The notes under the pieces: generated by a model | What the model saw: the letters and a program-made list of their open reading frames with translations, nothing else | Told to the model about the DNA's origin: nothing | Databases searched by the model: none | Shown here: positions 1-64,000 of the stretch, one piece after another | How positions within the stretch are numbered: the stretch's first letter is position 1 | Layout: every line of letters starts with the position of its first letter | Made by a program: the position numbers and the translations under genes | Origin: the human T2T-CHM13v2.0 reference genome, Homo sapiens | DNA length: 64,000 nt | Assembly: GCF_009914755.1 (NCBI RefSeq) | Contig: NC_060936.1 | Strand: one strand, 5' to 3'

Positions 1-567
1 GAAACATGTTTATAACAATTTAAATAGTTTGTGACCCAATAACAACTACTGTAGGTACAGAGCACTTGTGTTGTGCCTAACATGCTATTTACCTTAAATC
101 TTTTATCTCATTTATTGCTCAAAACACCGCTAAGCGATAGGTATTATGGTTATCTCTATTTTACAAATAAAACGTAAGAGGCTTGCCCACATTCACATAC
201 ATGGAATATGGCCACACTGGAAATGAAGTATGGTTTTGTCTGTCTCCAAAACACATGATGCTAATCAACATGCTTTGCTATGTCAGGTATTGTAACTCTA
301 GCTATTATAATAACTACTTTGAACCATGCTACTAACATTCTCTGAGGATATGATAAGCATATTCCTTCCTCAGTCTGGCAAATCCCTCCTTCACCCTTGC
401 AAACAGCTATTATGCTCATTAAACCTAATATGTATAAAAGTATATCTAAGATATCTATATCATCTCTCTATATATCTTAGCAAAATATATATGCACAGGT
501 TGATGCATATATATTTTTATATGTATATATTGTATATATATAAAAAATCTAGATCTAGATCCAAGAC

Positions 568-860
<293 letters not shown>

Positions 861-1616
861 GGGTAACCTTCACTCATTCAGGGGAATGTTGTATTTCTTC
901 TTCTGTGGTATGAGTTAAAACTTTTTAACAGCTTGTTTACTTCTAGAACATTGTTGATTCACAGAATACAAATTTTTATGAAGAAATGAAACAACTCACT
1001 CTCTACACACAGAAAAAATAAAAAGAAACATAAACCCCAAACCAAAACAAAAAGCAAATTCCCTCCATAGTGAATGCAGATGGGTGCAATAGAAAGCTGA
1101 GCTCCATGCAGCAGAAGCACAGCAATTTAAGGCTGGGGGAACATGGAGTCCTTGCTTAGACTCCCATTGCAGTGGACATTAAGAGCAATTTAAAACCTGT
1201 ACAGTGATCCCAAAGTTCCTTTTCACATAAAACTGAGGTGACTAGCTTTTTACAGAAAGACAGTCATCTGATCTGAATTTACTTTTTTTTTGGCCTTTGC
1301 TCACGCCCACTTTCCAGTGCAGATGGGAACATGTAGTTGCATGAAATCCAGGTTCCCAAACACCGAGGAAAGAGAGGAAATAATGGATGTGGGTGATTGA
1401 CATATAGGCCTAGACTGGGCCCTATACAACAGATCCTTTGGGTTTACTTTTTTTTTTTTTTTTTTTACTTTACCCACTCAGATGCCCATTCAAGTTTTCT
1501 CTTGGTTTTCCTGGACTACCAATTCCTGCATTCCACCTGGGCTGCAGTCCTCAGGGTCAGTTCTTTATTCTTTATTTAAAATGCCCTGCCTTGTGCACTC
1601 AATGTCCATTGTTCTA

Positions 1617-1716
1617 CTGATATACTTGAAAGTATATCAATAATGTCTGGAAACTGCCTCACCTGATATACTTGAAAGTATATCAATAATGTCTGGAAAC
1701 TGCCTTACCTGATATA
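1617..1716. repeat. 46-bp tandem duplication (2.2 copies) containing a palindrome
   Basis: Unit CTGATATACTTGAAAGTATATCAATAATGTCTGGAAACTGCCTCAC starts at 1617 and 1663, with a partial third at 1709; one mismatch between the full copies. Confidence 0.95.
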
Positions 1717-1822
1717 GAAGCTTTCACTCTAATGGAGAATATTTTCGGAGTAGTGTCAGGTTGGTAAGGCAAGTGTTTTGGGCTCTTTCATATTTACCAC
1801 AGGACCTAGACTTGAACTATGA

Positions 1823-2022
1823 CAGAGTTAACAAACTTCCTCTATAAAGGGCCAGATGATAAACAGTTTAGGCTTCATGAGCCAATCTTTTGCAACTACT
1901 GAACTCTGCCACTGTAATACAAAAGGCATCATGGGCAATGGGTAGATGAGCAGATATAGCTTGTTTCATAAAATTTTATTTGCAAAAACATGACGTGCCG
2001 GATTTGGCTCATTAGCCATACA
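1823..2022 (-). mobile_element. MER58A-like hAT-Charlie MITE
   Basis: CAAACTT..TCTATAAAGGGCCAGAT..TTTAGGCTT..GCAACTACTGAACTCTGCC..TTTATTTGCAAAAACA..GCCGGATTTGGC matches the MER58A consensus as recalled. Confidence 0.8.
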
Positions 2023-2437
2023 ACTATAGCATGAGCCCTTTAGTGATTAAAAAAACCACACACACGGCTTGAATTTTGGAAATGCGAAATGTGGGTATCT
2101 TACAATGAGGCGATTGATGTGCACTTGCTGGGGTAAGAGTCCTAAAGCTGCAGCCACTCCTTGGCGGAAGATCCGAAGCAAGGTTATGTTCAGCTTGTTT
2201 ACATCCATTTGCAGTGTCTAGAAAATAAGGACAAAAATAAATCCAAATTATAGTATTAATTTGTATAGATGTATAGAATACATCCAAATAAGTATTAATA
2301 AGTTCACGACATTCAGTTCTTGACTCATGACTGACCACAGTTTCTGTGACTCTGCTAAGTTTACACTAATAATGCTTTATTGCATTTTTGATAGAAATAA
2401 AATTATAGGAACATTGCATGTGAAATTTTAAATGGTA

Positions 2438-2911
2438 TTAGTTAAAAAGATGTATTATAGGGGTGGAGCCAAGATGGCCAAATAGGAACAGCTCCAGTCT
2501 ACAGCTCCCAGTGTGAGTGATGCAGAAGATGGGTGATTTCTGCATTTCCATCTGAGGTACCAGGTTCATCTCACTAGGGAGTGCCAGACAGTGGGCGCAG
2601 GACAGTGGGTGCAGTGCACCGTGCACGAGCCGAAGCAGGGTGAGGCATTGCCTCACTCGGGAAGTGCAAGGGCTCAGGGAGTTCCCTTTCCTATTCAAAG
2701 AAAGGGGTGACAGACGGCACCTGGAAAATCGGGTCACTCCCACCCCAATACTGCGCTTTTCCGACGGGCTTAAAAAATGGCACACCAGGAGATTATATCC
2801 CTCACCTGGCTTGGAGGGTCCTATGCCCATGGAGTCTTGCTGATTGCTAGCACAGCAGTCTGAGATCAAACTGCAAGGCAGCAGTGAGGCTGGGGGAGGG
2901 GTGCCCGCCAT
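2438..2911 (-). CDS. L1 antisense ORF0-derived open reading frame, 157 aa (expression unknown)
   Basis: MAGTPPPASLLPCSLISDCCASNQQDSMGIGPSKPG... is the ORF0 N-terminus. The ATG has a strong Kozak context (GCAATGG). The frame stays open past the L1 5' end and stops in flanking DNA. Confidence 0.55.
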   Translation of the reverse strand: MAGTPPPASLLPCSLISDCCASNQQDSMGIGPSKPGEGYNLLVCHFLSPSEKRSIGVGVTRFSRCRLSPLSLNRKGNSLSPCTSRVRQCLTLLRLVHGALHPLSCAHCLALPSEMNLVPQMEMQKSPIFCITHTGSCRLELFLFGHLGSTPIIHLFN

Positions 2912-3495
2912 TGCCCAGGCTCACTTAGGTAAACAAAGCAGCCGGGAAGCTCCAACTGGGTGGAGCCCACCACAGCTCAAGGAGGCCTGCCTGCCTCTGT
3001 AGGCTCCACCTCTGGGGGCAGGGCACAGACAAACAAAAAGACAGCAGTAACCTCTGCAGACTTAAATGTCCCTGTCTGAGAGCTTTGAAGAGAGCAGTGG
3101 TTCTCCCAGCATGCAGCTGGAGATCTGAGAACGGGTAGACTGCCTCCTCAAGTGGGTCCCTGACCCCTGACCCCTGAGCAGGCTAACTGGGAGGCACCCC
3201 CCCAGAAGGGGCAGACTGACACCTCACACAGCCGGGTACTCCTCTGAGACAAAACTTCAAGAGGAACGATCAGACAGCAGCATTCGCAGTTCACAAACAT
3301 CTGGTGTTCTGCAGCCACCGCTGCTATTACCCAAGAAAACAGGGTCTGGAGTAGACCTCTAGAAAACTCCAACAGACCTGCAGCTGAGGGTCCTGTCTGT
3401 TAGAAGGAAAACTAACAAACAGAAAGGACATCCACACCAAAAACCCATGTGCACATCACCATCATCAAAGACCAAAAGTAGATAAAACCACAAAG
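2460..3495 (+). promoter_or_regulatory. L1 5' UTR internal promoter (sense and antisense) with YY1 site
   Basis: CAAGATGGCC YY1 motif at 2470-2479; L1 5' UTR sequence with many CpG-to-TpG/CpA changes. Activity cannot be shown from sequence. Confidence 0.75.
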
Positions 3496-4512
3496 ATGGG
3501 GAAAAAACAGAGCAGAAAAACTGGAAACTCTAAAAAGCAGAGCGCCTCTCCTCCTCCAAAGGAACACAGCTCCTCACCAGCAACGGAACAAAGCTGGACA
3601 GAGAATGACTTTGACGAGTTGAGAGAAGAAGGCTTCAGACAATGAAACTACTCCGAGCTACAGGAGGAAATTCAAACCAAAGGCAAAGAAGTTGAAAACT
3701 TTGAAAAAAATTTAGACAAATGTATAACTAGAATAACCAATACAGAGAAGTGCTTAAAGGAGCTGATGGAGCTGAAAGCCAAGGCTTGAGAACTACGTGA
3801 AGAATGCAGAAGCCTCAGGAGCTGATGCAATCAACTGGAAGAAAGGGTATCAGTGATGGAAGATGAAATGAATGAAATTAAGCGAGAAGGGAAGTTTAGA
3901 GAAAAAAGAATAAAAAGAAGTGAACAAAGCCTCCAAGAAATATGGGACTATGTGAAAAGACCAAATCTACGTCTGATTGGTGTACTTGAACGTGACGGGG
4001 AGAATGGAACCAAGTTGGAAAACACTCTGCAGGATATTATCCAGGAGAACTTCCCCAATCTAGCAAGGCAGGCCAGCATTCAGATTCAGGAAATACAGAG
4101 AATGCCACAAAGATACTCCTCGAGAAGAGCAACTCCAAGACACATAATTGTCAGATTCACCAAAGTTGAAAAGAAGGAAAAAATGTTAAGGGCAGCCAGA
4201 GAGAAAGGTCGGGTTACCCACAACGGGAAGCCCATCAGACTAACAGCGGATCTCTCAACAGAAACTCTACAAGCCAGAAGAGAGTGGGGGCCAATATTCA
4301 ACATTCTTAAAGAAAAGAATTTTCAACCCGGAATTTTATATCCAGCCAAGCTAAGCTTCATAAGTGAAGGAGAAATAAAATACTTTACAGACAAGCAAAT
4401 GCTGAGAGATTTTGTCACCACCAGGCCTGCCCTAAAAGAACTTCTGAAGGAAGCGCTAAACATGGAAAGGAACAACCGGTACCAGCCACTGCAAAATCAC
4501 GCCAAAATGTAA
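3496..4512 (+). pseudogene. L1 ORF1p (RNA-binding protein), disrupted
   Basis: ATG GGG AAA AAA CAG at 3496 and 1017 nt to TAA (338 codons plus stop). In-frame TGA stops at 3643, 3787 and 3823. The C-terminal part reads RPNLRLIG...ARREWGPIF...YPAKLS. Confidence 0.97.
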
Positions 4513-4575
4513 AGACCATCGAGACTAGGAAGAAACTACATCAACTAATGAGCAAAATAATCAGCTAACATCATA

Positions 4576-8388
<3,813 letters not shown>

Positions 8389-8620
8389 ACAATGAGAACT
8401 CATGAACACAGGAAGGGGAACATCACACTCTGGGGACTGTTGTGGGGTGGGGGGAGGGGGGAGGTATAGTTTTAGGAGATATACCTAATGCTAAATGACG
8501 AGTCAACGGGTGCAGCACACCAGCATGGCACATGTATACATATGTAACTAACCTGCACATTGTGCACATGTACCCTAAAACTTAAAGTATAATAATAATA
8601 AATTAAAAAAAAATAAAAAT

Positions 8621-8995
8621 AAAAAGATGTATTATATACACCATGGAACATTATGCAGCCATAAAAAATGAAATTATGTTCTTTGCAGCACATGGTTGCA
8701 GCCAGACCATTATCCCAAGCAAAGTAATGCAGGAACAGGAAACCATATACTGCATGTTCTCACTTATAAGTGGGAGCTGAACATTGAGTACCCATGGACA
8801 TAAAGATGAGAGCAATGGACACTGGAGACTGCTAGAGGAGAGAGGGAGGGAAGGGGGTGAGGGACTGCTTAATGTGTGCTGTGCTCACTGCCTGGGTGAT
8901 GGGATCATCTGCACTCTAAATCTCAGTGTTATGATCCAGTGTTCCCATGTCGCAAACCTGCACATGTACCCCCTGAATCTAAAATAAAAGTTGAT
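8621..8995 (+). mobile_element. Older 5'-truncated L1 3' end (L1PA15/16-like)
   Basis: TATACACCATGGAACATTATGCAGCCATAAAAA...CACTTATAAGTGGGAGCT...CACATGTACCCCCTGAATCTAAAATAAAAGTTGA. Confidence 0.88.
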
Positions 8996-10319
8996 TTTTT
9001 AAAAAGATGGTATATTATATAATAAAGCAATTTGTCTAGTTATAATAAAAAGCACAAATTAATGGTCAATTCATAAAGAATTTCATTGAAATGTGCCTTG
9101 AATAATTTTGCTTTAGTTTAGTTCCAGATGACAGAATGGAATCTGTGGCCAAGTGTATTTCAGTTATCCATCTTCAATTTGTGTTCATACAAGTCACAGA
9201 GAGAAAGATGCTGTGTAAGTTCCATAAGGCCTGTCTTGGCAGTTTCTATACATAGTGATTTGCTGCCAGTGCAAGGCAAAAGAATGAGGTGCAAGAATAC
9301 ATTTTCAAACTCTGGTAAAAATGCCAGTGGTACTGATGATTTGGTCTAAGATAAACAATTCTTATTCAGTTGTTTGGGCAAACACTCAGCTTTCAGGTTT
9401 GCTTAGGAAAAAATCTAAATATTAAAGAATTCCTAAAATAAAATCAAATTATGATAATATCATAATTATCATAGTAGTAATAATAACCCTCATTGAAGCC
9501 CCAGCATGATTACTACACTGAAACCATGAAGTAGTTTACTGTATGTATTTTCAAAAATGCATCATTAATCATTTGAGAGATACTCAAGGTAGGGAAACCA
9601 AATCTTTATGCATTTCTTTTATTCTTATAATACTTAATTCACTAATTTGAACATAGTAGGCTATCAATAACTATTGAATGGCTGCAACATCACCTGTTCT
9701 GTAAAGCTAGGCATACTTCTGAGTACACACTTCTCTAATAACGAGATTGGTTTACATGTGCAATCTCCTATAGAGTAGGAACTCTTTAGGGGAACTTCCC
9801 TCAGCTTGCTTTAAAAAGAGATTAATACTGTTTCAAGGATTTATAGTCTCAAAAGGAAATACCATAATATATCCTCTATTTTTTACCTGCAAGTATATTC
9901 TCTATTTTGTACCTGCAAGTAGGTAATAAATAAGTGATTGGAAACTGGATTAAATGCTCAATGCTATAGGAATCAGAGAGAATTTGGAAAGTCAAAAGAG
10001 GTATAGGGTTCCCAGTCAAGATGATGGGCCCAGCTAAAGCTCCAGCCTGCATTTCCACCTTAGGGTCTCTCAATGCTTGCATGGAGGTAGGGGCCCTAAG
10101 ATTTGGTTAATTTAGGTTAACTGGACTCCTTGTGAAAAATTAAGATCCAGAAAAGGGCAGAATCATTGAAAAAAACTACCTAAGAGAGCCCAGTAATAGG
10201 CAACAATTTGCTTCTGGGGAGGAGAAATAAGAATGATGTTGGAGTATATAGAAAGCTATATCAAACACAATCAGTAACACTTTAAAATTTCTTAAAATTT
10301 ATTTTACTTTATTTTTTTT

Positions 10320-10772
10320 TAAGCTTAAAACAACAGAAATTTCTTGTCTTGTCATACTAGAGGCTGGAAGTCTGAATCAAAGTGTCAGTGGGGCCATGTT
10401 CCCTCTTAAATTTGTAGGGGAGAATCCTTCCTTGCTTCTTCTAGCTTCTGGTGTTTGCCAGCAATCCTTGGGATTCCTTGGATTACAGATATATTACTCT
10501 AATCTTTGCATCTGTCATCACTTGGCTTTCTCCTCCCTGTGTCTTCACGTCTTCCCTCTGAGTGTCTGTGTCCAAATTTTCCCTTTTTATAAGGGCCTCC
10601 TTATATTGGATTAGGAGCCCACCCTACTCCAATAAGACCTCTTGTTAACTTTTGTTACACCTACAACAACCTTATTTTCAAATAAGGTCACATTCTTAGG
10701 TACTGGAAGGCTAGAACTTCAACATATGAATTCTGGGGTGGTGGTGAGGTGGGATGTAATTCCACCTTTAAC
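10320..10772 (-). mobile_element. MLT1 (MLT1C-like) MaLR solo LTR
   Basis: GCTTAAAACAACAGAAATTT..GAGGCTGGAAGTCTGAATCAA..GGATTAGG..AAATAAGGTCACATTC..GGTACTGG..ACTTCAACATATGAATT. Confidence 0.88.
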
Positions 10773-10875
10773 GAGGAGAAAGTCAGAATTCTGAGGAAAG
10801 AAGCTGCTAACTTGTAGCCAGAGAATTGACCAAGAACCTTAGTAATTTTGCACATTTTCTTCTGTTTTCTTTTAG

Positions 10876-11017
10876 GCTCTGAGTCAATACAAGTAGGAAG
10901 TTCAACTGGTTCCCTGGGTGTTCATTCCTGGTTGGAGAGCTGTTTGGGAGGCTGGGAAGGTCCATTAGAAGCATAATTCTATTCCAGAGGTGGCTTGGCA
11001 GATGGAGCATATCATGG
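10876..11017 (+). ncRNA. Candidate penultimate exon of a non-coding transcript
   Basis: Strong acceptor TTTTCTTCTGTTTTCTTTTAG|G and donor TGG|GTAAAG; unique sequence with no listed + strand ORF. Confidence 0.5.
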
Positions 11018-11105
11018 GTAAAGGCAGTGGTAAAGTCTTGGTGAGGCAAAAATAAAAGAGGTACATGAATCCAGACACAATTTGAAATAGATCTTTCTGT
11101 TCCAG

Positions 11106-11235
11106 GTTAATTTCTCAGCATGTCACAGAAAGCAATTCCTACTAGACCTGAAGAAAGTGGCTTCTCTCTTAACAGAATGTTATCTTCTTCTAGAGAGTAA
11201 TATGTTTTTATTAAATAAAAAGCATCTAATAGTAC
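11106..11235 (+). ncRNA. Candidate terminal exon with poly(A) signal
   Basis: Acceptor TCTTTCTGTTCCAG|G after an 88-nt GT..AG intron; overlapping ATTAAA/AATAAA at 11210-11219 followed by GT/T-rich downstream sequence. Confidence 0.5.
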
Positions 11236-13479
11236 ACAAGTGTTTGCTACATTATTTTCTGTATTTTTAATAGCCTAAATATGCATCCATTATATAACAG
11301 AATGTTTTAATGCAGAAAGTAAGACTTGAAGCCAACCTTAAAGGACAAGTAGGATTTGGAAATGCAGTGATCAGGAAAGTAGCATTATACTGTTAAGCAC
11401 AATATACGCATCTACCTGGCATACCTGGGAGACTAGAAAAACTCAGTACACCTGGTCATCCTGAGAAACAGAGGCTTCCTTTCATCCGTGGCCTGTTTTC
11501 ATCTCTGCCAGACTACAGAAGCTGCCATTAAAGATGAGACACTGTATTGGAGACTCTGTCTACTACCCTTCCCTTGCAAGGCCAAAGATGGATTCCTTAG
11601 TTTTCTCAAATGGTGAATGAGTAACCTCTGTCTCACCAGCAGTGTTTGTCAGGCAGGGTGAGCTGGCACACAGTGTGCCTGAATCCCCAGAGGCAGGATT
11701 TGGAGCCAATTGTCTATGCTGGGAACCCACAAGCCCCCTCAAGGGGGTTGTGTACACACTGCAGAACTCAATTCCCAGAGGCATGATTAACTTGAGGCTT
11801 GTAACTGTGGAAACAGTATTACAGTTTCAGACTGAAATGGTAAATGGGAAGTGAAATGGGAACTAAAGATTTAAAAATCACTGAAAAAGGCAACTTTGCA
11901 AAAATATGAAAGCTGTACAAAAGCTGTACATTTGAAACAGAAATTTAGACTACCCAACTATAGTGAAGAAGTGAGTTGAAGTAATTAGTTGAAATTGAAA
12001 TCATCTGGTTCATTGCATCAAAACATTTGAATGATTTTCCTCAGTTCTCTGCTTGTCTGAGAAAAGCTGGATTTTGTAGAGCATGCACAGATTTCTGACT
12101 CTTCCCCATAAAAATAGTGATGCTAAAATATAGTACAAACAGATATCTATGTATTTGAAGGCCTAATATATGCCAGGCATTATATATGAGTGCAATTTGA
12201 GAAAAAGAAAGGATTCTAGATAAAAATGGGAATTTTATTTCAGACAAAATAAAAAATATATGACTTTATATAGTTAGAAGATATATGCTACCTCCTTCTG
12301 TCTGGATAGATGCTAGAAATGCACAGCCTCTCCTCATCCTATTATGTGAAACCATAACAAGTATGACAGGATATAAATTTTCACAGCAGTAACAAGGCAA
12401 CAGCTTTCAAGTTGCTGTACAACATTCTGCGATATATTTTTGTTTGGATGCTAAACCCATTTGGTCATTTTTAACATTTAACATACAAATGATTTAACAT
12501 TTTAATTTCAAAGAGATTAAAATGTTCTTTCCAAATGCAAATGGTAAGCCACTTTACAACAGTACATAATTTCATAGAGTTACTACATAAGAACAATTGA
12601 GTATTTTTATTGTTATTACAAATATATAAACATACAGAAAAAACATACAAAATTCAAAGTCTTCCAATTCTACCTATATTTAAATATACCAGGCCTCTGT
12701 CTTGTTAGATTCCTTTGTCAGTTCCCCACTACTGTTCCCCTCCACAAAGGAAATAATATTTTATGACAAGACTTTCTTTCTTTGGTTCCCAGACTGTCCA
12801 CCAAAGTAGTTAAAGCCTATGGGCCTTAGGTACAAGTTGAGGTGATAGGATTGATGAAATGTAGCACTTTCAGGTACCAGCATTATGTTTGAATTATAAG
12901 TATGTGATTAGCTTTTAGCTATTTATTTTGTAAAGGATAATTGAATTATTTTTGCCTAGCAGGGAGGCAGTTAGTCCCCTCCTGAAGTTATTAGGCAGCC
13001 TGGACTTTCATTTGGTCATACCCAGTAAGAGTCAGGACCACACCCAGTGGTCCAGTTAGTGGGCAAAGGACAAATGTCCATCTTTCTTCCTAAGAGATGC
13101 CTCAAGGCTCCTTAGAGAAGTGCTGTCTCAATTCCCAACAGCCACAAAAGGACCAAAGCTTCCTTTTGGACCAAAAGCTTGCTAGAAGAAATCCATCCAC
13201 TTCTAACTCAAATGTGCCCCCCAACCCTTTTTTTTTTAACCTGGAATCTTTAACTCCATTCTTGGCCAAGGAGTTGGAATGGCAAGAGATTTCCAGGAAT
13301 AAAAGCAAAAGGTTCTCTGTTTATGCCTTTGAACTGAGTAGAGAACGCTGACCTGTTAGAGACATTTTATGCTTTCACCCCTTCCCTTCTCACAATTCTC
13401 TGCACTTGTCCTCTGCTATTAGTTACAGATTAATTATTTTTATTTCTATATTACACATTTCCACCTTTCTCATGGTCTT

Positions 13480-14280
13480 ACACCTGCTTCCCTCTTCCTG
13501 AATGTCCCACTTACACTTCAAACTCAACATTACCCAAACTGAACTTACCTTTCTCCTTCTTCCTATCCACAATCAAATTTGCTTCTCTTTCTACATTCAC
13601 ATAATGGAATGAGCTATCATATTTGGGTATCATCCCGACTCTTCTTTCTTTATTCTTTACACCACCACCACGACATCCAATGAATAGTCAAGTTCTGTCT
13701 ATTCTACCTGCTAAATAGTCCTTGAATGTTGAACCCATATTTTCTTTATCTATATTTCCATCATTTTAGTTCAGATCATCACCATGACTAACTGGACTAT
13801 TTGGCTAGAATCCTAATGGGTTGCCAGTTTTCTGTGGTCTCTAATTAATTCCCCATATGGACATCATAGTTATCTGTGTAAAATGCTATCCCAATCAAGC
13901 TACTATTCTGTTCAAAATACTCTGAAAAAATCTCATTTTCTAATGAATGATCTTAACTCCTCCATTCACCAAATTTGCCCTGTCCTTCCAGTCTTAACCT
14001 CTTACACCTTTCCACCACACATGTCATACTCCAGGCATCCCTAAGGTTTATTAAACATGCCATGTCCTTTTCACATTGTTAGCGCACACCGGGATCAGTG
14101 CTAGGGGCTCTTTCTTCTCCTTGGAGACTCAGCCTTTTTGCTACCTGGAATCTTTAACTCCAGGTAGAAGAGTTAAAGATTCCAATTCAAGATCCATGGT
14201 TGGCAAAGACCATTCTGCCAGCCTTCCCTGACTTCTCCCCCTTCTTTTGTTGTTCCTTTCAGTTCTCCAGTAGTACTGTG
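13480..14280 (+). mobile_element. L2 LINE fragments, highly diverged
   Basis: CTTCAAACTCAACATTACCCAAACTGAACT, CATCCAATGAATAGTCAAGTTCTGTCTATTCTACCT and other L2-like motifs; boundaries approximate. Confidence 0.7.
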
Positions 14281-14299
14281 TTGGACTTTAGGATTTTTT

Positions 14300-16586
<2,287 letters not shown>

Positions 16587-16639
16587 CTCCATTCATTTTT
16601 AAATCTTTTTTTTTTTTTTTCTTTCAGGAGTTCAGCTTC

Positions 16640-17160
16640 TGTTTCTCTCTTAAAATCCTGCAACAACTTTCTATCCTGTTTAGAGTTAAATTCCATCATG
16701 TGGGCTCTCAAGGCCCTGCTTTATCTGGCTCCTATTAACTGTGAGCTTCATCTCATAGACCTTTTTCAAGGCACTCTGTCCTTTTTCCAGTTCCTCAAGC
16801 CAGCTATGCTCATTTTTACCTTATGGGCTTGGCATGCACCTGCCTGCTGCCTGGGGAAGTGTTCAAGATTATTGGGTGGTGCCTCCTTCTGGTTGTTCAG
16901 CTCGGTCTTAACATCACTTCCTCAGAGAGGCCTTCCCAGCCTGACCACTCTCTATCAGATCACCCTGCTTTCTTTTCCTCATAGCATTTATCACTATCTG
17001 ACAGTTTCTTGTTTACTTGTTTATTGTATATTCTCACTTTACAAAATGTGGGCTCCATTGGTGCGGGTCCATGTCAGTCTGGTTCTCTGCTGTCTCCTCA
17101 AGACCCAAAACAGTGCCTGGCACATAGTAGGTATTTAATAAATTCTTGTAAAATGAAGGA
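16640..17160 (+). mobile_element. L2 3' end
   Basis: CACTTCCTCAGAGAGGCCTTCCC...CAGTGCCTGGCACATAGTAGGTATTTAATAAAT. Confidence 0.85.
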
Positions 17161-17389
17161 ACACATGAGTCATGATAACCAACACTGTAGTTACCAAGTG
17201 AAAGCATCTGAGTTATATGATAGGCTTGGAAAGGGTAACAAACCCAGGCCTCGTGCTTGAGGAAGGTATGTTCAATTTAGTTTACCTGTAATACCTAATC
17301 ATTAAAAAACACACAGAATTGATTTAGCATAATTTGTATTCTATTTAGAATTAACATGTCTCTGACACTTTGACTACTATAACATTTAA

Positions 17390-17728
<339 letters not shown>

Positions 17729-19719
17729 GAAACTCACTTTTAGTAGGCAATATCAATATATATTTTATGCTATATTGGTTGTAAATTAAATTCAAATGTA
17801 TCCAGTGTTAGTGCCCATTTCTTGGTAATTTGAGAGTTTTAAAATTTACCTTTCTAATTATATAGTTAATGCATATGATAGAAAATTTATAAAATATAAT
17901 GATTAGAAAAAAGAAATAAGGATTATTTATTTTGGGATAATCATGTATCCCATCACGCTGGGATAAGGTTGTGGTATTTTTAGTGTTAGTTTTTTTCCTG
18001 ATACATAGGTTATATATATCATATAATGTACATATGCATATATGAATATATATGCATATACCTACACATATCATACAAATATTTATCCATTTTCATGTGA
18101 TGCTATAACTACCACATTTCTATGGCTTTCCCCTTTACATGATATTGGGAGGAAATGCTTTATTCCCCAGCCCTGATGTTTTATTCTGTGTGGTAGCAGT
18201 TTTAATATAATAATATTCCTGGATTCTTCCTCTTGTCAGTCTCCCTAGAAGAGGAAAAGTGACTTGTGTAACTGGTGCATTTGGAATAAGATAGTGGGGC
18301 ATGTGCAGGTCTGTGCTTTCCTTTAGGATTCTGCCTACCTGTAAAGACCATATAATCTGGTCTGTTCTTTGCAAGTGGTAAAGTAAGCCCAAAGGCATTG
18401 TCCCTGCAGGAGAGTGCTGTGGTTTACCATTGCTGCCTGTGACTGGTGAGAAAATTTGCTTGAAGGAGGTGCAGTCATAAAAGAATATCACTTTCGTGAT
18501 TTGAAGTCACAAATGCAGCAGCTCTATCAGCAATATAATTGACATTTTGATCTCTGTAGGCCCAGTTCCTACGTCTTTTTCAGGCAGGAGAGACAGCTGC
18601 TATGTCTTGGTCCACTAAAACACCAACATATGGCACCAAAAAGTCAGACAAAAAAATGGGCTGACAACTTTACAACTTTTCTTGTTAGGTAGCCTTATTT
18701 CAGCACAGATATCTATGCTTGTAGACAGGTCAGAGAAACATCATGGTAAATGGTGTTATGGAAGAAGTCAGGAGTAGAGAGGTTCCAAAAGAGGTTTCTC
18801 AACAGAGCCAGATACTGCTGGAGGTTAAGAAAAATGTGAACAGAAAAAGGCTGTTTGATGTGTTAATGAGTAGATAATTGGAAGCCTTCAAGTCCTGATT
18901 CTCAAAATGTGGTTCAAGGTGCATTGGGAGGGCATGTGATCCTCACTGCAACTCACATGAAAAGTGCAAGTTCCCTGTGCAGCCATATAGGTGCATTCTG
19001 TACAACTGCAGACTTTTTTATGCCAAAGCGTTATTGAGTAAGTTTTTAAGGGTTGGTACAATTTGGTCTTAGTAAACTAAAATTAGTATGTTGTCAGTAT
19101 ATTGACCCTTTTAAGAGGTGAAAGAGTGAGGTATAATGAAGAAATAGGCAGAACACGAAGACCAATTTTGATCAGAACAAAAGGATAAAGACAGGATGGT
19201 AAACAGAGAGAATTCATTTTTTCCCCATAGTTTTAAATAACTATGACCTTTATACTACAGCAATAGTGTCTTAGATGACTTACTCTTCCTTCTTAAGCTC
19301 CCTGCATTACTGATGAGCTACTCCTTTTAACACATGAAATAACAATACTAACAGTATTGGTAAGAATATGTTGAGACATTTCATAAACAGTTGCAATACC
19401 AACTTCATGAGTTTTTCATATCCTTGCTCAGTTGTTGTTATGATCAATTGATAAGCTAATTAAAACAATTAACAAAGAGCTAAATGGGTATTGATAGTGA
19501 GTGAGAAAAGATACCCAAATTTCTTGTTTAAAAAGGGTAAGATCTTGTAGACAAGGACAATATTCAGGAGCTTCTTGAATTTTGTGTTCACACATTTAAA
19601 AGTGCTTGCCTGTTTTCTCAGTTGCTAGGGAGCCTGAGCACAGCTTAACAAAATAAATGTGTTTGTGTGTTCAGATGTTGCAGGTAGGTGAGCGAATACC
19701 AATCAAAAACTGCCACATT

Positions 19720-20292
19720 CGATTCCTCAAGGATCTAGAACTAGAAATACCATTTGACCCAGCCATCCCATTACTGGGTATATACCCAAAGGATTAAATA
19801 TCATGCTGCTATAAAGACACATGCACACGTATGTTTATTGTGGCACTATTCACAATAGCAAAGACTTGGAACCAAGCCAAATGTCCATCAATGATAGACT
19901 GGATTAAGAAAATGTGGCACATATACACCATGGAATACTATGCAGCCATAAAAAAGGATGAGTTCATGTCCTTTGTAGGGACATGGATGAAGCTGGAAAC
20001 CATCATTCTCAGCAAACTATCACAAGGACAAAAAACCAAACACCGCATGTTCTCACTCATAGTGGGAATTGAACAATGAGAACACTTGGACACAGGAAGG
20101 GAAACATCACACACCGGGGCCGTTGTGGGGTGGGGGGAGTGGGGAGGGATAGCATTAGGAGACACACCTAATGTAAATGACGAGTTAATAGGTGCAGCAC
20201 ACCAACATGGCACATGTATACATATGTAACAAAGCTGTACGTTGTGAACATGTACCCTAGAACTTAAAGTATAATAAAAAAATAAACAAATA
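19720..20292 (+). mobile_element. 5'-truncated L1 (L1PA4/5-like) 3' end
   Basis: ORF2 C-terminus MIDWIKKMWHIYTMEYYAAIKK, 3' UTR and tail; TSD AAAAACT(G/A)CCACATT at 19705-19719 and 20293-20307. Confidence 0.96.
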
Positions 20293-20324
20293 AAAAACTA
20301 CCACATTATCAAATAATAGTTAAG

Positions 20325-20470
20325 ATAGGGGTTAGTAAGGCAGACTTGGGTTCAAACCTGGGTTGAGTGGCCTTGGTCAAATTTCTTCTCAGTTGAAGAA
20401 AATGAGGCTCAGTTTCTTCACCTGGCACATGGGAATGGTAACTGCATCCCTTTCATAGTCTTTAATGTGG
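20325..20470 (+). mobile_element. MIR fragment
   Basis: CAGACTTGGGTTCAAACCTGG..GGCCTTGGTCAAATT..CTCAGTTTCTTCACCTG. Confidence 0.6.
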
Positions 20471-20486
20471 GCCCTACATGAGCTAT

Positions 20487-22087
20487 TGATAAGGGATCAT
20501 TGGGGTCCGATTTTCCGGCCAGAAACCTCTGTGGCTGGTGGCACCTTTGCCTGAGTTCTTGTCCTGCATTCAGGAAGAATGAGGTATGCAGACAAGTGAA
20601 GGGTGAACAAGACAAAGATGAGCTTTATTAAGTGTTAGAACAGCTCAGAGGAGACCCACTGTTGATAGCTCTTCTCTGTAGGCTGGTCATCTGTGGAGTG
20701 TTCAGCTCTCAGCAGAGAGGAGGCTCTGGAGAGGGTAGCTCCTCTCTGCTACTGGTTGTGCAGACATCTACTGCTCTCAGCAGAGAGGAGGCCCTGGAGA
20801 AGATTGTTCCTCTCTGTAGCTGGTAGTCCCATCTTCCCAGGTCTCTGAAACTCTCAGCAGAGAGGGTAGCTCCTCTCTGTAGCTGATCATTCTGTCCTCC
20901 TACTTTCAGCAGAGAGGATAGCTCCTGTCTGCAGCTGGTTGTTGCCTCTCCCTCTTCATCTCTTCACCCTCTGTCTGCTCTGGCTGAGGCCTTTATGGGC
21001 CTCAGAGGGTGGGGAAGTGCATGCTGACTGGTTCATGGGCAGCCATGGGTGGGCCCAAGAAAAAGCACCATGAGCTCCTGCTCTGGGTCTGCAGGACTGG
21101 CGGCCCCGGACCCCAGGCTTTACTGGAGACCTGCCCTTTTCTGCCCAGGAGCCTGTCTGCCTCCCATGGCTATCCATGGTGCCCAGGCTGCTGGCACCAA
21201 GAGACACCTGCAGTTCAGCACCCAGCTGCCCTTAGTCCCCTTTTAGCTTCCCTTCTTTTTGGCACCCAAAGTCTGGAGGGTCTAAGGCTGTGTGGGGGGG
21301 ACGGGGGGGGGGGGGCGGGGGGCGGGGGTTGGCACGTCAGCACTGCCCTGAGCCTGTGCACACAGCTGGGGCTGTGACAGAACCTGGGCTCAGCCCCAAC
21401 CCTGCTCCCAGATTAGAGCGGGTGCCCGGAGTAGGGAGAAGCCCGGCAACAGAGACAGGCACTCCAAGCTTGCAAAGGTAAGAATGCAGGGATGCCTGGG
21501 TCTGCGGTTTGGGTGGCTGCAGCTGAGGGCAGAGGGAGCAGGGTTCCTGCTTGCTCGGTGGAGCGGGAGGCCTAGATCCGCAGCCCTGACTTGGGCAGCT
21601 GCAGCCTGGCCCAGGAGGGCGGGGCTTCTGCCTACTCCTGTCTCCGGAGAGCACAGGGGTACCCAGGTTGCAGTGGTGGCCTGGACACCTTGCAGTTGCA
21701 CCTGGGGAGCTCCCACCTGCCAACTTGGAAGGGGCAGGGCTCCCGCTTATCCCAGTTCCGCAGGCTCCATGGAGCAAGGCACCTGGCCATGCCCCCTGGC
21801 AGCCTGGGGTGGGGGCTCCAGATCCTTGCTGGGCCTGGGCTAGTAGCGGGGTTGGGTCGATGCTGCCGAGAGCTCTCCCTGTCTCTCCGGAGCTCCCCCT
21901 GTGGCCCGGGAGCTCAGGGGCTAGCCAGAGCTCCCCCTTGTCCGGAGCACAACCTAGCCCCGCTCCAATGGGCGGTGCCCAGGGCAGCAGGCTGCTGTTG
22001 GGGGTTCTGTCTGCCTCCTCCCAGTACCCTCCCTGCAGCGGCCGGCATGATGGCAGCAGCCGCACCAGATGGCCGCCGCTGCCATCA
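20487..22087 (-). mobile_element. MER52 (MER52A-like) ERV1 solo LTR
   Basis: TG...CA termini; the minus strand starts TGATGGCAGCGGCGGCC; 4-bp TSD CTAT at 20483-20486 and 22088-22091; minus-strand AATAAA near 20625; GC-rich, with internal CTCTCAGCAGAGAGG/GTAGCTCCTCTCTG repeats. Confidence 0.92.
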
Positions 22088-25000
22088 CTATTAGCTATAA
22101 AACAGCTAGAAGTGGCAGATAAAAAGTAACAGTAAACTAGGCTTAAAGATACGTGTTTACTGCACATCAATGTTGAAAATGAATAGTTTAGTGACTTGCT
22201 TCTTTGGATATTCAGTACAAGGGGAAGTGGAGTAACAGCTTTGTTGATGAAATGAAGGTCTTGAACATAGTAACCAGGATAGTAATAATATCAACATTAA
22301 AAAGTGGCCTGATTGGATTTGCAGTGTTTACAGTTACTGATTATTACACTTGTCAAGGAGCTTTCACCAAAAGTCAATCAAAAACTCTAGGCCCCAGGAA
22401 AAAGCAATGGTCAAAACAATTTGGTTTTGCTGAAATGCTATCATTTGTTTCTGGAGAGAATATATATATTCGAGGTTGAAGGTCAAAACGGCACATTTTA
22501 AGAACAGTTTTTGAATTCAAAATCTCTGCTTCCATTCACTCTCCATCCTGTCCCTTCACATTATGGCTTCTGTGAACATGCAACTCAAATCCTAAATCAT
22601 GTAGAAGACTCTTTAAGGACATCTAATTAAATTCATATTCATCTTTCTTTTCTTCATTTTTACCACTACCAATTAAATATTAATATTGAAACAAAGCCAA
22701 ATTTAATGATTTAGAATAGAATCTCTTATCCTACTCATTTGAAATGCTTTTTATAACCTAGTTTTTCCTTCATTTCATTAGTCTCTGCCCTCTATTTTAA
22801 TATTACCTCTTAATTAGTGTCCCCTTTCACATCCCCTAATAACATTCTTGTGATAAAAACTTTTCTTTCATGTGCAGAGACCTAAAATTTAGAAATTACA
22901 TGAAGAACTTTTGTATATTGTTCTGGAAACTTTAAATTCTATACAATTTTGAGTAAGCCCCTATCCTTATAAGCTGTTTTTAAAAATTATGAAATGGTGA
23001 AGGTCTCCACTCTTCCAAGTACAAATTCACTGGAGGAGATAAAGCTTCCATAAAATATAAAATAATACTCTATATACTTTTTATGATAGTATCATTTCTA
23101 TGCTTTGTGACTTCATGTCCATTTATGCTTGTAAAAATATTTTTATAAAAGTTACAGACAGGTCTATGGATGAAATAGAAGAAAACAGATTTAACGCAAA
23201 GTTCCTCAGAGACAGGAGAAAAATCACGATTTAACCACAAATAGATATTATCCTGGGTACAGTAAACAAACATAATAGCAAGTTACTTGTTTTTAACAGA
23301 GTATTCAATTCTCATTATTATATGTTTGAGTCAACAGAACTTTCCACCTTCCACTCCCCTGATTATGTTTTCTATCTTTTATTGGGATGTTATTTTTCCC
23401 AGTTATTCTTGTTCCTTGTTCTCTTTCAGCCTCCCCTCCCCTTCCTTCAGTATTTCTCATGCTGATGGCAGAACCCAGCAGCCAAAGCTTGAGTTGAAAA
23501 TGACTGGAATCAGGGTCAGGCAGAAACCCTGTGTGGCCAAAAGCTCAACACTCAGGCAAATGTCTGAAAAACGAGGTCAGACAAATTCAGGTTTCTACAT
23601 CCAGCCCTATCAAAATAACAAAACTCTAATCATCACAGCCCTGACCTCTTCATTCATGGAGCTTTTCTGAAAGGACAGAGACTTCTCACTACAGTGTTCA
23701 GTAAGAATTGAGACCATGATTACTTCGAAGAGGCTTTTAGGGATGCTTAGAAGTAGATATCCATGGGCAAAATAATAATCCTTCAGCCCCCAACGACTTT
23801 GCATTCTAGTCATAAACTGATACTTTCCTGAGCCATTGAATATATAAATACTACTCTTTTTTAAAAAAATTAAGAAATTAAAAGTCCTTACAGGTCATTG
23901 GAGCTTTATTTCAGATGTGGGTGAAATAAGGAGATGGGTACCTTTTATGTGCTTATATTCAATCAATAGGAATAGACTCTTTTGGGACTTTCAACTGATC
24001 ACATGCAAAAGCTTAAGCTCTGAAGGGGCACAGAGACCACACAAGCTCTGAAACATCAGTCTGATCACAAGAGTAGTTTGAAGTCTAATGCTCCGTGGAA
24101 GTGTGTTATACATTTCCTTTCATTTTTATTCCCTCCATGAAGTAGTTTATGTTTCACTTCAATGGCTGTAATGGGATTCTGTGTTTTCACTTTTCTGGTG
24201 AACTATACAATTCTCCAAGAAACACGGTAAAATGAAATGAGGTTTATTGGCATGTGCTTTTAACATGCAAATAAAAACTCTATGATTTAATGTCTTTCAA
24301 CTTTTTTCTTAGTAATCCTGATTTTTTCTGTCATGGGGGAATTAATAATTTTCTGCATGGTTAAAATGAATAAAGGCAGAGTGTGGAATAAGTTTTAGCT
24401 AGTGTTTTTGTGGTCCTTTCAACTGAAGAAGGATATGGAAAAATAACAATAAGCATATAATTTTCCACAATGTGTTATTTTAGTGATTAGCACCTTGAGA
24501 ACTGTCTCATTTCTAGAAAAGAAAGATTCTGAGTGATGTTGTCTGCAGCATAACTTTGATGCACAACATGACTCTGCCTATTTCATCCTGTTATTACTTC
24601 TCAATTACCACAATAAGAGTCTTCTTTTTCTTTTAGGAAGATTGAGGTCCTGGTATTTATTAGGACTGCACTATGTCTGATCTAATTATTAACTGTTAGA
24701 AGTATATATATTGATCAGAAAAACAAGGGAAACTATTTATAGCTTATTCCTTTTTGTGACAGCCAAATATAGACATGGCTAATTTGATACAACACAATCC
24801 AGCATCAATTATCAACTGAGTAATTCGCAATAGCAATTTTTAAAATTAACTTGAAGAGTATGAATGCTGTAGGGCAAGGTATTTTAGTGTACAAGGCTAA
24901 GAAGCCACATCTTCTTTAAAGCTTAATTTCTTTTAAATGAAAGATTTAAACAGGTTAGTCCTCCTCATATTAAAAGCTATATAAGCAATAAACATTACAA

Positions 25001-26631
25001 GAAAATCACTAAAAAAACTTTCCTTTCCCTTTAGTCTAAAATCTTGCTGCTGAGCCCTAAATCCTGCTTGGAAATTCTTGCCAAGCCATCATTTGGCATT
25101 ATTACCTGCTCATGTCTCACACCAGAGTTGCACTTAAAAAAATAACATCAAATCTGGCAGCCCTATATTTTGTGGGAAACAGAGCTTGACTTCTTGAATC
25201 AAATAATTTATTTGGGCCATCTTGATGACTGTTTTCTGCAATATTGAATCAGACAGAAAGTTAATCCAATTTTATTATTAAGATGGATGTAAACACCAGA
25301 TGCATTATTTTTTGACATTGTTATTCATCATCAAGGACCACAGATAAAATTAAAATTATCTATGACTTTGTACCAACACTAGAACCATTATATTGTTTTT
25401 AAATATTGAAACTAAATTCTTATTTTTAATCTTTGTTGTCCAGAACTTCGTACAATGCCTAGAACACAGTGGAAACTAAATACATACTTTTTGAAATAAA
25501 GTTAAGTGGAATAAACATTGGGCGAGGTTTTTCACCTCAGGATAGCACTTTCTATACAGATTAATAAATTTATACATCATTTTAAATAAGAGCCATATTT
25601 AAGCCAACATTAAAGAGTAAGGTTCTTGGTTTACTGATAAAAAACAACAAAGCTGAGTTCCCCAGCTGGGAATTTAGCTGATGATGTCTCATAGCACTGA
25701 CTTTCACTCACTGGACCCTACATGCAATTATAACAGAAGATACTGACTAGTCTTTTAGTGAAGTCTGCACACAAACACAGGGTACCCGAGATGTCATTAT
25801 TATAAAAATGTCTAGATTTAGTGAATTAACCCACTGTAACCCTCTCTCAATTTTCGTTTCTAGTTGTAGTCATCTTTTCCCTGATGTCAGTGTGGGAACC
25901 ACACTAAACAAAACAAAGAAAATATCTGCTCCACTCAATGTCTTTTAAGAACTTTTGAGTTCTGTTCAAGTGAACATATTTATAATTCTACTCTCCTTAG
26001 GATGATTATGAACTTTACAAGAAACTCCTTATGATTATGGTAGATATTTACTGTTAAGATATTTTGAATGACTGCATAGCATTTTCTTTTAATTTCAGAC
26101 TTTTAGGCTAAAGATATTTCCCTAGATATCACATAAGTTCTATGCTGACTCATTTTTCCACATTTACATGAACAGATATAGACATAAATCTTAATATTTA
26201 CCCTCCTAAGCTCTTAACATTACACCGAGGACCCTCTGCCTATCATGAGAGATTATCTCACCTGTTTGGAAATTGACTGCATGTTGTGATGAAGTCGACT
26301 TCCATTTGCACTCTTCTTTGTGTTATTTCCTTACCATAGCAAGCAGGACTAATCGTAAAGCTTTCTAAGCTTGTGTGCTGAGATGAAGCCTCATTTAGTC
26401 ACCTGGAGGTAACCGCCTGGTACTGTTTCTAGAGACACTGCGGATCCCAGGTCTACTGCAGCAGCCTGTGCTTTCCCAAGAGATATCCCAGGTGCTTGCT
26501 GTTTCAACAGTTTACTAGAATTGAAATTCATGGGGATTTTTTTTTTCCATGGGAATTAGCAAAACTGTAAGATGAGAACTTTATGGGCTGTGGACAAGGT
26601 GTGTTGCATGAGGAATGTTTTTATCTTCCTG

Positions 26632-26727
26632 ACCAACATGGCACATGTATACATATGTAACAAACCTGCATGTTGTGCACATGTACCCTAAAACTTAAAG
26701 TATAATAATAATAAAATAAAATAAAAA
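26632..26727 (+). mobile_element. Very short L1PA 3' terminal fragment with A-rich tail
   Basis: ACCAACATGGCACATGTATACATATGTAACAAACCTGCATGTTGTGCACATGTACCCTAAAACTTAAAGTATAATAAT. Confidence 0.95.
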
Positions 26728-28210
26728 TATTAAATACTCATAAGCTAGTTTCATAATAAACATAAATTTCTTTTCAAAGTTCCACTATTTCCACCAAAAT
26801 TTTCTTACTTGGTGCTAGGGTCTTTATAGATATCTTATTTTAGCAGTCAGCATGACTTAGAAACAAGGGTTATTATTAATTTTTATATTGATTGGCAAAT
26901 TAAAGTGACTCAATCAGAGGCAAAGTAACTAATCTGGGATTCAAATATTAGCTGGTCTGATTCCAAAACTGATGACTTTTTTTTTCTTACCATACCATAT
27001 GCATACCATTATGATTGAACCCTGAGGGATTTCAGATAACTGTTGTAATTATTATTATTAGAGAAATATTTTGTCTAAAAATAGATGGCAACAAAAAAAT
27101 TAAGACATTATCTCTGTCTTTTAGAAGCTAATAGTCTGATAGAAAAAGGGTAGTTGAAACACTAGGAATTCCATGAATTATGGACTCAAGTTATATGGCA
27201 TAACTCTAGGAAGGTTACAATAAAACAATCATTTATACATTACTGGCCACATGGAATTGATTTTAAGGCAATAGGGCAGTGTTAAGGGTATTAAAAATGT
27301 TCATAATCTTTAATCCAGTAATTCCCCATCTGCAAATTTATCTTAAGAAAATGATCTCAATGAATAAAAAATAAGTAGGCACAAATATTTTCTTTGCAAC
27401 ATAATAGTAAAAAATCAGAAGCAACTTAAATGAACATCAACAGTAAAAAGGATAATGTTACATCAACAGGAGATAATTGTTGTCTAATTCTCCCTCTCAT
27501 TCCTGCATCATTAGTTCACCCTTTCTACTAGATTTTTCTAATTTATATTCAAATGTGGTATAATATTTCTCATATTAAAACAAAAGCTGAACAAATCCAA
27601 ATATCCTGTTATTCAGCTACCATTCCTTTTTTTAATCTCCTTTATAAACAAAGGTCTCAAAAGAGTTGCCCATATTTATTGTTTCTAATAACGCTTTCCA
27701 CCTCCCATTCTCCCTGTATCAGCTCCTGTTAAACTAAACCAGGATTGCTACATCCAATGTTCAATCCTTAATATTCCTCCTGTTGATCTTCCTTCTTAAC
27801 ACAAATGATTCCTTCCTCTGCCCTGATACCCTTTCCTGCCTAGGCTTCCAGGGTGCCACACTTTCTTAGTTTTTCTTCTCATTGGCCATTCCTTTTCAAG
27901 TTCCCTTTGCTTATTTGTCCTCATCTTCCTCACCTCTATACAATGGACAGCCCAATGCTCAATTCTTAGTCTCTTCTTTTCCTCTATAGTCTGAAATTTA
28001 GCAGGATCTCTCCCTTAGAACTCAAGACTCATGCATCCAATTGCATCCTTGACATACCCCCTTAAATAACCAACTGGATCTTGTCCACACTGAACTCCTG
28101 ATTCCTACTCTACTCACCTCTACCCTACATCTGTTTCTCTGTCAATTCTCTTCCTTTCCGTAACTAGCAACTTCAATCTTTCATGTGCTCAGGTTAAAAA
28201 ACCAGCCATC

Positions 28211-28320
28211 CCAGGAAGCGGAGGTTGCAGTGAGCCAAGATAGCACCACCGCATTCCAGCCTGGGTAACAGAAGGAGACTCCATCTCAAAAACAAGAGAC
28301 AAAAAACAAAAACAAAAACA
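28211..28320 (+). mobile_element. 5'-truncated Alu (3' part of right arm plus tail)
   Basis: CCAGGAAGCGGAGGTTGCAGTGAGCC...CCATCTCAAAA; perfect 15-bp TSD AAAAAACCAGCCATC at 28196-28210 and 28321-28335. Confidence 0.95.
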
Positions 28321-28432
28321 AAAAAACCAGCCATCATTCTTGTCTCCCTTCTTTCTCTCACCCTCCAGAGCTGGTAAAACCAGTTAGCATTACCTATCAA
28401 CAATATTCAGAACAAGACCACTTCTACCACCT

Positions 28433-28480
28433 CCACATCTATCATGGGCCAAAGCCACATCTATCATGGACCAAAGCCAC
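28433..28480. repeat. 22-bp tandem duplication
   Basis: CCACATCTATCATGG(G/A)CCAAAG twice, plus a partial third copy. Confidence 0.9.
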
Positions 28481-29489
28481 TGCCAAAGCAGTTCTCCCTG
28501 CTTCCACTCTGCTTTTATTGTTTATTTTCTGCAAAAACCTGGAGTAATTTTTGAAACCATAAATTAGATCATGTCAGTACTTTTTAAAAAACCCTCTGGA
28601 GGCTTCTAACTCATTCAGAATAAAATTAGAATCTGACATGGTCCTATTTGATCTCTCTAATAGCACCTCCCCATCTTCCACCACTCTTCTTTGACTTCCA
28701 CTTCATTTATTCTAGTCTCCTTGCTGCTTTTCAAACACACCAAGCCCCCGCCAGCCTCAGAGCCTTTTTAAAAACTGTCTCACTGTTAGAAATCCTCTGA
28801 GATATATGCAGGGCTAACTCCCTCCCTTCATTCAGGTCTCTACTGAAACATTACCTTTTCAGAGATGCCTCCACTAATCAGACTCTTTTAGAATACCACG
28901 TTTCCTGTCACCGTCTGCCTGCTTACCTTGCTTTATTATTTTTTTCCTTAGCACTTCTCATCATTGATGTATTATATTCTGTTCCTATTAGAAGGTATGC
29001 TTCAAAAAAGCAAGGATTTTGACTGTTTTGCTTACTGATGATCCACAGAGCCTAAATAATGCTTGGCTTATGGCAGAAGCTCAATAAATATCTTTTGGAT
29101 GAATGAATAAAGCAGGTCTATAATATTAGGTAAAATAAACATAATGCAAATATATGTATATGGTAATTACAACTACATAAATATGTTAAAGTCTATAAGA
29201 TGTAATGGTTTTTTAAGATACAAAAAAATGTAAAATAGTTGTGGGTGATGGAATTTGAATAAAATATTTTGTTGAGCTGATTTCAGATATTTTTAAAATA
29301 CAAAATTACCATGTGTATCTGGAAAATGATTGTGGTTGACAGTTACAGAGAATGCAGTGGCTATTTTTGAGAAACGACTTGCTTCAACCACATATCTCAG
29401 AGGAAAAAAACCACAGTGATTTCAGAGTTAATACCACTCCCCACATTTGGACATCATCTCCCATTAGGTATAGCACACCAGTTAAGTGC

Positions 29490-29710
29490 TATGATTCAAA
29501 GTCATACTGGGTCTGAAGCATAACTCTTCAACTCAGCTGGATAAACCTGGGCTAGTTACTTAACCTCTCACAAGGTCAGTTTCTTCATCTGAAAGAGAAG
29601 ATAATGGTCTACTACGTCAGAGGTTGTTAAGGGGATTGATTGAGAAAGCTTCTAAGATGTGTAGGGTGTTGCCTGGAACCTAATATGTACTCAATAAATG
29701 TTACCATAAG
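29490..29710 (+). mobile_element. MIR SINE
   Basis: CCTGGGCTAGTTACTTAACCTCTC..CAGTTTCTTCATCTG..GAGGTTGTT..CTCAATAAATGTTA. Confidence 0.8.
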
Positions 29711-30140
29711 ATAGTTTTGTTATTATTAAGTTGGGCAGAGATTTTCAGCGATGAAATTCAAAATGGTTAAATGACAACTAATAAATGGCAGAATTAGGCC
29801 TTCTTACCCCATATTTAATTTTTCAACTATGTCATGTGGCTACTCTTCAGGTGACAAGTAAAGGTTGGACCCATTCTGCTTAGTATGGTTGTCTCTTGGT
29901 GAACTTTTCTGTCATATCTTGTATCTATGTCATAATTTACTAATAGTGGCATCTCATAAGTGATGTAAATTTCAAACTTATATCTTGCAATTAGCTTATT
30001 TTAAAAATATGGACAATAAGATGTAATTATTTTAAAGATAGTTTAAAACCTTTAAGTTTCAAATAATTTTCAAATTCTCATATAGGGGATAGGTATTAAG
30101 AAAAACACTAAATTTTGTACACATGCTGACTTCTGTTATA

Positions 30141-31459
30141 TGAGAGGTCTTCAAAATCTTCATGGAAAATGTATATTATGAAAAAAGATGCATCAATTTA
30201 AATTTTTTTTGCACAAAGTAAACTCAAATGAACTTGTTGTAACATGTCTGAACAGGATCTACTTTGAGGCACTAAGAATAATGAGATATCAGTTTGAAAA
30301 GAGCCCCTGTCAGAGCAACATTAATTCTTCCAAAATTGAAGAATTTTAGCAGAATTCTTTCCATTTAAGGAAAGACAAAAACCAAATTTATGGTGAAGTT
30401 TGGATAGAATAGTGAAATCATTAATGATCTACTAAAAGTTTATTGAGACAATGTACCAAAGAGATCAGCAGTTTACCAATGGATAACTCGTTTTAAGAAG
30501 GGATGAGACAATGTTGAATGTGAAGCCTGCAGTGCAGATCATCATATCAATTTGCAAGGAAAATTTTTATCTTATTTGTGCCCTAATTGAAGAGGGACAA
30601 TGATTAACAGCAGAAACAATAGCAAATACTATTGACATCTCAATTGGTTCAGGTTACACAATTCTGACTGAAAAATTAAAGTTGAGCAAAGTTTCAACAT
30701 GCTGGGAGTCAGAATCATGCTCAGATCAGAGCAGAGTTTTCAATGGAAATTCTAAATACGTGGGATCAGAATCCTGAAGCATTTATATGAAGAATTGTAA
30801 CAGGAGATTAAACATGGCTTTATCATTTTTAATCTTGTACAATCTTAGAGACAAAGCATAATCAAAACAATGGCTACCAAGAGGTGGAAGTGGTCCAGTC
30901 AAAGCAAAAGTAGATCAGTCAAGAGTGAAAGTCATGGCAACAGTCTTTTGGGATGCTCGAGACATTTTGTTTGTTGACTTTCTGGAGGGCCAGAGAACAA
31001 TGACATCTACCTATTATGAGAGTGTTGTGAGAAAGTTAGCCAAAGCATTACTAGAAAAACACCTGGGAAAGCTTCACCAGAGAGCCCTTCTTCACCACAA
31101 CAATGTTCCTGCTCATTCTTCCATCAAACGAGGGTAATTTTGTGAGAGGTTTGATAGGAAATCATTAGGCATCCAACTTACAGTTCTGATTTGGCTCCTT
31201 CTCACTTATTTTGGTTGCCTAATCTTAAAATATATTTCAAGGGCACAAATTTTTCTTCAGTTAATAATGTAAAAAATACTGTATTGACATAGTTAAATTC
31301 CCAGGACCCTCAGTTCTTTAGGGATGGACTAAATGGCTGGTATCATTGTCTACCAAAGTGTCTTGAACTCAAAATGGAGCTTATGTTGAGAAATAAGGTT
31401 TATATTTCTTATTTTTATCTTTTAATTCCATTTTCCATGAACTTTTTGAAGTTCCCTCA
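30141..31459 (+). mobile_element. Hsmar2 mariner DNA transposon, full-length, decayed
   Basis: Terminal inverted repeats TGAGAGGTCTTCAAAATCTTCATGGAAAATG / CATTTTCCATGAACTTTTTGAAGTTCCCTCA flanked by TA at 30139-40 and 31460-61; 1319 bp long. Confidence 0.95.
30320..31400 (+). pseudogene. Hsmar2 transposase pseudogene
   Basis: Motifs IVTGD*TW, KVMATVFWDA, HHNNVPAH (HHDNAPAH expected) and HPTYSSDLAPSH (HPPYSPDLAPSD expected). Start ATG mutated, many stops and frameshifts, second and third catalytic Asp lost. Confidence 0.92.
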
Positions 31460-33355
31460 TATACCACAAGCTAACCACATTTCTTTACTAATGAACTATT
31501 TAACAAGGTTTGAAGAAATGAGGGAGAAGATGGTAGCTAGTTAAGCCAGATACTTTGTCTCTAGAATCCCCCCCATAGACAACAGATGAAAATTCTGGAA
31601 TCATATGTGAAATTTTAAAAATGTACATGTAATCACATTATAAATATATTTTGTAAAAGGTGTTTGTTGCTTAACTCAGTTGCCAAAAATACAGACCTAA
31701 TATGAGAATGGCCATTGCTAGAAATAATGGTGTGTCCACCTGGGGATTCAGGAAAATCTGGCATAACCAGAAGGCCTATGAGCTAGAAATAGTGATGTGT
31801 CTATTTACATGAATGACTAAAGAACTTCTTGGAATGGAATTTGTCCTAAGTGACATGAGGGCTAGGTCTCAAAAGAGGAATTTAAGGACAATAAACTGGA
31901 GTGAAATGGAGGGGAGGGAAGAGGAATGTAGATCAAAACTTGTGTCAGAACTCTGGGGAAATGAAGCTTGAAATAAAACAAAACCAAACGAAGCCTTTAC
32001 GACATTTTGGGCAAATATATAACTAACGAACACACACAAATGGAGGAAAAGACACGAGAGAAGACTCCCTTTCCTTTGGTGGTATTTAGTGCAGAGCTTC
32101 AGCCCAGAGGGCCTCCGACAGCTGATCAATACACATGGGTCCTCAATGACACAGGACCTTGAACCCCAGCAGCAATCAGAGAACAGTGTCCTTGGTGCAG
32201 ATATCAATGACATCAGGATCAATCCTGGAAACCTTGACATAGCCACAGGCAGATACTACCACTGCCAACAACTATGGCAATTTCCTATGCACAGGAGACC
32301 CCATAGAAGGTGACCCGGAGAGTAAGAGCAGAAAACTTCACTTCTGCATATGTCATGCAAAACTAAAAGAACCCTTCTTATGACAGCAAGTGGATGTCTT
32401 CTAGAGATTCAGGGTGGGACAGTTGAGAAGGGCTAGAGATCTAGTGATAGTTGATGTGTAGAGGTGTGGTAAGAGAGAGGGTAGGGAGATTATAATCTCT
32501 GTTATAATGCAAGTCTTATTGCCATGCTAGTATGGCTAAGGCAATATATATTTTTTTAAAATCCTTTTGGGATGCCACATACTCTAACATATTCTCCTTG
32601 TCATTTTTCACCTGGCTTACTATTTCTCAAAATTCTCAAAAGGTCTCAGTTCAAATGACCCTTTCTCAGGGGCTCTTTTGTTACACACCCAACTTATATT
32701 AAATTACATCTCCTATTTCCTAAGGTGACATTCTTTCTAAATATAACTGTAATATTCTTTGAAGACTCAAGCAAGTTCAAGTAAATAGGATGTTGGAATA
32801 GCTTCAAAACAGAATAATAAGAAATGTGATCAACCTTTGATGATTTTCCAGAAAGCCACAAATGAAAATTTCATAGTAACTCTAAAATAAGATAAATCCT
32901 CATCCACTGAATGTGTGAGAATAAATTCACTGTTTGTTATTAACTCATAAGAATTCTTCTGAGTATATTATTTTTGACTTTTTATTACCATGATAAAAAT
33001 ATAGCCACATCATTTATTATTTATACAGTCCATTAGAGTTTGTATAAATATCATTTCTATTTGTATCACAAACTAGAGAAATATATGAGTACCTCAAAAT
33101 TTATTATTCTCTTTACCCCAAAGCCAGCGGCAAAATTTTAAGATTTATTGTCATTGTTAGAATCATTCTTGATACAAAAAGTAAACAAAAATCTTAAATA
33201 TGTTTGGTTACCAAATGCATCTTATTTGATGTGCATACTTTACGGTGTTGATTTTGGAGTACTGCTCACTGTCATGTGTTTTGAGGAAGGCAATTGCTAA
33301 ATAACAAACTGTCAGAAACATTTTATTGGGTCCTATATGTTCAAAATGTATTTAG

Positions 33356-33806
<451 letters not shown>

Positions 33807-34197
33807 TAGTTTCCCTAGCCTTGTAAACAAACATTGACTCTATGACTGTGAATTAAATCTTACCAAGTGCCAATTAGCACCTTTAAGACAAAATAGATAT
33901 GTGATTTATAAATATGTGTTTTGGTTTAACATAATCAGTACTTTTATCAGTGCTAAAGATAATCATGGAAGCTAAGGAAAATTACATGCTTCTCAACAAA
34001 TGTATTAGATCCCTGCCCTGTATCTCAAAATGAATTACCAAGGTAGAAAACACATCTCTTCCATTGAGAATTTACGTTTTTAGGGGATCACAATAGACAT
34101 AAAGTAAACCATGAAAAGGAAATTAATGAAATGCCACAGTGGCTGTATATGTATATTAAAAAAAATCCGGTGTGATTTAAAAAAAAAATTTAACTAA

Positions 34198-34473
<276 letters not shown>

Positions 34474-34719
34474 ATTGTCTAAACACATTATAAAATAAGC
34501 AATAACTGATGAAGGAGTATGGATAAGTCGTATCCTTCTCTTTGCTTTTGACTATGCTTTGCTCTTTCAAGCTCTCTCTTTGGATATACTGCTTGTTTTG
34601 TTTCCCTGGCTTGAAATGAATGTTTACTTGATTCACTCAACAAATATTTGAGTTTCTAATATATGCCAAGGAATGTTGGGCATACAGTAGTTATGAAGGC
34701 CTCATCTCTGCCCTCACAG

Positions 34720-36415
34720 TCCTGTGAAAGCTCTTTTCTTCTCTTATCAAAGGCAAAATCCCTCCAATTATGCTCCCATCCCCAACTGTGTTCTCAAGAA
34801 TTTTCTTCCCTTTTCATTTTCTACATCATCAGTTTCTCCTTCACTACTGGGTTACTCCTACAAGCTTATAAATATATATAAGCTACCTTGAAAATTAAAC
34901 CTTCATAGATTCCACATCTCTCTCTACCCATTGGCCCATTTCTTTGTTTCCACATAAAGTATTTTCAAGCAAATCATCTACAGTTTCTGCCTCATCATCA
35001 TCTCTATTCTGCTCTTCAATCACTCTCATCTGACATTATCTCAACAATGGAAAGAAACCAATCATGTCAATGGTCTCACCAATGACCTCCAAACTGCCAC
35101 TTCCAATAGACACTGTGTGTCCTTATCTAGTTCTCAGGATCATTTTGGCACCATTGAGTACTCTTGTCTTCTTGAAACTTTCTTCTCTTAGCTTCTGTGG
35201 CATCATATATTCCTGGGTTTTCTCCAATGCCAGTGGTGTTCTTTCTCATCTCCTTCACTGGCTCCTCTTCTTCTACTCAACTTCTTAATGCTGATGATGC
35301 TTAGGGTTCCTGCCTGGACACTTTCTATTTCTACTCTTTCTATTTTTTATACTCTTTCCCTAGGAAATTTTATTCAGTCCCATGTTTTACACATTCTATG
35401 TGCTGATATTTTCCAAATGTCTCTGTCTTCAGCCAAAGTCTTTCCTCTGAGTTCCATAGACTTTTATATTTAACTACTACCTGATATCTCGATTGAGATG
35501 TCTGAAAGGAATCTCAAATTCAAGGTGCCCAAAATTGAGATACTGATTATTTTTAAACCTGTTATTCTAACATTCCCATTTTAGTAAGTGGAACTACTAA
35601 TCATTCAATTATACAAGTAAAAACCTGGGAAGTACCTGTGAATCATGTTCTTCCCTCACCACACCCACTCCATCCTCAGATATGTTAGTTCTGCTTCCAA
35701 ATATACAATAAAATCTTCCCATTTTTATCTGTCTCCACTGTCAGCACCAAATTCAACTACTGTCATCTATGTCTTGGGATACTATTATAGCATCCCTGCT
35801 TCCATTCTTGTCCCTTTCCAATCCATTCTTCATATAACATCAAGAGAAATATTTTAAAAATATACACGAGATCAAATCTATTTTATCTATTCAGTGCAGA
35901 AACTCTTTAAGTTGTCTTTTCCTACTGCTTTTACAACAGGCTCCACAGCTTACCCTGGTTTACAAAGCCCTGCATATCTAAGTCTCTGGCTCACTTCACT
36001 GGCCTTGTCTTTCTTTCCAGTGCTCCAGCCACACTGGCCTAGTTTCTGTTTTGCAAACCCTTGTCCTGGCTCTTCCTTCTGTTCATAATGTGATCTGCCA
36101 AATCTTGAAATGCTGCTTACTCTGATTCATCAGATCTTGACTTAAATGTTCATTTTCATGGAGGCTGCTCTAATCATTTTATCTAAAGAAGCACCCCACC
36201 CCCACCCTCATCACATTCTCTATCTCAGTATCTGGTATGTATCTTACATAGACCTTATTATAGTCTCTAATAACCCCATTTGTGTGGGCTTATTTGTTGT
36301 CTCAATGTTAGCTCTTTGAGGAGTAAGCCACTTTGCCTTGTTTAACCCAGTACCTATCCTAGTCCCTGGTACATAACTAGGTGCTCAATAGATTTTTTGT
36401 TGGATAAATAAATGC
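34720..36415 (+). mobile_element. L2 LINE long fragment to 3' end
   Basis: CACCAATGACCTCC, CTTGAAACTTTCTTCTCTTAGCTTCTGTGGCA, GCTGATATTTTCCAAAT, GGTGCTCAATAGATTTTTTGTTGGATAAATAAATG. Confidence 0.8.
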
Positions 36416-38058
36416 AGGCAAACAGAAAATAATAAAAAGTGTAAAGAAATAGTAAATAACAAAAAGTAGTCTAAGGACCTTGGTAGAAGAAGTATAAGGG
36501 GCTCCATAAGCAATCTTTTAAGGGCACCAAACCCCTCAATCAGAGAAAGACAAGTCTAAGATCCGCTTACCTCCCTGACCATACCTGTACACATTAATTT
36601 TTATCCTCAAAAAACAGTCCAGAGTACCTATAGCTTAAAGTACACCATTTAGCCATGTAGGATAAGTCTATGTCTATGTGTGTTGGATATGTATACCATA
36701 TACACATACCACATGTATGTTATATATACCTATATTAAACACTCTTAAATCTAGACATACCTCAATGTATTATTTCATAATTACTTAAGTATATTGTTCT
36801 TGATTCCTCAGTTGTTAAAATTTTCAATTGAGCTCCCAGAATCGCATGTTTATTTCCTCTAAAATAAAGCTTCATCTTTGTGTATTGAGCTTTGGCAAGA
36901 TGACATTTCAAAGAAATTAAGAGCCATGAGAGAAATTAATATGTACTTCTAACAAGCAGTGTTCAGATGTAATATTTATATTTGTCATTAAAGATGTTAC
37001 AGCACTGATTTTTTTTTACCCTATGGACATATATTTTCACATAGATATGTGTGTGTTTTCTTATGAAATTTCCATTAAGTAACAAAAAGTCAATTCTTTC
37101 TTGGAAATAAACATCAGAAAATATCTTTGGTGATGAGAAAAAGAAGAGCACTCTAAATGTTTGATGTGCAAATAATTTCAAAGAAGAGATGAGTTTTTAT
37201 AAAATAAGCCCAGTCCAAGCCCCGTTTTTTAAATTTACAGCATCCACAATCATCCATGCCACAAACACTTTGTCAGGTAGCAGGGCAGGTCATGGGGCAG
37301 AATCTCAGAGAGAGCAGCAGCAGGTAGGCTTCTTAGCCAGCCCTTTTAATTAGCAGCTCATCATAAATATTAATCATATTATAACGGTGATTCAGAAGCC
37401 AATAGTCACAAAGATATGGTTAAAATACATGACAGCCTAGACAGTTCTCGTCTCTTTGATGTTCAGTCTACCTATTTACCTGGAGGTGCAGCCAGCATCT
37501 GGGAATATGCAACCAATGTTGGAAGGCACTTGAGACTGTAATGAATGTGGGCACATACATTAGTTTGGCTATTTCGCTAAAATAAAATACCAAAAGCTAG
37601 CAAAGAATAGGCATACTAAAACACCTGGAGTGCATGATCAAGCCGCTTCCTGTCTCTTGAAATCTGTCTAAACCCTTTCCCCCCTACCCACTGCATTTTA
37701 GACATACTGTTCTCTCTTTTTTTTTTTTTTTGTGCTGAGGTTATAGAGCTTGATGTGGAAGTCCATGAGTACTTACAAAATGCGATATGGTATCAAAGAG
37801 AAACAGGAACCTGCTGACACATTAGGCCAGTGAGTAGGGCAAAAAAGGATGGGGCTAAGAGGAGCAATAAGCAGAAACTTGAATATATAAAATTTCATAT
37901 CAAGAATAATAAAAAGAGCTAACACTTAGGTAGCACTTGCTATGTCCCAGTCACTGCAAATACACTTAACACATTGACCCAATTAATCTTTACAGCAAAC
38001 TCATAAAGTAGGTATTTTTTTCATTTACTAATGAGGTAACTGAGGCTCAAAAGTATTA

Positions 38059-38366
<308 letters not shown>

Positions 38367-38689
38367 TTAATGACTTTTCCTAAGGCCACATGCCTATTAA
38401 GTCATGCACCTTCTCCCCACAAACCCCACCACACATGGTGTGGTATTCATTAACATGGAGAAGATCATATTTAAATTAGTTTTAATAACAATTTTAAAAA
38501 AGAACTACTGTAGCATAGTAGAATGAGAGTTAAATAGAGTAAAAAGATCTATAATAAAATATAAAGATTTAGGTTATGACCCTGAATCTTCCTCTAATTG
38601 TACAAACTAGGCAGTTCCTTTATATATCTGTTGTTCAGCATTCTTAGTTGGAAACAGATGGAGTTGGGCTCTACCTTCTTAAAGTCCAT

Positions 38690-39286
38690 TGTCATGGTTA
38701 ATTTTATGCATCAACTTGGCTGGGCTATGGGGTACCAGATATGGGGCACCCAGATATTTGGTTAAACATTATTCTGGGTGTGACTGTGAGGGTGTTTCTG
38801 GATGACATTAACATTTGAATTGAAAAATGAGTAAATAAGATTGCCTCCCCATTGTGGGTTGGCTTCTTCCAATCTGTTGAAAGCCTGAAAACAACAAAAG
38901 ACTCACCCTCCCCCAAGTAAGAAATAATTTACTTTCTCTGCCTGACTGAGTAGGTACACCGGTTTTCTCCCGCTCTTGTACGTGGATTCAGATTCGAACT
39001 TACACCATTGCCTTTCTTGGTTCTCATGTCTTTGGATTACAACTTAAACTTGTATCATCAGCTCTCCTGGTTTTCAGGCTTTTGTACTCAGACTGGAACT
39101 ATACTATTGGTTCTCCTGGATCACCAGCTAGCTGACTGCAGACCTTGGGACTTCTCAACCTCCATAACCACATGAGCCACTCCTTATAATAAATCTATCT
39201 ATCTATCTATCTATAGCTATCTATCTCCCTCCCTCCCTCTCTATCTCCCATTGGTTTTGTTTCTTTGGAAAATCCAGACTAATATA
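38690..39286 (+). mobile_element. MLT2 (MLT2D-like) ERVL solo LTR
   Basis: TGTCATGGTTAATTTTATGCATCAACTTGGCTGGGC...CCAGACTAATATA; 5-bp TSD TCCAT at 38685-38689 and 39287-39291; internal (TCTA)n. Confidence 0.92.
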
Positions 39287-41391
39287 TCCATCTAATATTA
39301 CTGGCAATCCAGAATAAACAGCTTTTCCTAAGATATTATGATTGAACTCTTCTTTCTCCCACATCCTCCTTACAGAAGGTTTTGGCTTTCATCCTATAGA
39401 TAGGAGGGTAAAAACAGATGGTGCAGGGGTGTCGCAGAGTAGGTTGTGGCCACAAAATTGAGAGAATATTTATTGGAAACCTGTAAGAATCAGTTTGTCT
39501 TTAGCTCACATTGCTGAACAGAATGATTGTACAGTATAAATAATTGTCACCCTCTACTTTAGCTCCTTTTCCTGATAGCAAAGAAAAAATGTTAGATCAT
39601 ATGGCGTTCTCATTGAAATAAAATAAATAATACTAAAAGAATTATTGAATTATTTATAAAATACAAGCAGCACCAGCTTAAAACAGCTGTCTTTGCAAAC
39701 ATAATTTGTTAAATTAATACAACTTCGTAAAGAGTAATATTTTCACAGATGTCTTTTCATGATTGATGAAATACTGTCTCATTTACTCTATCAGGTAATG
39801 ATGAGCAAATTATATTGAGAAGACTTATGTAGGAGAAGTCATATTTTGTCAGATTTTAATCAATATATGGTCATGGGAATTAGGCACAAGATACAACCAT
39901 TAAAATGGCTTTAAATAATAATGGCAATGACAGGGCAGTGATTTTGTTATTTACCTCCAAATGTACTGTTATACTTTTTGCAAACATCTGTTAGATAATA
40001 ATTAAGAAATAAGTCACATTAAAGTGCTGAGATTTTTAGAGATTATATTGTCTTATCTCTCTAAATTTACAAATGCATTTAACGAAATTTAGAGTAAGTT
40101 AGTTTCCCATCTGGGGTCATGAAGCTATTGGAAGACCTGGGCTTCCAACCCAGGTTTTCAGATGTCTATGCCAGGGATTCTTTCTCTTTGTTTCCAACAT
40201 TTATAATTGGTGTCTATATCTTGAGATGTAGCTTTTCAATATATGATTCTGTGAGACTATAAATAAGTAATTACTTTCAGTATTGAATAAAATTTCTTCC
40301 AATTTTGTGCTTTGGAAATTGCTGATTTAAGAAAAGTTAGACCTGAAATGTCAATGTGAATGTAACTTTTGGTCTACATATGTCAAATTTACCTACTTTA
40401 ACTCATGAGAATGAGTATTTGGGCAAAATATTATCATGTAGATTTGGTTTATATTACATGCCCACATAGAATAGAAGCCAATTTGATAAGGCTATCTGTT
40501 AATTTTATCTTCAAAACCCAAATTTAGAAAGAATATTTACCATATCTTAGAAAAATAAATTTTTGATTCAGGGTATGTGAAGATTTTGTCACTAAAGCAG
40601 TTGCCATCAGCTCATGAGCCAAATTGCTGGATTGTGCCCCTAATCTCTGAAGCGCTCCGGGGGGCATAATACAGTAATTCCAAATTTCAAATTTTTACAG
40701 AATTTCATTTCTTTAAAACCTTCTCCTGGCCAGTAGAGTCCAGGGGCCAGTTCTGAGTATAGGGAGTTAGCACCTGCAGATCACAGAAATAAAATTGCAG
40801 GGCAATCACCAAAAGAAGCACTCTTTGGGTTTGTCAATACCAAGTCAATATGTCCAGAGTTGAATACTAAATCTAAGTGCAAACACCAAGAAGAAGCAGT
40901 ATGCAAATTCAAGTAGACAAGAGGCCAACAAGTACTTCACAAACATGTAACAACTTGAAGCTTGTGGTAAAAAGATCAGTTGGAAGATCTCACAGGACCA
41001 CTGGATAGGTGCTCTGGTAGCTTCCCATACAGTTCCCATAGGTTCTACTATGAGAATTCTAGGATCATGCCGAGACAATGCTGCCCATGGAGAAACAGAA
41101 GGAAGTCATGCAGAAGTAAAATAAGGAAAATATAATGCCTGAGGAAAGAGATTCTCTACCATTCTTTACTACCTATCAGAAGGCAGGTCAGTTTCTTCTT
41201 TCTAAGCATGATTAGGCCATTTGTATCTATTTGATGAGGAAACAGAATTGAAAATTATTCTCAGAAATTATTTGCAATTGATCTTCTTTACTGCCACTAA
41301 GGTGTGCATGCATGTGTGCTTGTGTATATGCCTGCATGGGTGTGTGTAACATGCATGTGCAGGTGTGTGTGTATTTATGTATTCAGGTGGA

Positions 41392-41586
41392 TGGCGGGTC
41401 TAGGATAAGAGGCACATAGGATGAAAAATTTAAGGAGATACCTACTGTTAGGGGAGTGCAAGCATTTGGCATTTTGGAGGTTTAGAAATGGAATTCAAAT
41501 AAGATAGTCTGTTTGCATGACCCTGAGAGTGAGTGTCTTCTTAAATTTTTTGCCCTCAATGCCTGTCTTGTTTCACCTGTTCCTGG

Positions 41587-41591
<5 letters not shown>
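41392..41591. mobile_element. MER91A-like palindromic MITE
   Basis: GAGGCACATAGGATGAAAAATTTAAGGAGA...GTGCAAG and its inverted partner TTGCATGACCCTGAGAGTGAGTGTCTTCTTAAATTTT. Confidence 0.7.

Positions 41592-41637
<46 letters not shown>
41590..41637. repeat. (TG)n microsatellite, ~24 units
   Basis: Perfect TG run. Confidence 0.98.
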
Positions 41638-41640
<3 letters not shown>

Positions 41641-41699
41641 AGGTTAACTTTAAATTTGAGTCTTTATTTCTTGTATGCTTGTTATAGTTAGGTTGGTTA

Positions 41700-42032
<333 letters not shown>

Positions 42033-42789
42033 CTAGCTAATTAAATAAGAAGTAAACTTACCTACATCTTCATAGAAATACTATACCAATATCCATATGG
42101 CTCAATACAATTTAAGAAAGTTTGCTCAGGGCCACACAAGAAGTTAAGGACAGAAATGGGATTAGAATCAGTCTGTTTCCTGGTTCCTGGCTTCCACCAC
42201 ACTACCCACTGACTTCACATGCAAAGACAGACTGTTGACAGCCTTGATGAACGTGCGAACATATTGTAAACCACGGGTCACTGCACTGGTGTTTGCAGAA
42301 ACTCAAATTTCAAGATGATCATTGCTACAAAAAGAAAGTTTTAGTTTCCAGATTGCCCATTGTGAAAATTTGAAAAAACAGTATAAAGAAATAAAGATCA
42401 TGTCCATATATTCACTAAAAGATAGCAAATAATATTTTATGTATCTCTCCCCATGCTTATTTTGTCACACACGAATGAGATAGTATATATCCTTTATATC
42501 ATTAATTTTTCTTTCACAGGAATAGCCTTTTATTTTCTATGATGTTATTCTTTTGTTGTCACTTAATATTTGATGCCATTTTCTAAACCAAAAGTATAGG
42601 TTTATCTTAGCATTGTATAAATATTTTAAAACATTTAATTAGATCTTACTGATGGACATTTATGCTGTTTCTATTTTATCCTGTAACATTCTTTTTGTAC
42701 TTCTTGCAGTGCTTTCTTAGAATTTATAGAATTAGTTAAAATCAATGATTTTTGAGGGAGTTTATGTATATACGTATATGTATATATAT

Positions 42790-43075
42790 AATTTTATTAT
42801 TTATTATTATTTTTGGGACAGGATCTCATTCTGTGGCCCAGGCTGGAGTAGAGTGGTGTGATCATAGCTCCCTGAAGCCTGGAGTCAGCTATGATCCTGG
42901 GCTCCTGGGCTTAAGCGATCCTCCCACCTCATCCTCCCAAGTGGCTGGGACTACAAGTGGGCACCCCCATGGTGGGTTCCTTTTTTACTTTTTAAACTTG
43001 TGCAGAGATAGAGTCTGCCTATGTTGCCCAGGCTGGTTGTAAACTCCTGGTCTCAAGTGATCCTCCTGTTTCAGC
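42790..43075 (-). mobile_element. Alu SINE (AluJ-like), partial
   Basis: GACAGGATCTCATTCTGTGGCCCAGGCTGG..GATCATAGCTC..AAGCGATCCTCCCACCTCA. Confidence 0.92.
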
Positions 43076-43149
43076 TGGGACTTTTTATAATTTTGCCAAG
43101 TTGCCTTTCAGGGAGGTTGTAAAATATGAATTTCCATTAGCAGTTTATT

Positions 43150-43335
43150 AAACATGAGTTGTCTCATTTAATCCTTGCAACAACCAAATGTGGTAGATAA
43201 TATTATTATTCCCATTGTAAGGATGAGGAAATTCGGATGCATTGCTCAAGATTATATAGGTTGTAAGTTGTAGAGTTGAAATTTAAACTGTGGCAGTTTG
43301 ACTCCAGAGCCTATGCTCTTAATCACTAGGCTATA
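43150..43335 (-). mobile_element. MIR SINE
   Basis: CTCATTTAATCCTTGCAACAACC..ATTATTATTCCCATT..GATGAGGAAA..GCAGTTTGACTCCAGAGCC. Confidence 0.8.
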
Positions 43336-43972
43336 TACACATATATAGTTCTAATATTAGAAAAATTATGTATATGTATTTCATATAGCATGTGTGGGTC
43401 TTGGCCAGAAACAGAATGTGGAATATAATTGTGCCAAAGCATAAAGTTCTTTATATGTAATATATAGACCTTTAAGTTCTGATGTGGTCTGCCCCCTGGC
43501 CAAGTGGTACAAAAGGCATTGATCTGGTAGATTTCTTACCCTCACAGGTCTGAGTTGACCAACCAACCAATTACAGATGTGTCTTCAGGAGGGAACAGGG
43601 AGAAACTAGAGCATTAGATCCATTCACTTGCATCCAAATCCTATGTATATTGGCTGCCTGTTTGGAAATCATTTCAAATGAAAGCAACCTTGAACTGGCT
43701 CTGAGTCATTACTCTAGACAGACTCTAGAGAGAGAGAGAGAACATTTCAGCATTTCAATAGAACCCACAGTAGGAGACATTGTGTGGCTACAGGAAAGTC
43801 TTGTTTGGGCTTAGTAGGTGATAAGATACGCAGTTTGACCATAGATATTGGCATATATACAAGATATAGTGGTTGGAAAGAATGAACAAGTAATGCAGGT
43901 TAGGTCCAAATCATCAAGGACCTTGATTGCTGGGCTATGGAGTTTGAGTTTGATTTTGTAAGTTCTGGGAAA

Positions 43973-45043
43973 CTACTGAAAGTTAAACCATTTGTCAAAG
44001 CAATAAAGGTCCCCTATGAATGAACCTCAAAATCTGTTTGTAAATTCACAGCACATAACTTCCTTATAAAAACACTTGTACATTCTCTTAGATCCAGACA
44101 TATCATACTACCATTTGCCTCTTCCTCAGACATGCCGTGCCATTTTTACTCCTATTGCCTTTCCATTGTTTATTCTGTTCGGAATCGTAGTTCCCATTTC
44201 CTTTACCAAATCTTACTTATCCCAAAATCCCCAACCTAAGTGCTACTTCCATGATCTTACTCTAAATCAGAAATTGCTCTTTTCCTGTCCTACAACTGAT
44301 TTCTTTCTGTTTGATTTAGTTGTTCTATGTGGGGATAGTACTGGGAGATTGACCCCACAGAAATTCTCAAGTCCCTCCTTTTCTCTTGCCATTTCCCACA
44401 AGACGGGTTGGAAAAACTAAGTACTCATTTCTGCAGCCTTCCTTACAGCTAGGTGTGGTCACATAGCACAGTTCTGAGATGTCTGCAAGGAACTTAATAG
44501 GAAAGCTTATGTTTCCTTATAAGAAAGACATGCAGTAGAAGGGAACTCTTTGTCTCTTTCCCCTTCCTTCCTTAAACACTGACATGATGCTTAGAGATGT
44601 GCAGCTATTTTACAACCATGAAGTAGAAAGTACAAAGCCAGAAGGCACATGCAAAGGATAGACAAGTAAAGGGATGGGACATTGTTGAACTACTGCATCT
44701 ACTCAGGACTGCTCATGTGTAGACTTCTTATATGTGAGAAGTTAAAATTATTTATTGCATCATCCTCTTAACTGAATTTGTTGGTTTTTGCTGCTGAATG
44801 CATTTCTAATAAATGTAATCTACTTGCCCACCTTTTAAAAAAATGCATTATTAAGAACTATAGTCATCATGTCATACAATAGATAGCTTGAACTTATTCC
44901 TCTTCACGAAATTTTGTATCTCCTAACCAATATCTTCTCCCCCCACCCCACCAGATACAATGTACTTGTCCATTTTTACCACTGGATTCTAAATTTTAGT
45001 TCAGTATATTTTAAATTCCTTGATGGAAAGTTTTAAGTATCTT
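43973..45043 (+). repeat. Direct repeat copy 1 (1071 bp) flanking the MER11 LTR
   Basis: CTACTGAAAGTT...TTTTAAGTATCTT aligns end to end with 46080-47147. Contains an MLT1-like LTR (~44328-44818) and L2/L1M pieces. Confidence 0.97.
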
Positions 45044-45046
45044 ACA

Positions 45047-46079
45047 GACCGGCTGAAGCCATGGCAGAAGAACATAAATTGTGAAGATTTCATGGACATT
45101 TATTAGTTACCCAAATTAACACTTTTATAATTTCTTACGCCTGTCTTTACTGCAATCTCTGAACATAATTTGTGAAGATTTCATGGACATTTATCACTTC
45201 CCCAATCAATACTCTTGTGATTTCCTATGCCTGTCTTTACTTTAATCTCTTAATCCCATCATCTTCATAAGCTGAGGATGTATGTCACCTCAGGACTCTG
45301 TGATGATTGCGTTAACTGCACAAATTGTTTAAACAATATCAAATCTGGGCACCTTAAGAAGAGGATAACAGCGATTTTCAGGGAACAAAGGAGATAACCT
45401 TAAAGTCTGGCTGCCTGTGGGCTGGGCAGGACAGAGCCATATTTCTCTTATTACTGAAAACGGGTAAGAGAAGTATTGCTGAATTCTTTCCCCAGTAAGG
45501 AATACTAATAATTAGCAGCCCTGGGAAAAGAATGCATTCCCAGGGGAGGCCTCTGAAATGGCCACCCTGGGAGTGTCTGCTTTTATGCAGATGTAGATAG
45601 GGATGAAACACACCCTACTCTCCTGCAGCACCCCCAGGCTTGCTAGGATTAGGAAATTCCAGCCTGGCAAATTCTAGTCAGACTGGTTCTCTGCTCTTGA
45701 ACTCTTTTAAGATGTTTATCAATGACAATGCGTGCACAGTGGGACATGGAAGTTCATTAGTGATTCTAGTTGCCCTGAACTTGTGATCTTGCCCTGCTCA
45801 TCTGCCTTGTGATCTTTTGTTGCCCTTAAAGCATGTGATCTCTGTGACCCACACCCTATTTGTACACTCCCTCCCCTCTGAAAATTGCTAATAAAAACTT
45901 GCTGGTTTTACAGCTCAGGGGGCATCACAGAACCTGCTGACATGTGATGTCTCCCTTGGACACCCAGCTTTAAAATTTCTCTCTTTTGTACTCTCTCCCT
46001 TTATTTCTCAGACTGGCCAACACTTAGGGCAAATAGGAAAGGACTCACGTTGAATTATCGGAGGCAGTTTCCCCTGATA
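45047..46079 (+). mobile_element. MER11 (MER11B/C-like; HERV-K11-type) solo LTR, 5' end truncated
   Basis: GACCGGCTGAAGCCATGGCAGAAGAACATAAATTGTGAAGATTTCATGGACATT (block repeated at ~45161), AATAAA at ~45890, ends TTCCCCTGATA. Lacks the TGTTGCGGGAAGTCAGGG... start. Confidence 0.95.
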
Positions 46080-47147
46080 CTACTGAAAGTTAGACCATTT
46101 GTCAAAGCAATAAAGGTCCTCTATGAATGAATCTCAAAATCTCTTTATAAATTCAGAGCACATAACTTCCTTATAAGCACACTTGTACATTCTCTTAGAT
46201 CCAGACATATCATACTACCATTTGCCTCTTCCTCAGACATGCCGTGCCATTTTTACCCCTATTGCCTTTCCATTGTTTATTCTGTTCAGAATTGTAGTTC
46301 CCAATTCCTTTAACAAATCTTACTTATCCTAAAATCCCCAACCTAAGTGCTACTTCCATGATCTTCTTACTCTAAATCAGAAATTGCTCTTTTCCTGTCC
46401 TACAACTGATTTCTTTCTGTTTGATTTAGTTGTTCTATGTGGAGATAGTATAGGGAGATTGACCCCACAGAAATTCTCAAGTCCCTTCTTTTCTCTTGCC
46501 ATTTCCCGCCAGAAGGGTTGGAAAAACTACTCATTTCTGCAGCCTTCCTTACAGCTAGGTGTGGTCACATGGCACAGTTCTGAGATGTCTGCAAGGAACT
46601 TAATAGGAAAGCTTATGTTTCCTTATAAAAAAGACAGGCAGTAGAAGGGAGCTCTTTGTCTCTTTCCCCTTCCTTCCTTAAACACTGACATGATGCTTAG
46701 AGATGTGCAGCTTTTGCAACCATGAGGTAGAAAGTACAAAGCCAGAAGGCAAATGCAAAGGATGGAGAAGTAAAGGGATGGGACATTGTTGAACTACTGC
46801 ATCTACTCAGGATTGCTCATGTGTAGATTTCTTATATGTGAGAAGTTAAAATTATTCATTGTGTTAGCCTCTTAACTGAATTTGTTGGTTTTTGCTGCTG
46901 AATGCATTTCTAATAAATGTAATCTACTTGCCCATCTTTTAAAAATATGCATTATTAAGAACTATAGTCATTATGTCGTACAGTAGATAGCTTGAACTTA
47001 TTCCTCTTCACTAAATTCTATATCTTCTAACCAATATCTTCTCCCACCACCCCACCAGATACAATGTACTTGTCCATTTTTACCACTGGATTCTAAATTT
47101 AAGTTCAGTATATTTTAAATTCCTTGATGGAAAGTTTTAAGTATCTT
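46080..47147 (+). repeat. Direct repeat copy 2 (1068 bp) flanking the MER11 LTR
   Basis: About 95-96% identical to copy 1 (hand count: ~25 substitutions and 2 indels over the first ~580 bp). Confidence 0.97.
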
Positions 47148-47432
47148 CATCTTTGTATTTATTTTTTGTTGATGAACTTTGAATACAGATCCTCAATAAA
47201 TGCTAAATTGATTGAATATTGTTTCATCTATCAATACGAACAATTCAAATAAAAGTGTGAGAGAGAAACTAAACATGACCACTAAATAAACATTATGTAA
47301 AGTCGTACTTTTAAAAACGATATTCTGTGAAACATTTCTTTTAGATTTTAACTTTTCCCTTGTTGATATATTATCTAATTTTGGACAAAGGTGAGCTCAG
47401 AATGTTGCTGAGCCAGTTTCCACCTTATTTAG

Positions 47433-47606
47433 ATGGACTTCGAAATGGAAAGCATATTAGCAATTTGTTTTCATAAGATATCCCACAAGGAAAGAATAAA
47501 CAATCACCAGCAGTCATGTAAATACAGTGGGACTTTTCTAGTGACGTCATCATGTTTCACTATTTATCACTCCTCATTTGGACTATTCCCTTATAAATAC
47601 CGCCAG
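47433..47606 (+). other. Candidate 174-nt exon (open in phase 0) in unique sequence
   Basis: TTTCCACCTTATTTAG|ATG ... CAG|GTAAGC; 58 open codons with no recognisable protein homology. Confidence 0.3.
47529..47549 (+). promoter_or_regulatory. Perfect CRE palindrome next to a kappaB-like motif
   Basis: GGGACTTTTC at 47529-47538 and TGACGTCA at 47542-47549; motif match only. Confidence 0.3.
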
Positions 47607-50600
47607 GTAAGCATCAGATGGTTTGTGAAGCCTTAAAGAGCTACCCTGAAGTTATTTTCGGTAGCTCTGTCCCCAAAAAAACCTCAGCTAAAATTAATAA
47701 GCAATTGGTGCAGTTGAATGGGATGATTCAAAGCACATACAGTCCCTAGAATTTGCTTTGCAGAAGTCAGGTATAAAATGTCAAGTGGTAGAACAGCTCA
47801 GTGTGTATTTCCTAACATTAGGTAGTAATATTAAAAACATTTATTCTTTAAGAACGTAGACATAATATCATTACTTTCACAGAGGTCTTTTCCCTCATTT
47901 TCTAGGTACACGCAAAAATTAGTGGCAAAAGGTCAATGCATTAATCTCTTTGAGAGTCATCACTTAACTTTTAACAGTTATTTGATTATCAGTTTTAAAA
48001 GATCACTTTCTTGAATACTGAATTAATGCAACGATGTTACTGTTATGTATAATAAATATGAAAATCATACCAAAACCTTAAGTTGCCTGGAGGTGCTTAC
48101 TGAGAAATCATTTCTCTGATAAATTGTTTGGAAGTTAAGTAGTTTCTCAACTAGAATGAGAATGCTCTAGTGAGAAATGTACCTAAAATTTTAAATGACA
48201 ATGGCAATCTCAGTGCCATGCCTATTTCTTTCTCCTTAACAAAATAGCATGATTATATGTCTATCTTTCACAGAAAGACAAAAACTCTCTGAGCCAATTA
48301 CCTTTAAGACCTCATATGTAAGAAAAGCAAACCTAATTGAAATGCGCTATGGCAATTCTATGACTGCACATCCTGTCAGCATTAACTAGGATTTGATTTA
48401 ACTGATTATTCTCCTAAAGAGAAATGCATGTTAGTGAATGTGCAGTGAAGCGTTTAACAAAAAGTCAGTGTGCCCTTAGGTATCTTTGTGATTTCTCGGA
48501 GACAGTGAGGACCGTAGGATGTAGATTCCCTATAATAAAACCTCACATCAATAAAAACACAAGATAAAAAAAAGAGCAACTTCAGAGTAAATGTTAGATG
48601 TTTGCATTTGATGGACGCCACTGCAGTTTCTCAACCAATGCATAACAAACAAGGAAAGGTACTGTTCTGGAATAATAATTTCACGGGACATTATTATGAA
48701 CTGACAGGTGCCTACAAAATATGACATTCTCATCTACATTTTATGTGGATTTTATGACAGAAGTTCAGTAAACATTCTCCCAAATGTGAAATTCTTTGGG
48801 CAGCTTTAAAAGCAAATGAAGACAGACATGATATTTGTAGTCTGGCTGGTTAAATAGGTGAAAGTATGCATTTTTAAGAATGCTTTGGCGGTTTTCTGAG
48901 AAAAAACTGCCTGCAAAAGGTTCAAAAGCAAATGCTATAGCTCTTAAAATAAATGCTTCTAAGTGAACACCATTAGGTAGAGGCAGGCCTCCATGCAAAA
49001 CACAGCAGAAACCTTAGACCATCAACTCAGGCAACGCTGGTCTCCAGGCCACTTTCATTGTATATTCGCAGGTATCTGAAGCAAATGTAGGTTGTGTTGG
49101 ATATTTATGATTGTTAACAATGTCAACATTTATTGAACCTTTTGCATGTACTAGTTCATTAAATTGTTCCCACACCCTGATGCAGTAAGATCTATTGCCA
49201 TGTCCACACTACCAATGAGGAAGCAACAGATGAAGGGCAGAGAGGTCAGTGACTGGCCCAAGGTCAAATAGCTCTAAGCAGTGGACATAAGGCCCAATTC
49301 TACTGCTAAAACATTATTCATTGTGTTTTCTTGTACAGACTTTGCCTGATTCCAAAGCAGCCAATTAAGCAAAATTTTAATGATGTCATCTAGCACTGAC
49401 TGATAGTCACAAAAAGATTTTCATGTTTTTATAATATTACCTTATTTTAGCTTTTCAGCTCACTTTAATCAAGAACTCCTTAAAAGAGGCATTGGTCAAT
49501 TGGTAGGGATTGTCAAAGTGATCCCTCAGTCTTTCTGCTATGCAAGAACAGTTTACAATTCTGCTTTTCTATCAGTTGATCCTTACTGATCACTTTTTTT
49601 AGATTAGAAAAAATTAGAAAGCTACAAAATCTCAGAGGTGTTAGATTAGAAAAGTGAGTCCTCGGTTCTATAAGATGCTGTTGTAAATGGCAATATAATT
49701 GCACAAGAGACACTGGCAGTAGAGTGGGTGAAAGAAGCACCTCAGTAATGCATGAATCATTAACATGGGCAGCCACGTGACACCCAAAAGGGCAAGTTTC
49801 AGAGGTGCCACAATGCAAATTGTTCCAGAACATGAGAGCTTTCATGAAACATTAACACTGATTTACTATCCCAGGTGGACTACTCGTGAAAGTGCTTTAA
49901 AGGAGGGAGAGAGAAAAATCCACATGCCCACTCCATTTAATTCCTCAAGGAATAGGTTTATTTTCTGCCATGTGATCACCTCTAATAATACTGCAGCACT
50001 TTTAGAAAGGATAGATATGATTTCCCTAACCCACATTTCCCATCTGAGAAACTGCAATAACAATTAACTATTAATGACAAGAAGAAAATAAGCTTTCTTT
50101 TCCCTTGGCAATCTGTCACAGTGAACTCCGCTGGTAGCTTGAGAAGCAGTTCGATGTGTTTATCTGTCAAAAGGATATCATCTTAGAGGTAAGAAAAGCA
50201 CACTCTTCAGAAAAATGCCCTCCTTATGGATAAAACTAGAGCTAAATGTATTTTATTCTTGCAGATAGGTTTCCATTTTCATAAATCACAGACAGATTAA
50301 AAATTTCACTGAATAGAGTCAGAAACAGGAAAATTGTACCCCTGGCTTTCTGGAGCCATAAAATCAGCCCCCAGTTTAATTGCTTGCTCATTGAGCTATT
50401 CTGCTTTCTGAAAATCAATTTTGAGTATCAAATTAGTTTTAACTTTTCAAATCTGAGAGAAAGAATTTTAGAACTCTCCGACATAATTTGCTATACTTTG
50501 GATTGTCTCAAAATCATGACTGGAAACCACTTTATCCAAACTCTCTCTTGTATAATATGTGATCGCTTAACTTTTTAATACATGCAGCAGGAACTAAGCT

Positions 50601-51029
50601 TTTCATCTTTTTGCCCAAGCACATACATTCATCATCTTGTACATGGACATTGGCTAAATGAGATGCTACAACTTTTACCTAATTTTCTTCAAAATGTTGA
50701 TATGCAATGTATAGTAAAATGTTAAGATTAAATGAAAACTCTACCATCTTTGCAAAGCCTTCTTAAAAAAGAGGATTAACTTTTGCATTGACCTATTACA
50801 GGTCCTTTGGGAAGCCTTCCAAAAATTCTGTGCATCTCAACGTGGATATTTTACGTTTTTGACAATAGAACTTAAACCTGTTAGAAATTTCCCTTTGAAA
50901 TCATATATTCATCTCCTTTGAACTCAACAATTTTCTAAATACCATGCATATTGTGTTTCTTGAAATGTGAGAAGTTAGGAATTCCACTTGCAGGTGTCAA
51001 AGAGTAACAAGAACTGAGTTAGTGACTCT

Positions 51030-52960
51030 TCTGCCTTAAATGAGTATAAAACTAGACCAAATATGTGAAGCAAAAGTTTTCAGATGTTGGACAACAGGCA
51101 GCACAGGACAGTGATCCTTGAGAGGAGGAAATAGTGGGATGAGCGTCACCAGCACCTCAGCTTCCTGCCTGAAGAGAGGCCACACATCTCCCCAAGTTCA
51201 GAATTCAAAGAGGCCAAGGAGGCTAGAATTCTCAGGGCAGAGTACCAGAGAGCAGAGTGCTGTATGGAAAAGAGAGACCTACATAGAACGATCGCTTGCT
51301 CTACAGGGTTTTCCTGGAGTTTTCAGGTGAGTCCTGATCAGCACAAGGATGGGAGGAAGCTTCCTGAGGCAGGGGGAATAAAACCAACCAGAAAAGAACA
51401 CGGGGAATAGTCCTCAGAGTTCACACAGGAATGGGGATAGTGCCTGTTTCCACCAGCCAGAGTATCAAAGCCTTATCATATACAGGGTACTGACAAGAGT
51501 ATTCAGAATGACTTAGGCAAAATTAACCGTAGATCAGTGTCCATAAATTTTTTCTATAAAAGCTTATCTAATTTTAGGCTTTATAGTCTAAGAGGCAAAA
51601 GCAAATTTATTTTGTAGGTGCTTGCATAACAAGAGAGAAAACTCTTTTTCTCCCTCTTCCTCATTTGACCTAGAGGGGCAGGCTGTCCCTGTTTTGGGAA
51701 TGCCTTGTCCTAATTGTCATCTGGGAATGTTCTTGGGATGAAAGTAACCAGCCTTAATTAAGGGGGAGGGCTTGCCCTTAAGATTGTGTGGGAGGGGAAG
51801 GGTGGTCACCTTGGGCGATTTTGTTCTCTGCCCAGTGACACCTAGATCCCGGTGCCCCTTTCTCTCCTCCCAGAGAGCCTGGCTGTCTTAACAGGGAAGA
51901 CAAGCATCTAAAGGGAAGTTGGCTTGCTAAATTTCCCACTCCCAGATTGAGATTTCTACTGCATGTTGTTTGGCAGTTGCCAACAGGGAGGTCCCCAGCT
52001 TATAGTGGAGATCCAGCTTATAGTGGAGATCCTGAACAGCAGCAAGGCATGGCTGCTAGCAGGCTAGCAGGCTCTGGGAGTAGAGGGGGCCGGCCCGGCT
52101 TTGGCTTTGTCTCTGTGTTTCACAGTGCTTAGAGATGCCTTCAAGACATGAAAACAAACTGTAGGCTGAATGTAGGTAGCTTCTAGGCTGTAGTTTGACA
52201 ACTCAGCTTTAGAGTAAACTGCTCTGGTTCCACCTAGCAAAGTTTAATGTAAGTCTCAAAAGAATTAAACTGGTTTTAAGTAACTCAATTACTTGGAAAC
52301 ATAATTAAAAATTTTAACAAAGCTCCAAATATTTGAAGGCATAAAAATATTTGGCACCCAACAAGGTACAATTCCCAATGTTTGGAATTCAATAAAAAGT
52401 CCCAGATATGCAAAGATTTAGGAAAATAAAACCAATAATGCAGAGAAAATAATAAAAAAAATAGAAAACAGACCAGAAATGATATAGATGATAGAATTTG
52501 TAGATAAGGGCATTAAAACAGTAATTACAACTACGCTCCATACACTTAATAAGTAGAAGAAAGTCTGAACATTCTAAGGAGAGATATCAAAAAAAAAAAA
52601 AAAACCCACGTGTCACTTCTAGAAAAAAATTGCAATGTCTAGAATAAAAAATGCAGGGGACAGGATTAACAGCTGATTAGACACTGGAGAAGAAGGGATT
52701 GGTAAGCTTGAAGACACAGCAATAGAAACTTTCCAAAATGAAACAGAAAAAAGATTGAAAAAGAATATGAACAAAGCCTCAGTTAGTTGTGGGACAAGCT
52801 TAAGTGGCCTAATAAATTGGTGGGGGGGAGTTCTTAAGTATATTTTAAGACATAATGGATGAAAAATCTATAAATTTAATAAAAGTCTTATAACCACATA
52901 TGCAAGAAGTTCAATGAACCTAATGTAGAAATGTAAAGAAAACTGTAATACAGCACCTGA
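51030..52960 (+). mobile_element. Ancient L1 (L1ME-type) 5' UTR/ORF1 region, interrupted
   Basis: GTTTTCAGATGTTGGACAACAGGCAGCACAGGACAGTGATCCTTGAGAG, GAATTAAACTGGTTTTAAGTAACT, AAGCTTGAAGACACAGCAATAGAAACT. Confidence 0.75.
51535..52206 (-). mobile_element. MER58B-like hAT-Charlie element with non-element middle
   Basis: Left end CAGTGTCCATAAATTTTTTCTATAAAAG..TTTTAGGCTTT..AAGAGGCAAAA..GTAGGT..ATAACAAGAGAGAAAAC; right end GGCTGTAGTTTGACAACTCAG; degenerate 8-bp TSD CCGTAGAT / CTTTAGAG. Confidence 0.65.
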
Positions 52961-53889
52961 TATACCGAATGGTTTTAAAATGTCAGAAGTCAGACTGTCA
53001 TAATTGAGTTTACCGTTAATATAAGGAGGGTGAGGAAAGTAAGGATGTATGAGACTACTTGGGGGGACAGATTTAGCATCATGAAAATGGAGACTTCAAA
53101 GAGAATATAAAACTTCTGGTAGCTTCTATGTGTTAAGCATTTAGGTTGTTACTTCTGACTGAAATTATATGTTTTGAAGTTGGAAAATGATGTAAGGTCT
53201 CATTCATTGATTAACTCACTAACATTCATTTAACACACATTTGAGCTCTTATTTCTACAAAAGCACATTAGGACACATAAAAATGAAGAGCACCAACACT
53301 GGCCTCAGACAGCTGATAATCTAGTTAACTTCCAAGTGCTATGGCCTAAACAATTTTACAAGTGTTTGACAGACACATATATAGCTTTTAGCTGTTTTTT
53401 CCCTATTTCCTTGTCACATATTGCGATGAACATGAAATTACAACTAATTTAAAAGAAACACTCTTTCCTGAGTTATCTACGTCTTCTTAATGTGTGAAAT
53501 CATCCTTTAGGAGGACTGAGGGAGTGGCATTGTTTACGGTAAAAATAGTTTTCCATTTAGTCACCTCTTTAATTCATTATTCTTTACCTTTAGCACAAAT
53601 GTTTCCTGAAGTGTCTTATCTAAAACTTTATGACAAGCAAAAAATGTAAGAGTCACACTGTGGTGCACAAATATTTATAAACAAATATGAAATAAATGAG
53701 TACACCCCAGGAAAATGATCCTTACCTAGGAGTATATGCAAATATGAAAATGAATGCACATTCCTCAAGAAAAATATGACCTTTAAACAGGTCTATGTAC
53801 TATAGTAGTAGTCACCACCATAAAACAATAACCTGGAATAGATAATGAAACATAAAATAGTTCAGCCTTGAAGATAAGTCCTGGCCCAA

Positions 53890-54145
53890 GGAAAGCATGG
53901 TGCAAGAACCCCAAGGATTGTTCAAGATAATTCATTGAAGTGAAAAAAAACATTCAAAATTTATTTATATTTATTTTTATTTGGCTCCTTAAAATTTTAT
54001 TTTTGGTAAGTTTTATAATAAACATGTAATACTAGTATACTAGTAATACTTTTATAAATAAACCAGCACATATGCATTAGAGATATAAAATTTTTTTTAA
54101 ACATATGTGGTGTGTGACCAAAAACATCCAGAAACCACAGGTCTA
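53890..54145. mobile_element. hAT-Charlie-type MITE remnant
   Basis: AT-rich body ending AAACCACAG|GTCTAGAC (Charlie-like end and target); family uncertain. Confidence 0.4.
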
Positions 54146-55386
54146 GACAAGTTATCTTTAAGCATTATTAGAAACAGAATCTTTTTTTAATAGAAAATCT
54201 TATGTAAAATCTCAATAACAAGAGAAAAACAGTATTTATTTAAAATATTTTAAAATAGAAACTATGTTTTTCAACTTCTAAGTTACAATGTTTGATTTTA
54301 ACAAAATCATCCAGAAATTGATGAAGATGATTCGATTTTAAGTGAATGATTATGGACAGCTGTAGTATTTTATCAGCCTCAGCTTCTAGGTTTATTTCTA
54401 TGAATTCTGCAATATTTATAGAATGATCACAGTCTATTAACAGGTCATCTCATCCTGTTAATGTCTCATCCTGTCTCAGTGCTATATAGATCTCCAACAC
54501 TACTAGTACTGCTAAATAGATGGGTGAACAAATGAATGAATACTATTATGTGTTATACTTTTTAATTCAATAAGGTAGCAGAAGACACTTTAAGGTCACT
54601 TTAAACTATTTTAAAAAAGTAACACCTATGTTAAAGTTTGATACATGGCAGCCCACAAACACTTTAATGTGTTTTAAAAGTTTTAAAAGTTACTTAAAGA
54701 GCTTAAAATATATGAAAAATTAAGTAAAAATCAAATATTTGCAGACTTTTTCCTTTTTGTTGCTACAAAAGATAGAATAGAGAAAGATGCCAATGGATAA
54801 GGTCTGTATATTAAGTAATAGTATTGTATCAACGTTATTTTCCTTATTTTAATAATTGTTTTATGGATATAAAAGAGAATGGTCTTGTTCTTAGGAACCA
54901 TACACTGAACTACTTAGAGGTAAAGAGCCATAATATCTGTAACACATTCTCAAGTAGTTAATTTTCATCTATTTTTGAGTCAAAATTCACAACTTAAACC
55001 ATGTTGAATGATCTGCTCAAGAGCTAACTATTAGGTGCCACTCTACTACTTTTATACACAGTCTTGTTGAACAGGCTGAGAAAAGATTGAGAGTGATTCC
55101 AAAGGAAATGCCGGTTCAAAATGATTGTTCTGAAGAACACCAGGCTGTTGTTCAGACAGTGCCACATCCTCTAAGAAAGGAGATGTGAATACTTCACGAG
55201 ATATGTTTGTCAATAAGAGATACATTTGATACAGACCCACAAGCACATGCACATATAACTTAAGATGTCACTCAGTTTATTTGACCTAAACCATTTATAG
55301 CTTTAATAGCTTTCTGAAATTATCTTTTTAAAATTAGTTTATAACTTTATTGCCTTTCTACCACATACTAGAAAGTCAATTTGGTT

Positions 55387-55712
55387 GGCCAGGTGCAGCG
55401 GCTCACGCCTGTAATCCCAGCAGTTTGGGAGGCCGAGGAGGTCGGATCATGAGGTCAGGAGCTCGAAACCAGCCTGACCAACATGGTGAAACCCCATCTC
55501 TACTAAAAATACAAAAATTAGCCGGATGTGGTGGTGCCTGCCTGTAATCCTAGCTACTCAGGAGGCTGAGGCAGGAGAATCTCCTGAACCCAGGATTGAG
55601 GCAGTTCAAGCTCTTGAAATGCATAGGTTGCAGTGAGCCAAGATCATGCCATTGCACTCCAGCCTGGGTGACAAAGTGAAACTCCGTCTCAAAAAAAAAA
55701 AAAAAAAAAGAA
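55387..55712 (+). mobile_element. Alu SINE (AluSg-like) with ~25 extra nt in right arm
   Basis: Full Alu; extra sequence ATTGAGGCAGTTCAAGCTCTTGAAATGCAT at about 55595-55625. Confidence 0.96.
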
Positions 55713-56493
55713 AATAAATTTGTGAGACAGGACATACACACACAGATATGTGCCTCTCTCTCTATCTATCATCTATCAACTATTTATTTATTGAGAAAGA
55801 GAAAGAAGAAGAGAGAGAAGGATAGGTAGCTGATAACATCAATGTAAAACATTAACAATGGGGAATCTAGATGAATATAAGCGTACTATGGGAATATGAG
55901 AGCATTATTCTCACACTTTTCAGAGAGCTTGAAATTATTTAGAATCTAATATTATTTGAAAATTATTTGAGATCATTGCAGAAGAAGATTGAACTTGAGA
56001 ATCTTGAAAGGAGTTATGTAGAATGAGGCTAATATGATTGAAAATTATGAAGTTTCTTTATGTCTTACAGTGATTTAAGTCATGGTTGGCTCATAGTTGT
56101 CATGTTGCCTTAGAGGCCTGTTTCATTCTATCTTATAGAATACTTTACCAAAAATCTGTGTCAAATCACTTTAAAGGTAACAGATATTCAATCAATTTTA
56201 AGATATTTATATTAAAGATATTTTCAGAAAAAAATAAAAGAAATAAATAATGATTTAAAAACTCACTTCACAGGTATCTATTCCAAAAAAAAATCATGGT
56301 AAGCCAAAGATCAATTTTAGATTTTTTGTCTTTTCTCTACTTTTGAATAAAAGTGAACAGCCTTATCCAAACTTGTAATTTGATTAAATTCTACAAACAT
56401 GTACACAAATGAAGAAGCATGAACCCTGTCTACAAGGAGGTCACAATCTTCCACAGAAGAGGAGGAGTAAAATAGGGTAAAAAATAAAGAGAA

Positions 56494-56781
56494 GGTCAGG
56501 TGTGGTGGCTCACACCTGTAATCCCGGCATTTTGGGAGGCCAAGGCAGGCAGATCACTTGAGATCGGGAGTTTGAGACCAGACTAGTCGACATGGTGAAA
56601 CCCCATCTCTACTAAAAATACAAAAATTAGCCAGGTGTGGTGGCGCATGCCTGTAGTCCCAGCTACTCCGGAGGCTGAGGCATGAGGAGGTGCAGGTTGC
56701 ACTGAGCTGAGATTGCACCACTGCGCTCCAGCCTGGGTGACAGAGTGAGACTCTGTCTCAAAACAAACAAACAAACAAGAA
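56494..56781 (+). mobile_element. Alu SINE (AluS), small right-arm deletion
   Basis: Full Alu lacking the AATCGCTTGAACCCG segment; (CAAA)n tail. Confidence 0.95.
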
Positions 56782-57728
56782 AGAATAAAGAGCAAAAATA
56801 GACATTGGCTCATAGAGGTATGGTCAAATTGTGCATTTATGGGCTTCATATGTTTTGCAAAGTATTTATGGTCAGGGTTAGAAATGGAGTCAAAATTACA
56901 AATCAATGAGCTGTAATTTGAGGGGCTGCTGGAAGATTCCATCTGCTCAAAATTTTCACTTCAATTTATTACACATTGCCTGAGACTACTATAGAATGAA
57001 AATGTCTCATAAGATGTAGACCAGTAAGTCACTATTCTCTCATGGAAATCTCTTTATTCAGGTGTTTTGGTCTTCATGATATCTAGAAGAGGATTTTAAA
57101 GAAAAAGCAGTTTGGGAAGATCAAGGGTAATTTGGACATAGAATGGAAGAATTGGGTGGAATCCTGGAAGGAACAGAATACAGAGACTCAGAAAGGGAGG
57201 ATGGCCGAGAATACACATTGCCTCTTTATGCATTGCTTTTGGTCAAACTTATTTGTACAATGGCATTAAATTGTCCAATAATATAAATGTGTACACTTTC
57301 TACATCATAGAATAATGTAAAGATATTTTCTGTGTTCAGTCTAAACTACAGCTATGAAGAGAAGTTCTTCAATTATGACAATCTAATTTTATGAAATGTG
57401 AGAAAAGATCAACTATTTTTTGAAACCTTAAGCCAAAAAATTTAAAGAAAGAATAAAAAGCTATATTTATATTTGGGATAAAGAATATTAGAAATAGGTT
57501 GAAATAATATGAAAGAAATGTAACATTTTTTATGAAAGCATACTGGCTGTGCGCAGAAATGTATGGAGGGGTGAGTTTATTTATGCATACATCAACAACA
57601 AGGCTTGGCATTTATAATTTAATCCATAATAATGACTTGCTTAAAAATAATCACTAGACACCACTCTGTTCTATTGTCTTGGCAGAAAATGATACTCAAT
57701 AGTCTGGGAAAAGACTGAGAGTGATTCC

Positions 57729-58504
<776 letters not shown>

Positions 58505-58667
58505 TCTCCAAAGTAAATGTGAATGCAAAAAGATTAATGAAGAAAAAATACTAGACTGGTTGTCCATATAGGACGATGTCCTCCAAGAAAGGAGATGTGC
58601 TTCTTTCAAGAGATACATTTGTCAATATTGCCCATATAAATGCAAAACATGTTGAAAGGGATCACTG

Positions 58668-59001
<334 letters not shown>

Positions 59002-59025
59002 GCGATCACTCTTTTATTGCCTTGA

Positions 59026-59440
<415 letters not shown>

Positions 59441-60540
59441 GAAACCTATGTATTTATTAAGTGAGGGAAGTATTTGTTGACATGTTTGATTTCTGTGGTT
59501 AATGTGTAGAATTCCAAATGCTGGTAGAAAGATCAACCTTAACATTCCAGGAAGTTCTCACCTATTTAATAAGCATTTAATGAGCATCACTGTATACAAG
59601 GCATGGTGTTGGATGTTGCAGAAAATGCAAAGGAAAGGCTGTATTGAACATATGACACTTTAACCTAACATGGAGAACAGAGAACACAGAAAGTGGTATA
59701 AAACCTGAACAGTCTGGAATTATCAATTGGAATCCATACAAGTGAATGGTAACAACAGCAGACAGCAAGGATTTCCCTAGAAAATGGATTAGGCTTGCAA
59801 AACATACCACAGAGAGCTACGTTTTTCTGCATTTGTAGAAACAAATAATTTGTGCTGCCAGAGGAAGACAGTGGAAATTAATGCCAGAACTCAGGTTTAA
59901 TTTTCTCTCAAATAAAAAATAATAATTATAATATTCATGAAAAACATGTGTCATGCCCTGTAGAGGCTCAGCCAATTATTCATTTATTCATAATTTTGTG
60001 TCTCTGGTATCAGACACATGGTGGGGAAGCAGCAAGAGGTGCCAGGATTCTGCATGAAATTAGATGGCAAGCCATGGAGCCGTCTCCCTCCCAGCTCACA
60101 TTTATATAAATAACTCCTCCCACCTTCCAGGCAGGATTTGAATGAATGCAGAGGAAGGAAATTAAATCACTCTATCCATCAATATCAAGGCAGGGTTGCC
60201 AATAAATGCATCCAACAGAAAGCATTTTAAAATGCTCTTTTAGCCTGTAGAAAGTTGCCGCTATGGAAAAGACATGGACTTCATACGACCATAATTTATT
60301 GAAATGTCCTCTCATCTCTTAATTTATTGGTAGATTAGAGCGTAATGTTAATAAAATTAAGGTCATAGGGCATAATCCTTTTTCAGACCTTTTTTTGGGT
60401 GTGCATTTCTCATCCTTGGGTAGAACCCTTTCCTCTAAAGCCCAATTAAAAAAAAAGTCAAGTGAAACCAAACATTTTGGGGGCTTATCTCCTTTTCCCT
60501 TAAGTTTTGCTTTCTTTGCCTTTCCCTCAGCAACACAAAG

Positions 60541-60584
60541 TTCTCTCTCTCTCTTTTCTCTTCTCTCTTGCTGTCTCTCTCTCT

Positions 60585-60622
<38 letters not shown>
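60541..60622. repeat. Compound (CT)n/(CA)n microsatellite
   Basis: Imperfect CT tract followed by ~18 CA units. Confidence 0.95.
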
Positions 60623-60626
<4 letters not shown>

Positions 60627-62469
60627 TGTCGTTTTTCTTTCTGAAATAACACGACTGGTTCTACAAGATTACCCAGCAGTTTAAGACTGCCTTTTAGTTA
60701 AACTAGAATAAGAGTGAAACAAAAGAGATTGATCAAAGAAAGGATGGCAGGCTCCTGAAACACATTGACCCACAGTACGGCAGAGCAGTGACAGAAATAT
60801 CTGCTCTGTAGAAACCTGGACACTGCTGTCAAGTGACATGGAAGCATCCAGCCTAGCTGACCACTGTATCTCATGGAAAGTAGAGCAAGTGATTAGAAGT
60901 AAAACTGCCCTGAATCGAATTCTGAAACAGTGTCAGAATTATCAGCTCCTCCTCTATATTCCCAGAGTGCCCTACACTTATTTTTTGTTACTGTGTGTTT
61001 TTTTTGTTTTGTTTTGTTTTTTAACAACTTGTACTTATTATGTTCCTCTCCTAACTCTCTTGGCTTAGCTTGGAGCTCCCTCTCCCTTCCTTACAGTTCC
61101 TGCAGTGTGGGGCAGCAAGAAAGATGGCCTAGTTCTCTGGAAGAGAACAAAGGGCTGACCTTGCTTAGGGAGGTGGCAGCTGCCTGCCAAGGGACAGGTC
61201 CTTGTCTGAGAGAGTTAGGAGCACACGGAGGATTCAGAGGCAGGAAGGCAGGGCCAGCAGCAGCCAAGAGAGGGCCAGTGAGGGCCGAACTAGATAGAAA
61301 GGGGCTGCTCCTGGGTCTTGTAAGCGGGATGTGCTACTCGGCCTGTGGGCCCTACTTCAACTGTCTAAGGGGCCATAGTGGTGGGTAGTGAGGCTCTGAG
61401 GAGGGGCAAGTAGTGGTGGCAATTGAGCAGTGAGGGAGACACAAGGGGAAGGTATGAGTCAGGGTTCTTCTCAGCCTGGGAAAAGAAACCCCTCCTTCCT
61501 CAACAACGGTTCACAGAACCCTTAGCATTGATACACTACTCTGGGCCAGAGGTCCCAACGTTAGACAGACTTATTGGGAAACCGCCCCAGGTTAGGCGCT
61601 CTTCTTCTGTGTCCTTGGAACATCGCTTAGTCCTTACACAGCAGCTCAGCATGCTGTGTTGTAGTTGCGTAATTATAAACCTTTTAATAGAGGGGCTGTA
61701 TTGTATTCGCTCTTATGTCCTTAAAGCCTAGCATGGCACCTACCATATAGTAATCACTTAACAAATACTTTTCTTTTTTGGTAAATGCTTCTCAAGTAGA
61801 AACAAATACTTTTTCAATCAGAGGAATACATAATTTTGAGCAGGACAATCCTTTAATTTTTTTTTAAAATGTAAGAAATAATCATACTATAAAATTTGTC
61901 ATCTCCATCAAGAAACCATGGTAGCTAAAGGCTACTGTGAAGGAATTAAATAAAATTGTATTTGATTGTCTCAAAAGGGCATTAACATACATGTGAAAAT
62001 ACCATCCCACCTACATTTCAGCCTGGATTACAGACAATGCTTGGTTCCCAAATGGATCAGCATTCTCTTGAATGACCCTGATTTTAGTAGTTGCCTGTAC
62101 AGGGAGAAGCCACAGTGTGTCTGGTGGTGTCAGCTGCTGGTTCGTGTTGCTTTCCTTATCCTTCCAGTGCTAGAGAGCAAATATTTGGCTATGCCTTTGT
62201 CGGGATGGGGTTGGTGGGGGCGGAGGGATATCTGTGTAAGAGTAAAGATGAAAAAAATCACCATTCCTTCGGGACTAAACAAAGCTGACTCTCACATACT
62301 GCTTTGACAGTGGGCTTGCTAGAATTAACAATCATGAACATCTTAAGTGCTTATTAAGATTTCATGGACTATTCTAAGTGCTTTACATACTCCTCACAGT
62401 AACCCTGCTAGGTAGGCAATATCGTTGCTCCATGTACAGTCAAGAAAGCTGAGTAGAAATCTTAAGTTA

Positions 62470-62778
<309 letters not shown>

Positions 62779-63169
62779 AAATGTTAAGTTACTTGTCAAA
62801 ATTCACTTACAGAGTAAGTGACGGAGGCAGGATTGCAATCCAGACAGCCTGGCCCAAGAGTGCCCACTCACAATCACTACACAATCCTGCTGCATGTGCA
62901 AACTGCATCCAAATCCAAACACATACCTCTTGATACCACAGAGCCAGAATCAGCCCTCTACCACCCAAAATGTGGATTTAGTGCTAATGGAGAAAAGAGG
63001 CCTGGGCCTGCCTTAAAGCATTTAGAGATGGAGTCATCTGGTCTTTTCTCAAATCCCTTTCCCTCTATTAGACCTCCTCAAGGCCTGGGTTGGAATTACT
63101 CTCCCACTCATTCCTCAGTGTTACCTCTCTAATATCCTTGTTACAGACTCTGTTGCACGGTGCTCCCTT

Positions 63170-63300
63170 GTGGGCTCCCTGTCGCCTCATTGGATGTTTA
63201 CTTCTAAAGGGCAGGAAGTGTGTCTTTACCATCTTATATCGCCCTCAGTTATCTAGCACTGTGCCTGGTATGAAAAAAGTCTTCAATAAATTGGGGGAAG
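63170..63300 (+). mobile_element. L2 3' end fragment
   Basis: AAGGGCAGGAAGTGTGTC..TCTAGCACTGTGCCTGGTA..TTCAATAAAT. Confidence 0.7.
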
Positions 63301-64000
63301 AAGCAATGGATATAAAATAACAACGTAAGGCAAAGTGGCTCCCACGTTACAGCTGGTATTGTAGCAATCCTGCTATTTTTGGGCTAGAAAACATATCACA
63401 ACTCTTTTTATAACATATTTTTAAGCTTTTATAAGTCTTCATCTCATGATTCATATAAATTGATTATTGATCTTTTCAGAAACTAAATTTCTCTATGACA
63501 GGGGATTTTAAACATTTTTAATATAAGACTTTCTGGAGTTCTGAGTGAGCCTCTGCTAGAGAAGGAGGAATGGAGAGAGGGAAAGAAGAAGGGAGAGAAA
63601 GAAGGAGGATAGGGAGGGGTAGGAAAGCAAGAGAAATATCAGTGTTATCAAAATCCTAGATTATTACTGAGAAGAAAGCTGAAATTTTGTTAACACCTTT
63701 CCTCCAATTAATCCGGAAATGGAATAGTGCTAATAGGGTGTGGAGAGAAGCAGTGAGGTGCAAATGGAACGGTGATAGTGGGAAAGGTGAGAAGAGGGTG
63801 GGAAGGGCTGGGCATTTACACCCATCTCATTGCGGCCCAGTGACAGAGATGGGGCTCATGCTGAGCACAACTTGTGCTAATGAGCACTGCTGCCTTATCT
63901 GCTCCCAACCCCTTCTGGGAACTCCTTGAAATTGCTACTCAATAGCACTTAGGAAACACTTGCTATAAATCATATAGAACCAAGAATCCAGCCCCATGAC

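What the first reader, a model, noticed from the sequence alone, without database searches (positions are those of the whole stretch)
43973..47147. MER11 solo LTR flanked by a ~1.07-kb target-site duplication: likely fossil of single-ended retroviral integration
Seen: host segment A (43973-45043), 3 nt ACA, LTR (45047-46079), then A' (46080-47147); A and A' are ~95-96% identical. The LTR 3' end looks complete and abuts A' exactly, while the 5' end lacks roughly 30 bp including the TG terminus. Old L2-like sequence runs continuously into A on the left and out of A' on the right, and no second LTR piece exists upstream, so the empty allele was a single A. Known: betaretrovirus-like integrase makes ~6-bp TSDs; when only one viral end is joined by integrase, host repair of the other end can truncate it and duplicate large host segments; unusually long TSDs have been reported for some HERV-K LTRs. 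Inference: a germline example at kilobase scale, later reduced to a solo LTR.
Basis: partly seen in the sequence, partly recalled or inferred. Interest (0 to 1): 0.8.

Follow-up and report, generated by a model that had tools for sequence, protein, structure and literature searches.

The report
Truncated solo LTR with kilobase flanking duplication
An ancient retroviral LTR in a PTPRR intron sits between two copies of the same 1.07-kb stretch of host DNA, which looks like the scar of a faulty integration in which only one viral end was inserted properly, a kind of event already known from cell culture and from a few younger human retroviral insertions.

Summary
A (43973-45043) and A' (46080-47147) are collinear direct repeats, 1020 matches, 49 mismatches and 9 gap columns (95.4%). 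They flank one 1033-bp LTR (45047-46079) with 3 nt (ACA) at the left junction. All 29 genomic relatives carry a further 32 nt at the 5' end that this copy lacks. Its 3' end stops at the same base as theirs and abuts A' exactly. The family normally makes 6-bp target-site duplications. A is single-copy apart from A', and the window holds no other LTR piece. Non-CpG divergence of A/A' (4.1%) is close to that between this LTR and its nearest relatives (4.6-5.6%), so the duplication is about as old as the insertion. Best reading (about 0.68): integrase joined one viral end and host repair joined the other, truncating it and duplicating host DNA. Hughes-lab vector experiments produced such structures, and this explanation is already in print for HML-2 loci with 61-450-bp repeats. 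This is therefore a longer, older example of a known kind. The decisive test, primate orthologues, could not be run.

The parts
43973..45043 (.). Host segment A, left copy of the 1071-bp direct repeat
   Evidence: It is 95.4% identical to A'. The only other near-full-length match in the genome is A'.
45044..45046 (+). Three junction bases, ACA. They are either untemplated filler, or viral bases 26-28 followed by a 4-nt deletion.
   Evidence: These bases match neither A' nor the 3 nt that precede GACC in most relatives. Seven of 29 relatives read ACAGAG at the corresponding place, so a viral origin cannot be excluded.
45047..46079 (+). Solo LTR of the MER11/HML-8 kind. It lacks its first 32 nt (or 25 nt) and its 3' (U5) end is complete.
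   Evidence: 29 relatives, 86-91% identical; 77% identity over the full length to the 5' LTR of a provirus listed as HML8/MER11C in PMC10194239.
45070..45250 (+). Two tandem units of about 91 bp inside the LTR (45070-45160 and 45161-45250)
   Evidence: Twenty of 29 relatives have two units and 9 of 29 have one. This is a family feature and is not part of the rearrangement.
46080..47147 (.). Host segment A', right copy of the direct repeat. It starts at the first base after the LTR terminus.
44785..44953 (.). Old dispersed repeat inside A (its copy in A' lies at about 46890-47058). It lies wholly inside the duplicated unit.
   Evidence: 73-88% matches at many genomic places, confined to positions 813-981 of A.

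Best explanation
This is the germline scar of an aberrant, one-ended retroviral integration. [quoted passage not shown] This step is inferred to be integrase-catalysed. The left (U3) end was not inserted in concert. It lost 25-32 nt and host repair enzymes joined it to the same chromosome 1071 bp to the right of the first joining point, with 0-3 extra bases. Because the second junction lies to the right of the first, the 1071 bp between them (A) ended up on both sides of the insert, like a giant target-site duplication. Two routes for the host-mediated step fit the anatomy, and both are inferred. In the first (Hughes-lab model), the free viral 3' end primes copying of nearby host DNA and then recombines. 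In the second, the nick left by the first strand transfer primes strand-displacement synthesis through A, and the product is then end-joined to the viral end. LTR-LTR recombination later reduced the provirus to a solo LTR (inferred). It is also possible that only LTR-length DNA was ever inserted.
For: (1) The 3' end is exact. The LTR ends ...CCCCTGATA at 46079, the same terminal base as the relatives, and A' starts at the next base. (2) The 5' end is truncated. All 29 relatives carry 32 further nt, which are absent here and from the whole window (0 matches to a 17-nt core with up to 3 mismatches; no other LTR piece in 64 kb). (3) The family norm is a 6-bp TSD. Of 24 relatives with both ends located, 13 have a 6/6 match and 6 have 5/6. 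None of the 29 has a non-simple direct repeat abutting both ends. (4) A is single-copy in the genome apart from A', so it is neither a transposon nor the LTR of another element. (5) Timing. A/A' non-CpG K2P distance is 0.041 (42/1051), against 0.046-0.056 between this LTR and its five nearest relatives. Half the A/A' p-distance is 0.020 (CI 0.014-0.027), which falls within the terminal branches of the neighbouring LTRs (0.015-0.026). (6) Mismatches are evenly spread (chi-square p=0.40; longest identical run 112 bp, P=0.20), so the similarity is not a recent conversion tract. (7) Precedent. In PMC5041404 (passages read), aberrant proviruses have one normal end, the other end is 'often truncated', and host duplications 'could be hundreds or thousands of bp long'. 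In PMC4422153 and PMC5488345, HML-2 loci have 61-450-bp flanking repeats.
Against: No outgroup sequence was available, so the single-A empty allele is inferred and not seen. This LTR's own terminal branch (0.032 non-CpG) is longer than half the A/A' distance (0.020). That would also fit a duplication younger than the insertion, although the branch includes pre-insertion divergence and the confidence ranges overlap. No microhomology is seen at the aberrant junction, whereas PMC5041404 says there 'usually' is some. With wild-type integrase, aberrant events were 0 of 99 and 0 of 85 in the HIV vector controls, so the per-integration prior is low. The published HML-2 long-repeat loci mostly have both LTR ends intact, so long repeats do not require a one-ended event.
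Confidence: 0.68

Rival explanations
1. The integration was normal and a later repair event made the duplication. The LTR first inserted at the left edge of A with an ordinary 6-bp duplication (CTACTG). Later a double-strand break at or inside the LTR's first 32 nt was repaired by synthesis. The left end, ending in the left TSD copy, annealed to the identical right TSD copy just beyond the LTR, copied about 1065 nt of A, and was then end-joined (ACA) to the resected LTR.
For: It gives exactly the observed sequence, and the TSD microhomology explains why the repeat starts at the LTR's 3' terminus. Half the A/A' non-CpG distance (0.020) is below this LTR's terminal branch (0.032), as expected if the duplication is younger.
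Against: It needs two events, with a break in a 32-nt target and kilobase-long synthesis primed from only 6 nt at 1 kb distance. I found no precedent for this in the papers read. The dating difference lies within error, and the neighbouring LTRs have branches of 0.015-0.026.
Confidence: 0.12
2. Both viral ends were inserted by integrase, but uncoupled and 1071 bp apart, as may be the case for HML-2 long-TSD loci with intact ends. The 5' 32 nt were lost afterwards in an unrelated small deletion with insertion of ACA.
For: Published long-repeat HML-2 loci are solo LTRs or proviruses whose repeats abut the element, one of them with 2 nt in between (Table 2 of PMC5488345). This shows that long repeats can occur without truncation.
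Against: It needs an extra deletion placed exactly at the junction. A truncated aberrant end is what the one-ended model predicts directly.
Confidence: 0.1
3. A and A' were already a tandem or segmental duplication. This is the 'pseudo-TSD' idea discussed in PMC5488345. The virus then happened to insert at the junction, and a later deletion removed its 5' end and left TSD.
For: PMC5488345 raises this possibility for long repeats in general. The A/A' distance alone cannot exclude a slightly older duplication.
Against: The intact 3' LTR end would have to fall on the first base of the second copy, a chance of roughly 1 in 1000 for an insertion within the array. No other copy of A exists in the genome. 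A/A' is not older than the LTR.
Confidence: 0.05

Closest known systems
Aberrant (one-ended) integrations of HIV-1 and ASLV vectors (Hughes laboratory; PMC5041404, passages read)
   Same: One viral end has a normal junction. The other end is truncated and joined by host enzymes. Host DNA is duplicated at the aberrant end over hundreds to thousands of bp.
   Different: Those are somatic events in cultured cells, provoked by end mutations, integrase inhibitors or integrase mutants. This is an ancient, fixed germline event of a betaretrovirus-like ERV. No microhomology is visible at its aberrant junction, and only a solo LTR remains.
HERV-K(HML-2) loci with unusually long flanking repeats: 7p21.2 250 bp, 6p25.2 111 bp, 16q23.1 61 bp, 21q21.1 450 bp (PMC5488345 and PMC4422153, passages read; both cite Mamedov et al., which I did not see)
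   Same: Direct repeats of host DNA far longer than 6 bp abut an LTR or provirus of a HERV-K group. PMC4422153 already attributes them to inefficient or aberrant integration.
   Different: This repeat is 1071 bp, more than twice the longest listed there. The family is HML-8/MER11, not HML-2. The event is much older (repeats 4.5% diverged, against 0-3 mismatches there). One viral end is visibly truncated. No pre-integration allele is available.
Ordinary MER11/HML-8 solo LTRs
   Same: Same LTR family and same 3' terminus.
   Different: Ordinary copies start TGTTG and have 6-bp TSDs. This copy lacks its 5' terminus and has a 1071-bp duplication.

Membership tests
MER11 / HERV-K11 (HML-8) LTR | Sequence homology to LTRs of proviruses classified as HML-8 | tested here: met
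   The window LTR aligns over bases 4-1036 of the 45044-46079 query (77% identity, 1071 columns) to the 5' LTR of a provirus-sized element at G000:C12, about 84.080-84.088 Mb. I equate that element with '12q21.31, MER11C' in the table of PMC10194239. The equation rests on size and approximate position only, so the hg38-to-T2T mapping is an inference.
MER11 / HERV-K11 (HML-8) LTR | Subfamily assignment (MER11A, B or C) against curated consensus sequences | not testable with these tools
   No Dfam or Repbase library is on hand, and I built no consensus. The 77% identity to the copy labelled MER11C, against 86-91% to its own 29 relatives, suggests a different subfamily.
MER11 / HERV-K11 (HML-8) LTR | Complete termini with a 6-bp target-site duplication | tested here: not met
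   The relatives meet it (13 of 24 with 6/6, 6 of 24 with 5/6). The window copy lacks its 5' terminus and has a 1071-bp duplication. This marks an aberrant member and does not argue against family origin.
One-ended (aberrant) retroviral integration product | One viral end with a normal, exact virus-host junction | tested here: met
   The 3' end stops at the same base as the relatives, and A' begins at the next base.
One-ended (aberrant) retroviral integration product | The other viral end is truncated or carries appended bases | tested here: met
   32 nt are missing with ACA present, or 25 nt are missing with a 4-nt internal deletion.
One-ended (aberrant) retroviral integration product | Large duplication (or deletion) of host DNA at the aberrant end | tested here: met
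   A 1071-bp direct repeat abuts both sides.
One-ended (aberrant) retroviral integration product | Short homology at the aberrant junction (stated as 'usually' present in PMC5041404) | tested here: not met
   No shared bases are seen between the host sequence after A' (CATCTT) and the viral bases at the break. The source does not treat this feature as obligatory.
One-ended (aberrant) retroviral integration product | The pre-integration allele has a single copy of the duplicated host segment | not testable with these tools
   No primate genomes are held. Only the window's own genome could be searched.
Long-TSD HERV-K loci (Mamedov, Kahyo) | Direct host repeats much longer than 6 bp immediately flanking the element | tested here: met
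   Three nt intervene on one side; one published case has 2 nt.

The most novel reading that the evidence does not exclude
This is the longest target duplication so far tied to an endogenous retrovirus, at 1071 bp against 450 bp in the papers read. It is also the first such locus in which the fossil preserves both signatures of a one-ended event: an integrase-exact end and a truncated, repair-joined end. If so, one-ended integration happened in the primate germline with presumably wild-type virus, not only with crippled vectors. A genome-wide census of 'one exact end, one truncated end, long flanking repeat' could then measure integrase failure rates per ERV family over deep time.
Probability: 0.6. 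Interest if true: 0.45.

Novelty: new member of a known kind. Interest (0 to 1): 0.4.

Why it matters
The locus shows that the kilobase host duplications seen when integration is disturbed in cell culture also arose naturally and were fixed in the primate germline. It extends the published size range of ERV-flanking duplications (61-450 bp for HML-2) to more than 1 kb, and to an older family (HML-8). It also gives a concrete search image for finding more such scars. It does not reveal a new mechanism, and it has no evident effect on PTPRR, where it lies deep in an intron on the strand opposite the gene.

Tried and rejected
(1) L2 continuity across the outer boundaries. Genome searches with 43600-44350 and 46800-47550 found no dispersed repeat crossing 43972/43973 or 47147/47148. 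The claim is neither confirmed nor refuted at this sensitivity.

(2) Six-frame Pfam scan of the flanks for LINE ORF2 remnants.

(3) Earlier-findings look-up.

(4) A pattern joining the LTR terminus to a recalled lysine-tRNA primer-binding motif. It gave 0 exact matches in the genome (after a machine error). The annotated provirus shows a decayed, only partly similar motif after its 5' LTR.

(5) A wider screen of the family for other long flanking repeats. The screen therefore rests on 29 relatives only.

(6) A as the LTR of a composite element. Rejected, because A is single-copy apart from A' and no TSD flanks the whole 43973-47147 unit.

(7) Tandem duplication of [LTR+A] or unequal crossing-over between two LTRs. 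Rejected, because both predict a second LTR copy and the 64-kb window has none.

(8) Recent gene conversion as the source of A/A' similarity. There is no clustering of mismatches.

(9) Oh et al. 2006 (PMC1317513) is not held. I know it only through citations in the papers read.

(10) The searches found no paper on this locus. No paper holds both 'PTPRR' and 'MER11'. No ERV flanking duplication longer than 450 bp appeared in the passages read. Supplementary tables of PMC5488345 and PMC5041404 were not opened and may list more cases.

Full report
**1. The observation.** The repeat finder reports four collinear direct-repeat blocks at 94-97% identity and spacing 2104-2110, covering 43969-44907 and 46076-47011. 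A local alignment runs 43969-45043 against 46076-47147 with 1020 matches, 49 mismatches and 9 gap columns, which is 95.4%. The first four aligned bases on the A' side (GATA) turn out to be the end of the LTR. The global alignment has 48 mismatches in 1065 aligned positions and three indels of 3, 4 and 2 nt.

**2. The insert.** I searched the window's own genome with 45044-46079. The search scored 40 of 2191 first-look candidates, and 29 relatives at 86-91% identity were fetched with flanks.
- All 29 start to align at window base 45047 or a few bases inside it.
- All 29 continue upstream for 32 nt that are similar among themselves, begin TGT or TAT, and are absent from the window copy.
- At the other end the window copy reads ...CCCCTGATA up to 46079, the same terminal base as the relatives. 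Beyond that base the relatives diverge into unrelated flanks.
- The LTR is therefore complete at its 3' (U5) end and truncated at its 5' (U3) end.
- The three bases ACA (45044-45046) may be untemplated. Alternatively they are viral bases 26-28, since 7 of 29 relatives read ACAGAG there, followed by a 4-nt deletion. In that case the truncation is 25 nt.
- No other piece of this LTR lies anywhere in the 64-kb window. Only chance-level matches (E of 0.01 or more) were found. A 17-nt core of the missing terminus has 0 matches at up to 3 mismatches.

**3. The family and its norm.** Both ends could be located by script in 24 relatives.
- The 6 nt on either side match 6/6 in 13 and 5/6 in 6. L003 and L005 are two copies of one insertion in a segmental duplication. 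L016 is followed by proviral sequence, so its comparison is not a valid TSD test.
- None of the 29 has a direct repeat abutting both ends, apart from two that sit in simple-sequence arrays (L019, L029). Other flank-to-flank matches are scattered dispersed repeats.
- The normal signature is therefore a 6-bp TSD, and the window copy is the single exception among the 30 copies examined.
- For the name, I fetched 80 kb around the hg38 position of a provirus that PMC10194239 lists as HML8 '12q21.31, MER11C' (table passage). A provirus-sized element lies there. Its 5' LTR aligns with the window LTR over its whole length at 77% identity. It has the same 32-nt start and the same ...CCCTGATA end, followed by a decayed primer-binding-like motif.
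- The window LTR is thus of the MER11/HML-8 kind. Its subfamily is not determined and is probably not the one labelled MER11C. That subfamily's own members are 90-95% identical to the annotated LTR.

**4. What A is.** A has only two near-full-length matches in the genome, itself and A'. A short old dispersed repeat (73-88% matches) occupies positions 813-981 of A and the matching part of A'. A is therefore ordinary intronic DNA and not a mobile element. That the empty site held one A remains an inference from parsimony.

**5. Timing.** I compared copies pairwise and on a tree, without building any consensus.

| Measure | Value |
|---|---|
| A/A' K2P distance, all sites | 0.047 |
| A/A' K2P distance, CpG-containing positions removed | 0.041 (42/1051) |
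| Window LTR to its five nearest relatives (L009, L008, L002, L003, L004), same masking | 0.046-0.056 |
| Window LTR to all 24 aligned relatives, same masking | up to 0.099 |
| Window LTR terminal branch, ML tree on CpG-masked alignment | 0.032 |
| Terminal branches of its neighbours | 0.015-0.026 |
| Half the A/A' p-distance (95% range) | 0.020 (0.014-0.027) |

The duplication is therefore about as old as insertions of this subfamily. It could be somewhat younger than this particular LTR, but the LTR's branch also includes divergence before insertion, and the ranges overlap. The mismatches are evenly spread (chi-square p=0.40; longest identical run 112 bp, P=0.20), so there is no sign of a conversion tract. 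PMC10194239 places most HML8 integrations 43-17 million years ago (passage).

**6. Mechanism.** The right flank of the exact viral end is the first base of A'. The left flank of the damaged viral end is the last base of A. In the ancestral single-copy site the two joining points were therefore 1071 bp apart, in the orientation that duplicates the interval.

This is the structure the Hughes laboratory described for aberrant proviruses. One end is normal. [quoted passage not shown] Their model has the uninserted viral 3' end priming synthesis on nearby host DNA and then recombining, which gives a duplication or a deletion depending on the side.

What is shown here is the anatomy: one exact end, one truncated end, 0-3 extra bases, and an abutting 1071-bp repeat of about the right age. 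What is inferred is that integrase made the exact junction, that host repair made the other, and that a provirus once lay here and collapsed to a solo LTR.

Points against this reading:
- No microhomology is seen at the aberrant junction.
- Wild-type vector controls gave 0 of 99 and 0 of 85 aberrant proviruses.
- The dating leans slightly young.

**7. Rivals.**
- (a) Normal insertion with a CTACTG TSD, then a later break in the first 32 nt repaired by synthesis primed from the TSD microhomology across the LTR. This yields the same sequence. It needs two rare steps, and I give it about 0.12.
- (b) Uncoupled two-ended integrase insertion followed by an unrelated junction deletion, about 0.10.
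- (c) A pre-existing tandem duplication with insertion exactly at its junction, the 'pseudo-TSD' idea of PMC5488345. This requires a coincidence of about 1 in 1000, and I give it about 0.05.
- Tandem duplication of LTR+A and LTR-LTR unequal exchange are excluded, because both predict a second LTR.

**8. Comparison with what is known, and novelty.**
- PMC5488345 lists repeats of 13-450 bp flanking LTR5_Hs elements. The 250-bp and 111-bp cases were validated by pre-integration alleles.
- PMC4422153 states that such repeats 'are likely to be a result of inefficient integration' and links them to the RSV vector experiments.
- The explanation is therefore already in print for the germline. New here are the size (1071 bp), the older family, and the visibly truncated end.
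- Searches found no paper on this locus and none with a longer ERV-flanking duplication. Supplements were not opened.
- I file this as a new member of a known kind, with interest about 0.4.

**9. What is left open.** Primate orthologues (see the decisive steps) would settle the choice between the main reading and rivals (a)-(c). The family-wide frequency rests on 29 relatives only, because further genome DNA could not be fetched.

Noticed in passing
L002-L030; window 46077-46079: LTRs of this family begin TG (TGTTG...) but end ...GATA or ...AATA. The U5 terminus reads TA and not the canonical retroviral CA. This holds in all 24 copies whose 3' end the script located, and in the window copy.
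   Followed up: no
window 45070-45250; L002-L030: The LTR holds a tandem pair of units of about 91 bp (85% identical). Twenty of 29 relatives have two units and 9 of 29 have one, and the one-unit copies form their own clade in the tree.
   Followed up: partly
L040:9472-L041:541 (+) and L041:6720-7788 (-): At the locus taken to be the annotated HML8 provirus 12q21.31, two LTRs 95% identical to each other lie 6.2 kb apart in inverted orientation. This is not the direct orientation expected of a provirus, and it suggests an inversion or two separate elements.
   Followed up: no
L003 (G000:C7:145.05 Mb, +) and L005 (G000:C7:144.91 Mb, -): These two LTR copies have identical flanks and TSD (CTAAAG) and tree branches of 0.002-0.003. 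They are one insertion copied by an inverted segmental duplication about 147 kb apart.
   Followed up: no
L016 (G000:C11:6.13 Mb) and L041:6700-6720: The sequence just after the LTR end (TC, then TGGCACCC...CATGG) is shared by L016 and the annotated provirus. L016 is therefore a 5' LTR with a decayed primer-binding site and not a solo LTR.
   Followed up: no
window 45047-46079: The LTR lies on the + strand, antisense to PTPRR (minus strand), deep in an intron. NCBI's masking covers only 45045-45456 and 45800-46026, so the middle of the LTR is left unmasked.
   Followed up: no
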